Source of the DNA: Vulcanimicrobiota bacterium
Lineage (GTDB): Bacteria; Vulcanimicrobiota; Vulcanimicrobiia; Vulcanimicrobiales; Vulcanimicrobiaceae
DNA length: 64,000 nucleotides
NCBI GenBank assembly: GCA_963777315.1
Contig: CAVZQC010000002.1
Location: 800,001 to 864,000 of the forward strand
Reading direction: 5' to 3'
Below, one piece after another: positions 1-64,000 of this stretch; position 1 is the first letter of the stretch; the number at the start of each line of letters is the position of its first letter. The translations under genes were made by a program, and so were the position numbers. The notes beneath the pieces were generated by a model. The model was given only the letters and a program-made list of their open reading frames with translations. It did not search any database and was not told the origin of the DNA.

Positions 1-604
1 CCACTTCGGACGGATTGCGCGCGGCCTGCGTTTGCCCGGTCTGCGCCGCGATGATCTCGATGTTGCCCGGTGTCGACGGGCCGGTCATGCCTTGAAAGAA
101 ATGATCGTACAGCACGAAGTCGCGCGCGTACTTCCACAGAAATGGAATCGTGTCGCAATCGTAGTAACTCATCGTGAGCTGGCCGAGCCGCGCCTGATCC
201 GCTGCGCCGTAGCCGTCCTTGGCGGAAGACCGCTCTTGAACCGCGATAAAGCCATCCATCTTGCCGTCGTTCATTTTACCGAGCAGGGCTGCGCGCGAAT
301 GATCCGGGCTCTCGACGTCCGGGTCGGTAATTCTGAACGGCGTGATCCACGCTTTCGCGATGGGATCGTACTGGCGGAATCCATGCAGACCCGCCGACAC
401 GCTCGCCAAATTGTCGGCGCGCGGATAGGTGCCGAAATAGTGATCGAACGATTCGTTTTCTTGATAGATGACGAAGACGTGTTTGATATGCCCGCGCAGC
501 AGCGCCTCGACGGATAGGGACTTTGCCGGAGCGAAAGGTCCGCTCGCTAGCGACAGCCCCAAGAGCGCGAGCGCCAGCACACCCGCAGCTGCTCTTCGCA
601 GCAT
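1..604 (-). CDS. Secreted phosphoesterase (phospholipase C / acid phosphatase AcpA family), N-terminal part; runs off the window
   Basis: Not in the ORF track. Manual translation from ATG 604 gives MLRRAAAGVLALALLGLSLAS (signal peptide) ... HIKHVFVIYQENESFDHYFGTYP ... YYDCDTIPFLWKYARDFVLYDHFF ... GPSTPGN. These are phosphoesterase-family motifs. The start overlaps the TBDR stop (TGATG). Confidence 0.9.
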   Translation of the reverse strand, partial: MLRRAAAGVLALALLGLSLASGPFAPAKSLSVEALLRGHIKHVFVIYQENESFDHYFGTYPRADNLASVSAGLHGFRQYDPIAKAWITPFRITDPDVESPDHSRAALLGKMNDGKMDGFIAVQERSSAKDGYGAADQARLGQLTMSYYDCDTIPFLWKYARDFVLYDHFFQGMTGPSTPGNIEIIAAQTGQTQAARNPSEV

Positions 605-3312
605 CACGGAGTTCGGCTTCCCGTGCCGCCCAAACGCTGCGTCAGCGTAAACGTAAAGGATCTCGGGCCGATGCCGAAGCGCTCCGTGCCTTGCTGGAGC
701 GCGTTCGCGTCAGTGCCGAACTGGTTCTCCGCCTGGTAAAGACCCAAGCCGACGCGCCCGTAGTTGTCCGTGGCTTCGTTGAACAGATTCGAGATGCCCA
801 GGTTGATCGACGTTTCGTTGCTGAGGCGCTGGTTGAAGAACGCGTCGGCTTCGCCGAACGCCGGACGGTTGTAAGCGTTGTAGTTGTCGTAATGCGTATA
901 GTCGATGTACACTTCGCCGCCGTGCGTATTCGTCAGGTCCATCGTAATCCCGTACGTGTGCAGCGGAATATTCGGAATCTGCGCGCCGTTGATCAGCGTC
1001 GGGTTGTTTTGGAGCAGCGTGTCCGACATGTCGAAGACGACCACGGACTGCACGTTGTAGAACGCGTCAAAGGCGAGCTGCGGCGTCACGCGGAGTCTTC
1101 CGCTCAGTTCGTAGCCGCGCGCACGCGACGTGGCCAAGTTCAGGTTGGTCGCCACCGTCAGGTTCGCAATCGTCGCCGGCGGATTTGGGGGCGAAAGGTT
1201 CGGACAGATCGACGATATGTGCTTATAGACGCCGGTAAGATACGACGGCCCGTAGAGTTGGTTGATGATGGGCACGTACGGCGCGGCCGGCAGATCGGCT
1301 TCGAAAATGGTGTTCGTTTCATTCGTATCATATGCCGTGAATTGCAGGCTGTCGTCGGTGCCGAACCGATGGGCGACCGAAGCCTCGATATCTTTGGCTT
1401 TTTCCGGAAGCTCGCCCGGGGTGGGCAGCGAGCCGAGTCCGAAAAGTTGACAGTTGCCGGGATTGATGCCGCCCGCGCCGGTTAATTCGAACGCGATCGG
1501 TGCCGGATCTGCCGATGAAGCGCCGCCCGTCAAGCGAACCACGTCGCGTGAGGTCGGCCGGTAAACGATCGAAAGTCGTGGATCGAAGGAGTTGCCGCCG
1601 AGCAGCGAGTGCTTGTACCAGGCGTTCATAAAATACGACACGCGCTCGGACGGCGTAAACGCATCGCGAATAAAGAAGCTGTCCAGCTTCGAGTACAGCG
1701 AGGCAGTCGGAATAAAGCCCGTAGAGCCGCTGATTTGATCGCCGTTGGTGTACTGGCGCTGCGCGTAAAGACCGAAACCGAGGTCGTTCTTCGCTCCCGC
1801 GATATCGTCGCTGATCAGCGTTCCATACGTGCGGAACATGCGCGTCAGCACGGAGAGATCGCCGTTGATGTTGGAGGCCGGACGCACGCGGTCTTGGCCG
1901 TAATTGTCCACGAACGAGTCGACGACGATTTGATTCTTGCCCAGCGTGGTGAGCAAACGCGCGTGGTAGTCCTGATTGCGAAGGGCTTGGAACGGTCCCT
2001 GGCCGCCGCCTGAAGGGCCGCTCGCACCTTGCGCATACTGCTGCGGAGTGACGCACTGTGCGCCGGCGTCCGTGGTTACGGTGATGCCGTTCGGTGCCGC
2101 GCCGCTTCCGATCGTGCAGTCCGGACTGCTGCTCGCCTGATACAGCGCGTAATCGTAAGAAATGAAGTCGTTGTCGCCGTTGCCGGTCTTGTCATCCCAC
2201 GAGGTCGCGGAATAGCCGGTGAGCATCAGCGAAGTTTTCGGGGAAAACGACCAGACTAACTTTGCTAAATCGTTGCGCAGAATGACGTCGCCCGTCACAC
2301 GATACGTATCGGCGGCGAGCGTTGCGGACGTCCAATCGTTACCACGCGCGCCCGTTTGCGCGATGAACTGCGGCTCGAACAGGCCGAATGTTCCGTTCAC
2401 GCCGTGAACGAGCGCATAACCGAGTTTACCGACAGTGCCCGTCGCCTGCACGCCCAAGAGCTGCGTGCCTTCATCTCCCGCTCCCCAACGCAGAACGGCC
2501 TCCGGCCGCTTCGTCGGATCGATCGTCTGAAAATCGATCGCTCCGCCCACTGCGTCGACGCCGTATAATCCGGAGGCTCCGGAACCGTACGTCACTTGTA
2601 CGCTTTTAAGGGCGAACGCGGGCGAATCGGCGAGATCGTAACCTCCCGTGCCGCCGCCGATATCCCAGCCGGGATAAACGCCCGTCGGGCCGATGGGATG
2701 CCCGTCCAAGAGAATTTGCGTTTCGCTCGGTTTGAGGCCGCGGATGTCGATGCCGATGTCGTCGCCGCGTGAAGAATCGGCGTCTGCCCGGTTCACGCCG
2801 GGCAACTTGCCCAAGCTCTCCGCCACGCGCAATTGATTGGTCTGCTGCACGACGTTGATGTCGACGTTGCTTTGGATTGTCGTCGTGGTCTGCAGCGCTC
2901 CTGCACCGCCGACGCGCACGCTCGCGATCGTGCGTAAACCGCCGGCTGAGCTCGAGCGCACCAATGCCACGTTCACGGTTGCCGGACCGGTGAGCACGAT
3001 GTCTTGCGAAGTTCCGCTCTGGTAACCGGCGGCCTGAACGAGAATCGAGTAGATGCCTTGCGGAACAGCGCTAAACGTGAAGGCTCCGTACCCGTTTGCG
3101 ATCGTCGTCGCGATCGTTTTCCCGGCTTGCTGCAGTTGCAGCCGTGCGCCGGCGACCGGAAGACCGCCGTTCTGATCGACGATGACGCCGCTGATGCTTG
3201 CGGTAGGCGGCGCGTGCGGCTGCCCCGGGGTTTGCGCAGCTGCGGGCCGTCCCGCGAAAAAAGCGCAGGATAAAATCGATATGATTAACCCTAACGTTCG
3301 TAATCGGATCAT
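604..3312 (-). CDS. TonB-dependent receptor with N-terminal carboxypeptidase-regulatory-like domain
   Basis: Signal peptide, ISGVIVDQNGGLPVAGA N-domain, plug motifs IRGLKPSETQILLDGHPI and GVDAVGGAIDF, C-terminal LGISNLFN...PRSFTFTL. Start set at ATG 3312 after the GGAGGA SD; the ORF track extends to 3345. Confidence 0.9.
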   Translation of the reverse strand: MIRLRTLGLIISILSCAFFAGRPAAAQTPGQPHAPPTASISGVIVDQNGGLPVAGARLQLQQAGKTIATTIANGYGAFTFSAVPQGIYSILVQAAGYQSGTSQDIVLTGPATVNVALVRSSSAGGLRTIASVRVGGAGALQTTTTIQSNVDINVVQQTNQLRVAESLGKLPGVNRADADSSRGDDIGIDIRGLKPSETQILLDGHPIGPTGVYPGWDIGGGTGGYDLADSPAFALKSVQVTYGSGASGLYGVDAVGGAIDFQTIDPTKRPEAVLRWGAGDEGTQLLGVQATGTVGKLGYALVHGVNGTFGLFEPQFIAQTGARGNDWTSATLAADTYRVTGDVILRNDLAKLVWSFSPKTSLMLTGYSATSWDDKTGNGDNDFISYDYALYQASSSPDCTIGSGAAPNGITVTTDAGAQCVTPQQYAQGASGPSGGGQGPFQALRNQDYHARLLTTLGKNQIVVDSFVDNYGQDRVRPASNINGDLSVLTRMFRTYGTLISDDIAGAKNDLGFGLYAQRQYTNGDQISGSTGFIPTASLYSKLDSFFIRDAFTPSERVSYFMNAWYKHSLLGGNSFDPRLSIVYRPTSRDVVRLTGGASSADPAPIAFELTGAGGINPGNCQLFGLGSLPTPGELPEKAKDIEASVAHRFGTDDSLQFTAYDTNETNTIFEADLPAAPYVPIINQLYGPSYLTGVYKHISSICPNLSPPNPPATIANLTVATNLNLATSRARGYELSGRLRVTPQLAFDAFYNVQSVVVFDMSDTLLQNNPTLINGAQIPNIPLHTYGITMDLTNTHGGEVYIDYTHYDNYNAYNRPAFGEADAFFNQRLSNETSINLGISNLFNEATDNYGRVGLGLYQAENQFGTDANALQQGTERFGIGPRSFTFTLTQRLGGTGSRTP

Positions 3313-3415
3313 TTGCGGTTCCTCCTTACGCGCTCCCTCAGTCACCGGGTCGACGCCGCAGAGAGAGCATCCAGCCTCCGCTCTGCGAGCAGCCTAGATT
3401 ACTTCAACCATTTTG

Positions 3416-3511
3416 TTGCATAGTTGTCAATATAGTTGCATTTCCTCACGAGGGAAGGCCCGGGAGTCGGGTAATCGGGCGTTATTGGTTGATCATACTG
3501 CAATAATGTTG
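3416..3511. promoter_or_regulatory. Two copies of the TTGAY-N5-TGCAA putative operator upstream of the TBDR
   Basis: 3416-3430 minus strand TTGAC-AACTA-TGCAA; 3489-3503 plus strand TTGAT-CATAC-TGCAA. The same motif occurs twice at 6337-6415. Confidence 0.6.
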
Positions 3512-3513
3512 GG

Positions 3514-4290
3514 CTATCGCGCTGAAGTGAGCCGGCCCATCTCGTGCTGAAGGGCCTGCAGCTCAGCGCCGCCCGCCATATGGCGGACCAGGTCTTCCAG
3601 CGTAAGCTCCGAGCGCCGCGCGTCCAGCTCGATGCGGCCCAAATTCAGCACCGCGAAACGATCGCCGACCAGATAGGCGTGATGCGGGTTATGACTGATG
3701 AAAATGACCGCTAGGCCCGCGTCGCGAGCTGCGGCAATGTACTTGAGCACGACGCCGGACTGTTTGACGCCGAGCGCGGCTGTCGGCTCATCCAATATGA
3801 GCACGCGCGCGCCGAAATGAATGGCGCGCGCAATTGCGACGACTTGCATTTCGCCGCCCGACAGTTTGCCGACAGGCGCGTCGAGATCGGGCAGTTCGAT
3901 GCCCATTTTGGCGAGTTCCTCATCGGCGGTGCGGCGCATCGTCGCAACATCGAGCCGCCGGAACGGCCAAACGCCGGTGACGATCTCCGAACCGAGAAAA
4001 AAATTGCGCCACACCGGCATGAGCGGTATCAGCGCCAAGTCTTGATACACGGTAGCGATTCCGGCATCCAATGCTTGCCGCGGCGAAGAAAAGCGGACTT
4101 CGTTCCCGTGCACGCGTAAGACTCCCGAGTCGTGCGGGTGCAGCCCTGCAATAATTTTGATCAGCGTTGATTTGCCGGCGCCGTTGTCGCCGAGGATGCA
4201 CGTGACTTCGCCGGCGCGCACGGCCAGGTTGATGTCGCTGAGCGCGCGGATGTTGCCGTATTGCTTGCCGACGTTGCACAGCTCGATCAT
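3514..4290 (-). CDS. Sugar (inositol-type) ABC transporter ATP-binding protein
   Basis: Walker [10 protein letters not shown], signature LSGGE, Walker B LILDEPT. Confidence 0.93.
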
Positions 4291-5327
4291 TTCTTCTCAA
4301 CCTGCGAGCGGACGAACATGTTGACCAGCGTCGCCAGAAGAAGCATCGCGCCGAGGAAAAACTTGAACCAGTCCGGGTTCCACCCCGCATACACCACGCC
4401 TTGACTCACTACGCCGAAGATCAGCGCCCCGATCGCGGCGCCGATCACGGATCCGTATCCGCCCGTCAACAAACAGCCGCCGACTACTGCGGCAACGATG
4501 TACTCGAGTTCAAGGCCGACGCCGCCTCCGGACTGCACCGTGTTGTATGCGAACAACTGATGCATGCCGGCGATCCACGCGCACAGGCCCACCGTCATAA
4601 ACAACGCGATCTTCGTACGCTTGACCGGAACGCCGACGGCGCGCGCACTGGCAGCGTTACCGCCGGCCGCGAAGATCCAATTGCCCGCCGGCGTTCGCAA
4701 GAGCACCCACGTGCCGGCCGCAACGAGCGCAAGCCACCAAAGGATGCTGACGTTCACGTCAGTGCCGTTCACATTCATCGTCGTGGCGAAAATCGCGTGG
4801 GCCGAACCGAAGCCGGCCATGTTCGAGATGTCGTTGGTTGCGACGTTGTTCGTCACCAGCCGCGTGATCGCCAAGTTGATGCCTTGAAGCATGAGGAACG
4901 TGCCGAGCGTGACGAGGAAACTCGGCACTCCGGTTCGCACGAGCACCCATCCGTTGAACGCGCCGATGCTCAATGAAAGCGCAAGAGCGACGACGACGCC
5001 GACCCATACGTTCGTGCCCATTTGGTAGTCGAACATCGAAGCCGTCAGCGCGGACGAAATCACGGCCACGCCCGCCGAAAGATCGAATTCGCCGCCGATC
5101 ATCAGCAGCGCCACGCCCACGGCCATGATGCCCAGCGTGGAACTCTGATAGAGCACCGTACTAATGGAGCCGGGATGCCGGATCGACGGCGCCATCACCG
5201 AAAAGAACACGATGACGATGACGGCGCCCATCAGCGAGCCGACTTCCGGCCGCATCAAAAATATCCGCAGCGGCGATCGCCGCGTCATCCGTTTGCCGGC
5301 GGGTGCAAGCGCCGACGTGGAACTCAT
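4287..5327 (-). CDS. Sugar ABC transporter permease (CUT2/RbsC family)
   Basis: Multiple TM helices, [33 protein letters not shown] motifs; ATGA overlaps with neighbours. Confidence 0.93.
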
Positions 5328-6304
5328 CGCGTTCCCTTTGCCGCGAATTTTGCGATCGCGTTAATGTTGCTCGCGTCGATGAACGCGGGACCCGTGAGCA
5401 TTGCCTGCCCGCCGCCGAGCACGTCGCCGTTCGTAATGTTCAGCCATAAAACGTCGACGGCCTCGTATCCTTGAGCGTACGGCTGTTGATCGATCGCCCA
5501 GAGAACGCTGCGGTTTTGGATCGCTCCGACAAGCTGCTTATTGGTGTCGAACGTTACCACTTTTGCGTTGCTCCGTGCCGCCTGCACCGCGGTCACCGCC
5601 GTGAGCGCAATCGGCGCACCCAGTGTAACGACGTAGTCTATGCCGGGATCCTGCTGCAGCTTTGCGGTTAGCGTCGAGCGTACCGACGGCATGTCGGCGC
5701 CGTTGACGTAGATCTTCTCGCTGCGCGCGCTTGTCAGACCCTGCTGCAAGCCGGTGCAGCGCGCTTCCAGCTGCACTTCGCCCTGCGACTGTATCACGCA
5801 TAAAACGTGCTTTGCACCCTGGCGGCTCAAGCGCTGTCCGGCCGCACGCCCCGCAAGGGTCTCGTCCTGGCCGACGTACATCGGAATGCCCAGGCGTTTC
5901 CATGCATCGAAGCCCGCATTGAATGCAATAACCGGAATGCCCATTTGCTGAGCCTTGCGCACTTCGCCCGCGAGCGCATCCGGCGTGGGAAGCGTCACGG
6001 CGATGCCGTCGACGCGCTGATCGATCGCGTTTTGGATGAGAACGGCTTGGGCGTTCGCGTTCTGGTCGTTGGAGTAAATCAGGTCGACGTTGTCTTTTGC
6101 GGACGCGGCTTCCGCGCCCTTACGGACGATGTCCCAAAAGGTATCGCCGGGAGCCTGATGGGTGATCATAGCGATCCGCAAACGCGGCAATCGTACCGCG
6201 GCGCCGGAGGCCGAACGTGCCCCCCCGGTGCTGCTGCAGCCGGCAAGCAGCGCCAGCGCACTGAGGATAACCGCGACAGATGTAGCCGTTTTATGCAGCA
6301 GCAT
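5324..6304 (-). CDS. Sugar ABC transporter substrate-binding lipoprotein (probable inositol-binding)
   Basis: Lipobox LLAGC, ITHQAPGDTFWDIVRKGAE and IDQQPYAQGY periplasmic-binding motifs; iol context. Start at ATG 6304. Confidence 0.88.
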   Translation of the reverse strand: MLLHKTATSVAVILSALALLAGCSSTGGARSASGAAVRLPRLRIAMITHQAPGDTFWDIVRKGAEAASAKDNVDLIYSNDQNANAQAVLIQNAIDQRVDGIAVTLPTPDALAGEVRKAQQMGIPVIAFNAGFDAWKRLGIPMYVGQDETLAGRAAGQRLSRQGAKHVLCVIQSQGEVQLEARCTGLQQGLTSARSEKIYVNGADMPSVRSTLTAKLQQDPGIDYVVTLGAPIALTAVTAVQAARSNAKVVTFDTNKQLVGAIQNRSVLWAIDQQPYAQGYEAVDVLWLNITNGDVLGGGQAMLTGPAFIDASNINAIAKFAAKGTR

Positions 6305-6336
6305 GACGGATGCCCCTTGCCGGCTGTGGTGATACC

Positions 6337-6430
6337 TTGCAATATAGTCAACATTATTGCAAAACCCTCCCAAGGTGGTTCGACCCATACGGCACCGTGC
6401 TTGACCATAGTGCAATAAGATTGATATAAC
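6337..6430. promoter_or_regulatory. Divergent promoter region with two TTGAY-N5-TGCAA boxes and a sigma70-like promoter for iclR
   Basis: 6337-6351 minus strand TTGAC-TATAT-TGCAA; 6401-6415 TTGAC-CATAG-TGCAA. -35 TTGACC (6401), 18 nt spacer, TG-N-TATAAC (6425-6430); SD AGGAG before ATG 6441. Confidence 0.65.
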
Positions 6431-6440
6431 TTCAGGAGTC

Positions 6441-7223
6441 ATGGCAGCAACGGTGATCAACTCGCTTTCGAGAGGCGTTCGCATCTTGCGCCTGCTCGCC
6501 ACCAGGGGCAGCGGCGTGGGGGTAACCGAGGTCGCCGACCACTTGGACGTCGACCCGAGCACGGCATACCGGCTGCTCAGCACGCTCGAACTGCACGGCC
6601 TGGTGAATCAAGACGCCGACAGCAAGAGATACGCGATCGGCTACGGCGTGCTCGAGATCGCCTCCGGCTTGCTGCGCCGGCTCAGCGTGGTCGAGATTTC
6701 TCAGCCCTACTTGCGCACGCTCACGGCGCGCACCGGGGAAAACACGCACGTCGCGGTTCGCGATCGCCGCCATGCGGTCTCCGTCGGAGCAGAGTCCGCG
6801 ACCGGTATTTTACGCGTCGAAACGATGCTCGGCTCCGCCGAACCCTTGCATTGCACGGCCGTCGGCAAAGCGCTCATTTCGGATTTCACGCGCGCGCAGC
6901 TCATCGAACTCTTTGAAGGTGAGACGTTCGAGCGGCATACGCCGCATACCATAACGAGCATCGACGAGCTCGATTTCGATTTGTCGCGCGTACGGCGCGC
7001 AGGATATGCGATCGACGACGAGGAGCTGCATCCGGGTGTGCGCTGCATCGCCGCACCCGTGCGCGATCACGGCGGCAACATCATCGCCGCATTCGGACTC
7101 TCGTCGCCGGCAGTTCGTCTGACGCGAGAACGGGTTCCGGAGTTGGCGCAAGACGTTCTCGAGTCGGCGCAGGCCATTTCGCAGCAACTGGGATACGCCC
7201 CCGCTGCGGCAGGCGCTTCTTAA
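6441..7223 (+). CDS. IclR-family transcriptional regulator
   Basis: N-terminal wHTH (VTEVADHLDVDPSTAYRLLSTL); C-terminal PLHCTAVGKA and GYAIDDEELHPGVRCIAAPV. Confidence 0.95.
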   Translation: MAATVINSLSRGVRILRLLATRGSGVGVTEVADHLDVDPSTAYRLLSTLELHGLVNQDADSKRYAIGYGVLEIASGLLRRLSVVEISQPYLRTLTARTGENTHVAVRDRRHAVSVGAESATGILRVETMLGSAEPLHCTAVGKALISDFTRAQLIELFEGETFERHTPHTITSIDELDFDLSRVRRAGYAIDDEELHPGVRCIAAPVRDHGGNIIAAFGLSSPAVRLTRERVPELAQDVLESAQAISQQLGYAPAAAGAS

Positions 7224-7235
7224 GAGGAGCACGAT

Positions 7236-9044
7236 ATGCGCATGACGGGCGGTCAGATCGTGGCCGAGTACTTGGTACGCGAAGGCGTGCCTATGCTGTT
7301 CGGCGTGCCGGGTCACGGCATAACGGCGCTGCTCGATGCGTTCGTCGATCGCCGGGACGAAATTGCGGTGATTCAGGCGATTCACGAGCAGGGCGCCGCG
7401 CACATGGCGGATGCGTATTATCGCGTCGCAGGCAAGCCGTGCGGCGTCTTTACCTCGATCGGCCCCGGAGCCGTCAACACCGCGATGGGTGTCGCCTGCG
7501 CGTACATCGACTCCATTCCGCTTCTGCTGCTGACGGGGTCCGTGCACACCTACATGCGCGGCCGGGGCGTGCTGCAGGAACTCGAGCGCACGCACTGGGC
7601 GAACTTTCCGCGCATGATGGAGCCGGTCGTGAAACGCTGGTGGCAGCCTAGCCGCGTCGACCAGCTTCCCAACGTCCTGCATCTGGCATTCAACGTGATG
7701 CTCGAAGGGCGGCGCGGACCGGCGCACATCGACATTCCGATGGACGTGCAAGCCGAGTTCGCGGAGATTGACGAGTTTCCCAATCCGGTGACGCGCCGTC
7801 CGCGCGGGCGCGCGCACGGCGATCCCGACATGGTTGACAAAGCGGCAAAATTGCTGCTGGGCGCGGAGCGTCCGCTGATCGTCGCGGGCGGCGGCATCGT
7901 AGCCTCGGGCGCGGAAGAGCAGCTGCGCGAGATTGCGGAGTTTCTCGGCGCGCCGGTCACCGTCACCTGGATGGGCAAGGGCGCGATCCCTGAAGACCAC
8001 GAGCTCTACGCGTGGCCGTGCGGCGACCTCGGTTCCATATCGGGCAATACGCTCGCGCGTGAAGCCGACGTGCTTTTGGCCGTGGGATGCCGCTTTACCG
8101 ATCGCACCGCATCGTCATTCCGGCGCGGTGTGACGTTCTCGATTCCGCCGACCAAGCTCGTGCAGATCGATATGGACCCGTACGAGATCGGCAAGAACTA
8201 CCCGGTCGAAGCGGGCATCGTCGGCGACGCGCGCGCTACGCTCTCCGATCTGCTGCTTACGCTGCGAGAGCTCGCGCGCCAGCGCGACTACCGCGCGTCT
8301 GCGTATTTCGAGCGCGTTCAAGACCTGAAAGCTCAATGGCAGCAGGCGCTGCGTGGACCGCGAGAGAGCGATGCCGCGCCGATGACGATTTCGCGGGCGC
8401 TGGTGGAGGCGCGAAAGGTTCTCGAGCGCGACGGCATCATCGTAACCGGCGCGGGGAATCCCCAAAGTCAAGCGTTCACCGAGTTTCCGGTCTACGGCAG
8501 CCGCCAGCACATCACCGCCGGCGGTTTCTCCGCCATGGGTTTCGAAGTGCCGGCCGCCATCGGCGCCAAGCTGGCCGCGCCCGACAAGCAAGTCATGGCG
8601 ATTGTCGGCGACGGAAGTTTTCTGCAGACGGTTCAAGAGCTTGCGATGGCGGCGCAATACGATATTCCGGTCGTGTTCCTAGTCATGAACAACTACGGCT
8701 GGGAGTGCATCAAAAATCTGCAGTCGCTGCAGTTCGGCCCCGACCGCGTCATTGCGACGAACTTCAAAAAGCGCGACGGCACGCCGTTCTCGGCCGATCT
8801 TGCGCGCGTTTCGGAAGGTTTTGGCTGCCATGCGGAACGCGTGGAGCATCCGGCGGAGCTCGGGCCGGCGCTCAAGCGCGCGTTCGCGTGCGGCCGTCCC
8901 GCCGTGGTTGAAGCGCTCTGCAGCAGACAACTTCCCGATAGCGGTTTGACGGCGACGGGATGGTGGGACGTAACGGTTCCCGCCTATCACGAAGAGCAGC
9001 GCCGTAAATACGAGGAGGCGCGCTCACAGGAGACGCTGACTTAA
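7236..9044 (+). CDS. iolD: TPP-dependent enzyme, IolD-like (THcHDO hydrolase)
   Basis: HEQGAAHMA, TSIGPGAVN, TPP motif GDGSF...NN, C-terminal WWDVTVP resembling IolD; iol context. The N-terminus is divergent from canonical IolD. Confidence 0.72.
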   Translation: MRMTGGQIVAEYLVREGVPMLFGVPGHGITALLDAFVDRRDEIAVIQAIHEQGAAHMADAYYRVAGKPCGVFTSIGPGAVNTAMGVACAYIDSIPLLLLTGSVHTYMRGRGVLQELERTHWANFPRMMEPVVKRWWQPSRVDQLPNVLHLAFNVMLEGRRGPAHIDIPMDVQAEFAEIDEFPNPVTRRPRGRAHGDPDMVDKAAKLLLGAERPLIVAGGGIVASGAEEQLREIAEFLGAPVTVTWMGKGAIPEDHELYAWPCGDLGSISGNTLAREADVLLAVGCRFTDRTASSFRRGVTFSIPPTKLVQIDMDPYEIGKNYPVEAGIVGDARATLSDLLLTLRELARQRDYRASAYFERVQDLKAQWQQALRGPRESDAAPMTISRALVEARKVLERDGIIVTGAGNPQSQAFTEFPVYGSRQHITAGGFSAMGFEVPAAIGAKLAAPDKQVMAIVGDGSFLQTVQELAMAAQYDIPVVFLVMNNYGWECIKNLQSLQFGPDRVIATNFKKRDGTPFSADLARVSEGFGCHAERVEHPAELGPALKRAFACGRPAVVEALCSRQLPDSGLTATGWWDVTVPAYHEEQRRKYEEARSQETLT

Positions 9045-9045
9045 C

Positions 9046-10053
9046 ATGTCCGGCGCGCGGCCGGGAATTGCCGTGCTTGGAGCCGGCCGCATGGGGTCGG
9101 TGCACGCGCGCAATATTGCCGCATCGAACGCCCTTCTCGCCGGAATCGCCGACGTCGATGACGCGGCGGCAACGCGCCTGGCAGAATCGCTCGACACGCA
9201 CACGGGTTCCATCGAAGACTTCTTGCGCGATCCGCGCGTGAACGCCGTCGTGATCACGACGCCGAGTGGGACTCACGCGCAGCTGATCGAGCGATGCGCG
9301 CAGGCCGGCAAGCACATTTTTTGCGAGAAACCGATCTCGCTCGACGTGAGCACCACCGTCGGCGCAACCGATGCGTGCAAACGCGCGGGCATTGTGCTGC
9401 AAATCGGCTTCCAGCGCCGCTTCGATCGGCATTTCGTTCAAGCGCATGAGGCGATCGCTCGAGGCGAAGTCGGCGAGATGCGATTCCTGCGTCTGGTGAG
9501 CCGGGACCGCGCGCTGCCGCCCATTTCGTACATTCCGACGAGCGGCGGACAGTTCCGCGATCAGATGGTGCACGACTTCGATGCGGCGCGCTGGCTGCTT
9601 GCGCCGGCGCACGTTGAAGACGTCACCGCAACGGGAACCGCCGCGAACGGCGCGATCGCCCAGGCGGGCGACGTGGACACCTCCGTCGCCGTGCTGCGCT
9701 TCTCGAACGGCGCCGTTGCCGTCCTCGACGTTACGCGGGAAGCGGCGTACGGCTACGACGTGCGCATCGAAGTGCTCGGCTCCCGCGGCATGCTGCTTGC
9801 GGGCGCCGACGGCATGCCGCAGGGGCATGTACTGGATGCTTCGTTTGCGGCTCCGCTTACCGACTCGTTCATCACCCGGTTCGCCGATGCGTACCGCGAG
9901 GAGATCCGCGAATTCGTCAGCGTGCTGGAGAACGGCGGAGACGTTCGAGCGGGTGGCGACGATGCGCTTCAGGCGTTGCGCCTAGCGATCGCTGCCGATC
10001 GTTCGCGCGAAGACGGCCGCACCGTCAGGCTCGCCGATGTTGAAGGCGGGTAG
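9046..10053 (+). CDS. iolG: Inositol 2-dehydrogenase (Gfo/Idh/MocA family)
   Basis: GAGRMG, CEKP, GFQRRFD, SGGQFRDQMVHDFD, YGYDVRIEV. Confidence 0.9.
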   Translation: MSGARPGIAVLGAGRMGSVHARNIAASNALLAGIADVDDAAATRLAESLDTHTGSIEDFLRDPRVNAVVITTPSGTHAQLIERCAQAGKHIFCEKPISLDVSTTVGATDACKRAGIVLQIGFQRRFDRHFVQAHEAIARGEVGEMRFLRLVSRDRALPPISYIPTSGGQFRDQMVHDFDAARWLLAPAHVEDVTATGTAANGAIAQAGDVDTSVAVLRFSNGAVAVLDVTREAAYGYDVRIEVLGSRGMLLAGADGMPQGHVLDASFAAPLTDSFITRFADAYREEIREFVSVLENGGDVRAGGDDALQALRLAIAADRSREDGRTVRLADVEGG

Positions 10054-10855
10054 CGTGCTTCTCGTTCACCCGCAATACGGCCGGCATGAGATCATTTCGA
10101 TCGCACCGGACGCAAAGGGCTGGAACTACGTGCACTTCAGCGCCCTGCGTCTTGCGTTGGGAGCATTGCATGCCGGCAATACCGGGGGCAACGAGGTGCT
10201 GATCGTCCTTATCGGCGGAACGGCAAAAATTCAATGCGGCGATGCATGTTGGGACAGGGTCGGGAGCCGCGTGACCCCCTTCGCGGGGCCGCCGGAGGCA
10301 GTCTATCTGCCGGCGCAATCCGATTACGAAATTCAGGCCATGACCGATTGCGAAGTCGCCGTCTGCGGTGCCGTTGCTCGAGGCGCTGCGCGAAGCGCGC
10401 GGTTCATCAAATTGAGTCAAGGTGATGCGCGAGGCCGCGGCACCGGAAACGCCCAGCGAACGATTTACAACATCCTCATGGGCGAGGATGAAGCCTCCAC
10501 GCTGTTCGTCACCGAAGTCCTCACGCCACCCGGAAACTGGTCGAGTTATCCTCCGCACAAACACGATACGGACAATCCGCCCACCGAGTCCGCCCTGGAA
10601 GAACTGTATTATTATCGCGCGATGCCGGCCCCCGGTTTCGCGTTCCAGCGGATCTACACCAAAGACGGCGAGCTGGATGAAACGGTTACCGCACACGATC
10701 GGGACGTCGTGCTGGTGCCGCGCGGTTACCATGTTTGCGCTGCGGCTGCGGAATACGCAATCTACTATCTCAACGTCCTGGCCGGACCGAAACACGTGTA
10801 TCACATGACCTTCGATCCGGATCATGAGTGGATACGCAAAGGCTGGACGTGGTGA
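10037..10855 (+). CDS. iolB: 5-deoxy-glucuronate isomerase
   Basis: GNWSSYPPHKHD, LEELYYY, VPRGYH, YYLNVLAGP. Alternative start GTG 10055. Confidence 0.93.
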   Translation: MLKAGSVLLVHPQYGRHEIISIAPDAKGWNYVHFSALRLALGALHAGNTGGNEVLIVLIGGTAKIQCGDACWDRVGSRVTPFAGPPEAVYLPAQSDYEIQAMTDCEVAVCGAVARGAARSARFIKLSQGDARGRGTGNAQRTIYNILMGEDEASTLFVTEVLTPPGNWSSYPPHKHDTDNPPTESALEELYYYRAMPAPGFAFQRIYTKDGELDETVTAHDRDVVLVPRGYHVCAAAAEYAIYYLNVLAGPKHVYHMTFDPDHEWIRKGWTW

Positions 10856-11730
10856 GCGCGATGCACGTCGGAACTGCGTCCGTGAACTGGGGCTTCGATC
10901 CGTTCTACACCTGGGCTACGACACCGCCGTTCGGCCGGATGCTCGACGAGATGGCGCTCGCGGGCTACGAGGGAACGGAGATCAGCTATAACTTCCCCGA
11001 CGACAGCGCGCTTCTGCGCGAAGAGCTGCAGCGTAGGAACCTGCGTCCGGCGGGAACTTTTCATGCCGTAAACCTGCGCGATCGCGCGAATCACGACGCA
11101 GCGCTCGAGAGTTCGCTGCGCGTCGGGCGGCGCTTGCGAGATCTCGGATCGGACGTTCTAATCCTCTCGGATTATGCTACGCCGCAACGCATGCAAATCG
11201 GGGGCCGCGTAACGCCGGACGACATGCTGGACAGGGCGGTGTGGCCGGTCATGGCGGAAGGTCTGCACCGTATCGCCCAAGCGCTGCGCGCATTAGGAAT
11301 TCGCGCGGTGTTTCACCCGCACGTCGGCACGTACGTCGAAACGCTTGCGGAGATCGAGCGGCTGTGTGAAGTCACCGATCCGGCGCTCATTGCGCTGTGC
11401 CCGGACACCGGCCACTTGGCGTACGCGGGCGCGGATCCGAATCGGATATTCACCGACTATCGCGATCGCATCGGCTACGTGCATTTGAAAGACGTCGATC
11501 CGGCAACGCTCCAACGCGTGCGCAGCGAGCGAATCGGTTTTACGGAGGCCGTCAGAATGGGCATGTTCGTCGAACTTGGCACGGGGATGGTGGATGCCGC
11601 GCGAATCATCAAATCGCTGCGGGAAGCAAGGTACAGCGGGTGGATCGTCGTCGAACAAGACGCGCCGCGCGAACCGCTCGCATCGGCGACGGCGAACCGG
11701 CGCTATTTGCGCGAGCGGTGTGCGATATGA
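10852..11730 (+). CDS. iolE: Myo-inosose-2 dehydratase-like TIM barrel
   Basis: GYEGTE, FHPHVGTYVET, DTGH, HLKD, FVELGTG, GWIVVEQD; GTGA overlap with the iolB stop. Confidence 0.8.
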   Translation: MSAMHVGTASVNWGFDPFYTWATTPPFGRMLDEMALAGYEGTEISYNFPDDSALLREELQRRNLRPAGTFHAVNLRDRANHDAALESSLRVGRRLRDLGSDVLILSDYATPQRMQIGGRVTPDDMLDRAVWPVMAEGLHRIAQALRALGIRAVFHPHVGTYVETLAEIERLCEVTDPALIALCPDTGHLAYAGADPNRIFTDYRDRIGYVHLKDVDPATLQRVRSERIGFTEAVRMGMFVELGTGMVDAARIIKSLREARYSGWIVVEQDAPREPLASATANRRYLRERCAI

Positions 11731-12563
11731 ACGCCGATCGAATCCCGGCGATCGCGAATGAACTGCGGCGCCGCGTTCTGAGCGCCGTCCAGCACGCCGG
11801 CGCCGGACATATCGGCGGCGTTCTCTCGGCAGCGGAGATGCTGGCAGCGCTTTACTTTCACGTGCTGCGCATCGATCCGGCGCGCCCGGACTGGCCGGAT
11901 CGCGATCGCTTCATTCTTTCTAAGGGCCATTGCGCGATCGGACTGTACGCGGTACTCGCGTTGCGCGGATATTTCGACATCGAAGAACTCGACCGGTTCG
12001 ACGCGATCGATTCACCGCTGCAAGGCCATCCCGACATGACGAAGGCGCCCGGGCTCGACATGTCGACCGGTTCACTCGGGCAGGGACTCTCGCCGGGCCT
12101 GGGCATGGCGCTCGCCGCACGGAAGTTGGGCCGCGCGTTTCGTACCTGGGTCATGCTCGGCGACGGCGAGATCCAGGAAGGGCAGATTTGGGAGGCGGCT
12201 TTCTGCGCTTCGCGTTATCAAGCCGACACTTTGACCGCGATTTTGGATTGGAATCATCTGCAGCAGTTCGGCTGGGCAACCGCGGACGGCTACGCCTCCA
12301 TCGCGCGGCGCGACCCGACCGACGATCCGCGCGCAAAGTGGGAAGCGTTCGGCTGGAACGTGCTCGAATGCGACGGCCACGATGCGTCCGCTTTTATTGA
12401 CGCCTGCGACGCGGCGTCGGCAACTCGCGGAAAACCGTCGATCATCATCGCGCACACGATCAAGGGCAAGGGCGTATCGTTTATGGAGAACGACTACACA
12501 TGGCATTCGCGCCCCCTATCCGACGCCGACGTTGCGCGCGCGTTTGCGGAGCTGCGAGGCTGA
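11727..12563 (+). CDS. Split transketolase, N-terminal (TPP-binding) subunit
   Basis: GHIGG, DRDRFILSKGH, LQGHP, STGSLGQG, GDGEIQEG, HTIKGKG; ATGA overlap with iolE. Confidence 0.93.
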   Translation: MNADRIPAIANELRRRVLSAVQHAGAGHIGGVLSAAEMLAALYFHVLRIDPARPDWPDRDRFILSKGHCAIGLYAVLALRGYFDIEELDRFDAIDSPLQGHPDMTKAPGLDMSTGSLGQGLSPGLGMALAARKLGRAFRTWVMLGDGEIQEGQIWEAAFCASRYQADTLTAILDWNHLQQFGWATADGYASIARRDPTDDPRAKWEAFGWNVLECDGHDASAFIDACDAASATRGKPSIIIAHTIKGKGVSFMENDYTWHSRPLSDADVARAFAELRG

Positions 12564-12564
12564 T

Positions 12565-13494
12565 ATGACGGCTCAGCGCGACGTCTTCGGCGAAACGCTC
12601 GTAGAATTGTGCGCGTCGGATGCGCGCGTGGTGGTGCTTGACGGCGATCTTGCGAATTCCACGAAGTCGGACAAAGTTGCGGCAGCGCGGCCCGACCGAT
12701 TCTTCATGCTCGGCATCGCGGAGCAAAATCTTGCCGGCGTAGCGGCCGGAATGGCGACGGTGGGGCTCGTTCCTTGGGTCAGTTCCTTCGCGGCGTTTCT
12801 GGCGACGCGCGATCTCGATCAGATTCGCGTCGTCGTCGCGCAGCCTCGGCTGAACGTCAAGTTCGCCGCGCATTACAGCGGCATTCTGACCGGATTTACC
12901 GGCAAGACCCATCAGGTCGTGAACGATATCGCGATCATGCGCACGCTGCCGAACATGACGGTGATCGCTCCCTGCGACGGACCGGAGGCGCGCGAAGCGA
13001 TTCTCGCCGCCACGCAATTTGACGGACCGGTCTACATGCGGCTGACGCGCGATCCGGTTGCGACGGTAACGCAAGCGGGGCGCCGCTTTACCATCGGCAG
13101 CGCGGTGTTTCTGCGTGAAGGTGGCGACTTGGGACTCATTGCCACGGGCGCGCAAACCGTTCGCGCGATGGAAGCGGCAGCGTTGCTCGCGGCCGATGGC
13201 ATCGGCGCCGGCGTTCTGCACGTACCGACGATCAAGCCGCTCGACGAAGCGGCGATTCTGGATTTCGCGCGCTCGGTCTCGTGCGTCCTCACGTGCGAAG
13301 AGCATTCGATACTCGGCGGTTTGGGCGGCGCCGTTGCGGAAGTTCTCGCGGCACGTTTGCCGATGCGCGTGGAGCGCCTCGGGCTTGCGGACGTCGACGG
13401 AGAGAGCGCGCCCAACGATGCGCTGCTGGAGAAGTATGGTCTCACGCCGCAGCATATCGCAAGACGCGCGCGAGCCTTGCTGGCCGTGGCATGA
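12565..13494 (+). CDS. Split transketolase, C-terminal subunit
   Basis: GIAEQN, GKTHQ, GPVYMRLTR, TIKPLD, EEHSILGGLG. Confidence 0.93.
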   Translation: MTAQRDVFGETLVELCASDARVVVLDGDLANSTKSDKVAAARPDRFFMLGIAEQNLAGVAAGMATVGLVPWVSSFAAFLATRDLDQIRVVVAQPRLNVKFAAHYSGILTGFTGKTHQVVNDIAIMRTLPNMTVIAPCDGPEAREAILAATQFDGPVYMRLTRDPVATVTQAGRRFTIGSAVFLREGGDLGLIATGAQTVRAMEAAALLAADGIGAGVLHVPTIKPLDEAAILDFARSVSCVLTCEEHSILGGLGGAVAEVLAARLPMRVERLGLADVDGESAPNDALLEKYGLTPQHIARRARALLAVA

Positions 13495-14594
13495 GCGCGG
13501 CGATTGCGGTGCTGCCCGGAGACGGCATCGGCCCGGAGGTTATCGCGCAAGCCGTGCGCGTGCTGCGAAGCGTTCGTCCCGACGTCGAATGCATTGAAGC
13601 GCAAGTCGGAGGCGCCGCGCTCCGAGCCGGGCAAACGCCTCTTCCCGATGACGTTCGAGCGCTGTGCGACCGCAGCGACGCGATTCTGTTCGGTGCCGTC
13701 GGCGACGCCGAATTCGATACTGGACCGTTTGAAAGCAGGCCGGAGGCCGCGCTGTTCGCGCTGCGGCGCGATTACGGCTTGTTTGCGAATTTGCGGCCGG
13801 TGCGGGTGTATCCGGGCCTCGAGCCTGCCTCGTCACTGCACGCCACGCTCATCAAGGATTTGGATCTGATCGTGGTGCGCGAACTGACCGGCGGCATCTA
13901 TTTCGGCGCACCGAAAGAACGCGGCGTCGACGCCGGAGGCATGCGCTGGGCCGTCGACACGATGCGCTATACCGCCGGTGAAGTCGAACGCATTGCGCGC
14001 GTAGCGTTCGAACTGGCGCGGATGCGCCGCAAGCGCGTCACCTCGGTCGACAAGCATAACATTCTCGCCACGTCGCGTCTGTGGCGTGAAGTCGTCGTTG
14101 AGGTTGCGCGATCGTATCCCGACGTGCAGCTCGAGCACTTGCTCGTCGACAACGCTTCGATGCAGCTCGTGCGCCGGCCGGCCGAGTTCGACGTTATCGT
14201 GACCGAAAACATGTTCGGCGACATTCTTTCGGACGAGGCGGCGATTTTAACCGGCTCGATTGGAAATCTGCCCAGCGCGAGCCTGACTGCGGGTGAGCCC
14301 GGGCGCACCTTCGGCATGTACGAGCCGATCGGCGGAACGGCGCCGGATATCGCCGGCAAAGGCATCGCCAATCCCGCCGCAGCGATCCTTTCGGCGGCGC
14401 TGCTGCTTCGCCACAGTTTGCATGATGACGGCTCGGCCGCACGCATCGAGGGTGCGGTGGAACGCGCATTTGCAGATGGAATACGAACGGCCGATCTTAC
14501 GCGCGGCGGCGAAGACCGCGTAACGTGCGCCGCATTCGGCAACGCCGTGCTCGCGCGGTTGGAGTCACCGGCGCTCGACGGCGTTCGGGAATAA
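13491..14594 (+). CDS. leuB: 3-isopropylmalate dehydrogenase (LeuB; beta-decarboxylating dehydrogenase family)
   Basis: LPGDGIGPEV, RPEAALFALR, ANLRP, VRELTGGIYFG, VDKHN, NMFGDILSD, YEPIGGTAPDIAGKGIANP; ATGA overlap with the transketolase. Confidence 0.88.
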   Translation: MSAAIAVLPGDGIGPEVIAQAVRVLRSVRPDVECIEAQVGGAALRAGQTPLPDDVRALCDRSDAILFGAVGDAEFDTGPFESRPEAALFALRRDYGLFANLRPVRVYPGLEPASSLHATLIKDLDLIVVRELTGGIYFGAPKERGVDAGGMRWAVDTMRYTAGEVERIARVAFELARMRRKRVTSVDKHNILATSRLWREVVVEVARSYPDVQLEHLLVDNASMQLVRRPAEFDVIVTENMFGDILSDEAAILTGSIGNLPSASLTAGEPGRTFGMYEPIGGTAPDIAGKGIANPAAAILSAALLLRHSLHDDGSAARIEGAVERAFADGIRTADLTRGGEDRVTCAAFGNAVLARLESPALDGVRE

Positions 14595-14629
14595 ACGCAC
14601 CAGCAGCAGCGCCCTCCGCGTGGGACCGT

Positions 14630-14683
14630 CTCTACAAAATCTGTAGAGGATCGCTTTACTCCATAAAAAACATGGAGTACACT
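14630..14683 (+). promoter_or_regulatory. TA promoter with two inverted-repeat operators
   Basis: CTCTACA-N5-TGTAGAG (14630-14648) and TACTCCAT-N7-ATGGAGTA (14657-14679); -35 TTTACT (14655), 17 nt spacer, -10 TACACT (14678). Confidence 0.65.
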
Positions 14684-14697
14684 ACGGGAGAGGTACG

Positions 14698-15129
14698 ATG
14701 ACCGCAATGGCCGCGATTAAATCCGCGAAACTCCCCACCGGTGTCCCACGCTGGCTTTCCACCAGCGAGGTAATCCGGCTCAAACCGCGTGCCGCGAATG
14801 CTTTTACTACCGAACCGAAACTCGAGCGGCTCATCGAAGCGCTCGGCTCCAACGGCGCGGCGGACGTGCTCGGCATTGATCGCTCGCAGCTGAGCCGGTG
14901 CGCACGCGGCAAAGAGGGCATCAGCCAGGAACTTGCGCGACGGATCTCAGACGTCGAATACGTCCTCGAGCGAGCCGTGCAAACGATGAACGCCGAAGCG
15001 ATCGGACCGTGGCTGACCGCGCCTGAGCCGCTACTCGGCGACCGCGTACCGCTCAACGTGCTCGCCAAAGAGGGACCGACGCCGGTGGTCAACGCGCTTG
15101 AAGCCATCTACGCCGGGGTTCTCGTGTGA
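14698..15129 (+). CDS. Antitoxin, Xre/MbcA/ParS family
   Basis: HTH (AADVLGIDRSQLSR) plus C-terminal WLTAPEPLLGDRVPLNVL motif; directly upstream of the RES gene. Confidence 0.82.
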   Translation: MTAMAAIKSAKLPTGVPRWLSTSEVIRLKPRAANAFTTEPKLERLIEALGSNGAADVLGIDRSQLSRCARGKEGISQELARRISDVEYVLERAVQTMNAEAIGPWLTAPEPLLGDRVPLNVLAKEGPTPVVNALEAIYAGVLV

Positions 15130-15725
15130 GGCTCTACCGCGTCCTTTACTACCTGCAAGGCGCCGCCCCAACCGACAAGGGCGGCGTTCTTTATATCCCG
15201 CCCCAGGCCGGTCCCGGACGCATCAACAATCCGGAAGACTACGAAGCGCTGTACGTCGGCGGCAGTCCGGCGGGTGTCTGCGCCGAGGTATTCTATCGCG
15301 GAAGGTACCGAATTAGCTGGACCGATGAAATGCTCACGCCCCTCCCCAACGGCAGCCGCCGCGTGCTGGCGTGGTACGAGATACCGGACGACGCGCCGAT
15401 CTGCGACTTGAACGACCCGAACGAACTGCTGGCTCGCAATTTGCGCCCCGCGGAGATCGTCACGCGCGACTATTCCGTAATCCGGCAGTGGGCGCTGCGG
15501 ATCTTCCGCGAGAACCAGTACGCCGGCGTTTCGTGGTGGTCGTACTGCGATGCGCGCTGGGCCACGTATGGCCTCTGGGAGCGCAGTATCGTCCAGCAAT
15601 GGGGCTTTGACGAATTAAACCTCAGCCACCGGGCCATGGTCGAAGCCGCCGGCGTCCTGGATGTCGCGATCGTCCCGGCGCGTCCGCCAGCCGAAGCGCC
15701 GCCCCTGAAAGAACCTCTACGATAA
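15126..15725 (+). CDS. RES-domain toxin (NAD+ phosphorylase family)
   Basis: LYR, GRINNP..Y.ALY.G.S....AE, GVSWWS RES pattern; GTGA overlap with the antitoxin. Confidence 0.82.
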   Translation: MRLYRVLYYLQGAAPTDKGGVLYIPPQAGPGRINNPEDYEALYVGGSPAGVCAEVFYRGRYRISWTDEMLTPLPNGSRRVLAWYEIPDDAPICDLNDPNELLARNLRPAEIVTRDYSVIRQWALRIFRENQYAGVSWWSYCDARWATYGLWERSIVQQWGFDELNLSHRAMVEAAGVLDVAIVPARPPAEAPPLKEPLR

Positions 15726-15762
15726 AAGCTTGGTCTTTTGTGCCCGCCATGTTCTTCCCGAA

Positions 15763-16638
15763 TTACGGGCTCTTGGCGCGCGGTTCAACGAGCTCAAACA
15801 AGAAGTTATCTTCCCCACTCGGGTTGAGAAGGGCGCGTTCGGCTTGCGTCATCGGGCGATCCGCGACTTTCGAGCGCACCCGTCCCTCGTCTTCGAGCGC
15901 GATCAGGTATGCGAGGATCTGACGCGCTGCAGCCGGTTGCAGGACGGCGCTCGTGTCGCGATAGATCCGCTCGACCAATTGCGGAATGGTCGCCGCGCCG
16001 CCCGCGAGCTGCGCGAGAATTTCGCGCTCGCGCGACTGGCGGTGTTCGATGTAGTCGCGCAGCTTCGCGCGCGGATCGGTAACGGGCTGACCGTGGCCGC
16101 CGTAGATGACGCGCGCGTTGCCGAACTCTTCGAGTAAGCGCTCCAAGGTGCGCTGATAGGCGCGCATGGATCCATCGGGCGGTGCGATGACGACGTAACC
16201 TTTGCCTAGCACGACGTCGCCGGCGAATAGCGCGCCCTCGCGTTCGTCGTAGAAGACCAGATGGTCGAACGTGTGCCCGGGCGTTTCGATCGCGCGTACG
16301 TTCGACGTGCCGACGGTCAGCATTTCGCCCTCGTGCAGCGAACGATCGTGCGCGAACGCGGTTTGGTAGTGGGCCGCTATCGGTGCGCCGGTGCGCGCTT
16401 TGAGCGCGATCGCAGCGGGAGCATGGTCGGGATGCGAATGGGTCAGACAGATCGCACGTATGGTGCAGTGCAGAGCTGCGGCGCAATCGAGGAGGGCCTG
16501 GACGTGGCGCTCGATGGCTGGGCCGGGATCGACACAGAGCGCTTCGCCGTTCCCGCAATCGACGACGTAACTGTTGGTTCCGTCCAAGGTCATCGCGGAA
16601 GGATTGGGCGCGCGGACCGTCCGGATTCGCGAGCTCAC
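15763..16638 (-). CDS. MBL-fold metallo-hydrolase (LACTB2-like, C-terminal winged helix)
   Basis: APNPSAMTLDGTN, THSHPDH, TPGHTFDH, GDVVLG, GGHG; GTG start overlaps the NUDIX stop. Confidence 0.9.
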   Translation of the reverse strand: MSSRIRTVRAPNPSAMTLDGTNSYVVDCGNGEALCVDPGPAIERHVQALLDCAAALHCTIRAICLTHSHPDHAPAAIALKARTGAPIAAHYQTAFAHDRSLHEGEMLTVGTSNVRAIETPGHTFDHLVFYDEREGALFAGDVVLGKGYVVIAPPDGSMRAYQRTLERLLEEFGNARVIYGGHGQPVTDPRAKLRDYIEHRQSREREILAQLAGGAATIPQLVERIYRDTSAVLQPAAARQILAYLIALEDEGRVRSKVADRPMTQAERALLNPSGEDNFLFELVEPRAKSP

Positions 16639-17450
16639 CACGCAAATTCCAAATCCGAAGGCAAAGAAAACCGGGTGCCGCCCGGAGCGTCGGGCATGAC
16701 GCTGTAGATCGTCTTGGCGCGAGCAAACCGTTCCAGTTCCGCGACGCTTTCGAATTGGGCGAGGCGCTCGATATGTTTGATCGTCGGATAAACCATGCGG
16801 AATTGCCCCAGTTCGTAACGCTCGAGCGCATCCTGCGGGGCGATCCACACGCCGTCGTGCGTTTCGTAGGCATCCGCTAAGGCAGTCTGATCGCGCGAAG
16901 CCGCCGCGACGAAAAAGTGTGCATTGTAGCGCCGGGGATACACCGGCGGCGTGATCCAATGCGAGAACAGCGCGAGCGCGGTGCCGTCGGCATAAACACC
17001 CAGTTCTTCCAGCAAAGCGGCAAACGGCAGATCGCCCGAATGCACCTCACTGCGCGCCTGGTGTAAACGCGTGCGGTTCGGCGCGAGATCGGCGTGCGAG
17101 AGTCTGCGTCCCCGCTCATCACATGCCAGTAGAACGCCGGCTTCTTCGAACAGCTCGCGCAGGGCTGCGATCAGCAGCCCCGCCCGGTTAGGTGCATCCG
17201 GCGGCCCGAGCGGAGCCGGAAACGCGGGCGCATGTTTGGCGCGAAACTGCGCTTCGAGCGCGGGCGGATCGATGCCGCGGGCTCGGGCAAACGCTTGCTG
17301 CGTAGTGTCGCTTGGCTCGAGCACCCCGCCCGGGAACACGTAGGCGTCCGGCACGAAATGGCTGGTTTCACTGCGCCGGAGCATGTAGACTTCGAACCGC
17401 TTTTCGCCCGCCGGGCGGACGAGCATGACCGTGGCCGCTAACCGAATCAC
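16635..17450 (-). CDS. NUDIX hydrolase (NUDT19-like)
   Basis: VFPGG ... AALRELFEEAG, HWITP...RRY.AHFF. Confidence 0.9.
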   Translation of the reverse strand: MIRLAATVMLVRPAGEKRFEVYMLRRSETSHFVPDAYVFPGGVLEPSDTTQQAFARARGIDPPALEAQFRAKHAPAFPAPLGPPDAPNRAGLLIAALRELFEEAGVLLACDERGRRLSHADLAPNRTRLHQARSEVHSGDLPFAALLEELGVYADGTALALFSHWITPPVYPRRYNAHFFVAAASRDQTALADAYETHDGVWIAPQDALERYELGQFRMVYPTIKHIERLAQFESVAELERFARAKTIYSVMPDAPGGTRFSLPSDLEFAW

Positions 17451-17488
17451 ATGGAACCTCGCCCGGCGCGCGCGCGTTGAGTGACCGT

Positions 17489-17908
17489 ATGAAAACGCGT
17501 TTTGTCGCCGGCTTGGCCGCCGTCCTGTTCGCGCTCGCGGCCAGCGTATCGGCGCACGCCCAGACGGCTCCTACGCCCGTTCCCACGGCAACGCCGGCTC
17601 CCAATCCCGTTCCAAGCGTTCCGGCCGGCATCGAACAAGACGCGATCAACGCTCTGGGCAACGTCGTCAAATCCGCGTTCGGCTGGAGCGACACGCAGGC
17701 GTACGGAACCGTGACGTTCTATCGCGGATACGAGATGCAAGTGCGCATGCAGCTCAATCGTTATCGCGAGATCCATCTGCACAAAGGAACGGTGATCAAT
17801 CCGCGCGGCTGGAACATCCAGCCCGGACAAACCGTCGACGTGCGCGGGCGCAACAATGCGGACGGTTCGCTGACCGCCGACACGATCGTCGTTCAAAACG
17901 CTCACTAG
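17489..17908 (+). CDS. Secreted hypothetical protein (possible OB-fold)
   Basis: Signal peptide ending AHA-Q, PTPVPTATP linker, C-terminal GQTVDVRG..NADGSLTADTI. Confidence 0.7.
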   Translation: MKTRFVAGLAAVLFALAASVSAHAQTAPTPVPTATPAPNPVPSVPAGIEQDAINALGNVVKSAFGWSDTQAYGTVTFYRGYEMQVRMQLNRYREIHLHKGTVINPRGWNIQPGQTVDVRGRNNADGSLTADTIVVQNAH

Positions 17909-17913
17909 CAGAC

Positions 17914-18342
17914 GTGCGAATCGCGCTGGGCAGCGATGAGTCCACCGAGCTCACTGCCGCTTTGGAACGCGAGCTGCAGGCTCGCGGCCACGATGCCGTT
18001 CGTTTCGGCGCGCTAGCACCCGGCGATGACGACGCGTGGCCCAGTGTAGGAAAGAACGTCGGCGAAGCGGTTGCACGCGGCCGATGTGCGAGCGGCATCG
18101 TCTGCTGTTCGACCGGTACCGGTGTAAGCATTGCAGCCAATAAAGTGCGCGGCGTTCGCGCGGCGCTGTGTGCCGATGCGCAAAGCGCAGCGGGCGCGCG
18201 CACTTGGAACGACGCAAACGTTCTGGCGTTGAGTTTGCAGCGTACGCCGGTCAGCGCCGTGCAAGGCATATTGGACGCTTGGTTTTCAACGCCGCCGACG
18301 CAGGATCCGAAGTATCGGCCCATGATCGATCGAGTGCTCTAG
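17914..18342 (+). CDS. RpiB/LacA/LacB sugar-phosphate isomerase
   Basis: IALGSD, CSTGTGVSIAANKV.GVRAA, WNDANVL. Confidence 0.9.
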   Translation: MRIALGSDESTELTAALERELQARGHDAVRFGALAPGDDDAWPSVGKNVGEAVARGRCASGIVCCSTGTGVSIAANKVRGVRAALCADAQSAAGARTWNDANVLALSLQRTPVSAVQGILDAWFSTPPTQDPKYRPMIDRVL

Positions 18343-18431
18343 CACCGGCGTAAATCCAAATCGCGCTGCGGCCCGTTGAAGAGACGTAATCGTTCTACTT
18401 TTCAACGGAGTACGCTCCGGAAAGGACTTGC

Positions 18432-19064
18432 ATGTTCTCCGTCCGCAAGCTTGCCGCACTGGCGGCATTTGCTGCGCTGTGCGCGCCGGTCGCCGCTATG
18501 GCGGCCCAAAATTCGATGATGTTCTCAGGGAAAACCATGCCCGACGTCACGATGCAGCCCTCACGTTTTTCGGGACCCGGCGTCTACACCGGCAAGCCCG
18601 CGCTTCAGGTAACGCTGGCCATGGTGATCGCCGGCGGCGGCCCGAATAATTTCAACACCGTCACGTTGCTCAAAGTTCTGACCGGCGACAAGTTCGATGC
18701 CGAAGTCGGCAAGCTCACCAAACAATACGGCAAGGCGAAAATCGGCAACTTCCTCAAAGTGTTCGACTACGTGGTAGCCGATTCGCTCAAAATCGCCGGT
18801 GAAAAGCACGTCGCTCTGCCGCGCACGCCGAGCCCCGATCCGCACAACGGACCGGCATTGGCCGCCGCATTGTGGTCGGCCGGTCAGACGGGCAACGGTT
18901 TTAACGTCGAAGTCATGCTCGACCGCGCCGTATCCCATCCGATCCACGTTCAAGTGATGAAGGACATCGATGCCAAATACGGCATCGCCGCCGATGCCGA
19001 CTACCACGCGATTCTCACGACCGCGATGCACGATCTCGCCGCCGTGTACAACTTGAAAAGCTGA
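18432..19064 (+). CDS. Secreted hypothetical protein, His-rich helical C-terminus
   Basis: Signal peptide, host-like codon usage, SD AAGGA; SHPIH...DYH...MHD. Confidence 0.75.
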   Translation: MFSVRKLAALAAFAALCAPVAAMAAQNSMMFSGKTMPDVTMQPSRFSGPGVYTGKPALQVTLAMVIAGGGPNNFNTVTLLKVLTGDKFDAEVGKLTKQYGKAKIGNFLKVFDYVVADSLKIAGEKHVALPRTPSPDPHNGPALAAALWSAGQTGNGFNVEVMLDRAVSHPIHVQVMKDIDAKYGIAADADYHAILTTAMHDLAAVYNLKS

Positions 19065-19076
19065 CGCCGCGCTACG

Positions 19077-19107
19077 GCAAGGGCCGCGCATATCACGCGG
19101 CCCTTGC
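19077..19107. terminator. 12-bp hairpin between convergent genes (probable terminator)
   Basis: GCAAGGGCCGCG-catatca-CGCGGCCCTTGC; no clear U-tract. Confidence 0.5.
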
Positions 19108-19230
19108 AGTGAGTATCACAGAACGGCAGGCTCAGCTCCCAATTCCAGTGACGTGTCTTTCTGAGATAATGCTCTCGAGACGTTTCATGGTACCCACGCC
19201 CGCGCCGGACAAACAGACATTCCGTCTGCT

Positions 19231-19623
19231 TTACCGTAAGATAACCAGCCAGGGGACTGCAGCCAAGAGCCCCCAATTCGCCACATGCGCGCTCCAGCAG
19301 TACGGGCAGCTGCGCCTTGTCACGAACACCAGGCTATACGCCAAATACACCGAGGTCAGCGCCGCGCATACCGCCGCGCCGAGGGCAAGGCCGAGCGGCA
19401 CGAGAGCGACCGTGCACCATGCCGTCGCCGTGAGGGCGGGATAATAGACGCAGCCGAATAGCGCGTTCGGGATGCCGGCGAAGAGCTTGGCGCGCGCCGA
19501 CTGCACCACGCTGGCTTCGCCGAGCCGTCCGGCCCGATCGAGTAGACTTTTGCGCAACATAAAGACGGAAGCGTAAAAGCCGGCGGCGCATAACACCGAA
19601 ACGACCACCCGGACCAGGAGCAC
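19231..19623 (-). CDS. Vitamin K epoxide reductase (VKOR) family protein
   Basis: SVVQSARAKLFAGIPNALFG and active-site CPYCW.AH; four TM helices. Confidence 0.85.
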   Translation of the reverse strand: MLLVRVVVSVLCAAGFYASVFMLRKSLLDRAGRLGEASVVQSARAKLFAGIPNALFGCVYYPALTATAWCTVALVPLGLALGAAVCAALTSVYLAYSLVFVTRRSCPYCWSAHVANWGLLAAVPWLVILR

Positions 19624-19665
19624 GCCATCATCCTCGAAGAGCGAGAGCCGACACAAGATCTCCGC

Positions 19666-20316
19666 TTGCGCTCGTTAGGGCGGCGAGCGGCCGGCTTGGG
19701 TCTGTTGGCGTTATCGTTCGCCCTGGCTGCGTTCGTTATCCGCTACCAGCCGTGGATCGAGCACTACATTCGCTCGATTGGCCCCGGAGTTGCGGTGCCC
19801 GTCGCCACGGCGATTTTCGCCATCGTCGCGGCAGCGCCGTTTTCGGTGACGGACGCGCTTGCGGTGATGAACGGCGCGGTGTTCGGACCGTTTTGGGGCT
19901 CCATCATCAACGCCGCAGGCATTATCGTGGCGGGCGCCATCGGATACTGGATCAACCGCCATGCCACGCATCTGATGGACTTGGAAGCGGCACTCGCGCG
20001 TCTGCCCCCCTGGGTCAAGCGTTTTCGCATCGGATCGCCGATGTTCTTGATCGCCGTGCGCGTCATCCCGGGGTTCGGCGGTACCGTGGCGACCGCCACC
20101 GCGGCGACGATGCGCGTTCCGGTCTGGATTCACATCCTGTGCATGTCCGTCGTCGCAATTCCACTGTGCACGCTGCTCGCGATCTTCGGGGACCGGGCGG
20201 TCGAGGCGATTCACGGTTACGAGCACCGCGCGCACATGTACATCCTGCATCACCGCCCGCACTGGCATTTCCGGCACCGGCACGTGCAGACGCCCGGCCC
20301 GGGACCTGCGCCATGA
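19666..20316 (+). CDS. VTT/DedA (TVP38-like) membrane protein with His-rich tail
   Basis: NGAVFGPFWG, VRVIPG, TM helices; C-terminal HHRPHWHFRHRH. Confidence 0.78.
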   Translation: MRSLGRRAAGLGLLALSFALAAFVIRYQPWIEHYIRSIGPGVAVPVATAIFAIVAAAPFSVTDALAVMNGAVFGPFWGSIINAAGIIVAGAIGYWINRHATHLMDLEAALARLPPWVKRFRIGSPMFLIAVRVIPGFGGTVATATAATMRVPVWIHILCMSVVAIPLCTLLAIFGDRAVEAIHGYEHRAHMYILHHRPHWHFRHRHVQTPGPGPAP

Positions 20317-21486
20317 TGCCGGCGCAGATCGTCGAGAGCGCTGCGGAACTCGATCGGCTGTGCGCGCGGGTTTGCGCCGCACCGCGAGTGGGGATCGACA
20401 CCGAGTTTCACAACGAGCGCACCTACACGGCTCGTCTGATGGTCGTTCAGTCTGTCGTTCGAGGACGGTTGCGCGATCGTCGATCCGCTTGCGGTTGCCG
20501 ATCTCGCGCCGCTGATCGAGGCGTTATCGCAAACCACAGTCGTGGGGCATGCGCTGGGCGGCGATCTGAAGATCTTCGCGGACCGTTTCGATTGCGTGCC
20601 CGCCAACGTTTTCGACTGCCAAATCGCAGCGTCGTTTTTGGGTTACGGGATGTCGATTTCGCTGGCGGATTTGGTGCACGACCTGTGCGGCGTTCGCTTG
20701 AAGAAATCGCAGACGGTGAGCGATTGGTCCGTGCGTCCGCTTTCCGATCGCCAGCTCGAGTATTTGGTGGACGACGTCGTGCATTTGCTGGACATGCAGG
20801 ATGCGCTCGCGCGCCGTCTGAGCGAAACGGGGCGGTACGGTTGGGCGGTCGAGGAGTGCCGTCTGCTCGGCGACATGGCGCGCTATCGCAGTGACGAGCG
20901 CCGGATGTACGCGCGAATCCCGGGCTCCAACCGCATGAGCCGCCGCGAGCTTGCCGTATTGCGCGAGCTGACCGGTTTGCGCGAACGCGTCGCTCGCGAA
21001 CGCGACGTGCCGCTCAAATACATCATGCCCGACGATGTGGTCGGCGGAATCGCGACGCTGCGGCCGCGCAAGGTCGAAGATCTCGCGCAGCTGCGGCGTT
21101 TGGACGCCTCCGCGCGCCGTTCGTTGGGGCAGCCGATAATCGATGCGGTCAAGCGCGGAGAATCCGTGCCCGAAGCCGATCTGCCCGCGAAATTTACGCG
21201 GCCGCTGGGCAATGGACGGGAACGGCTGGTCGCGCTCATGAGCGTTGCGATAGGCGAAATAGCGCAGGAGAACGATGTGCCGCCCAGCTTGCTCGTCCCG
21301 CGCGTTCACCTGGAACGCCTCGCGCGCGAATTGCCGGCGCGGCGGGAAGACTTCGACGTAATTTTGGGCCTCTCGCCGTGGCGGATGCACCTGGTGGCCG
21401 AACGCTTGTGGGCATTCTTGTCGGGCGACAGCAGCGTGCGCATCGAAGGCTACGCGGCAGGCAGGCCACGAATCACGCTGGCATGA
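20313..21486 (+). CDS. rnd: Ribonuclease D (3'-5' exonuclease plus HRDC), apparent +1 frameshift at 20451
   Basis: GIDTEF...LMVVQ in one frame continues LSFEDGCAIVDP...FDCQIAA...SDWSVRPLSDRQLEY if T20451 in CAG-T-CTG is removed (390 aa). Confidence 0.88.
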
Positions 21487-24257
21487 CCTTCGTAAACAGT
21501 TTCAACGCGCTGGGCGAATTGCGGGTCGGGGAGCGCTCGTACTCCTACGTGCGCCTCGAAGCGCTCGAAAAAGCCGGTGTCGCGCGCCTGGAACGCATGC
21601 CGTTTTCGCTCAAGATTCTCCTGGAAAATCTTCTGCGGTTCGAAGACGGGCGTTCCGTGCGCAAACAGGACATCGAAGCGCTCGCGCGCTGGAGTCCGCA
21701 TCACCGCACCGAGCGCGAAATCGCCTATCGGCCCGCGCGCGTTCTTTTGCAAGATTTTACCGGTGTTCCCGCGGTCGTCGATCTGGCCGCTATGCGCGAC
21801 GCGATGGCGGCAATGGGCGGCGATCCCAAAGCGATCAATCCGCTGCAGCCCGTCGAGCTGGTGATCGATCATTCCGTGCAAGTCGATGCGTTCGGCACGA
21901 GCGACGCGCCGGCGAAGAACGCGGAAATCGAATTTGGGCGCAATCGCGAGCGTTATGCGTTTTTGAAATGGGGCCAGCACGCGCTGGACAACTTTCGCGT
22001 CGTGCCGCCCGACACCGGAATCGTGCACCAGATCAACATCGAGTTTCTCGGCCGCGTCGTGTTCGGGGCCGGCGGTGCGGGCGTGGCGTTCGACGGGCAA
22101 AATGCTTTAGCGTTTCCGGATACCGTGGTCGGAACCGATTCCCACACGACGATGGCCAACGGACTGGGCATACTCGCTTGGGGCGTGGGCGGCATCGAGG
22201 CTGAAGCTGCCATGCTGGGTCAGCCGGTGACGATGCTGATACCGCAGGTCGCGGGCGTGAAGCTCGCCGGACGGCTGAGCGAAGGCGTTACCGCAACCGA
22301 TCTCGTGCTCACCGTGACTGAAATGCTGCGCAAAACCGGCGTCGTGGGCAAGTTCGTGGAGTTTTACGGCAGCGGGCTGTCGAGCTTGGGCGTGGCCGAT
22401 CGCGTGACGTTGGGCAATATGTCGCCCGAATACGGATCGACTTGCGCGATCTTTCCGATCGACGAACAAACCTTGCAGTATCTGCGCCTTACGGGCCGCG
22501 CTTCGGATCACATCGCTTTGGTTGAATCGTATGCCAAAGCGCAAGGACTGTTTCGTACCGACGCCACGCCCGATCCGCAGTTCAGCGAAACGCTCGAGCT
22601 CGACCTGGGCAGCGTGACGGCGAGTCTTGCCGGTCCGCGCCGTCCGCAGGATCGCGTCGCATTGGGAGAGGTAAAAGCGTCGTTCAATGCTGCGCTCGCG
22701 GAATGGATGACCGCGCGCGACGGTAAGCCGGCCGGCGCAGTCGCGCGCATGGAGAGCGAAGGCGGCATGGGGACTGCCGTTGCCGAGCAGGCGGTAGTAT
22801 CCGACGGAGCCGTGGTAATCGCCGCGATTACGAGCTGCACGAACACCAGCAATCCTACGGTGCTCGTGGGCGCGGGATTGCTCGCGCGCAATGCCGTCCG
22901 ACGCGGGCTGCGCAGCAAACCGTGGGTAAAAACCTCGCTGGCCCCAGGCTCGAAAGTCGTCACGGAGTATTTGACCAGGTCCGGCCTGCAGAAATTTCTC
23001 GACGAGCTCGGTTTCCATCTCGTCGGCTATGGATGCACGACGTGCATCGGAAACAGCGGTCCGCTTCCGCAAGAAGTCGCCGAATCGATCGCCGAACACG
23101 ATACTATCGTCGCCGCAGTGCTGTCGGGCAATCGCAATTTCGAAGGGCGCATCCATCCGCAAGTTCGCGCAAACTATCTGGCTTCGCCGCCGCTGGTCGT
23201 GGCATACGCGCTGGCCGGACGGATGGACATCGATTTGAGCAGCGAGCCCCTGGGCCAAGACGAGTCGGGCAAGCCGGTGTATTTAAAAGACCTGTGGCCC
23301 AGCAATGCGGAGATCACGCGCGTTATCGCGCAATCGATCGACCAGGCGATGTTTCAGGCGAATTACCGTGAGGTCTTTACGGGCAGCGGGGATTGGAGCG
23401 AGCTGCGCGTTCCGCAGGGCGAACGGTACGCGTGGGATCCGGCCTCGGAATACGTCAAGCACCCGCCGTACTTTGAGGACATGAAGCTGGAACCGCCGGC
23501 GGTAGCCGACATTCACGGCGCTCGCGCGCTGGCCGTTTTAGGCGATAGCGTAACGACCGATCACATCTCGCCCGCCGGCAACATAGCCAAAGCCGGCGCA
23601 GCAGGCAAATATCTGCTCGAACACGGCGTGCAGGTCGCCGACTTCAATTCGTACGGCGCCCGAAGAGGCAACCACGAAGTCATGGTGCGTGGCACCTTCG
23701 CCAACGTGCGTCTGCGCAATCTGCTCGTGCCCGGCGTGGAAGGCGGCTTTACGCGGTATCTTCCGTCCAACGAACAGCTGTCGATCTTCGATGCGGCCAT
23801 GAGGTACCGTGACGACGGCACGCCGCTGATCGTGCTGGCGGGAAAAGAGTACGGGTCCGGCTCTTCACGCGACTGGGCCGCCAAAGGGCCGCATTTGCTG
23901 GGCATCAAAGCCGTCATCGCGGAATCCTTCGAGCGCATCCATCGCAGCAACCTGATCGGCATGGGCATTCTGCCGCTCGAATTCCAGAGCGGAGCCGACC
24001 GCGCGACGTACGGTCTGAGCGGCGAAGAGACGTTCGACGTCACCGGTTTGGAAGACGGGGTCACGCACGGTATGCACGCGCACGTTGCAGCATCCGACGC
24101 GCACGGGCGAAGAATCGAGTTCAAAGCGCGCGTCCGCATCGACACGCCCGACGAAGCCGAATATTATCGCAACGGTGGAATTTTGCAGTACGTTCTTCGT
24201 GGGTTGCTGCGCAAACAGACCTCGCCTCAGGAGGCGGCAGCGAACCGCCGCGGCTGA
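21483..24257 (+). CDS. acnA: Aconitate hydratase AcnA
   Basis: LQDFTGVPAVVDLAAMR, GTDSHT, AAITSCTNTSNP, GYGCTTCIGNSG, GSGSSRDWAAKG; ATG 21483 overlaps the rnd stop. Confidence 0.97.
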   Translation: MTFVNSFNALGELRVGERSYSYVRLEALEKAGVARLERMPFSLKILLENLLRFEDGRSVRKQDIEALARWSPHHRTEREIAYRPARVLLQDFTGVPAVVDLAAMRDAMAAMGGDPKAINPLQPVELVIDHSVQVDAFGTSDAPAKNAEIEFGRNRERYAFLKWGQHALDNFRVVPPDTGIVHQINIEFLGRVVFGAGGAGVAFDGQNALAFPDTVVGTDSHTTMANGLGILAWGVGGIEAEAAMLGQPVTMLIPQVAGVKLAGRLSEGVTATDLVLTVTEMLRKTGVVGKFVEFYGSGLSSLGVADRVTLGNMSPEYGSTCAIFPIDEQTLQYLRLTGRASDHIALVESYAKAQGLFRTDATPDPQFSETLELDLGSVTASLAGPRRPQDRVALGEVKASFNAALAEWMTARDGKPAGAVARMESEGGMGTAVAEQAVVSDGAVVIAAITSCTNTSNPTVLVGAGLLARNAVRRGLRSKPWVKTSLAPGSKVVTEYLTRSGLQKFLDELGFHLVGYGCTTCIGNSGPLPQEVAESIAEHDTIVAAVLSGNRNFEGRIHPQVRANYLASPPLVVAYALAGRMDIDLSSEPLGQDESGKPVYLKDLWPSNAEITRVIAQSIDQAMFQANYREVFTGSGDWSELRVPQGERYAWDPASEYVKHPPYFEDMKLEPPAVADIHGARALAVLGDSVTTDHISPAGNIAKAGAAGKYLLEHGVQVADFNSYGARRGNHEVMVRGTFANVRLRNLLVPGVEGGFTRYLPSNEQLSIFDAAMRYRDDGTPLIVLAGKEYGSGSSRDWAAKGPHLLGIKAVIAESFERIHRSNLIGMGILPLEFQSGADRATYGLSGEETFDVTGLEDGVTHGMHAHVAASDAHGRRIEFKARVRIDTPDEAEYYRNGGILQYVLRGLLRKQTSPQEAAANRRG

Positions 24258-25258
24258 GCTCGCACGCAGATCACGGTCTCGGCATTCTCGCCCAGCGGAC
24301 GAATCACCAGACCGTCGCGCGTGAGGCGAACCACCTCGCCGCGTTTGAGCCGTTCGCGCAGCGAGGTTTCGTTGAGCACCGTTTCCACGAACACCGATGC
24401 GTCCGGATCGGACGCCGCGTTTTGGAATGCGGGAACGTACAGCGCATCCTCGAGCGTGTAGATCTCGATATGCTGGCTTACGCTGTCGATGGCTTTGACC
24501 AGCGCCGCGAGTTGCTGATGGGTCTGGCGGCGATTGGTGATATCGCGGCCCACGGCGACCCAGTGCATCGGAGATCCATCCGGGCGGCTCAGAGGGCGGC
24601 TTGCGAATTCGGTCCAAAACGCCGAGCCGTTTTTTCTTCGCAGCAGCAGCTCTTTTTCGTTGTCGCGCAAATGTTCCAAGTTGTCGACGACGGCTTGTAC
24701 GGCCGCCGGATCGTTTTCGTCGGCCATCAGCGCCGAATACGGCTGTCCCACGAGTTCGTCGGCCGAATAACCGGTGGCGGCCAAAAATGGTGAATTCGCG
24801 TACTCGATGAACGGACCGCCCTGCGAGGGCGGCACGCTGTCAGTGACCAGCACGAAGTCGAGCGCTTCGTCCATCGCATGCGTGAGCATCTGCGCTTGAC
24901 GCTCGCTCGCAACGAGTTCCGACGCAATGCCGGCGAAGTCGCGCAGCGCCTGCTTTTGCCGTGCGCTAATCGCACGCTCGCGGCGATCCGCAACCGCCAA
25001 CGCGCCGAGCGCCGCGCCGTTCTGCGCGCGCAATGCAACGCCCGCGTAAAATCCGCCGGAGCCGTCATGCGCAACGCACACGTCGCCGTGCTGCAGCGTT
25101 TCACTCACCGGCGAAAACAGCAGCGCCGTTTCGTCTTCGCGCGCGAATCCTGAGGTGGCACGAAAACTGGTGCCGTCGCGATCCACGACTGCGAGCGCAG
25201 CCAGCGGCATATCGCAGGCTTCTGCGACGCGCCGCACCAGGATCTCACAGGATTGCAT
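24227..25258 (-). CDS. GAF plus PAS sensor protein with no recognisable output domain
   Basis: FYAGVAL...G.ALGALAVADR (GAF); IEYANSPF..ATGYS.DELVG, RRKNGSAFW, VAVGRDIT (PAS/PAC). Confidence 0.75.
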   Translation of the reverse strand: MQSCEILVRRVAEACDMPLAALAVVDRDGTSFRATSGFAREDETALLFSPVSETLQHGDVCVAHDGSGGFYAGVALRAQNGAALGALAVADRRERAISARQKQALRDFAGIASELVASERQAQMLTHAMDEALDFVLVTDSVPPSQGGPFIEYANSPFLAATGYSADELVGQPYSALMADENDPAAVQAVVDNLEHLRDNEKELLLRRKNGSAFWTEFASRPLSRPDGSPMHWVAVGRDITNRRQTHQQLAALVKAIDSVSQHIEIYTLEDALYVPAFQNAASDPDASVFVETVLNETSLRERLKRGEVVRLTRDGLVIRPLGENAETVICVRAQPRRFAAAS

Positions 25259-25311
25259 ACCTGCATACTATCGACGGCGCAGGCCGTCGCGCCCGTGCGG
25301 GGCGGTAAAGT

Positions 25312-26847
25312 TTACAGCAAAGCTCGGCGCAAATCCCTTAACACGGCTGCAAGGTACGCCGTGAAGCGAGCAGCCGCCGCACCGTCGATCACGCGATGGT
25401 CGTACGACAGCGAAAGCGGCTGAACGAGCCGCGGCACGAACTGCGTTCCATTCCATACCGGGTGCGTCGCAGCGCGGCAAGCGCCCAGAATAGCCACTTC
25501 CGGAGCGTTGATGATGGGCGTGAAATACGTGCCGCCGATGCTGCCCAGGCTCGAAATGGTGAACGTTCCGCCTTGCATGTCGGAAGGCGAAAGTTTTCCT
25601 TCTCGCGCTTTGCCCGCGAGCTGTGCCGTCTCGCGGGCGAGCTCTCTGATGCCTTTGCGATCGGCATCGCGAACGACCGGCACGACCAAGCCCGCGGGCG
25701 TGTCGGCGGCAAACCCGATGTGATAGTACTTTTTGAGCACCAATTCTTCGCCGTCGAGCGAGCTGTTGAATTGAGAAAACGTTTTGAGCGCTGCGATCGA
25801 CGCTGCGATCAAGAATGCCAGCATCGTTACTTTGGCGTTGGAATTGCCGGCCTCCGCATTGAGGTCTTGACGAAACTGCTCGAGATCGGTCACGTCCGCG
25901 TCTTCATTTTGGGTGACGTGAGGAATGGTCACCCAATTGCGGTGCAAATTCGCTGCGGAGATGCGCTTGATGCGCGAAAGCGGCGCGCGCTCGATCTCGC
26001 CGAACTGCGCAAAGTCGATCTTCGGCCACGGCGCGATCGCCAAACCGGATGTTCCCACGGCTGTCGCGCCGCCGTCGGCCAGCGCCGATTTCACGAACCG
26101 CTGAACGTCGTCGCGGGTGACGCGCCGGTTTGGACCGCTGGGCGAAACGCGATGCAGATCGACGCCTAACTCGCGCGCGAAGCGGCGGATCGACGGACTG
26201 GCATGCACGGCGCCGTTGGCCGCCGCCTCGGCCGGTTCGGCGCGCTCGGGCTCGCTGCGATTTGGCTCGCTGCGCTTTGGCTCGCTGAGCATGGCGTTCC
26301 GATCCTGTACCTGTGGAACTGCATTGTCGCCTCGAGGCTGTCGCGGATTCTCCGAGCTCAACGTCGCAATGACATCGCCCTTGGACACCTTGTCGCCGGG
26401 CTTGATGCGCACGTCGCGAATCGTGCCGCCGGCGCTTGCCGGCACTTCCATCGTCGCTTTTTCCGATTCGAGCGTGACCAGCGATGCATCTTTGGCGATA
26501 ACGTCGCCCGGATGTACCAAAACTTCGATCACGGGCACGTCCTGGAAGTCCCCGATGTCGGGCACGACGAGATCGATCGCCGCGACGGGCTCGGCGTGCT
26601 TGGACGAATCCTGCCGAAGTGTCAGAACCACCGAACCCTTCGATACCTTGTCGCCCACGCCGACTTTGACGTCCGCGATCACTCCGTCCGACGGCGACGG
26701 CACCTCCATCGACGCTTTTTCCGATTCGAGCGTGACGATCGAATCGTTTTTCTTGACGGTGTCGCCCGGTTTGACCAGCACCTCGATCACCGGCACGTCG
26801 ATGAAGTCGCCGATGTCGGGCACTTGGACGTCGATCGTGTCGGCCAC
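25312..26847 (-). CDS. aceF: Pyruvate dehydrogenase E2, dihydrolipoamide acetyltransferase (two lipoyl domains)
   Basis: Two VPDIGDF...LESEKA(S/T)ME lipoyl domains, HASPSIRRFARELGVDL binding domain, SYDHRVIDGA. Confidence 0.95.
   Translation of the reverse strand: MADTIDVQVPDIGDFIDVPVIEVLVKPGDTVKKNDSIVTLESEKASMEVPSPSDGVIADVKVGVGDKVSKGSVVLTLRQDSSKHAEPVAAIDLVVPDIGDFQDVPVIEVLVHPGDVIAKDASLVTLESEKATMEVPASAGGTIRDVRIKPGDKVSKGDVIATLSSENPRQPRGDNAVPQVQDRNAMLSEPKRSEPNRSEPERAEPAEAAANGAVHASPSIRRFARELGVDLHRVSPSGPNRRVTRDDVQRFVKSALADGGATAVGTSGLAIAPWPKIDFAQFGEIERAPLSRIKRISAANLHRNWVTIPHVTQNEDADVTDLEQFRQDLNAEAGNSNAKVTMLAFLIAASIAALKTFSQFNSSLDGEELVLKKYYHIGFAADTPAGLVVPVVRDADRKGIRELARETAQLAGKAREGKLSPSDMQGGTFTISSLGSIGGTYFTPIINAPEVAILGACRAATHPVWNGTQFVPRLVQPLSLSYDHRVIDGAAAARFTAYLAAVLRDLRRALL
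26249..26293. repeat. Three 15-bp tandem repeats within the aceF linker
   Basis: ggctcgctgcgattt / ggctcgctgcgcttt / ggctcgctgagcatg; the linker reads SEPKR-SEPNR-SEPER. Confidence 0.75.
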
Positions 26848-26849
26848 GG

Positions 26850-29562
26850 CTACACCGTAACCGGGTTGGGCTTGTCGACGTCGATGTCGTACTTGCGGAT
26901 CGCGTCCGAAACCACGGACGCCGGCAGCGCGTCTTCGTCCGCGAGCGCCTTGAGCGCCGAGAGCGCCACGTAGCGGCGGTCCACTTCGAAAAACGCCCGC
27001 AAGTTGCGCCGCAGATCGCTTCTGCCGAAACCATCGGTTCCCAGCGTAACGTACCGGCGGTGAACGTAAGGCCGAATCTGATCGGCATACGTGCGGATAT
27101 AATCGGTCGACGCGATCGCAGGGCCTTCCCGGTCGGCCAGACACTGCTCCACGTACGAAAGGCGTGCCTGCTCTTGCGGATGCACGAGATTCCAGCGCTG
27201 GACTTCGATGCCGTCGCGCCGCAGTTCGTTGAAGCTGGTCACGCTCCAAACGTCGGCTGCGACGTTAAAGTCGTTCGCCAGCAGCTCGGCTCCGGCTTCG
27301 ACTTCGCGCAGGATCGCACCCGACCCCATCAGCTGGACGCGGGGCGTTTTTTTCTTGCTCTGCTCGGGAACAGTGGAACGCAGCAGGTACATCCCTTTGA
27401 GAATGCCTTCACGCGCATCCGGCGGCATGTCGGGATGCCGGTAATTCTCGTTGAGCAGCGTGATGTAATAGTAGACGTCTTCCTGATCGGTCAGCATGCG
27501 GCGCAAGCCGTCCTGCACGATGACGGCCACTTCGTAGCCGTACGTGGGATCGTACGAAACGCAATTGGGGATGAAGGACGCGAACACTTGGCTGTGGCCG
27601 TCCTCGTGCTGCAGCCCTTCGCCGTTGAGCGTCGTTCTGCCCGAAGTGGCGCCCAGCAGAAACCCGCGCGTTCGCGAATCGGCGGCCGCCCACGCGAGAT
27701 CGCCCACGCGCTGAAAGCCGAACATCGAATAAAAGATGTAAAACGGGATCATCGGCACGTTGTGCGTGGAGTACGACGTGCCGGCCGCGATCCATGACGA
27801 AATCGCACCCGCCTCGTTGATGCCCTCCTGCAGAATCTGCCCCTGTTTGTCTTCGCGATACCACATCAGTTGCTCGGCGTCTTGCGGCTGGTACAGCTGC
27901 CCCACCGACGAATAGATGCCGAGCTGGCGAAACAAGCCCTCCATGCCGAAGGTGCGCGATTCGTCGGCCACGATCGGCACGATCTTCGACCCGACGATCT
28001 TGTCCTTGACTAAGGCGGTGAAGACGCGCACGAACGCCATCGTCGTCGAGATCTCGCGCTCGCCCGTGCCTTTGAGGTGCGTATCGAACGCGGAGAGATC
28101 GGGAACGGCCAGCGAAGCCGACTTGGTGCGCCGGGTGGGAATGTGGCCGCGACGGGCGACCATGTCGCGCAGGTACTGCATTTCCGCGCTGTCGTCCGGC
28201 GGACGCATGAAGGTGAGTTTTTCGACCTCCGTGTCCGGAATGGGCAGGTGAAACCGGTCGCGAAACGTGCGCATCGATTCCACTTTCATCTTTTTGGCTT
28301 GATGGGCGATGTTCTGCGCTTCTCCGGACGCGCCCATGCCGTAGCCTTTGATTGTCTTGGCGAGAATGACGGTAGGGCGCCCGGTGTGTTCGAATGCCGC
28401 TTTATACGCCGCATACACTTTTCGCGGATCGTGCCCCCCGCGCTGGAGCGCCCAAACGTCGTCGTCGCTCATGTGCGCAACCAGATCGAGCGCTTCGGGA
28501 TAGCGGCCGAAGAAATTGTCGCGAACGTACTTGCCGTCGCGCGATTTGAACGTCTGGTAATCGCCGTCGACGCACTCGTTCATCAGTTGCACCAGTTTGC
28601 CGCTGTGGTCGCGTTCGAGCAGCGCATCCCAGTCTGCTGCCCCAGATGACCTTGATGACGTTCCAGCCCGCGCCTTTGAAAACGGTTTCGAGTTCTTGAA
28701 TGATCTTGCCGTTGCCGCGAACCGGTCCGTCGAGCCGCTGTAAGTTGCAGTTGATCACCCAAATGAGATTGTCGAGCTTCTCGCGTCCCGCTAGTGAAAT
28801 CGCTCCCAGTGATTCGGGCTCGTCGGTTTCCCCGTCGCCCAAAAACGCCCACACCTTGCGGTCGCCGGCATCGATGACGCCGCGATCGTCCAAATAACGC
28901 ATGAAGCGCGCTTGATAGATCGACATGATGGGCCCCAGGCCCATCGACACGGTCGGGAATTGCCAGAAGTCGGGCATCAGCCACGGATGCGGATACGAAG
29001 ACAATCCCTTACCGTCGACTTCGCGGCGGAAATGCTCGAGCTGCTCCTGCGTAATACGCCCTTCAACGAAGGCGCGCGCGTAGAAACCCGGCGAGGAGTG
29101 GCCTTGCAGAAAAATCAGATCGCCGCCGAACGAATCGGTTTGCGCGCGAAAGAAGTGGTTGAAGCCTACGTCGTAGAGCGTGGCCGACGACGCGAAGCTC
29201 GCAACATGCCCGCCGAGCTCGGACGATTCCTTGTTGGCGCGAGCGACCATGGCCATTGCGTTCCAGCGCACGTAATGGCGAATGCGCGTTTCGAGCTCGT
29301 CGTTGCCGGGGAGCGGCGGCTGTTGTGCGGCGGGGATCGTGTTGATGTACGGCGTCGACAAGCCCAGAGAGACGTGAGCGCCGCCACGCTGCGCGGTTGC
29401 GACGATCGCTTCGATCAGCTCCTGCGCGCGTGCCGAACCCTCGTGCGCGAGCACGCCTTCAATCGCGTCGGTCCATTCGCGGGTTTCTTGCGGATCGGGT
29501 GCGAAGCCGGCGCCCGCGCCGTTTTGGCCTGCTGCCGTTTGGGGTATGCCGGTGCTCGTCAT
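26850..29562 (-). CDS. aceE: Pyruvate dehydrogenase E1 (homodimeric), apparent +1 frameshift at 28633
   Basis: [57 protein letters not shown]. Removing one base in CAGTCTG (28630-28636) restores [14 protein letters not shown] (903 aa). Confidence 0.95.
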
Positions 29563-29598
29563 GCGCAGCCGCTTCCCGCCGGCCCATCCATTCCCTTG

Positions 29599-30509
29599 CT
29601 AATGGACCAGGCCAATTTGCAGCCTGGAGCGCTCCGCTTCCTCGCGTAAAAAGGCGGCGATTGCAAGCAGCAGCAAAACGCCGCCGGCCAAGGCCGCCGG
29701 AGTGAGGCGTTCACCGAAGGCAAAAAACGCCAAGACGGCTGCGATGACCGGCTCGAACAGCGTCGTGAGCGCAACGGCGCTCGGCGTAAACCAGCGCAGC
29801 GCAGCGTTGAGCGCGGTGTGGCCCAGAGCTGTGAGATGAACGCCATCGCCAGAATTCCGCCCCACGCCTGCGCGTGCGCCAATTGCGGCGGCGGCTGACG
29901 CGCGATTGCCGATGCGGCGACGAGCACGATCGCCGCCCACGTGTACGTGCGCGTGACGATCGTTTGCGTACCGTAGCCGGCGCGCACTTGCCTGACGAAC
30001 AGAAAGTACGCCGCGATTGCGCCTCCGCCGATCAGTGCCAGCACGCCGCCCAGCACCTGATGCCCGGGTTGGGGCGGACGCGTCGTGCTCCAGCCAACGA
30101 CGAGCAGCAAACCTGCGAATGCGCCTGCCAGCGCGCACCAGCCCACGCGCGTGAGCCGGTAACGGTGCACGATCGCATCGTAAAGCGCCGTCCAAATCGG
30201 CGAAGTCGCTACGAGCAGCACGGAGATCGCTACGCTCGTGTATTCCAGCGACCAAATCCACCCGCCGAAATGCACGGCGAGCGCTACGCCTGCAATCGCC
30301 AGTATCCGCTTGTCGGCGCGCGACACCGGCGAGCGTTGCGGCGCACGTCCGCCCGCAAACGCTCCAATGAGCAGCAGCACGAGCGCAGCAACGACCATGC
30401 GCGAAGCCGCGACTGCAATCGGGTGCGCTCCGCCCAGCGCAAAGCGCGCGAAAATCGCGGCCGCTCCAACGGCGATCTGCGCGCCGCCCAATACCAAGTA
30501 CCGGTTCAC
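29599..30509 (-). CDS. DMT/EamA transporter, apparent -1 frameshift at about 29826
   Basis: VGAAAIFARFA, HFGGWIWSLEYTSVA; FISQL continues LGHTALNAALRW...EPVIAAVLA if one base restoring CAGCTG is added (303 aa). Confidence 0.88.
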
Positions 30510-30565
30510 GCCGCGAGCTTTGCGCCTTCGGCAGGGGAATCCCCGAGCGCGAACGGGTAGAGTCT

Positions 30566-32370
<1,805 letters not shown>

Positions 32371-32400
32371 TTATCCACAGAGCGGGTACTAGGTACCTTA

Positions 32401-33705
32401 ATGAGCGCCAAAGCGCGTCCCAGGATCGAAGGACCCGACGTCGCGACGGCATCCGGCACGCTTTGGAAACGGCTGCTCACCTTAGGACCCGGATTGATTA
32501 CGGGGGCGTCGGACGACGACCCCTCGGGCATATCGACGTATTCCGTAGCCGGTGCTTCCACCGGCTTTTCGATGCTCTGGCTTTCGCTGCTGACCACGCC
32601 GATGATGGCGGTCATTCAGGGCATGTGCGCGCGCGTCGGCCTGGTTACCGGGCTGGGGCTGGCGGCGAACATTCGCAAATCGATTCCGCTGTGGATGGCG
32701 TACGGAATCGGCGCCATGGTGGTCGCAGCCAATACGTTCAACGTCGGCGCGGATTTCGCCGGAATGTCGGCATCGGCCAACTTGGTCGTGCCGCAAGTGC
32801 CCGCGCTCGCCTGGGACGTCCTTTTCGGCGCCTTCCTGCTGGTGGGGCTCATCTATTTGTCCTACCGGCGAATCGCCTCGTTTCTGAAATATCTGACGCT
32901 CTCGCTGTTTGCGTACATCGTCACCGCGTTCATCGTGCATCCGGATTGGGTGCGCGTGCTGCAGCATCTGGTGATCCCGCAAGTCCACTTGAACCGCGGC
33001 TGGATTACGACGGCGATGGGCGTGCTGGGAACGACCATCACGCCGTATCTGTTTTTTTGGCAATCCGATTTGGAAGTCGAGGAGGAAAAAGCCCAGGGGC
33101 GTACGACCGTGGCCGAAAGGCGCGGGGCGACGGACAAGCAGATTGCCGACGCGCATTTCGACGTGAACATCGGCATGGTGCTCTCGAATTTGGTGATGTT
33201 CTTCATCATCACCACCACCGCGCTCACGCTGTACGCGCACGGCAAGACCAACATTCAAACCGCGCAAGACGCCGCCGAAGCGCTGCGGCCGCTGGCCGGC
33301 GATTTTGCCTATCTGCTCTTCACGCTGGGCATGGTGGGCACGGGTCTGCTCGCAATTCCCGCGCTGGCCGGTTCTTCGGCATACGTCGCCGCCGAGATGC
33401 TGGCGTTCCGGCGAGCGGGCTTGGACGAAACGCCCAATCGCGCACCGCGCTTTTACGCGGTGCTGGCAGCCGGTCTGGTGGTCGGTGTCGCCATGCTCTT
33501 TTTGCGCATCGATCCGATTCGCGCGCTGTACTGGTCGGCCGTACTCAACGGCGTGGTCTCCGTGCCGCTCATTTTCTTGGTCATTCGCATCGCCAACAAC
33601 GCCGGCGTGATGGGCAAATGGCGCAATTCGCTCACGGCGAACGCTTGGGCGTGGCTGTCGTTCGTTCTCATGGGTGTAGCCGCGATCGCACTCTTTGCGA
33701 TTTGA
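32401..33705 (+). CDS. NRAMP-like divalent metal transporter
   Basis: LGPGLITGASDDDPSGI, GTTITPYLFFWQ, multiple TMs. Confidence 0.9.
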   Translation: MSAKARPRIEGPDVATASGTLWKRLLTLGPGLITGASDDDPSGISTYSVAGASTGFSMLWLSLLTTPMMAVIQGMCARVGLVTGLGLAANIRKSIPLWMAYGIGAMVVAANTFNVGADFAGMSASANLVVPQVPALAWDVLFGAFLLVGLIYLSYRRIASFLKYLTLSLFAYIVTAFIVHPDWVRVLQHLVIPQVHLNRGWITTAMGVLGTTITPYLFFWQSDLEVEEEKAQGRTTVAERRGATDKQIADAHFDVNIGMVLSNLVMFFIITTTALTLYAHGKTNIQTAQDAAEALRPLAGDFAYLLFTLGMVGTGLLAIPALAGSSAYVAAEMLAFRRAGLDETPNRAPRFYAVLAAGLVVGVAMLFLRIDPIRALYWSAVLNGVVSVPLIFLVIRIANNAGVMGKWRNSLTANAWAWLSFVLMGVAAIALFAI

Positions 33706-33718
33706 GCGATCCGCTACG

Positions 33719-34198
33719 GTGAAACCGTGTGCGGTGATCTTCGATCGCGACGGAACGCTGGTGTTCGACGTTCCGTACAACGGCGATCCCGATGCCGTGC
33801 GGCCGGTTCCCGGCGTTTTAGCGGGGCTCGACCGCCTGCGCGCAGCGCGCCTGCCGCTCGGCGTAGTGTCCAATCAAAGCGGCGTCGCCCGCGGGATGAT
33901 CACGTGCGCGCAAGTCGACGCGGTCAACCGGCGCATCGACCTGATACTGGGACCGTTCGACGTTTGGCTGTACTGTCCGCACGGCCAGAATGACGGCTGC
34001 GAGTGCCGCAAGCCGCAGCCGAAGCTGATCCTCGATGCGGCGCGCGCCATGAACGTCGAGCCGGCATGCTGCGTGGTGATTGGAGACAAGGCCGGCGACG
34101 TCGAGGCGGCCCGCAACGCCGGCGCGCAGGCGATCTTCATCGCCGATCCGCACGGAGTTGCCCAAGCCATCGATAGCGTTTTAGGGATGCGTCGCTAA
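33719..34198 (+). CDS. HAD IIIA phosphatase (GmhB/HisB-like)
   Basis: FDRDGTL, SNQSG, CPH....C.CRKP, IGDK..D. Confidence 0.88.
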   Translation: MKPCAVIFDRDGTLVFDVPYNGDPDAVRPVPGVLAGLDRLRAARLPLGVVSNQSGVARGMITCAQVDAVNRRIDLILGPFDVWLYCPHGQNDGCECRKPQPKLILDAARAMNVEPACCVVIGDKAGDVEAARNAGAQAIFIADPHGVAQAIDSVLGMRR

Positions 34199-34854
34199 CG
34201 CTGCGTGCCTGCCCAGTATTTGACGTCTGCGGCTGCGCCGCCCGCGGCGAGCGCTCGCGCCCGTTCACTGTTTTTCGGTTTGGGAATGCGCACGACGGAG
34301 CTGATGCGCTGCCATGCCGCCATGACCTTGACGACGTACCGCTGCGTTTCTGCAAACGGCGGAATGCCGCCGTAGCGCGCGACCGCTTTCGGCCCGGCGT
34401 TATACGCGGCGAACGCGAGCGCATAGCGCTGGGGTTTGTTGCGGTATGCGTTCAGCAAGCCGTGCAAGTAGCGGGCCGCTCCTTGCAGGTTCTGGTACGG
34501 ATCGTGAGGGTCGACGCGCAGCTGGCGCGCGGTGCGCGGCATCAGCTGTCCCAAACCAAGCGCTCCCACTCTGGAAACGGCATGCGTGTGCCACGACGAC
34601 TCGACGGTGACGATCGCAACGAGCACGTTGGCATCGAGCTTCCAGCGATTCGCGTTGAGCAGCATGTGATGGGCCAAGTCGCGGCTTTGCCAGGCCGGCA
34701 TGCGCGGATTGATCTTGTGCAGCACGCCCGCGTAGGCGCGAACCGCGAGCGGATTGTTCGCCTGCACGTTTTGCGCTGCAGCCGCAGCCGGCGGAGCAAA
34801 CGAACAAACCGCGATTCCAAGGCCCGCGAGCAGCGAGGCGATGAAGCGTCGCAT
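34195..34854 (-). CDS. Secreted lytic transglycosylase (SLT domain)
   Basis: Signal peptide, VESSW...AVS.VGA.GLGQLMP.TA, AAYNAG, ETQRYV.KV. Confidence 0.92.
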   Translation of the reverse strand: MRRFIASLLAGLGIAVCSFAPPAAAAAQNVQANNPLAVRAYAGVLHKINPRMPAWQSRDLAHHMLLNANRWKLDANVLVAIVTVESSWHTHAVSRVGALGLGQLMPRTARQLRVDPHDPYQNLQGAARYLHGLLNAYRNKPQRYALAFAAYNAGPKAVARYGGIPPFAETQRYVVKVMAAWQRISSVVRIPKPKNSERARALAAGGAAADVKYWAGTQR

Positions 34855-34890
34855 CGCGCAGGGGATACGCCCCGAGGCTGAAGGTCCCTT

Positions 34891-35088
34891 GTGGACAATC
34901 CTCCAAGCTCGCCGCGGATGAGCCGGTATTCGAGCATTTCGCCGCATTCCAGGCGCGTTTTGAGCGTCGGCGCCATTGTATTTTTTGTGATCATGTGCGC
35001 GGCAATCGGCTTTTCGGAATGGTGGGCGTATGCCAAAAATGTGCCCGCATACTTGCACGCGCAGACCAGGAAAGCACAACATCGATAG
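34891..35088 (+). CDS. Small single-TM hypothetical protein
   Basis: Fills the intergenic gap; one hydrophobic helix VLSVGAIVFFVIMCAAIGF. Confidence 0.45.
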   Translation: MDNPPSSPRMSRYSSISPHSRRVLSVGAIVFFVIMCAAIGFSEWWAYAKNVPAYLHAQTRKAQHR

Positions 35089-35118
35089 ACTCATTTGAAC
35101 TTCTCCGAAGGAGTGCGA

Positions 35119-38100
35119 ATGACGCGACGTTTTTCTTTCCTGCTTGCATGCATGGCGGCTGTTTTTTGTGCGTTGCCGGCGCGCGCGCAGCAAGTGCCCG
35201 CTGCAGCAGCTTCACCGGCCGCTTCCGCCAAACCGGGCGTTCCCAATCCCAAAGGATCGCCCACTCCGCCCAAACCGGCTAAGCCGGCTCCTACGCCCAC
35301 TTCCACGCCGACGCCGGGGCCGCCGTGGTCGAACATGCATTGGCGCGAAATCGGTCCGGCGCTGCCGGGCGGCCGCGTTGCCGCGGTCGGGGGTTCGCAA
35401 ACCGATCCCAACTTATATTATTTGGGATCCGCGGGCGGCGGCGTCTGGAAATCGGACGACGGCGGCGAGACGTGGCAAGCGGTCTTCGAAAAAGAAAAAG
35501 TTGCGGCCATCGGCGCGGTGACGATCGATCCGAACGACAATGACGTCGTCTGGGCGGGCACCGGGGAAGCCAATCCGCGCAACGACGTGAGCTACGGCGA
35601 CGGCGTCTACAAAACCACCGACGCCGGCAAAACGTGGAAGAACATGGGCCTGCAGGGCACGCGCCACATTTCGCGCATCCTGGTCGATCCGCGGGACAGC
35701 AATCACGTGATCGTCGGCGCGCTGGGCGACGTCTTCGGACCCAGCCAAGATCGCGGCGTGTACGTTACGAACGACGGCGGAAAAACCTGGAGCAAAACGC
35801 TGTTCGTGAGCGATCAGAGCGGCGCGTCGGACCTCGCAATGGATCCGCAGGACCCGAGCATCGTGTACGCGGGCATCTGGCACTTCAAGCGCGTGCCGTG
35901 GACGTTCGAAAGCGGCGGTCCGGATGACGGGCTGTACCGCTCGTCGGACGGCGGCAAAACGTGGACAAAACTGAGCGGTCACGGTTTACCCGGCGGTGTG
36001 ACCGGACGCATCGGGTTGGCGATTGCGCCCAGCGACGGCAAACGCGTTTATGCGCTCATCGAATCCAAAGAGGGCATCCTTTGGCGCTCGGACGACGGCG
36101 GAGCCAATTGGACGATGGTCAGCAACGATACGCTGGTCGATCAGCGCCCGTTTTACTTTTCGCACATCGCGGTCGATCCAAAAGATCCCAACAAAGTGTA
36201 CGCCGTTTCCGAGGCGCTGGCGCTTTCCACCGACGGCGGCAAGAAATTCAAGGAAATCGCCCCGCAGGTTCACGTCGACTATCACGCCATTTGGGTTGCG
36301 AACAACGATCCCAAACGCATCATCGTGGGCGAAGACGGAGGCTTCGCCCGCACGGTCGACGGCGGCGAGCATTGGTTTTTCGGCCGCAACGTGCCGATCG
36401 GTGAAGTCTACCACATCGGCTATTCCAACGAGAACCCATACTGGGTTTGCGGGGGATGGCAAGACAACAACGGCTGGTGCGGGCCGTCCAATTCGCTCGA
36501 TCCATCCGGTATTCTGAACAAGTACTGGGTGTCGGTCGCCGGCGGCGACGGAGAATGGGGGTGGCCCGATCCCGTCGATCCCAACTGGATATGGGCCGAT
36601 TCGCAAAACGGCGTGGTGACGGTGTATAACAAAGCGACCAAAGACACGATCTTTGCGATGCCCTACATCGCGCGTTCTCTGGCAAGCTACAACTTGTCGC
36701 TGGCAAAGTATCGGTTCAATTGGGATACGCCCATCGCATTCGCGCCGTGGAACGGCCACATCGCATGGCTGGGCGCGAACGCGGTGTTTCAAACGACCGA
36801 TCGCGGAATCCACTGGAAAGTGATCAGTCCCGATCTCACGCTCAACATCAAAGCGCACCAGCAGCCTTCAGGCGGCCCGCTCGTGCACGACGTTTCGGGG
36901 GCGGAGTATTCCGACACGATATTGGACATCGAAGGCTCGAGCCTGCGTAAGGGCGAGATTTGGGTGGGCACCGACGACGGGTTGGTGCAGCTCTCGCGCG
37001 ACGGCGGAAAGCATTGGAAGAACGTCACGCCGCCGGGCCTTCCGCCGTACGGCCGCGTCGAAACCGTGGCGCCGTCACCGCTGCGCGACGGCACGGCGTA
37101 CGTCAACGTCGATCGTCATCGCTCGGGCGACTTCAAGCCGTATCTGTTCGTCACGCACGATTTCGGCGGACATTGGAATTCGATCGTCAACAACTTGCCA
37201 AGGGATCAGTACGTACGTTCCGTCCGCCAAGATCGACGCAACGGGCGCATCGTCTATGCCGGAACCGAAGCCGGAATGTGGATTTCGTTCGACGGCGGCG
37301 GCAGGTGGCACGATTTTCGCAACAACCTGCCGACGGTCTCGGTCCGCGACATCCGCATCCAGCCGAAATGGGACGATCTGCTGATCGCCACGCACGGGCG
37401 CGCGCTGTATATCATGGACGACATCCGGCCGCTCGAGCAGCTCGGCGGCGGCGCTTCTCAGAGCGCCTTTGTGCTCGCGCCGCGCACGGCGTACGAGTAC
37501 AACCTGCACTCCGACGACGAAGGTACGTACACCGATTATACTGCGCCCAATCCCCCGTACGGCGCGATGGTGTACTTCTATCAGCAGCAGGCACAAAAGA
37601 CCGCACCCATGATTCAGATTCTCGACGCGCGCGGGCACGTCATACGAACGGTCAAAGGCACGCACAAGGTCGGCGGCAAGGACGTTCCGCGCGTGAACAA
37701 CAAGGCCGGCATCAACGAATACACGTGGGACTTCCAAATCGACGGCCCGGTCAAATGGTACGGCGCAGCGAAGGAGCGCTATCAGGGCCCCGATGAAGGC
37801 CCCGGCGTTCCGCCAGGGTCGTATGCCGTGCGGATGGCGGCCGGCGGGCGGACGTACACCAAATCGTTCGCGGTCAAGGCGGACCCGCGCACGAAGTTCA
37901 CGCAAGCACAGTTCGAGCAGACGTACGCATTCGGCAAGAAGTTTCTGCGCGAGTTCTCGATCGTCGACACGATGCTCAATTCGCTCGATGCGGTGAAGAA
38001 AGAGCTGGATTCGGCCAAGACGGACGCCAAGACCAAGTCCAACGCCGCGCTTCAAACGCAGATTACGCAGGCGCTCGCCGCGCGAGAGCGGATCTTCAGC

Positions 38101-38358
38101 GAGCTGACCGCGGACTACCACAACGACGAGGATTCGATTCAGCGCCCGGGTGCGCTGCGCGAAGACATGGAGGGTTTGGGATTCTTCGGGCAAGGCGTGC
38201 TCACGCCGGCAGTGATCGATTACGGCGCGCGCGTCGATGCCGCATACCGGACGGCGGTGCAGAACTACAACGCCTATGTACGCACGCTGGCGCCCGTCAG
38301 CGCGCAGCTGCACGCAGCCGGAATGAAGAGCCTGAGCGCAAGTCCCGTTTCGCCGTGA
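35119..38358 (+). CDS. Secreted VPS10/BNR (Asp-box) beta-propeller protein, copy 1
   Basis: Signal peptide, Pro-rich linker, WREIGP..PGGR, repeated S.DGG.TW Asp-boxes, RFNWDTPI, IATHGR, helical C-terminus; SD AAGGAG. Confidence 0.9.
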   Translation: MTRRFSFLLACMAAVFCALPARAQQVPAAAASPAASAKPGVPNPKGSPTPPKPAKPAPTPTSTPTPGPPWSNMHWREIGPALPGGRVAAVGGSQTDPNLYYLGSAGGGVWKSDDGGETWQAVFEKEKVAAIGAVTIDPNDNDVVWAGTGEANPRNDVSYGDGVYKTTDAGKTWKNMGLQGTRHISRILVDPRDSNHVIVGALGDVFGPSQDRGVYVTNDGGKTWSKTLFVSDQSGASDLAMDPQDPSIVYAGIWHFKRVPWTFESGGPDDGLYRSSDGGKTWTKLSGHGLPGGVTGRIGLAIAPSDGKRVYALIESKEGILWRSDDGGANWTMVSNDTLVDQRPFYFSHIAVDPKDPNKVYAVSEALALSTDGGKKFKEIAPQVHVDYHAIWVANNDPKRIIVGEDGGFARTVDGGEHWFFGRNVPIGEVYHIGYSNENPYWVCGGWQDNNGWCGPSNSLDPSGILNKYWVSVAGGDGEWGWPDPVDPNWIWADSQNGVVTVYNKATKDTIFAMPYIARSLASYNLSLAKYRFNWDTPIAFAPWNGHIAWLGANAVFQTTDRGIHWKVISPDLTLNIKAHQQPSGGPLVHDVSGAEYSDTILDIEGSSLRKGEIWVGTDDGLVQLSRDGGKHWKNVTPPGLPPYGRVETVAPSPLRDGTAYVNVDRHRSGDFKPYLFVTHDFGGHWNSIVNNLPRDQYVRSVRQDRRNGRIVYAGTEAGMWISFDGGGRWHDFRNNLPTVSVRDIRIQPKWDDLLIATHGRALYIMDDIRPLEQLGGGASQSAFVLAPRTAYEYNLHSDDEGTYTDYTAPNPPYGAMVYFYQQQAQKTAPMIQILDARGHVIRTVKGTHKVGGKDVPRVNNKAGINEYTWDFQIDGPVKWYGAAKERYQGPDEGPGVPPGSYAVRMAAGGRTYTKSFAVKADPRTKFTQAQFEQTYAFGKKFLREFSIVDTMLNSLDAVKKELDSAKTDAKTKSNAALQTQITQALAARERIFSELTADYHNDEDSIQRPGALREDMEGLGFFGQGVLTPAVIDYGARVDAAYRTAVQNYNAYVRTLAPVSAQLHAAGMKSLSASPVSP

Positions 38359-38380
38359 GTTCGGAAAGGATCGATACGCA

Positions 38381-41300
38381 ATGAAACGCGCGCTTACGGT
38401 ATCGCTCGTATCGGTGCTGGCGTGCTGTGCGCTGTGCGCGCATCCGCACGCCGCGCAAGGCGCGCCGTACGACGCCCTGAAATGGCGCTCGGTCGGACCG
38501 GCCGTCGCCGGCGGCCGTATCGCCGCGGTTGCGGGCACTGCAAGCGATCCGCAGTTGTATTACATCGGCGCGGCCGGCGGAGGCGTGTGGAAGTCCGCGA
38601 ACGGCGGCGCGACTTGGACGCCGGTATTCGAAAAAGAGCCGGTTTCGGCGGTCGGCGCGGTGACGATCGACCCCACCAACGACAACGTCGTGTGGGTCGG
38701 CACGGGTGAATCCAATCCGCGCAACGACGTGACTTACGGCGACGGCGTTTACAAGAGCACCGACGGCGGCAAAACCTGGCACAACATGGGGCTGCAGGCG
38801 ACCCGGCACATCTCGCGCATCCTGGTCGATCCCAAAAACGCCGATCACGTGATCGTCGGAGCGTTCGGGGATCCGTTTCGCGACAGCGCCGATCGCGGCG
38901 TGTACGTTTCGAATGACGGCGGCAGAACGTGGAGCAAAACGCTGTACGTCGGTCCGCAGAGCGGTGCGGCGGAACTCGCGATGGACCCGAACGACTCGTC
39001 GATCGTCTACGCGAGCATATGGCAGTTCCGGCGCGAGCCGTGGACCTTCCATAGCGGCGGTCCGGACGACGGCATTTGGCGTTCGAACGACGGAGGCAAA
39101 ACGTGGACGCGCTTGACTGGGCACGGCTTACCCGGCGGATACATGGGACGCAGCGCGGTTGCGATCGCTCCGAGCGATTCCAAACGCGTGTACGCGGTGA
39201 TTGAAGCCAAAGGCGGGATCCTGTGGCGCAGCGACGACGGCGGCAACAACTGGACGATGGTCAGCAGCGATACGCTGGTCGATCAGCGGCCGTTCTACTT
39301 CACGCACATCAACGTGGATCCCAAAGACGAAAATCACCTGTACGCCGTATCCGAAGAGCTGGCCGAGAGCAAGGACGGCGGCCATAAGTTTACAGCGATC
39401 GCATCGCAAGTGCACGTCGACTATCATGCGATGTGGATTGCGCCCAACGATCCCAATCGCATGATCACCGGCGAAGATGGGGGATACGCGCTCACCTTGG
39501 ACGGCGGCAAGAACTGGATGTTCTCACGCAACGTTCCAATCGGCGAAGTGTATCACGTCGGCGTTTCGGTACGCGAGAACCCATACTGGGTATGCGCACC
39601 GCTGCAGGACAACAATGCCTTCTGCGGACCGAGCAACTCGAAGAATCCCGAAGGCATCCTGGACGAGCACTGGCAGAACGTCGTGGGCGGGGACGGCATG
39701 TGGGCCGTGCCCGATCCGTCAAACCCCGAGCACGTGCTGACCGATCTGCAAACCGGACGCATCGCGGATTACGACAAGCGCACGCAGACCAGCCGTTTCG
39801 TGCAGCCGTACTTCGATTTCAACCGGTACGATTTCCAGCTGTTTGCGCGCAAGTACCGTTTCAACTGGGACTCGCCGATTGCGTTTGCTCCGTGGAATCC
39901 GCATGTGTTGTGGCTGGGCGGCAACGTCGTCTTTCAATCGACGGACCGCGGCGTGCATTGGAAAACCATCAGTCCCGATCTCACGCTCAACCTCAAAGCG
40001 CATCAGCAGCCGTCGGGCGGTCCCCTCGCGCTCGACGTGTCCAGCGCGGAGTTTTCGGACAATCTGCTCGACATCGAGGGCTCGCCGGCGCGTGCCGGCG
40101 TCATTTGGACCGGCGCGGACGACGGCGTGATTGCGGTGACTACCGACGGCGGCAAGCACTGGCAAAAACACACGATCGCCGGCGTTGCGCCATACGGCCG
40201 GATAGAAAACGTTTCGCCGTCACCGTTCGATGCGGCAACGGCGTACGCGAACGTCGACAGGCACCGTTCGGGCGATTACGCTCCCTATCTGTTCGTCACG
40301 CACGACTACGGCAAGACGTGGACGAAGATCGTCGACGGTCTGCCGCAAGATCAATGGGTACGCTCGGTGCGCGAGGACATGCGCACGCGCAACCTGCTCT
40401 TCGCCGGGACCGAAAACGGGATGTGGATCTCTTACGACGGCGGGGGGCACTGGTCGAACTTCAAACTCAATTTGCCCACGGTGTCCGTGCGCGACATTCG
40501 CGAACAGCCGCAGTTCAACGACTTGGCGATCGCGACCCACGGGCGCGCCTTGTGGATTCTGGACGATATCAGTTCCGTGCAGAACCTGGCCGCGGCACAG
40601 CGGGCGCGCGCTATGCTGTTCAGGCCGCGCACGGCGTACGCATACGACATGCACTCCAACGATGAAGGCATCTACACGCGGTTTGCCGGTCAAAATCCGC
40701 CGTACGGCGCGATCTTGGACTTTTACCAAGCCGCGCCGCAGCCCGGCGGTGCGTCCATCGAGATTCTCGATGCGCGCGGGCGAATCGTCCGGCACATCAA
40801 ACCCGCGCAAAAACCGAAATCGGGTCAACAGCCGGCGGATGAAACGCGCGGTCCGAGCGCGGGGGCCGGGGTACCGAACGCGGCCGGCATCAATCGCGTG
40901 GTTTGGAACCTGCGCGAAGACGGGCCGCCGCAATGGAACGGCACGGCGAAACAGTTCCGCGGACCGGAAGTGGGGGCACTGGTCGTGCCGGGCGTATATA
41001 CCGCGCGCATTCGGCTCAACGGACGCCAGTACGCGCAGCGCTTTGCCGTCAAGGCGGATCCCGCGAGTCCGTATACGCAAGCTCAGCTCGAGCAAGCCTA
41101 TGCGTTTTCCAAAAAGTATCTCGACGTGCAAGGGCAGATCGACACGATCCTCAACGAGATCGACGCCCAGCGTAAGACCCTTACGGCAGCGCGCGCGTCG
41201 CTGAGCAAGAGCGGCAATGCAGCGCTGCTCGCGCAGGTCGACGCGGTTCAGAAGTCGCAGGACGCCGTCTTCCATCGGTTTACCGCCGACTACAAAAACG

Positions 41301-41509
41301 ACGAAGACTCGATTCAATACCCCGGGCAATTGCGCGAGGACATCCCGCGCTCAGGCTTCGGCGGCGCGCAGCCGCCCACGCCCGCGCTGCTCGACTATGC
41401 AAAACGCTTCGATCGCGAATACGCAGCCGAGGTTGCGGTTTACCGCAGTTACGTCAAGAACCAATACGATCCGCTGGCGGCGCGGCTGAAGGCGGCGGGC
41501 ATACGCTAA
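38381..41509 (+). CDS. Secreted VPS10/BNR beta-propeller protein, copy 2 (paralogue)
   Basis: Same motifs, colinear with copy 1 (NPRNDV.YGDG, DTLVDQRPFYF, KAHQQPSGGP, NDEDSIQ.PG.LRED). Confidence 0.9.
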   Translation: MKRALTVSLVSVLACCALCAHPHAAQGAPYDALKWRSVGPAVAGGRIAAVAGTASDPQLYYIGAAGGGVWKSANGGATWTPVFEKEPVSAVGAVTIDPTNDNVVWVGTGESNPRNDVTYGDGVYKSTDGGKTWHNMGLQATRHISRILVDPKNADHVIVGAFGDPFRDSADRGVYVSNDGGRTWSKTLYVGPQSGAAELAMDPNDSSIVYASIWQFRREPWTFHSGGPDDGIWRSNDGGKTWTRLTGHGLPGGYMGRSAVAIAPSDSKRVYAVIEAKGGILWRSDDGGNNWTMVSSDTLVDQRPFYFTHINVDPKDENHLYAVSEELAESKDGGHKFTAIASQVHVDYHAMWIAPNDPNRMITGEDGGYALTLDGGKNWMFSRNVPIGEVYHVGVSVRENPYWVCAPLQDNNAFCGPSNSKNPEGILDEHWQNVVGGDGMWAVPDPSNPEHVLTDLQTGRIADYDKRTQTSRFVQPYFDFNRYDFQLFARKYRFNWDSPIAFAPWNPHVLWLGGNVVFQSTDRGVHWKTISPDLTLNLKAHQQPSGGPLALDVSSAEFSDNLLDIEGSPARAGVIWTGADDGVIAVTTDGGKHWQKHTIAGVAPYGRIENVSPSPFDAATAYANVDRHRSGDYAPYLFVTHDYGKTWTKIVDGLPQDQWVRSVREDMRTRNLLFAGTENGMWISYDGGGHWSNFKLNLPTVSVRDIREQPQFNDLAIATHGRALWILDDISSVQNLAAAQRARAMLFRPRTAYAYDMHSNDEGIYTRFAGQNPPYGAILDFYQAAPQPGGASIEILDARGRIVRHIKPAQKPKSGQQPADETRGPSAGAGVPNAAGINRVVWNLREDGPPQWNGTAKQFRGPEVGALVVPGVYTARIRLNGRQYAQRFAVKADPASPYTQAQLEQAYAFSKKYLDVQGQIDTILNEIDAQRKTLTAARASLSKSGNAALLAQVDAVQKSQDAVFHRFTADYKNDEDSIQYPGQLREDIPRSGFGGAQPPTPALLDYAKRFDREYAAEVAVYRSYVKNQYDPLAARLKAAGIR

Positions 41510-41519
41510 CGGCTTTGCC

Positions 41520-42773
41520 GTGACGCGGGCGCCAAGCCTGCGCAGCATCGTGCTGCGCATTTCGATCGGCGGCTGGTTCGAGCTGTACGATCTGTTCATG
41601 ACCGCGTACGTGTCGCTCGGGCTGATCCGCGACCATCTGTTCGTGGCGACTTCCGTTTCGCCGTTTGCTTTGCGCGGTTTTGCGAGCTTCGTGGGAGCAG
41701 GCTTTGCCGGCATGTTTCTGGGGACGCTGTTCTTCAGCTGGGTCTCGGACCGCCTGGGCCGCAAAGCCACGTTCACGTATTCGCTGCTCTGGTATTCCGG
41801 CGCGACTCTCGTCATGGCGTTTTGCCGCAGCCCGCAGGCGATCGATCTGTGGCGGTTCATCGCGGGACTGGGGATCGGCGTGCAGCTCATCACGATCGAT
41901 ACGTATATTTCCGAGCTGGTTCCCAAAGGGCAGCGAGGCTACTGGATCGCGTTCTCGCAGTTCATCGGCTACCTTGCGATTCCGGTCGCGGCGCTGACCG
42001 CGTACTTACTGGTTCCGCGCGAACTTGCCGGCGTTTCCGGATGGCGCTACGTGGCGATGATCGGCTCGCTGGGCGGGATTGCGGTATGGTTCGTCCGCCG
42101 CGGGCTTCCGGAGTCGACGCGCTGGAAAGATGCGCGCGCGCGCAGCGAACCGTCCGATCTAGCGCATGCGTGGACGTCGATTTGGAACCGCACGTACCGC
42201 ATGCGCACGGCCTCGCTCGTCGTGTTCAATTTGGCGCAGACGATCGGCTTTTACGGCTTTACGGCCTGGGTGCCGATTTTTTTGGCTTCGCGCGGCGTCG
42301 GATTCGCCAAGTCGCTGGAGTATTCGTTCATCATCGCGATCGTCAACCCGCTGGGGCCGCTCTTGGCGATGCGCATGTCGGATCGCTGGCAGCGCAAGTG
42401 GCAGATCGTCGGTCTGGCGGCGGCGATCGCGCTGGCGGGGATGGCGTTCGCCCGCGCGCGCATGCCCTTCTCCATCCTGGCATTGGGCATAATCGTGACG
42501 CTGGCCAACGCGTGGTTTTCGTGCGTATTCCACGCGTATCAGGCCGAACTGTACCCCACGCGCATCCGCGCGCAGGCGGTAGGATTCGTCTACTCGTGGA
42601 GCCGCTTTAGTTCGATCTTCGTCGGATTTTTGATCGCCGCCGTGCTGCGCGCGCACGGAACGGCGGGCGTATTCACGGTTATCGCCGTTGCCATGGCGGT
42701 GGTAATCGTTGCCATCGGCGGATTCGGAATCCGAACCAACAACGTGGCGCTCGAGGATCTCGCGCCGGTGTGA
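41520..42773 (+). CDS. MFS transporter (YdjE/aromatic acid-like)
   Basis: GGWFELYD, SDRLGRK, RFIAGLGIG, ELYPTRIRA. Confidence 0.9.
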   Translation: MTRAPSLRSIVLRISIGGWFELYDLFMTAYVSLGLIRDHLFVATSVSPFALRGFASFVGAGFAGMFLGTLFFSWVSDRLGRKATFTYSLLWYSGATLVMAFCRSPQAIDLWRFIAGLGIGVQLITIDTYISELVPKGQRGYWIAFSQFIGYLAIPVAALTAYLLVPRELAGVSGWRYVAMIGSLGGIAVWFVRRGLPESTRWKDARARSEPSDLAHAWTSIWNRTYRMRTASLVVFNLAQTIGFYGFTAWVPIFLASRGVGFAKSLEYSFIIAIVNPLGPLLAMRMSDRWQRKWQIVGLAAAIALAGMAFARARMPFSILALGIIVTLANAWFSCVFHAYQAELYPTRIRAQAVGFVYSWSRFSSIFVGFLIAAVLRAHGTAGVFTVIAVAMAVVIVAIGGFGIRTNNVALEDLAPV

Positions 42774-42776
42774 TGG

Positions 42777-43568
42777 CTACTGCGAGAACAATTGGCGCAA
42801 AAACGCCTGGTGGTTGAACGAACCGCCCGCGCCGAAGCGCACCACGACCAGTTGCTGCGAGGGCACGACGTACATTGCCTGACCGCCCGACCCACTGGCG
42901 TAGGCCAAATCCGCAGGCGCTCCGGCCGGCGCGAGCCACCAGCACAGGCCGTAGCGCGGATTGGCGGGCGAACCGCGAAAGCACTGCTCGAATCGACCGG
43001 CATTGCGGCACACGTACTTTCCAAAGCGCGCCCAATTCTCCGCCGTCAAGCTGGCTCCGGTGGGGAGCGGGTGCGCGCCGTCGGTCAGCGTTCGCCACGA
43101 AGCGATCTCGACGTGCTGCGGCTCGAGCACGCGCCGGCGTAAGAATTCGTGAGGCGTCAATCCGAGCGGCTCCAAACGCTGCGCGAACACGGCGCCGAAA
43201 ATCTGCAGCGGTATCCCGCCGTACGTGAATCGCGTGCCCGGTGCATCGCGCTGCTGTGCGCGCAGGGCTTTTTCGTACGTCGGGACTGCGGTCCCCAAAC
43301 CGCCGAAGGCAAGCCCTGCGGTCAGATCGAGCAATTGGCGCACCGTGGCGCCGTGCCAAACCGATTCGTCCAGCGACAGCAAACCCTCTGCTTGCGCCAA
43401 GACCGCGGCTATACCCCAAAAGCTCTTCGTTCCGCTATACAGCGCGTGCGGTTTGCCGGCTGCAAAGCCGTCTTCGCAGCGCTCGAAAACGACAGAGTCA
43501 ACCTGCTGCACGCGCAGGATTTGCGGCTTGTGCCGAGCGTGATACGCATAGGCCAGGTCGACGCGCAT
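42777..43568 (-). CDS. Serine hydrolase (beta-lactamase/PBP-like)
   Basis: SxxK motif SGTKS, TVRQLL..TAGL, PGTRFTY, YGLCWW, ASGSGGQ. Confidence 0.85.
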   Translation of the reverse strand: MRVDLAYAYHARHKPQILRVQQVDSVVFERCEDGFAAGKPHALYSGTKSFWGIAAVLAQAEGLLSLDESVWHGATVRQLLDLTAGLAFGGLGTAVPTYEKALRAQQRDAPGTRFTYGGIPLQIFGAVFAQRLEPLGLTPHEFLRRRVLEPQHVEIASWRTLTDGAHPLPTGASLTAENWARFGKYVCRNAGRFEQCFRGSPANPRYGLCWWLAPAGAPADLAYASGSGGQAMYVVPSQQLVVVRFGAGGSFNHQAFLRQLFSQ

Positions 43569-43623
43569 ACTTCCGGCCGCCTTCGGTGTAGGAGTCGTAT
43601 TCCTTTGGGGTATACGAGTTTCG

Positions 43624-44091
43624 ATGCGATGGGCGTTGTGGTGGTTCGCCGTCTTCGCGGCGTACGTTATCACTGTTTTAACCCAAAACGGCAGCGAAAT
43701 AATCGCAGGCGCCATCATCGCCGCCTTCGCACTCATCATCGTCGCGGTCGCGTTGCGCAACGGCGACCCGGGAGTGCGCGCGCGCTGGTCCTGGCTGCGC
43801 CATTTGGCGGGCGTGCCGGCGCGCATGATTACCGATGCGGTGCTCGTGGGCAAACGCATCGTGAGCACGCTGGTAGCGGGCGGCAATCTGGACGGCTACT
43901 TCATTCGTCTGCCGTACGACGTGGGCGAACGCGACGATCCCTGGACGATGGGACGTGAAGGCCTGGCGATTTTCGGAATCAGCGCCTCGCCCAATTCTCT
44001 GGTCACCGAAGTCGATTTGCGCGGCGAACTGGTGCTGCACAAGCTGGTCGCCGACGCACAGCCGCACGCCTCGCCGCAGTGGCCGCTGTGA
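43624..44091 (+). CDS. mrpE: Mrp antiporter subunit E-like
   Basis: Two N-terminal TMs, SASPNSLV...LVLH.L motif; first gene of the mrp cluster. Confidence 0.65.
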   Translation: MRWALWWFAVFAAYVITVLTQNGSEIIAGAIIAAFALIIVAVALRNGDPGVRARWSWLRHLAGVPARMITDAVLVGKRIVSTLVAGGNLDGYFIRLPYDVGERDDPWTMGREGLAIFGISASPNSLVTEVDLRGELVLHKLVADAQPHASPQWPL

Positions 44092-44354
44092 GCGTGAGTT
44101 CGTTCGACGGTTTACTGTTCGGTACGGAGCTGCTCTTCGTGCCGCTTGCGCTGGGGATTTACGTGGCACTGTCCGCAGACACCGTGCGCCGGCTCGTCGC
44201 CCTGCAATTTACCGGCGTCATCGGAGCGCTGATGTTCGTCCTGCTGTCGATTGCGTTCGCCAGTGAGTCGTTTGCCGAACTGGGCATTGCGGTAGCGATG
44301 CTGTCCATCGGCGGAGGCCTCGCCTACGCGCATTTCTTGGAGCGCTGGCTCTGA
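44088..44354 (+). CDS. mrpF: Mrp antiporter subunit F
   Basis: RRLVALQ, three TMs, C-terminal AYAHFLERWL. Confidence 0.8.
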   Translation: MSVSSFDGLLFGTELLFVPLALGIYVALSADTVRRLVALQFTGVIGALMFVLLSIAFASESFAELGIAVAMLSIGGGLAYAHFLERWL

Positions 44355-44641
44355 TGGCGCGTCAGGTTGCAACGGCGGTGGTGCTGCTGCTCGCGGCGCT
44401 CGTCGCCCTGATTTCGGTGTTGGGCATTCTGCGCAGCAAAAACAACTTCGCGGCGCTGCACTGCAGCGGAATGACCAACGTCCTGCTGCCGATCCTGTGC
44501 ATGATCGCCGTGCTGATCGAAATACCCGCCGGGCAGTCCACCGTGAAGATGGCCGTGGTCACCGTCGTGCTGCTGATGGGCGGCCCCATCACCTCGCACG
44601 CGATTGCCGTGGCCGAATACCGCCGTAAGCCGCGCAAATGA
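44354..44641 (+). CDS. mrpG: Mrp antiporter subunit G
   Basis: GILR..N.FAALH, PITSHAIA.A. Confidence 0.82.
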   Translation: MARQVATAVVLLLAALVALISVLGILRSKNNFAALHCSGMTNVLLPILCMIAVLIEIPAGQSTVKMAVVTVVLLMGGPITSHAIAVAEYRRKPRK

Positions 44642-44874
44642 GCCTGCTGGAAATCGTTCTGTACTTGGTGGTTGCGGTCGTCGGGGGAGCCGTCGTCTTC
44701 AGCAAACGGCCGGTAAACCAACTGTTCATCTATTCGTTGTACGGCGGCCTCATGGCGCTGTTGTTCTTTGCGCTGCACGCGCCCGACGTTGCCCTCTCGG
44801 AGCTGACGGTCGGAACCCTGGCGATTCCGCTCATGGTGCTCGTAGCGCTGATGAAAACGGCAGACCGCACGTGA
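44638..44874 (+). CDS. DUF4040 / MbhD-like Mrp subunit (stand-alone MrpA C-terminal segment)
   Basis: APDVALSELTVG motif. Confidence 0.82.
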   Translation: MSLLEIVLYLVVAVVGGAVVFSKRPVNQLFIYSLYGGLMALLFFALHAPDVALSELTVGTLAIPLMVLVALMKTADRT

Positions 44875-45623
44875 ATCCCAAGTTCAGGACGGCGTTCTTT
44901 GCGGTATTCGGCGCCATTGCTTTCGGCGCGCTGCTGTACGGAGTGACGGGTCTGCCGCGGTTCGGGTCGTTCAGCGGCGCGTACAGCGACTATTTACTGC
45001 AAGCCGCGCCCATCGAGCGCCATATCATGAACGTCGCCACGGCGGTCAACTTCGATTACCGCGGCTTTGACACGCTGGGCGAAGAGTTCATTTTTTTTAC
45101 GTCGGTTACCGGGGTGCTCTTCATGCTCGGCGCCTTGCACGCCAAGGCCGAGCAGCATAAAGAGCCGATGGAGCTGCCTGCAATGCGGGCGCAAACCGGA
45201 GCGATCCGGTGGTTCCCGATGGGACTCGCGGCGTTTCTGGTGGCGATGGCGATGAACGTCGCGGCGCACACGACCGTTACCCCGGGAGGCGGATTTCAAG
45301 GCGGCGCGGTCTTCGGCAGCGCCATAGCCTGCGTGTATCTGGGCGTGGGTTATGCGGCGTTCACCGCGGTCGCCAAACGTGAGGTGCTCAATTCGCTCAA
45401 GGCGTTCGGCGCGGCGTGCTACGCGTTCATCGGCATCGCCACCGCTTTTGCGGCCGGCGCATTTTTGAAAAATTCGTTGTACGTGGGGCAAAGCGGCGCG
45501 ATCGTTTCGGGCGGCACGGTGCAGCTGATCAACGCTGCGGTGTTCATCGAGATCGGCTGCGGCTTTACCGTGCTGCTGCTCGTGTTTTTGCATCAGATGC
45601 GCCACATCGAAGAGCCCGACTGA
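44871..45623 (+). CDS. mrpB: Mrp antiporter subunit B (MnhB domain)
   Basis: NVATAVNFDYRGFDTLGEE, H...TPGGGFQGG. Confidence 0.88.
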   Translation: MNPKFRTAFFAVFGAIAFGALLYGVTGLPRFGSFSGAYSDYLLQAAPIERHIMNVATAVNFDYRGFDTLGEEFIFFTSVTGVLFMLGALHAKAEQHKEPMELPAMRAQTGAIRWFPMGLAAFLVAMAMNVAAHTTVTPGGGFQGGAVFGSAIACVYLGVGYAAFTAVAKREVLNSLKAFGAACYAFIGIATAFAAGAFLKNSLYVGQSGAIVSGGTVQLINAAVFIEIGCGFTVLLLVFLHQMRHIEEPD

Positions 45624-45982
45624 TGAGCAACTGGACGCTGTACTTGCCGTACGCCGTCGCATTCTGGCTGTTCTTCATCGGGTGTTTCGGGATCGTGCAC
45701 AGCCGCAACCTGATTCACACGATCCTGTGCATCACGGTCGTACAGTCTTCGACGTACGTGCTGCTGCTCTCCATCGGCTTTCATGCCAAGGCCGGCGCGC
45801 CGATTTTCTCGCAGACCAATCCGCCGGGTTCGCCTTCGGTGGACCCGATCGTGCAGGCGCTCACGCTGACCGACATCGTCGTCGGAGCCACCGTTACGGC
45901 GCTGCTGCTGGCGCTGACCCTGCAAGTCTATCGCCGCCGCGGCACGATCGATCCGCGTAAACTGCGCCCAATGAGCGAATGA
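45623..45982 (+). CDS. mrpC: Mrp antiporter subunit C
   Basis: SRNLIH, DPIVQALTLTDIVVG. Confidence 0.88.
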   Translation: MSNWTLYLPYAVAFWLFFIGCFGIVHSRNLIHTILCITVVQSSTYVLLLSIGFHAKAGAPIFSQTNPPGSPSVDPIVQALTLTDIVVGATVTALLLALTLQVYRRRGTIDPRKLRPMSE

Positions 45983-47802
45983 ACGCCGCCGCAGTTTCGG
46001 TGCTGGCGCCGCTGTGCGTAGCGGTTCCCCTCGTGATGGCCGCGCTGTTGGTGCCGTTTTCCAAGCACATGCCGCGCACGCTTTCGTGCGCGCTGGCGTC
46101 GGTCACGTCGCTGGCGGTGCTGGGAATGGGCATCGTGCTGACGCTGTACACTGCGGCGAACGGGCCCATCGTGCACTGGATGGGCGGCTGGACGCCGCAT
46201 CACGCGCTGGCGATCGGCATCAGCTTTACGGTCGATCCAATCGGTGCGGGCCTTGCGAGCTTCATCGCGCTGCTGGTTTTTGCGGCAACGGTTTACACGT
46301 GGATGGGGTTCGACATCGTCGGCACGCTGTTTCACTCGCTCCTCATGGCGTTCTTGGCGTCGATGTGCGGCTACGCGCTAACCGGCGATCTGTTCAACAT
46401 GTTCGTCTGGTTCGAATTGATGACCGCCGCGGCGATAGCGCTGACTGCGCACAAAATCGAGGAAGCCGAATCGATCGAAGGCGCAATCAATCTTGCGGTG
46501 ACCAATACCATCGCCGGATTCATGGTGCTGCTCGGCATCGCGCTGCTGTACGGCCGCACCGACGCGCTCAATCTGGCGCAGCTCGGGCAAGTGGTCGCGC
46601 AGCGGCCGGCCGACGGCCTGATCGCGGTATCGTTCGGGCTGATCGTCGCCGGGTACTTCGTCAAAGGCGCCGTCGCGCCGTTCCATTTTTGGCTCGACGA
46701 CGCGCACGCGGTTGCGCCTACGCCGATCTGCGTGTTGTTTTCGGGCATCATGGTGCAGGTGGCGCTGTACGGCGTTGCGCGCATTTATTGGACGGTGTTT
46801 TCCGGAGCGCTGAGCGTTCACGCCCACGAAGTCAAAGCATTGTTCGTGGGCGTGGGTATCGCCACGGCGCTTATCGGAGCCGTCATGGCGTACGCGCAGC
46901 GTCACATAAAACGCCTGCTTGCGTTTTCGACCGTGAGCCACTCGGGCATGTTCGTCGCGGCGCTGGGGCTATTCAGCGCGGCCGGCGCTGCGGGCGCGGC
47001 GATGTTCATCCTCGCGCACGGTCTGATCAAAAGCGCGCTGTTCGTTTGCGCCGGCAATTACTTGAATCGCTTTCGTTCGCTCGATGAAGAAGAGCTCGGT
47101 GGGCGTGGGCGCGCCATGCCGGTCAACAGCGCAGTGTATTTGATCGGCGGCCTCGCGCTGGCGGCCATGCCGCCCTTTGCGATTTCGGCCGCCAAAGTGC
47201 TGTACGACGCGGCGATGAAGGATCGCGGCTTATTTGCGGTAGCGATGTTCATGGCGTTCGCGTCGGCCATCGACGCCGGCGCCGTGCTGCGCTCGGGCAT
47301 TCACATTACTTGGGGCATCGGCAAAGCGCAGCAAAGCGGCTTTTCGCCGCGCGAAGAAGAGACCGAGTGCGACGGCGAGCGTTTGGAGCGAACGCCGTGG
47401 CCTGCGCTCGCGCTTCCGATCGCGTTGATGGCGCTTGCGACTTGGGCCGGCATGAGCGGGGACCTGTGGCACGCGGTCAGCCGTGCCGCGCACGCTTTCG
47501 TCGACCGCGGATACTACGTCGCGTCGGTGCTGCACAACGTTCATTCCCCACTGCCTGCCGTCGCGCCGGACCACCGAACCGCTCAGGACGTCGCCATCAA
47601 TCTGAGCGTTACGGCGGCCGCCATTCTCGCTGCTTTCATCGGACTGTATCGCGGTCATCTGCCGCAGCTGCTTCGCCCGGTGTTGGGACCGCCGCTCAAG
47701 GGGCTGCGGGACCTGCACAGCGGCATTTTCACCGATTACGTGGCGTACATGGTCTTCGGAATTGCGGCGTACGCGGTGTGGCTGGTCGCGACGATTCGGT
47801 AA
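45979..47802 (+). CDS. mrpD: Mrp antiporter subunit D (proton-conducting, complex I subunit 5-like)
   Basis: TGDLFNMFVWFE, KGAVAPFHFWLDDAH..AP, IKRLLAFSTVSH, HGLIKSALF. Confidence 0.9.
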   Translation: MNAAAVSVLAPLCVAVPLVMAALLVPFSKHMPRTLSCALASVTSLAVLGMGIVLTLYTAANGPIVHWMGGWTPHHALAIGISFTVDPIGAGLASFIALLVFAATVYTWMGFDIVGTLFHSLLMAFLASMCGYALTGDLFNMFVWFELMTAAAIALTAHKIEEAESIEGAINLAVTNTIAGFMVLLGIALLYGRTDALNLAQLGQVVAQRPADGLIAVSFGLIVAGYFVKGAVAPFHFWLDDAHAVAPTPICVLFSGIMVQVALYGVARIYWTVFSGALSVHAHEVKALFVGVGIATALIGAVMAYAQRHIKRLLAFSTVSHSGMFVAALGLFSAAGAAGAAMFILAHGLIKSALFVCAGNYLNRFRSLDEEELGGRGRAMPVNSAVYLIGGLALAAMPPFAISAAKVLYDAAMKDRGLFAVAMFMAFASAIDAGAVLRSGIHITWGIGKAQQSGFSPREEETECDGERLERTPWPALALPIALMALATWAGMSGDLWHAVSRAAHAFVDRGYYVASVLHNVHSPLPAVAPDHRTAQDVAINLSVTAAAILAAFIGLYRGHLPQLLRPVLGPPLKGLRDLHSGIFTDYVAYMVFGIAAYAVWLVATIR

Positions 47803-47839
47803 AGGCGCACTTGCAAAAACGGGTATATGCTAGGCTACC

Positions 47840-48283
47840 GTGAGCCGAGCTTTCGTCAAAGACGACGACGGCGGCGATCCCGAAATCGTCCCGCCCCGTC
47901 CACAGCGGCATGATCCGTATTACGTTACGCCCGCCGGATACGACCAGCTCCAAGCGCGGCTGGCGCAAGCCCAAGCCGACGGTAACGCGCGCGAGGTGGA
48001 GAGCCTGCAAGAGCGCATGGAGGCGGCGATCGTCGTCGACGTTCGCGAGCAGCCCAAAGACGTCGTGAACTTCGGCGCAAGCGTTACCGTGGAACAGCCC
48101 GATCGCTCGCGCCAAACGTATCGCATCGTGGGAGAAGACGAAGCCGACCCGCTGCAAGGCACGATCAGCTGGCTTTCGCCGCTGGCGCAGGCGCTGTTGG
48201 AACACCGCGCCGGCGATCGCGTGGTGTGGGAACGCCCCGCCGGGAATCTCGCGCTGCGAATCGTTTCGATCGCTTACGCCTAA
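47840..48283 (+). CDS. Short GreA/GreB-family protein
   Basis: MSRAFVK, YVTP.G, VNFGASV, YRIVGEDEAD...G.ISWLSPLA.AL. Confidence 0.88.
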   Translation: MSRAFVKDDDGGDPEIVPPRPQRHDPYYVTPAGYDQLQARLAQAQADGNAREVESLQERMEAAIVVDVREQPKDVVNFGASVTVEQPDRSRQTYRIVGEDEADPLQGTISWLSPLAQALLEHRAGDRVVWERPAGNLALRIVSIAYA

Positions 48284-48286
48284 CGC

Positions 48287-48859
48287 ATGGGCGAGTTCAA
48301 CGCAGCGCAGGCGCTGCGCGAAATCGAGCAACGTAGCGAACAGATCGGTTCGGGCGAGAAAATCGTTCCCGTGATGACGGCGGTCATCGCGGTGCTCGCC
48401 GCACTGGCAACGCTGTTCACGCATCACGGTTCGATCTCGGGACTGGCCGAAAAGAACGAAGCGATCCTGTATCAATCCAAAGCTTCGGACCAATACAACT
48501 ATTACGAATCCAAGCGGATCAAAGTGCAGCTCGATCAGGCGCTCATCGACGCGGGCGTGGCCCGCAGCGGCACGGCAGGACGCGCATCGATGGACTCGCG
48601 CATGGTCCAGGAAAACTCGCAGGCGAAAAGCACGCTGCGAAAGGCGCAGCTGCTCGAGGCGCAGTCCGAAGAGCACATGGAGGGCGCCGAGCGGTACATG
48701 ACGTCGTACGAAAATTACCAAGTCGCCGCGACGCTGTTCGAAGTATCTATCGTCCTGGTTTCGATTACCGCGCTGATGCGCACCAAGGTGCTGCTGCTGG
48801 TGGGCGGCGGCGCCACGCTGGTCGGCTTGGGATTCTTTGCGGCCGGGGTTATCCGGTAG
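48287..48859 (+). CDS. DUF4337-like membrane protein
   Basis: TAVIAVLAAL, QSKASDQYNYYESKRIK, EVSIVLVSITAL. Confidence 0.8.
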   Translation: MGEFNAAQALREIEQRSEQIGSGEKIVPVMTAVIAVLAALATLFTHHGSISGLAEKNEAILYQSKASDQYNYYESKRIKVQLDQALIDAGVARSGTAGRASMDSRMVQENSQAKSTLRKAQLLEAQSEEHMEGAERYMTSYENYQVAATLFEVSIVLVSITALMRTKVLLLVGGGATLVGLGFFAAGVIR

Positions 48860-48939
48860 GGCCGCTGCGAGTACCCGGTTTTGAGTATATTGGGGTAGCA
48901 GCGCTCCCGCTAAAGTGAAATGCGAGGAGGATTACTCGC

Positions 48940-50787
48940 ATGAAAAGACTCGTTGCCGTAGCGGTCACCGCCGGCATTCTTACCGCTTCCTGTTCCGGCC
49001 ATGGGGGAACCTCGGCCACTCCGCCGCTTCTCGGCTCGCCGCAATCATCGTCAATGGCCGGTTCGCGCACGACGCGGACCGTTGCCATGGCTGCCGCTCC
49101 CTCAGGCTGGGCCAACACCGGTACGCAGGCGGTGAAACTCACCAACGCGGCCGACTTGGGCGCGCTGGTTGCCGCGCATTCGGTGACCGTGAGAGTCGGG
49201 TTGCAAATGCGCAACCAGAGCCAGCTACAATCGCTTGTCGCCTCGGGCCAGCAGATCGGTCAAGGCGCGTTCATGTCCACCTACGCGCCGACGAGCTCGC
49301 AGGTGACGCAGGTTACGTCATATCTGCAATCGCAGGGCCTGACCAACATTCAAACCGAGCCCAATAATCTGCTCGTGAGCGCTACGGGAACCGCAGCTCA
49401 AGTCGAAAAGGCGTTCGACACGAAGCTCGAGTCGTTTTCACAGAGCGGCGCGACGGTGTTTGCCAATACGTCGCCCGCGTACGTTCCGCAATCACTGGGC
49501 GGGACGGTACTTGCCGTTTTGGGTTTGAGCAACGCGCAGGCGATGAAGACCACTCCGCATACCAAGCACGGCGCGACTCCGACGCCCACGCCGCAGCCCA
49601 CTCCGACCGCAGCGCCGCCGTCGCCGTGCAGTCTGTACGGACTGGAGATCGTCGGATTTCCGACGGGGCCGGTTTCCGAACCGAGCACGCAGGCGGGATG
49701 CTTGCGCAACTACGGTCCGGCCGATTACTGGCGCGCGTACGACGCCGGCAGCGTTCCGGCCGCCACGAGCATCAACGTTGCGGTGATGGCCGAAGGCGCG
49801 GTCCAGCAGTCGATTAGCGATCTGCGCGTGAACGAACAGGCCGACGGCCTCGTGCCGGTGCCGGTAACCGTAAAGCAGGTCGGCATTGCTTCAACCGACA
49901 CCTCGGGCGATGACGAATGGACGCTCGACATGACCGCATCCAGCGGCATGGCGCGCGCCGTGAAAACGATCTACCTGTACGACGCGCCGTCGCTGACCGA
50001 TTCGGATATCGCGCTGATGTACAGCAAATGGGTGACCGACGATCTCGCCAAGATCGGCAACTCGTCGTTCGGAGGATGCGAGGCGTTCCCGTACGTGGAC
50101 GGCTCGATGCTGGTCGACGACGAACTCTTCCTCGAAGGCGCCGCGCAAGGGCAGACGATGTTCGCATCGTCCGGCGACACCGGATCGTTCTGCAGCGTCG
50201 GCACGCCCAACGGCGTACCCGCAGGCGTTCCGCTCGTGGAATATCCCGCCGCCTCACCTTATGTCGTCGCAGTCGGCGGCACGACGCTCGTAACGCAAAC
50301 CGACGGATCGTATCAGGGCGAAGCCGCCTGGTATTCCGGCGGGGGCGGCCTGAGCCAATTCGAGTACTCGCCGTATTGGGAAGCGCAGGCGCAGCCGGTT
50401 AGTCAGAACGGTGAGAGCTTCCGCGGAGTACCCGACATTTCGATGGACGGCGACTTGCAAACCGGCATGAACCTGTACCTGTCGGATCAAAGCGGATGGA
50501 CGATCATCGGCGGAACGAGTCTTGCTTCGCCGCTGGCTGCCGGCGCATACGCCCGGCTGCAGCAGACGCACGGAGGATCGCTCGGATTCGCAGCCCCGCT
50601 GTTCTACAAGAACTTCTCGTCGCACGCGGCGGGTGCTCGTCAGACGGGGCCGCCGCCCTGGCAACCCGACGGCGGATTCCACGACATCCTGGTCGGTGCG
50701 AACGGCACCTACACCGCCCTTCCCGGTTACGATTACACGACCGGATTGGGATCGATAGACGTGACCCTCCTCAACGCGCAGATCTAA
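48940..50787 (+). CDS. S53 (sedolisin/kumamolisin) peptidase, lipoprotein
   Basis: Lipobox LTASC, activation domain, EWTLD, ASSGD, GGTSLASP, GYDYTTGLGS. Confidence 0.92.
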   Translation: MKRLVAVAVTAGILTASCSGHGGTSATPPLLGSPQSSSMAGSRTTRTVAMAAAPSGWANTGTQAVKLTNAADLGALVAAHSVTVRVGLQMRNQSQLQSLVASGQQIGQGAFMSTYAPTSSQVTQVTSYLQSQGLTNIQTEPNNLLVSATGTAAQVEKAFDTKLESFSQSGATVFANTSPAYVPQSLGGTVLAVLGLSNAQAMKTTPHTKHGATPTPTPQPTPTAAPPSPCSLYGLEIVGFPTGPVSEPSTQAGCLRNYGPADYWRAYDAGSVPAATSINVAVMAEGAVQQSISDLRVNEQADGLVPVPVTVKQVGIASTDTSGDDEWTLDMTASSGMARAVKTIYLYDAPSLTDSDIALMYSKWVTDDLAKIGNSSFGGCEAFPYVDGSMLVDDELFLEGAAQGQTMFASSGDTGSFCSVGTPNGVPAGVPLVEYPAASPYVVAVGGTTLVTQTDGSYQGEAAWYSGGGGLSQFEYSPYWEAQAQPVSQNGESFRGVPDISMDGDLQTGMNLYLSDQSGWTIIGGTSLASPLAAGAYARLQQTHGGSLGFAAPLFYKNFSSHAAGARQTGPPPWQPDGGFHDILVGANGTYTALPGYDYTTGLGSIDVTLLNAQI

Positions 50788-50801
50788 TCACCCTGCGCGA
50801 G

Positions 50802-50838
50802 AAAAGGGCGGAGCGACGCAACGCGCTCCGCCTTTTTT
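50802..50838 (+). terminator. Rho-independent terminator
   Basis: GGCGGAGCG-loop-CGCTCCGCC followed by TTTTTT and preceded by AAAAG. Confidence 0.85.
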
Positions 50839-50916
50839 CTGCATGACGTTTGGCACGCATCGCGAAAACCGGTCGGCGCGTCGGCCCCGTCGCGCATACT
50901 TCAGGAGCGATGTACG

Positions 50917-51279
50917 ATGTCTGCAAACCGCGTTGCGTTTATCATGTATCCCGTCACGGATCTCCAGCGTGCCGTTGCGTTTTACGAAGAGACGCTGGGT
51001 TTCAAGAAAGCCGGCCTCGAATCGCCGGCGTGGGTGGAATTCGACATCGACGGCGCCACATTCGGCGTGGGCAATTTCGAGCAAGTCGGCACGCCGGGAA
51101 CGGCTCAATCCTTGGCAGTCGAGATACCAGAGCTTGCCGCGTATCGCAAAAAGCTTATGGAACGCGGCGTCCAGGTGACCGAACCGTACGATCTGCCGAT
51201 GTGCCGGATAGCGGTCGTCAGCGACCCCGACGGCAATCAGGTTTGGCTGCACGAGCGCAAGCCCGGCAGAACCGACTAA
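50917..51279 (+). CDS. VOC/glyoxalase family protein
   Basis: PVTDLQRAVAFYEETLG, SDPDGNQVWLHE; SD AGGAG. Confidence 0.9.
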   Translation: MSANRVAFIMYPVTDLQRAVAFYEETLGFKKAGLESPAWVEFDIDGATFGVGNFEQVGTPGTAQSLAVEIPELAAYRKKLMERGVQVTEPYDLPMCRIAVVSDPDGNQVWLHERKPGRTD

Positions 51280-51294
51280 CCGGGCCGTAGCGTC

Positions 51295-51545
51295 ATGCAG
51301 CGGCACATCATGTATTCGGCGATTCGGTCGACCTTCGTCGAATCAAACGTGAAGCACCAGCTGCAACGCCTTTCGCCGGCGCAAAGCCTTGCGAGCGGCA
51401 TAGCGGACGCATTGATCGCGTTTCTGCGCCCGCGCGAGCCGTTGCCGGTCGGCACGACGACGGCGCACTCATTGCCAAGGCGTACGATATGGGCGTGCGC
51501 GACGGCGCGCAGGGGTTCACGCCGTACTCGCCGGGCACGCTGTGA
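51295..51545 (+). pseudogene. Probable frameshifted gene remnant (patatin-like C-terminus?)
   Basis: ...IAFLRPREPLPVG in one frame continues HDDGALIAKAYDMGVRDGAQGFTPYSPGTL* in another; no N-terminal part. Confidence 0.3.
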
Positions 51546-51782
51546 GACTTGGGCGCCCGAGCGGTTTCCAAAAGCATCCGGTTGTAGCGACCGACTAGAG
51601 TGCGGGCCTAGGAGCCGGGTTGCGGGCGTGGCGCAACAGGGGAGCTGCGCTCGCCTCACAGAATGAGCCTTACGTCGGAAAATTTTGAAGGGCGAATGCT
51701 TTGCTATTACGCCGGGCTTCTCAAGCTATAACGGCCCACGGCGGCCGCCTCTTTACTGCAGCACGCACACCACGTCTATAGC

Positions 51783-53267
51783 ATGCGACTTGTCGTGTTA
51801 TCTCTTTTAGCGTTCGCCGCACTCTTTGCCGCGGGCCATAACGCGCCGTCTACGCCGCGGTTCGATAAAGCGGCGTGCCCGAAAACGCCGGAGCCGATTA
51901 AGGCGCTGCAATATGCGCGCTGCGGTTTTCTGGTCGTGCCGGAAAACCGTTCAAACTCTCAGAGCCGGGAAATTCGCCTCGCGGTCGCGATAGTGCCGTC
52001 GAGTTCGAAACCCGCGCAGCCCGACCCGATCGTGTTCATGGCGGGCGGACCGGGAGAGGCGGCGATTCTGGACACGCCGTTCTTGGTCGACGCCGGTATC
52101 AATCGTAATCGCGATCTCATCATCATGAATCAGCGTGGGACGCTGTACGACGATCCCGATCTCAACTGCCCGGAGTCTGACCGATACTACGCGCACCAAG
52201 TCAGTCTCGTCTACGATGCGCCCTCGACCGGACGAACGCAAGCGGCAGCAGCGGCCGCGTGTCGCCGCCGGCTCATCAATCGAGGCATCGACCTCAGCGC
52301 GTACAACACGACGGAAAACGAGCAAGACTTCGTCGATCTGCGGCGCGTGCTTGGCGTGCGTCGATGGGACCTGTATGGGTACTCGTACGGAACCGATCTT
52401 GCGCTCTCGTTGATGCGCGATCACCCCGACGGTGTCCGTACCGTTACGATCGATTCGGTCGTTCCGCCGGATGCGATCAGCCTTCCCTGGACATGGAGCA
52501 GCGCGCGTGAGGGGATGATGACGGTCTTTGGCGACTGTCAGGCGCAGCCGAAGTGCGCTCGCAAATATCCGAACCTGTTAGCGACGTTTACGCAGCTCGT
52601 GCGCCGCTTTGAGGCGCATCCGCTCGTGCGTAGAGTCGTTCCGCCGCACGGCAAGAACGCGGTGAAAATCGTGTTGGACGGCGGCGCGCTCGTAAACATG
52701 CTCGTAGGAAACAGGCCCAAGGCGGCGGATGTTCCACGAGCAATTACAGAGCTCGCGCACGGTAATCCGAAAATGTTTCTCGAGCAGCGAGCGGCTGGAG
52801 CGCATGTCACTCCCGTTCCGGAGCAGGCGCTGGGCATGACGCAGAGTTTCCTTTGTCGGGAATCGACGCCGTACGGTTCGCGCGCGGCAATCTTGCGCGC
52901 CGGAAGACAGGCGTTTCCGGCCTGGCCTTCCTCGGTTTTGATCAACGCTCCCCAACTGCCGTTCGAGCACGAACTGTGCGACGTGTGGAACGTTCCGCCA
53001 GGGCCTGCATCGCAGCGTATTCGAGTTCATAGCAGTTTACCTACGCTTATCGTGGTGGGGGCAATCGACGCAAAAACCGGCGCGCAGTGGGGACGATATG
53101 CTGCCGCAACGTTGCCGAAGTCGACGTACGTGCGCATGCCGGGTATGGCACACTGGGTGATCGTGCAGTCGCCGTGCGCGCAGCGGATCTTCCAATCGTT
53201 TCTCGCGAGTCCGAGTAAAACAAACACGTCGTGCGCGGCAACCGTGCGCGGAATCGAATTTAAATGA
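51783..53267 (+). CDS. Secreted alpha/beta hydrolase (TAP-like peptidase), copy 1
   Basis: CGFLVVPENR, AGGPG, NQRGT, nucleophile GYSYG, C-terminal AH. Confidence 0.9.
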   Translation: MRLVVLSLLAFAALFAAGHNAPSTPRFDKAACPKTPEPIKALQYARCGFLVVPENRSNSQSREIRLAVAIVPSSSKPAQPDPIVFMAGGPGEAAILDTPFLVDAGINRNRDLIIMNQRGTLYDDPDLNCPESDRYYAHQVSLVYDAPSTGRTQAAAAAACRRRLINRGIDLSAYNTTENEQDFVDLRRVLGVRRWDLYGYSYGTDLALSLMRDHPDGVRTVTIDSVVPPDAISLPWTWSSAREGMMTVFGDCQAQPKCARKYPNLLATFTQLVRRFEAHPLVRRVVPPHGKNAVKIVLDGGALVNMLVGNRPKAADVPRAITELAHGNPKMFLEQRAAGAHVTPVPEQALGMTQSFLCRESTPYGSRAAILRAGRQAFPAWPSSVLINAPQLPFEHELCDVWNVPPGPASQRIRVHSSLPTLIVVGAIDAKTGAQWGRYAAATLPKSTYVRMPGMAHWVIVQSPCAQRIFQSFLASPSKTNTSCAATVRGIEFK

Positions 53268-54796
53268 AACGCGGATCGTGGTTTGCAATTCTCGTCGGCA
53301 TACTGGTCGCATCGGGTGCGGGTGCACATTTCGCTACGGCGGCAGCGCCGAGCGCGCCGTCGTTCGTTGCAGGCCCGTGCCCGGCGCCGCCGGAGCCCAT
53401 TCCGCAGCTGAAAGGGGCGCGATGCGGACGGCTCATCGTTCCCGAGGACCGGCAGCGTGCCGGCGGCCGGACGATCAGCTTGGCGGTGGCAATCATTCCA
53501 GCGGCGGCCGCAGTAAAGAGGAGGGAGCCGATCGTGTGGCTTGCCGGCGGCCCGGGAGACGATGCGATTACCGAGATCCCGATGGCGCTGGCCGGAAAAC
53601 TCAACGCCGATCGCGACGTCGTCTTTATGTCGCAACGCGGCACGTATACCGCTCGACCGAAGCTGACGTGCGAGCCGGTCGATCGCTGGGGTGCCGAAAC
53701 GCTCAACATGCCATACGATGCACCCGCAACGCAGCGGGCGTATTCCATTGCAACGCTCAAATGCCGCCAGGAGTTATTGGCGCGCACTAGCGACCTCGGC
53801 GCGTATAACTCCTTGGAAAGTGCGGACGACCTCGACGATCTGCGCGTCGCATTGCACATCCCTAAATGGAACGTGTACGGCATTTCCTACGGAACGGATC
53901 TGGCCCTGACCTATATGAAACGGCATCCCGGCGGCATCCGATCCGTCGCCATCGACGGCGTGTTTCCGCCGCCAATCGCCGGCGGTGTCGCAGCGTGGAC
54001 CAGCGCCGGTGAGGGGATCAATGCGGTGTTCAAGGCGTGCCAAGGACAGGCCGCATGCCGTAAGCGATACGGCGACATCGGCGCGACCTTCCGGCAGCTT
54101 GTGATCCAGTACGAGGCATCGCCGAAGACCTTCAAAGTAGCGGTGCCTGGGCAATCCGGAAAAGTGAACGTCAAAATCAGCGGCGGCATGCTCCTGCAAT
54201 GGGCGGTTTCGCCTGGGACGCACATTGCAGCAAAGGTTCCCGCTGCAATTTACGCGCTCGCGCACGGCGACCCGGCGCCGATCGCATCGACTTGGGCCGC
54301 ACCGAAGCTCAATCCCGCCGGTATCGGCGTTCTGGGCAACGGGCTATTTTACGGCGTGTCCTGCGGTGAGTGGGTGCCGTACGAAACGGAGCAGAGCGTC
54401 GTCGCCGCGGGACGGCGCGCTTTTCCAACGTTCCCGACTTCGATTTTGAGAAACGCTCCGAACCTGCCGTTTATGCGTCAGAACTGTCGCGACTGGAACG
54501 TGCCGCGAGTTTCTGAGGTGGTGCGATCGGTGACGCGAAGCAGCATACCGACCCTCGTCGTGAACTCGCAATACGACGGACAGACTGCGGCATCGTTCGG
54601 TGCCTACGTGGCTCGTACGCTGTCGAATTCTACCGTCGTAACCATACCGAACATTGCCCACGTTGCGTTCGGCAGTCCATCAGCCACTTCAAACGAGTGC
54701 GCGTTTGCGATCGCAGCGTCATTCTTCGACGTATTGAACAAAGCAGACACGAGCTGCGTCAAAAGAGTACCGTCAACGAAGTTCGTGCTAAAGTGA
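53264..54796 (+). CDS. Secreted alpha/beta hydrolase (TAP-like peptidase), copy 2
   Basis: CGRLIVPEDR, AGGPG, SQRGT, GISYG; ATGA overlap with copy 1. Confidence 0.9.
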   Translation: MKRGSWFAILVGILVASGAGAHFATAAAPSAPSFVAGPCPAPPEPIPQLKGARCGRLIVPEDRQRAGGRTISLAVAIIPAAAAVKRREPIVWLAGGPGDDAITEIPMALAGKLNADRDVVFMSQRGTYTARPKLTCEPVDRWGAETLNMPYDAPATQRAYSIATLKCRQELLARTSDLGAYNSLESADDLDDLRVALHIPKWNVYGISYGTDLALTYMKRHPGGIRSVAIDGVFPPPIAGGVAAWTSAGEGINAVFKACQGQAACRKRYGDIGATFRQLVIQYEASPKTFKVAVPGQSGKVNVKISGGMLLQWAVSPGTHIAAKVPAAIYALAHGDPAPIASTWAAPKLNPAGIGVLGNGLFYGVSCGEWVPYETEQSVVAAGRRAFPTFPTSILRNAPNLPFMRQNCRDWNVPRVSEVVRSVTRSSIPTLVVNSQYDGQTAASFGAYVARTLSNSTVVTIPNIAHVAFGSPSATSNECAFAIAASFFDVLNKADTSCVKRVPSTKFVLK

Positions 54797-54998
54797 CGAC
54801 GGTATAGGCTGGGCAATTGCGGAATGGTACGCGCTTGGCTCGAACGGTTTGCTGAAGTCGTGAATTAACAGGAAACGCACGCATCTACAAGTGAGCTGCC
54901 GCGACCGTGTGCCGCGTTCATGTGGACTGTAACTGAACATAGGCGAAGAAGCGCCTTCGCCCAGATCCCCTGGCCCGCAGGGGTTTGAGCGTTTCCGA

Positions 54999-55045
54999 TG
55001 GCGGAGATGGGGCGATGGTCAGACCCTGACCCCTTACATGCGAAG
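54999..55045 (-). other. Decayed 3' half of tRNA-Ala(CGC), probable att site of an integrative element
   Basis: The minus strand reads CTTCGCAT-GTAAG-GGGTC-AGGGT-CTGACCA-TCGCCC-CATCTCC-GCCA: CGC anticodon loop, acceptor 3' strand with U70, CCA end, mutated T-loop, no 5' half. Confidence 0.7.
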
Positions 55046-55234
55046 GAAAAAAGCCACAAAACCGCGCGCTCGTAAGAAACCGAAGAAGTAGCGGGATTTT
55101 GCCCGTGAAATTGGACTTTTTGCGCGCTTCCTTCGTCCGCCGGCGTCCGCGATTTCCGCCGGTTTCCGCGCCAATTGTCGTACGATTGTCGTAAAACGAC
55201 GACGCTCCCCAATCGAGCCGGCCTGAATCGGCCA

Positions 55235-56632
55235 CTAATAGATCGTATCAGTCAGATAGCCAGATCTCCCGTAGCAAGGCAGACCGTACTTTGTCTTGTG
55301 CGGGTTCAAGCGCGAATTCGCCTTAGTGCGCCGGAAGCGCTTTCCGCAAGCCGGACACTCATACACGTATATCGGCCCGGATCTAGAGCGGGCGCGGCGG
55401 ACAAACGAGTGCGACGACGCCGACCGTGGGGGAAGCGCTGGTATGCCGCCCATCTCAGTAGGCGTTAACTCAATCGCAAACCTTGGCGTGAACGTCTGCG
55501 CTGACACTGTCGCCCCTTGTATACGATCGACCCTATAGCTACGTAGTTCTCCCGTGTTGCTACGAATTGCGTAGAGCAGTACATGACCATCGCCTGTGCG
55601 ACGCAATGAGTAAGGCTCTATGGATCTGACGCTGCCGTTATAAAGGAGATTTACGCAGAGATGATTTGACGCCGCAAATCGCACAATTTCAAGGTGTGAA
55701 GACGCGGGAACGCCTGCGCCGCGCAGTGCACCCACCGGAGGTCTGAGCAACACCTCGCCTGGCCCTATTGGCGCAATTGCTGGCGTGGCCGGAGCGGCGC
55801 CAGTCGCCAGCCAGTTGAAAAGATCTGGAAGGGTCGACCAAAAGGATTCGAACGATGGCAAAGCAGGCAGTTGATGGCCCAGCATTACTGCCCAGTCGAC
55901 TTGCAATTCGTCGAGCGCGAGGGCAACCGTTGCGACGGTCGGCATGGTGATTCCCTTGAATGCGCATTTGCGCTGCAGTACCATCAATACGTCCGCCGCA
56001 GCGGGCCTAATCTGTTCGAACCTAAACAGGTTCACGACATCATACAGATCGCGGGGTCGCGTCCTTTCCCCTAGAGCGCGAAGCTTTTCACCCATCAGCT
56101 CGCTGTAGGAGTAACATTGGGCCGCCATTCCCGTTGCTGGTCTGTCGCTATACGGATGGCCGATAGGCCGCTCTACGGGTGAGTGTACGATGATCTCATC
56201 TGCAGTAAGGTCCAGCTTTATGCGAGGTAACGCACCAGCACGCCGTAACGGTCCATTGTAGTAAATTCTCCCTTCGCAACTCGTGTTGCCGCGAGGATTT
56301 TGGTAAATATCAAAGCGCAACTGGTCAGCGGGGATATCGATTCCGACATTGTCGTAAAGCCACGAAGCGATTTTGGTGAATTCGTCGCGCAAAAATCGTT
56401 CATCGAGATGTACGGTATCCGAAAGCGTGAAATCAAGGTCTTCCGAAAAGCGATAGGTTTCGAAGTAGCACTTCTTGAGGCAGGTGCCTCCCTTGAATAC
56501 CCACGTTGCGGCTAGCTCGGGTTGTGCATAGATTGCCGCAAGTAACCAACCAAGTACGTAGTCTTTCTCAACTATGTCCGGTGACAGCGACAACTCCGTC
56601 GCGACAGCAAGAATTTCTCCGCGATCAATCAT
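55235..56632 (-). CDS. AbiEii-family nucleotidyltransferase toxin fused to WYL and C-terminal Zn-finger domains
   Basis: EKDYVL, FKGGTCL, RFSEDLDF, EKLRAL.ER.RPRDLYD; then WYL (LLY.GSVRSIEPYSL...RSYRVDRI); then CPAC...H...C. Confidence 0.88.
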   Translation of the reverse strand: MIDRGEILAVATELSLSPDIVEKDYVLGWLLAAIYAQPELAATWVFKGGTCLKKCYFETYRFSEDLDFTLSDTVHLDERFLRDEFTKIASWLYDNVGIDIPADQLRFDIYQNPRGNTSCEGRIYYNGPLRRAGALPRIKLDLTADEIIVHSPVERPIGHPYSDRPATGMAAQCYSYSELMGEKLRALGERTRPRDLYDVVNLFRFEQIRPAAADVLMVLQRKCAFKGITMPTVATVALALDELQVDWAVMLGHQLPALPSFESFWSTLPDLFNWLATGAAPATPAIAPIGPGEVLLRPPVGALRGAGVPASSHLEIVRFAASNHLCVNLLYNGSVRSIEPYSLRRTGDGHVLLYAIRSNTGELRSYRVDRIQGATVSAQTFTPRFAIELTPTEMGGIPALPPRSASSHSFVRRARSRSGPIYVYECPACGKRFRRTKANSRLNPHKTKYGLPCYGRSGYLTDTIY

Positions 56633-57443
56633 GCAGCCCCGACGGCACGAGCCAGCTGGAAGGTACCCTGAGCTGCCACCGCTTGACAACCCGAGGCGAT
56701 TTCTGCGATGGATCCAGATTGACGAGCCCGGTGTTTAATCGGGATGAACAAGCCTTTACAAGTTCGGATGGTGCTCCCGCTCGTTCCGCTATGAAACCGA
56801 GCCGCTTGAAGATAGCACCATTTGCTACACGGTCCGCGTAGCTGATTAAGGTTTCCGGATCTGCATCTCGTCGCGAAAGATATTGGCGAAAGCAGTCGTA
56901 CACGTGCCGAATTCCACCGCCGTCACTCGGGCGATCCAACATGTCGATGATTGTGCGATGGACATCGGATACGTCTATTCTGACACTGCCTTGCCAGATA
57001 GCCTTCGTCCCGAAAAGATAATTTGTCGGAATGTGTCGCACGACGAACGACACGTCGTACGTGCTTTGATGCGTCTGCCTTACTGGGCGCGCGGTGTGAA
57101 CGAACACCGTTCTGAAAAGCTGTTCTGTCAGGTCCCAGTACTGAGCGGCGCTTGCAGCAGCCACGTAGCCTGGGCTGAACAACGTCGGGACCAGGACCCA
57201 GACGTCTTCCAGAACTCGGTCATCGAGCGATGATGACGGGGGCACCGGGGCATAAAGGCCTCGCCGGATCCTGGTAAGGAGGCCGTTACTTTTCCAGCCG
57301 GCTAGCAGCCTAGACGCAGCCCCAGGCGGAAGGCCTAAGACCGAGCCGACGTCATTTGCGGAGATGAGGTTGCCCGCTTGCCTGAGGACCAGAGACAGCC
57401 TCTCACGACTTTGCGCTTGCCTAGAGGCCTTGGTACGCTCCAA
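56625..57443 (-). CDS. AbiEi-family type IV antitoxin / transcriptional regulator
   Basis: wHTH ending LTRIRRGLY, GYV...SAAQYWDLTEQ, VSDVHRTIID, KRLGFI; overlaps the toxin start by 8 nt. Confidence 0.85.
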   Translation of the reverse strand: MERTKASRQAQSRERLSLVLRQAGNLISANDVGSVLGLPPGAASRLLAGWKSNGLLTRIRRGLYAPVPPSSSLDDRVLEDVWVLVPTLFSPGYVAAASAAQYWDLTEQLFRTVFVHTARPVRQTHQSTYDVSFVVRHIPTNYLFGTKAIWQGSVRIDVSDVHRTIIDMLDRPSDGGGIRHVYDCFRQYLSRRDADPETLISYADRVANGAIFKRLGFIAERAGAPSELVKACSSRLNTGLVNLDPSQKSPRVVKRWQLRVPSSWLVPSGLHD

Positions 57444-57647
57444 CTTCAGTAATCACTCCATGACGGTGTTTTCTGTAGTTACAGTATACCATAGTGAAGG
57501 TGTGACTGCTTTGCTACTACCAGGGCAGGCTTGCGCTCATCCCGGACTTTGGGATTTTTGGCCGGTACCTTTCGGCCGGCGCAAAGCGGTCGACAACAGT
57601 GGGCGTACGCCGACCACAGTGCGAGCGGCGTTTTTGTATAGCACGAT

Positions 57648-58064
57648 TCAGCGAGATTGGTCAGCCCGCCTTACGATTCGCATCACTTCTGCGACAACGT
57701 CTTCCGTATCGTCATGCTCCCAAAAGCGAAGTACTGTCCACCCATTGTCAACTAGCGCGGCAGTTGTCTCCCGATCACGCTCGCGATTTTTATTGAGCTT
57801 TTGCCGCCACCACGCGGCATTGTGTTTCGGCCAAGACGCGTGGACCGGGCACGCGTGCCAAAAACAACCGTCAATAAATATGGCTACCTTCCACTTTGTG
57901 AAAACAATGTCTGCGCGTCTTCGGAGACTGCTACTCGGGCAAATGTCCACGCGATACCTTAAGCCCAGCGCGTGAAGGCGTCTCCGAACAAGCAGCTCAC
58001 AAGGCGTATCCTTGCGCCGCTGCCGCCGCATCTTATCTTTGACAGCTTTTGAAATTGGCTTCAT
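57648..58064 (-). CDS. vsr: Very short patch repair endonuclease
   Basis: MRRQRRKDTPCE, ADIVF, FIDGCFWH.CP.H, N.ERD, GWTVLRFWEH. Confidence 0.93.
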   Translation of the reverse strand: MKPISKAVKDKMRRQRRKDTPCELLVRRRLHALGLRYRVDICPSSSLRRRADIVFTKWKVAIFIDGCFWHACPVHASWPKHNAAWWRQKLNKNRERDRETTAALVDNGWTVLRFWEHDDTEDVVAEVMRIVRRADQSR

Positions 58065-58142
58065 TGTCGAGGTAACTAGAAACTTCGGGCGCGATGAACC
58101 TAACCCCAGCAGGAGGTGAAAGGTACCCATCAAGACTTCGTT

Positions 58143-58166
58143 GTGACGTCAAGGAGTTGACGTCAC
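58143..58166. promoter_or_regulatory. Perfect inverted repeat in the divergent vsr / MTase-operon promoter
   Basis: GTGACGTCAA-GGAG-TTGACGTCAC; each arm holds palindromic TGACGTCA and a TTGACG -35-like hexamer. Confidence 0.7.
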
Positions 58167-58227
58167 GCTACAGAAAGTTGTCGCAAATCGCGCCTTTAAG
58201 GAGCGGCTTAGACCCACGAGGACGCTA

Positions 58228-58500
58228 ATGCAACAATTGCCGCGTGAAGATGAGTTCCGATCATGGCTGGCCGCGAGAGGAGGTTTACACGGTCGATCGC
58301 TCGGTGACATCGTATCGCGATTGCGCCGTGCCGCGAGTTGGGGTGTAAATATTGAGGACTCGCTGACGGACGCGGAAGTTATCTTCTGGTTGGGGCAACG
58401 CGAACAGTTCCAGTCCTGTACGATGAACGTGCGCTCACAAATTCGGCGTGCCTTGTCTTACTATCGCGCCTTTATGCAGGAGCGCCGAGACGTTAAGTGA
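58228..58500 (+). CDS. Small helical protein (integrase core-binding/SAM-like) coupled to the MTase
   Basis: EFRSWL...RSLGDIVSRLRR...SQIRRALSYYRAF; SD GAGGA; GTGA overlap with dcm. Confidence 0.75.
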   Translation: MQQLPREDEFRSWLAARGGLHGRSLGDIVSRLRRAASWGVNIEDSLTDAEVIFWLGQREQFQSCTMNVRSQIRRALSYYRAFMQERRDVK

Positions 58501-59573
58501 GTCGTAAGTCAGCGCGTAGAAAACGAAAAAAGCCTCAGCAAGCGTTCACTGCCGTTGATCTTTTCTGCGGAGCCGGAGGCGTGACCAGCGGCCTCAAGAG
58601 TGCCGGCGTGCGTGTTCTCGGCGCAGTCGATAATGACGAGGATTGCGTACGAACGATGAAGGCAAATCATCGTCGGACGAAGGTGCTGAATCTGGATTTA
58701 AGCGCCTGCGCCGCTGCAGATCTCCGAGAAGCGCTGAGAATAGAACGCGGCGCTTTGGACATTCTGACGATCTGTACACCGTGCCAGGCCTTCTCAACAA
58801 TGGCAATCAAGAACGCAAAGCCGAGCGATGCTAGAGCGGCACTTGTCACACGAATGGGTGATTTTGTCGAAGAACTTTTCCCGCGCGCTCTTATAATGGA
58901 AAATGTGCCGAGTCTCGCTCGGAACCAGCGCTTCTTTAAGCTTCTTGCGCGCTTGAAGAGCCTCGGATACTCCGTCGAATATCAGGTGGTCTGCGCGTCT
59001 TCAGCGCGCGTTCCCCAGCGGCGCAAGAGGCTTGTTTGCATCGCGGTGCGGGGTTTGGATGAGCTCCCAAAACTTGATATATCGTTGTCCCCCGGCCAAT
59101 CTAAAACAACGGTGAGACAGGCTTTTGGAGCGCTAGCGAATTGCTCAAAGGACGATCCATTACACGAGATTCGTAGACCCAAGGGTATTGTAGCGGAGCG
59201 GATTCGCGCAATACCACAGGATGGCGGAAGTCGCCATAGTCTGAATGGCAGGCTTGAACTACCATGCCACAAGCGCTTAAAGCGGCGGGGTATTGGTGGA
59301 TCGACAAACGTCTACGGCAGAATGAAATGGGATGACGTGTCGCCCACGTTAACGACACGATGCACGACGCCCGCCTGCGGTAGGTTCCTGCACCCGTGTG
59401 AGGATCGGGCGATCACACTTCGTGAGGCAGCGTTGCTACAGTCTTTTCCTCCGTCGTATCGCCTTGTGGGGACCGCGACATCGATTGAGAGGCAAATAGG
59501 TAATGCGGTGCCGCCGCTACTTGCAAAGGCCACAGTGGACCACGTGCTGGAGGCGCTCAAAGCGAAACCATAG
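58497..59573 (+). CDS. dcm: DNA (cytosine-5) methyltransferase (DrmMII-like)
   Basis: Motifs I DLFCGAGG, IV PCQAFS, VI ENV, VIII PQRRKR, IX REAALLQSFP, X QIGNAVPP. Confidence 0.95.
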   Translation: MSRKSARRKRKKPQQAFTAVDLFCGAGGVTSGLKSAGVRVLGAVDNDEDCVRTMKANHRRTKVLNLDLSACAAADLREALRIERGALDILTICTPCQAFSTMAIKNAKPSDARAALVTRMGDFVEELFPRALIMENVPSLARNQRFFKLLARLKSLGYSVEYQVVCASSARVPQRRKRLVCIAVRGLDELPKLDISLSPGQSKTTVRQAFGALANCSKDDPLHEIRRPKGIVAERIRAIPQDGGSRHSLNGRLELPCHKRLKRRGIGGSTNVYGRMKWDDVSPTLTTRCTTPACGRFLHPCEDRAITLREAALLQSFPPSYRLVGTATSIERQIGNAVPPLLAKATVDHVLEALKAKP

Positions 59574-59791
59574 GGACCAAACGTTCCAGTTTAAGGCCTT
59601 CGCCAGGATAGCTACGGCCCGAACGCTATGTCAGATTTTTGACCCCTAGACCGGCAAGCAGCCTACGCTAAGGCGGCGAATACCCCTTAACCGATTCGGG
59701 GGCGGGGTGGGCTTGCAAATGGTTACACCAGCGGCATTTTTCGCGATCCCAGTGGTGCTCTCGGCTCTGGCAAGTTTGGAGGGCGCCGTTA

Positions 59792-62700
59792 ATGCCGATC
59801 GAGCCTAAAGCATATTCTGCATTTACGCTTTGGCTTGCGCACCGGATTGTGGATCGGGCAAGTGGTCATGCGGTCCCGGACCATCCGGTGGCGGGCGAGT
59901 TGATGTTGCGTCGCCCCGCAGATGCCTTTTTTATCGGCTCCGTAGGACCTACTGCTCTTGCGCTACAGGAGCGCGGGAACAGCTCCCCTCCTGCAGTCGG
60001 GATTGATTTCTTTGTTGCAAATCTCGATCGAATCGTTATCTCCGGGTCGTTCGCCTACTACCGTCCAGAACTTCCGAGTCTGGAATTGTGTCGGGCGAGT
60101 GCCGCCGACACTGCGGACCCGGACTTTGAGATTCCAGTTGTAATGCGAAAGCGTGCAAAGACCTTCGAGTTGAATATTCAACTCGAAGTTGGGCAGCACC
60201 GTGAGCAAATCGAGATCCCGAACGACGGCTTGGACCGGGCATACGGCGCGCCGTCACAAGGGCACTATAAAGTCAGCAAAGCCGCGCTAAACGACGATGA
60301 AGCGTTTCGTCAAGCGCTGCAACGTTTAAACCTAAAGCCGCCGGCACTTCGGCTCGCCGCATCGATCACCGTAAACGTAACGCACGATGCACTTCGTGGT
60401 TATAGAGTGCAGTTCAGATTTGTCAACGAAAGTCTCAATACCCGTTGGCAATCGGAGCCACGATTGCAGCGTCGCATCGACCGCATCGAAGAGCCGTTCC
60501 TGTTTGACATAAACCTATCTGTCGAATTGCGGGACTGCAATTTGGTGCCTACCACGCTGGATCTCGAGGCCGAGGACTTTCGCTACGATAATCTGCTCTG
60601 GGCGGACGGCTTCAACACTTCCGCGGAGTACATCCCCAAGTCAAACTCTCTAAGGACCCGATACGCGCCTGTCGCGCATCAATTGCGCGTTAAACATGCA
60701 GAAGGTGCAGAGGACCTTCGATTCTCGAAATTTGCGTCGGACTCCATGGGCCAGTTGAATACGTTGCTCCAGCAAATGGAGAGGTACGCTAGTGAATGGC
60801 CGCCCTCGACACTGCCTAACGACGACCAACGTCAAGCCGAAAATCGGGATCGCGAACAGTTTGCAGACGAGGTGTCCCGGTTCAAAAAAGGCATCGTGCA
60901 ACTCAATGCGCAGCCGGACGCGTTAAAGGCCTTCCTCTCGACCATGCAAGTATTCGCGAATATTTGGGCGGTCCGTGACGTTAGTGGGTGCGCCGCTTGG
61001 CGAAGATTTCAAATAGTATTTATCGTGTCAGTAATTGGCGGCTTGTGCGGACGAGCGACATCGCATTACGACGATCTGAAAATTGTCGACATTCTTTGGT
61101 TCCCAACAGGGGGAGGCAAGACGGAGGCCTATCTTGCCATAATGTTGTGGCAAGCTTTTTTCGATCGTTTGAGAGGTAAGAAGACCGGGGTCACTGCAAT
61201 GATGCGGTTCCCGCTCAGATTACTCAGTTTGCAACAGATGCAGCGTGTTATTGAGGCTGTATGCTCAGCGGACAGTGTACGCGCATCCGACAAGGCGTAC
61301 GCCGGTGATCCATTTAGCGTAGGCTTCTTAGTCGGAAGTAATGCCACCAAAAACAAATTAGACGAGGCAGACATACGACAAATCCGGGAGCAGCTTAGTC
61401 TTCCGTTTGAAAAACGAAGTGATTGGGTCAGGCGGCATAGGGTTGTCTCAAGGTGCCCCTACTGCCACTCTGCCAGCTCTCTCGATATACGTATAGACGA
61501 TTTGAATAGACTCGTACACTATTGCACCAACAGTATGTGCGATAAAACGTTACCACTTTACGTAATCGACGACGAAGCGTATCGTTATCTACCCACAGTT
61601 CTAGTTGGAACTGTCGACAAGCTTGCACTGATTGGACAGAACTTACGCTGGAGACAGACTGCTTGGTTTCGTCGATTCTAAGTGCCCACTCCATGGTTAC
61701 ACTTCTGGCCGCAAATGCTCTGTCTATCCGTGCAAAGAGAAGTTGGAAAGCGTCCGACTATTCGATGCTGCGCCGGCCGTCGAAGTTCAGGACGAACTTC
61801 ATCTGCTAAGAGAAGAACTCGGGGTCGTTGCCTCTCACTACGAGACCGTCGCGCATTCCATTATCGAGAAGTATGGCAACGCCCCGATTAAAGTAATAGC
61901 GTCAACCGCAACCATTCAAAATCACAGGCGACAGGCGAAAGCGCTGTACGCCCGTGAAAGTCGGCAATTTCCTGTGATGGGTAGGACCCTTGCGGCGTCG
62001 TTCTATGCAGACGTGCAGGGATACGACCAACGAATATTCGTTGGCATAATGCCGAGACGGCTGACCCACATAAACGCCTTAATGCAACTTATGGAGATCG
62101 AGCACGAATGTATTCAGCGTTTACGGCGTCGGTTGATGGTACAGCCAATTGTTGATGATGGTGAACTCGACCAACTTCTGGATTACTATGAAGTGGTTGT
62201 CACGTATACGCTTCGAAGAATAGACCAGGACCGCGTCGATGGGTCGATAGAGTCGCAGGTAAACCCTTATCTGGCTAGCGATAATCTTCGCCCAATTAGT
62301 AATAAGCCAATGACTGCAACCACCACAACTGAAGACGTAACGAAGATTCTTGCGGAACTGGAGCATCCCAATGATGTCGTGGATGCCAGGTTGTCGTCTA
62401 TTACTGCAACGAGTATGATCTCGCATGGAGTGGACGTCGACCGGCTAAACATCATGAACTTCTTCGGCATGCCATTCTCAGCGGCCGAGTATATTCAGTC
62501 AAGTAGTAGAGTTGGTCGTAAGGTGTGCGGATGTGTATTTATTGTGTACCAAGCTCACAAAGAGCGCGAACGGAGCCATTATCAGCGTTTTATAAAATAT
62601 CACGAGTTTCAAAATCGCCTTGTCGAACCGGTTCCGCTGAACAGATGGGCGGCTCGCGCTTTAGAGTTCACGTCGCCGGGCCTGGTCATGGCAGCCATCT

Positions 62701-63038
62701 TTGCTCTCTATGGAGGCCGGTGGAGCGGACCTAGTCACAAGTCGCTGTGGCTTGCAAAAGAGGTCTTAAGAGCCTTCGACCAGAGGGCGTTCTCGGTTGA
62801 CGAAATCACTAATGCGCTTTTGGATGCTCTATTCGTCGAACCTAGCGATCGAGATAGTGTGAGGGAACATCTAACGTTTTTGATACGGGAGGGGCTCGAG
62901 CGCGCGAGGATCGTCGATAGTCGCACCGGTTTTGGGAACTGCATGTCACCTGAGCCGATGCAGAGTTTAAGAGATGTGGAACCAAGCTTTAACGTCGATG
63001 TCTTGGGTCCGAACATGTGGTACGTGGAGGCGAACTAG
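59792..63038 (+). CDS. drmA: DISARM DrmA-like SF2 helicase, apparent +1 frameshift at 61658
   Basis: WFPTGGGKTEAY, PLRLLSLQQ, GTVDK, QDELHL, ATSMISHGVDVDRLN, EYIQSSSRVGR. Removing A61658 in CAG-A-CTG joins the two ORFs (1081 aa). Confidence 0.82.
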
Positions 63039-64000
63039 TGGAGAGATCGTCGTCGCAGATACTATTCAACTATTTACCAGGCAAGACGTTTGACCACGAG
63101 ACGTACAGGGTTGTTTGCCGCGTCGATAGAGTCGACGGTGACAGATTGGATCGGCTTGATCGCGCTACAATGGTTGCTCGCGTCAATTCGCGGCTCGACG
63201 CAGCAATGCTCGCGGGAAATTCTATAGTCAATTACGACGAGCGTAGCCGCCGCGACGTTGAGTCATGGACCATGAAACGTCCGATGCAAGTCGTCGCTCG
63301 CGTCTTTCCGCTATTACTGCAATGCCGCCTAGGGTGCAAGCGCGTCTTCGAAATGCGTGAGGACGGGATGGGCCCGCGCCTTCGGCACTGTCCGGTGTGC
63401 AAGAAGCGGCTAACTCAGCTTCAACAAATATTGTTCCATGAATGCGGTACGCTACGGTCTTTGGAAGTGCCAAATTGTCCGAAGCATGGTCGATCCAACA
63501 TGTCTCTGGACGACCGTGGCAGCCTTTCTACCTCGGATTGGAGATGGATTTGCCGCGCAGCAGGATGCGATCAGACCATTTCGAGGCCGCTGACCCGACG
63601 ATGCGACTGCGGGACCTATTCGAAGACTTCGTTGAGACCTGATCTATACCGTTCGAGCCATGTATATCGTCCGCACAAAGAACAGATCATCGATTTCCCA
63701 GTAAAGGAAAGGCGCCTGTTTGTAGAGGGGCCTAATGCGAACGCCGCCGTTTTGGCATCATTTGTTGGTGTGGGCGAGGACGACGTGCTGGCGCAAGAGG
63801 AAGTGCTGGCTCAACAGCAAGCCATGGAGACGCTGGCTGCGTCGCTCGAGAAAGATAATCCCGAGCTAGCGCGGCAAATACGAGCTGAGCTTCAACGAAA
63901 GAAGGCTTCAGCTGGCAATCTTGTTGAGACTGCCAAACTCTACTTCGAAGAACCACTGCAAGGCATTATTGCTGAAAAAATACTGGACTACGTCGTTGCA
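63038..64000 (+). CDS. drmB: DrmB-like (DUF1998-type) protein, N-terminal part; runs off the window
   Basis: Not in the ORF track. GTG overlaps the drmA stop (TAGTG) with SD GGAGG, and the frame is open for 321 codons: MERSSSQILFNYLPGKTFD...FPLLLQC...C...CPVC...HECG...CPKHG...WIC...CDC. The diagnostic C-terminus lies outside the window. Confidence 0.7.
   Translation, partial: MERSSSQILFNYLPGKTFDHETYRVVCRVDRVDGDRLDRLDRATMVARVNSRLDAAMLAGNSIVNYDERSRRDVESWTMKRPMQVVARVFPLLLQCRLGCKRVFEMREDGMGPRLRHCPVCKKRLTQLQQILFHECGTLRSLEVPNCPKHGRSNMSLDDRGSLSTSDWRWICRAAGCDQTISRPLTRRCDCGTYSKTSLRPDLYRSSHVYRPHKEQIIDFPVKERRLFVEGPNANAAVLASFVGVGEDDVLAQEEVLAQQQAMETLAASLEKDNPELARQIRAELQRKKASAGNLVETAKLYFEEPLQGIIAEKILDYVVA

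Follow-up and report, generated by a model that had tools for sequence, protein, structure and literature searches.

On balance, and with modest confidence, we interpret a locus in the window (the whole 64,000-nt stretch of DNA that was analysed) as a two-gene AbiE cassette that is mobile and encodes a nucleotidyltransferase (NTase) toxin with a ligand-binding switch of its own, working by the mechanism proposed below. The locus and its surroundings comprise the following features:

54992..55048, (+): degenerate partial tRNA-Ala(CGC) copy, the far att site of the island
55235..56632, (-): abiEii-WYL-zinc ribbon gene (toxin), 465 aa, read 56632-55235
55238..55375, (-): all-beta CCHC zinc ribbon with C426, C429, H445 and C453, optional within the family
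55376..55456, (-): disordered basic linker, residues 393-419, with RRARSRS inside
55457..55705, (-): WYL domain, residues 310-392
55802..56632, (-): DUF1814/AbiEii nucleotidyltransferase domain, residues 1-277
56625..57443, (-): abiEi antitoxin gene, 272 aa, N-terminal wHTH
57432..57490, (-): imperfect inverted repeat, 25-bp arms, 9-bp spacer, 18/25 pairs
57648..59573: vsr (-), a 90-aa ORF and a C5 methyltransferase (+), island neighbours
59792..64000, (+): DISARM-like drmA and the start of drmB, neighbours outside the system

That the AbiEii NTase is complete, as a sequence-only reading of this DNA had stated, was confirmed by a Pfam AbiEii match at residues 29-264 (E 7.6e-34), by the presence of all four catalytic motifs of AbiE toxins (hGG..., R-x-S/T-x-D-h-D, K...R and +DxxD; motifs I-IV as defined in PMC3985639) and by the fold of the toxin model, on which MenT3 superposes with Z 20.5 (rmsd 3.4 Å, 261 aligned residues, region 1-279). 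The key residues are G48-G49, R61, S63, D65, D67, K183, R190, D195 and D198; S63 is kept in 111/113 homologues, D65 in 112/113 and all the others in 113/113. Judging by its position in the sequence, S63 is the putative phospho-acceptor: it precedes the first catalytic Asp by two residues, as expected for type VII AbiE/MenAT, and occupies the place of MenT3 Ser78. The DUF1814 tRNA nucleotidyltransferase toxins MenT3/TglT and MenT4 are the best structural matches to residues 1-279 (for MenT4, Z 19.0, rmsd 3.4, 253 aligned); both are single-domain proteins, with 11-19% identity to the window's toxin. MenT4 keeps the equivalent Ser but is not phosphorylated, so the regulatory mode cannot be read from the fold. 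When the PDB was searched by sequence, using either the full-length protein or a profile built on it, MenT4 (E 0.055 and 0.0018) was found and, apart from it, only zinc fingers without significance. No close homologue of the toxin was found in 60 related genomes (best E 1.9e-12, a protein without WYL), and an annotated phage collection gave no match; among viral contigs, three carry the full fusion with abiEi and one the form of the sister clade described below.

The coupling to an AbiEi gene proposed earlier also holds. Here the two genes share 8 nt, with the toxin ATG inside the end of abiEi, and abiEi adjoins the toxin gene in 80/80 homologous loci. The antitoxin exceeds the Pfam AbiEi_4 cut-off and is detected by PADLOC as AbiEi (E 3.9e-99), and its loop T106-E107-Q108-L109 aligns in sequence with TDEI of 6Y8Q/9HLO, where the D85-E86-I87 loop of the S. 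agalactiae antitoxin is essential. The inverted repeat, which covers the start of abiEi as well as a -10-like box (TATACT), is probably the AbiEi operator: its pairing was reached by 0/200 shuffles, and a repeat score of at least 16 was obtained in 48/77 homologous loci versus 3% of shuffles. An overlapping bicistron, a wHTH antitoxin and a long inverted-repeat operator are thus common to this cassette and S. agalactiae AbiEi-AbiEii (PMC3985639; bioRxiv 10.64898/2026.01.19.700257), as are motifs I-IV, the phospho-acceptor position and the antitoxin loop, whereas the S. agalactiae toxin has neither WYL nor zinc ribbon. The activating trigger of S. agalactiae AbiE is termed elusive and WYL is never mentioned (bioRxiv 10.64898/2026.01.19.700257); in E. 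coli, this system gave protection against 0/32 phages. A 2026 preprint moves AbiE to type VII, and the type IV label given earlier is abandoned.

The domain previously described as WYL-like, at about 55470-55700, is a real WYL fold in the structure model (pLDDT 87). It shows the Sm/Hfq-like barrel with a helix ahead that characterizes WYL domains, and residues 294-386 superpose on PafBC (Z 10.4, rmsd 2.5 Å, 86 aligned), CapW (Z 10.0, 2.5 Å, 80), DriD (Z 9.7, 2.7 Å, 84) and BrxR (Z 9.6, 2.2 Å, 80). The Pfam WYL match at 313-376 falls just below the curated cut-off (21.3 vs 21.8 bits), and the C-terminal half resembles WYL clusters in Atlas at 0.85-0.88, a lead only. The barrel carries Y331, R336, Y341, R344, R364, Y366, R367 and R370. 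Four of the five ssDNA-binding arginines of PafB appear to be kept, R181, R208, R211 and R214 aligning with R336, R364, R367 and R370, with no counterpart of R204, in a weak sequence alignment (E 0.7) that also pairs Y366 with PafB F210 and thereby matches the arginine patch and the F-R-x-x-R loop. R336, R364, R367 and R370 are conserved in 112, 113, 109 and 97 of 113 homologues; among 78 deeper relatives, R367 and R370 drop to 49/78 and 45/78.

Beyond the barrel, the linker is disordered (pLDDT under 50 at residues 394-416) and basic, with a net charge of at least +3 in 97/102 finger-bearing homologues. The basic stretch pointed out earlier stands as a property of the linker, and RRARSRS as a conserved motif was rejected, being present in 1/102 of these homologues. 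The zinc finger noted earlier is likewise present, with the spacing C426-x2-C429-x15-H445-x7-C453 in place of the x14 originally counted; its four ligands are kept in 101-102/113 aligned homologues, and the other 11 have no finger. A classical C2H2 finger was discarded as a description of this domain, since the fourth ligand is an invariant Cys (41/41) and the modelled domain consists of three strands without a helix. Foldseek searches of the PDB and viral libraries gave no match to the ribbon at E 0.001, which does not prove the fold new. The best folds compared were MCM (Z 4.2, rmsd 3.6, 44 aligned) and a mitoribosome chain (Z 4.0, rmsd 2.2, 44 aligned); Pfam matches within the ribbon were all below cut-off (families compared: MCM, bL33 and FmdB), and Atlas places it near small unnamed, mostly viral clusters at 0.88-0.90, again a lead only.

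We modelled docking of the NTase (1-280) and the WYL domain (287-393), folded as two chains, though they are parts of one. The ipSAE was 0.64, with 0.00 for the best of three controls; the mark applied is reached by 116/157 solved pairs and 2/215 mismatched pairs, counts that are approximate with a self-supplied alignment. Docking runs shared at least 83% of contacts, with partner pLDDT of at least 82. In the model, the first WYL helix (311-322) packs on NTase loop 54-60, just ahead of R61-F-S63-E-D65-L-D67, and the tightest contacts join NTase Y60, T59, E58 and 255-257 to WYL E315, R318, F319 and S322; the WYL arginine face is not named in this interface. In MenT1 and AbiEii, the loop in question shifts by 6-7 Å to position the phospho-acceptor, and MenT3 is predicted to behave likewise. 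A comparison of NTase columns between 21 WYL-less and 48 WYL-bearing relatives, computed before the docking result, pointed to the same surface. The columns most relaxed in WYL-less relatives were 59, 204, 58, 259 and 255. All 5 of these, and 7 of the 15 most relaxed columns, belong to the interface of 31 residues (p 1e-5 and 4e-4, hypergeometric), an overlap matched by 0/500 label shuffles. The same test on the presence of the zinc ribbon placed 0/5 and 1/15 columns in the interface. T59 alone, on independent pairs, changed in the same direction in 3-4/8 and in the opposite direction in none (p 0.125, non-significant). The modelled docking indicates contact and speaks to neither regulation nor its direction.

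A sister clade has the same three domains and intact catalytic residues, with no abiEi in 81 loci (60 with at least 1 kb upstream); the same abiEi profile finds the gene in 13/17 control loci. The operator repeat occurs in 1/72 sister loci versus the 48/77 of the window's clade. WYL is present in 116/120 sister proteins, ranked on the NTase alone, and absent from 25/68 AbiEi-type representatives, where it is evidently dispensable, a contrast that is uneven because the 120 sister proteins are on average 66% alike versus 43% among the AbiEi-type representatives. Taken together, the predicted docking, the evolution of the interface and this antitoxin-less clade support gating by WYL, and with it the earlier idea of a one-protein sensor-effector.

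WYL-bearing AbiE-family proteins may accordingly be viewed as toxins that activate themselves during infection. By analogy with characterised relatives, the enzyme would add pyrimidine nucleotides to tRNA 3' ends and halt translation, and AbiEi would repress the operon and induce auto-phosphorylation of the toxin at the Ser63-equivalent residue. When phage replicate or DNA is damaged, the single-stranded nucleic acid that results would bind the arginine face of WYL, and binding would shift the docking helix and the 54-63 loop, either turning the enzyme on or preventing it from being phosphorylated again. Linker and zinc ribbon could serve as an optional affinity aid that replaces the missing WCX. 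In the sister clade, one gene with this architecture would suffice, WYL being its sole visible brake, and a partner helicase would be unnecessary.

The main rival to this mechanism is substrate delivery, in which WYL and ribbon hold the nucleic acid to be modified at the active site. This could be a subset of tRNAs, or ssDNA/RNA that stems from phage or damage and is gripped by its 3' end; the sister clade could then do without an antitoxin, as its substrate would be present only during infection. A WYL domain rigidly docked by the catalytic loop, as modelled, would suit such a role, CapW binds the 3' end of ssDNA, which is the end that an NTase extends, and linker and ribbon each carry a net charge of about +5. 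The active-site neighbours of the sister clade have also changed (T50->N, R185->K, A186->C and R192->H) in a way that fits a change of substrate, but WYL-less sisters retain the same catalytic residues, and in MenT/AbiEii enzymes tRNA tailing takes place without any added domain. Moreover, the WYL contact falls on the regulatory loop, and the docking helix matches, by aligned range, the linker through which CapW passes on its ssDNA signal. We consider delivery unlikely, while keeping it as the explanation to be weighed most seriously beside a gate.

It is less probable still that the cassette is an ordinary addiction or Abi module, with AbiEi as the sole control, WYL and ribbon as structural or tuning extras (stability, AbiEi affinity), and sister-clade proteins that are weakly toxic or neutralised in trans. 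Such a module would be consistent with the constant adjacency of abiEi, the operator in most loci, and the travel of the cassette on islands and plasmids, given that AbiE stabilises mobile elements (PMC3985639). It would also agree with the tree (FastTree, as for both trees of this analysis), along which WYL and ribbon were gained or lost repeatedly, branches with good support requiring 8 or more changes for each. However, it fails to explain the 81 loci without antitoxin or operator, and the surface arginines and aromatics of the barrel outside the named interface are conserved in 97-113/113 homologues.

A gate that responds to something other than ssDNA, be it a messenger nucleotide, a short piece of RNA or a protein of the phage, was given only a very low probability. 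The pocket does differ from those of known ssDNA binders, which also weighs against the ssDNA-responsive gate proposed above. The tyrosine of the W-Y-L triplet is replaced by L353 (L 89, V 20 and I 3 of 113 in this column), and the Y196A substitution of the corresponding PafB tyrosine abolishes ssDNA binding. The toxin has no N-terminal HTH and no C-terminal WCX dimerisation domain, with the NTase in front and the linker and 46-residue ribbon after residue 393; in CapW, DriD and PafBC, the WCX walls the ssDNA pocket. The pocket differs again in the sister clade, from which the R-x-x-R pair is absent, so its ligand may differ, and a WYL regulator sensing c-di-GMP is reported (PMC11880434). On the other hand, the arginines that are kept are those mapped to ssDNA binding in PafB, and cyclase genes lie near only two scanned sister loci (L084 and L117).

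The cassette lies on an 18-kb island of 54.5% GC, whose integrase and intact tRNA are at G000:C2 872,000-873,400. The vsr gene, 90-aa ORF and C5 methyltransferase are not conserved alongside it, and neither clade has a conserved third gene, the sister clade lacking any conserved neighbour. In the window's clade, the commonest neighbours are type I methyltransferases (7/80 loci) and relaxases (6/80); in the sister clade, a recombinase-like family comes first (5/84 loci). PADLOC matches were found for 34/133 flanking ORFs in the window's clade, 31/119 in the sister clade and 4/40 on the host chromosome, the last being a small control from one genome, with unspecific matches included. The link to the neighbouring DISARM-like helicase that had been suggested, in which ssDNA from this helicase triggers the toxin as a back-up layer, was rejected as highly improbable: a class II DISARM-like set (methyltransferase, drmA, drmB, drmC and drmE) does share the island, and single homologous loci have a DrmA relative (L025) or a DrmD-type gene (L006), but DrmA is beside 1/80 and DrmB beside 0/80 loci (68 reaching at least 5 kb on one side, 41 on both), the surrounding genes are of varied kinds (RM, BREX, Wadjet, Druantia, Thoeris and pAgo), and here drmA is in two frames as assembled (break near 61665) and drmB is split just past the window by a complete IS3 that also occurs at other places in the genome.

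The fusion architecture is already in print and widespread, and is not new. Makarova et al. 2014 list an AbiGII-like nucleotidyltransferase (DUF1814)+WYL+C2H2 architecture for five proteins (PMC4012209, DataSheet6), with the same domain order and similar lengths (393-486 aa, one 333), and propose a regulatory ligand-sensing role for WYL in one sentence; the PADLOC v2 AbiEii model (PDLC02317), with 396 positions, already spans NTase and WYL and matches residues 1-395 of the window's toxin at E 2.7e-175. The part of PMC4012209 concerned is a listing, with no structure, neighbourhood survey, experiment, docking site or antitoxin-less clade, and it calls the finger C2H2, whereas the finger here is CCHC and all-beta. 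The earlier statement that no experimental characterisation is known agrees with our literature search, in which no experimental study of the AbiEii-WYL-ribbon fusion was found, and it is the fusion itself that had been listed before. The WYL proteins used for comparison, PafBC, DriD, CapW and BrxR, share with the toxin the barrel (Z 9.3-10.4) and, for the most part, the arginine patch, and are dimeric wHTH-WYL-WCX transcription factors, whereas the WYL domain here belongs to an enzyme and, in the model, sits on that enzyme's own regulatory loop.

More tentatively, we raise the possibility that WYL-fused DUF1814 enzymes in general are directly ligand-gated translation toxins, with the WYL helix controlling the phospho-acceptor loop in cis. 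The family offers natural controls in the form of a series (NTase only, NTase+WYL and NTase+WYL+ribbon, with or without antitoxin). The forms with and without abiEi both occur in cultured hosts, the former in Rhizobium (CB3171) and Aromatoleum and the latter in Sinorhizobium (S. mexicanum, WP_180941829.1), Sphingomonas (WP_347092308.1) and Streptomyces. If gating is true, one large AbiE clade would gain the infection trigger that it has so far lacked. The sister clade, which gating would have allowed to lose both antitoxin and operator, would be an undescribed single-gene sensor-effector immune system, missed by AbiE detectors that require both genes.

The toxin under study is a 465-aa protein whose gene is coupled to abiEi in a short cassette that closes a genomic island.

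Features of the AbiE cassette and the adjoining island end (window positions)
57490-57432, reverse strand: imperfect 25-bp inverted repeat spanning the -10 box and the start of abiEi
57443-56625, reverse strand: abiEi, 272 aa (gene call, Pfam)
56632-55235, reverse strand: toxin gene, 465 aa (gene call)
54992-55048: degenerate tRNA-Ala copy, a 79%-identical att remnant marking one island end

The toxin's ATG lies within the last 8 nt of abiEi, and this start/stop overlap, together with an abiEi directly upstream in 80/80 homologous loci (the best 80 of 541 stretches of species-level genomes encoding a relative, from many bacterial groups), bears out the coupling proposed in the sequence-only reading. 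Pfam places AbiEii at residues 29-264 (E 7.6e-34) and WYL at residues 313-376 (E 2.8e-4; 21.3 bits, below the cut-off of 21.8). The 396-position AbiEii model of PADLOC matches residues 1-395 (E 2.7e-175), which indicates that NTase+WYL proteins are already among its training clusters. AlphaFold2, run with an alignment of 113 homologues, gave a model (mean pLDDT 87, pTM 0.77) that is disordered in one stretch, residues 394-416. Structural comparison of this model matched residues 1-279 to MenT3 (Z 20.5, rmsd 3.4, 261 aligned) and MenT4 (Z 19.0), and residues 294-386 to the WYL domains of PafBC, CapW, DriD, and BrxR (Z 9.3-10.4, rmsd 2.2-2.8); thus, the AbiEii NTase and the WYL fold of the C-terminal half, both first proposed from sequence, are confirmed. 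The catalytic residues established in S. agalactiae through mutagenesis, as reported in PMC3985639, are all present and conserved in 112-113 of the 113 aligned homologues. The suspected Cys/His tail is indeed a CCHC ribbon, C426-x2-C429-x15-H445-x7-C453, with a spacing one residue longer than the x14 originally read. Modelled by itself, the ribbon has three strands and zero helices and gave no significant structural match. Its closest Atlas clusters (query 55238-55387) are unnamed proteins of 57-64 aa, mostly from phage (score 0.88-0.90), a lead only to a possible origin or mimic.

The protein search yielded 7,683 matches out of 8,000 scored candidates, but the majority are something other than the fusion. 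The top 120 match mostly over the full length, with 54-65% identity excluding the query, and 113 of them entered the alignment after omission of seven seemingly redundant ones. In the 80 loci, the protein ends with the ribbon in 62, after WYL in 12, at an early stop in five, and off the contig in one. Clustering at 50% gave representatives of which the best 150 include 68 with an entire NTase; 25 of these consist of the NTase alone, 28 add WYL, 14 add both WYL and the ribbon, and one is irregular. A FastTree was computed for 69 NTase domains, after 9 rows were dropped for a cut domain or a frameshift-like tail and 10 close homologues were brought in. On it, the WYL-less label changes 13 times, with at least 8 changes forced by well-supported branches; therefore, WYL and ribbon are optional in the window's clade. 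AbiEi is also present at more distant WYL-less loci (L087, L172-L177). In two loci, an extra abiEi-type gene lies on the other strand, close to the cassette (L032:4267-5100, L025:6239-7030). Catalytic motifs are altered (e.g., K47 to T, D67 to E, loss of K183) and the WYL arginines are degenerate in three full-length NTase-WYL proteins, P0204, P0207, and P0242, which are probably decaying or repurposed copies.

A plasmid search returned 34 records and revealed three distant full-length relatives (25-29% identity; Sinorhizobium mexicanum, Streptomyces, and Sphingomonas) with no abiEi nearby. All three fall in one well-supported clade, the sister clade, which retains K47-G-G, R61, S63, D65, D67, E178, K183, R190, D195, and D198 along with the CCHC ribbon. 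Relatives are encoded by 304 metagenome stretches; of these, the best 80 were examined, together with one viral locus. A profile made from 78 AbiEi sequences found no abiEi within these 81 loci (60 with at least 1 kb upstream, 46 on both sides) or the three plasmid loci; as a control, it detected abiEi in 13/17 loci, including those of toxins just 24-32% identical to the query. No ORF of at least 30 aa recurs beside more than 5 of the 84 loci. In an NTase-only ranking that admitted lengths from 152 aa, the best 120 of 2,096 comprise 111 proteins with three domains, five with NTase+WYL, and four with no WYL match, which still reach the linker or the WYL domain's first helix. Mean identity is 66% among these 120 sister proteins versus 43% among representatives of the window's clade, where 6 of the 21 rows without WYL are ≥57% identical to some WYL-bearing neighbour; since the sister set is shallower, the contrast in WYL retention is no more than suggestive. 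The sister WYL motifs are EPYxLxxK, EYFYxxD, and GIK, and the R-x-x-R pair is absent.

The inverted repeat has 18/25 pairs, a score reached in 0/200 shuffles, and AbiE operators of this kind are described in PMC3985639. Scores of at least 16 occur in 48/77 loci of the window's clade versus 1/72 sister loci (shuffle rate 3%). AbiEi proteins have been reported both to repress the operon and to induce toxin auto-phosphorylation, and the window's pair carries sequence features that would fit both roles.

Both clades are situated among varied defence genes. At E 1e-10, a threshold that admits some unspecific matches, PADLOC matched 34/133 flanking ORFs in 20/35 loci of the window's clade (133 of 196 listed ORFs scanned) and 31/119 ORFs in 23/40 sister loci, with 4/40 ORFs in a host-chromosome control. 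Lone sister-clade genes among defence genes were observed on the plasmids (L083:6001-7395, L084:6001-7239, L085:6001-7398) and in L088-L168. On the Streptomyces plasmid (L084:889-7239), a pPIWI-RE gene, a CBASS-like cyclase, and a small membrane-type ORF precede the sister-clade gene.

Comparison of 48 WYL-bearing with 21 WYL-less NTases, ranked before the complex prediction returned, revealed that conservation is lost most without WYL at T59, R204, E58, P259, and L255; T59 is kept in 48/48 versus 6/21. Predicted as two chains, NTase (1-280) and WYL (287-393) gave an ipSAE of 0.64 (best control 0.00), passing a mark attained by 116/157 solved and 2/215 mismatched pairs, which applies only roughly to a prediction using its own alignment. 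As the two are parts of one chain, the pass means docking rather than a two-protein complex. Contact agreement between runs was at least 83% and partner pLDDT at least 82. The predicted interface comprises 9-15, 54-60, 155-162, 201-208, and 255-263 on the NTase side and 299-325, 375-380, 386, and 390-393 on the WYL side. Its 31 residues used for the overlap test with the NTase positions contain 5/5 of the most relaxed ones (p 1e-5) and 7 of the top 15 (p 4e-4); 0/500 label shuffles, which ignore kinship, reach this overlap, and the control test on ribbon presence placed 0/5 top positions there. Taken singly, T59 is not significant (p 0.125 over 8 independent pairs). Loop 54-60 runs directly into R61-F-S63-E-D65-L-D67, and antitoxin binding is reported to shift the equivalent AbiEii/MenT1 loop by 6-7 Å, positioning the phospho-acceptor (bioRxiv 10.64898/2026.01.19.700257). 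Toxin residues 305-386 align to CapW 116-199; CapW linker helices are reported to relay ssDNA binding, and the aligned ranges would place the docking helix in this linker. It seems that WYL docks on a regulatory loop, a prediction backed by a separate evolutionary signal.

The barrel arginines R336, R364, R367, and R370 align with PafB R181, R208, R211, and R214, which have been linked to ssDNA binding, and are not among the named interface residues of the docking model. Although the toxin shares these four arginines with PafB, a known ssDNA binder, several features count against an ssDNA reading: the WYL triplet's tyrosine is replaced by Leu353, PafB R204 is not conserved, the WCX domain is absent, and deeper relatives keep R367 in 49/78 and R370 in 45/78 cases.

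DUF1814 toxins are reported to add pyrimidines to tRNA 3' ends. WYL might deliver an infection-specific substrate to such an enzyme instead of gating it; this would account for the same data nearly as well, and we consider it the less likely of the two. We lean somewhat towards gating, in which the toxin and its sister proteins would be off at rest and controlled through WYL, because a toxin lacking an antitoxin needs some brake. Single-stranded nucleic acid would bind the exposed WYL face, the docking helix would pass the signal and reset loop 54-63, and the enzyme would become active or be spared re-phosphorylation. The basic linker and ribbon may contribute extra, dispensable affinity.

The sequence-only reading had cast the toxin as a possible backup to the neighbouring DISARM-like helicase; this partnership was rejected, as a DrmA relative occurs in 1/80 and DrmB in 0/80 homologous loci, and the DISARM neighbourhood is incidental. 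Vsr occurs in 1/80, and no conserved third gene was found beside the cassette across the 80 loci (flanks of at least 5 kb on one side in 68, on both in 41). An 18-kb island (GC 54.5% versus 62.5% for the genome) has the cassette as its final unit; its other end, 9 kb past the window, is marked by a tyrosine integrase and an intact tRNA-Ala(CGC), the integrase accompanied by an HTH_17 excisionase-like gene (L081:12622-14492; L081 lies beyond the window). No close homologue of the toxin was found in 60 related genomes. The other cargo includes vsr, a C5 methyltransferase, drmA, drmB, drmC, and drmE. The class II DISARM-like set (59792-64000 and L081:4018-10080) looks broken twice: drmA has an apparent frame change near 61665, which may be an assembly error, and drmB is interrupted by a complete IS3, beyond which its final 80 residues continue (three more IS3 copies in the genome). 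The drmC and drmE frames are open. A second DrmA-like helicase in the same genome (G000:C6:12032-13913) is 31-37% identical to the window's drmA. A 90-aa ORF (58228-58500), between vsr and the methyltransferase and overlapping the start of the latter, has no Pfam, PADLOC, or NCBIfam match, and none of the 80 loci encodes a relative of it; two ORFs between drmE and the integrase (L081:10131-10817, 228 aa; L081:11838-12290, 150 aa) match nothing in Pfam or PADLOC. A conventional HTH-WYL regulator adjoining a glyoxalase-like ORF lies on the host chromosome ~17 kb past the island end (L082:11621-12643). Elsewhere in the window, 43624-47802 holds a compact operon of small subunits and one large membrane subunit, presumably an Mrp/Mnh-like antiporter set.

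Makarova et al. (2014) already named WYL fused to an AbiGII-like nucleotidyltransferase (DUF1814), listing five proteins as 'AbiGII-like-nucleotidyltransferase+WYL+C2H2' (PMC4012209), and the supplementary domain-class tables of PMC6789036 may include the NTase-WYL-ribbon architecture. As the sequence-only reading had supposed, full-text literature searches, with subscription journals mostly outside coverage, surfaced no experimental study of the fusion, nor of the antitoxin-less clade (comparison literature: PMC6789036, PMC11375011, PMC11662680, PMC12041258, PMC3985639, PMC7319586, PMC11804915). The fusion is real and widespread, and its domain string has been on record since 2014; the additions made here are a predicted docking of WYL on the regulatory loop, which a separate evolutionary signal supports, and a large sister clade whose protein is a candidate single-gene system.
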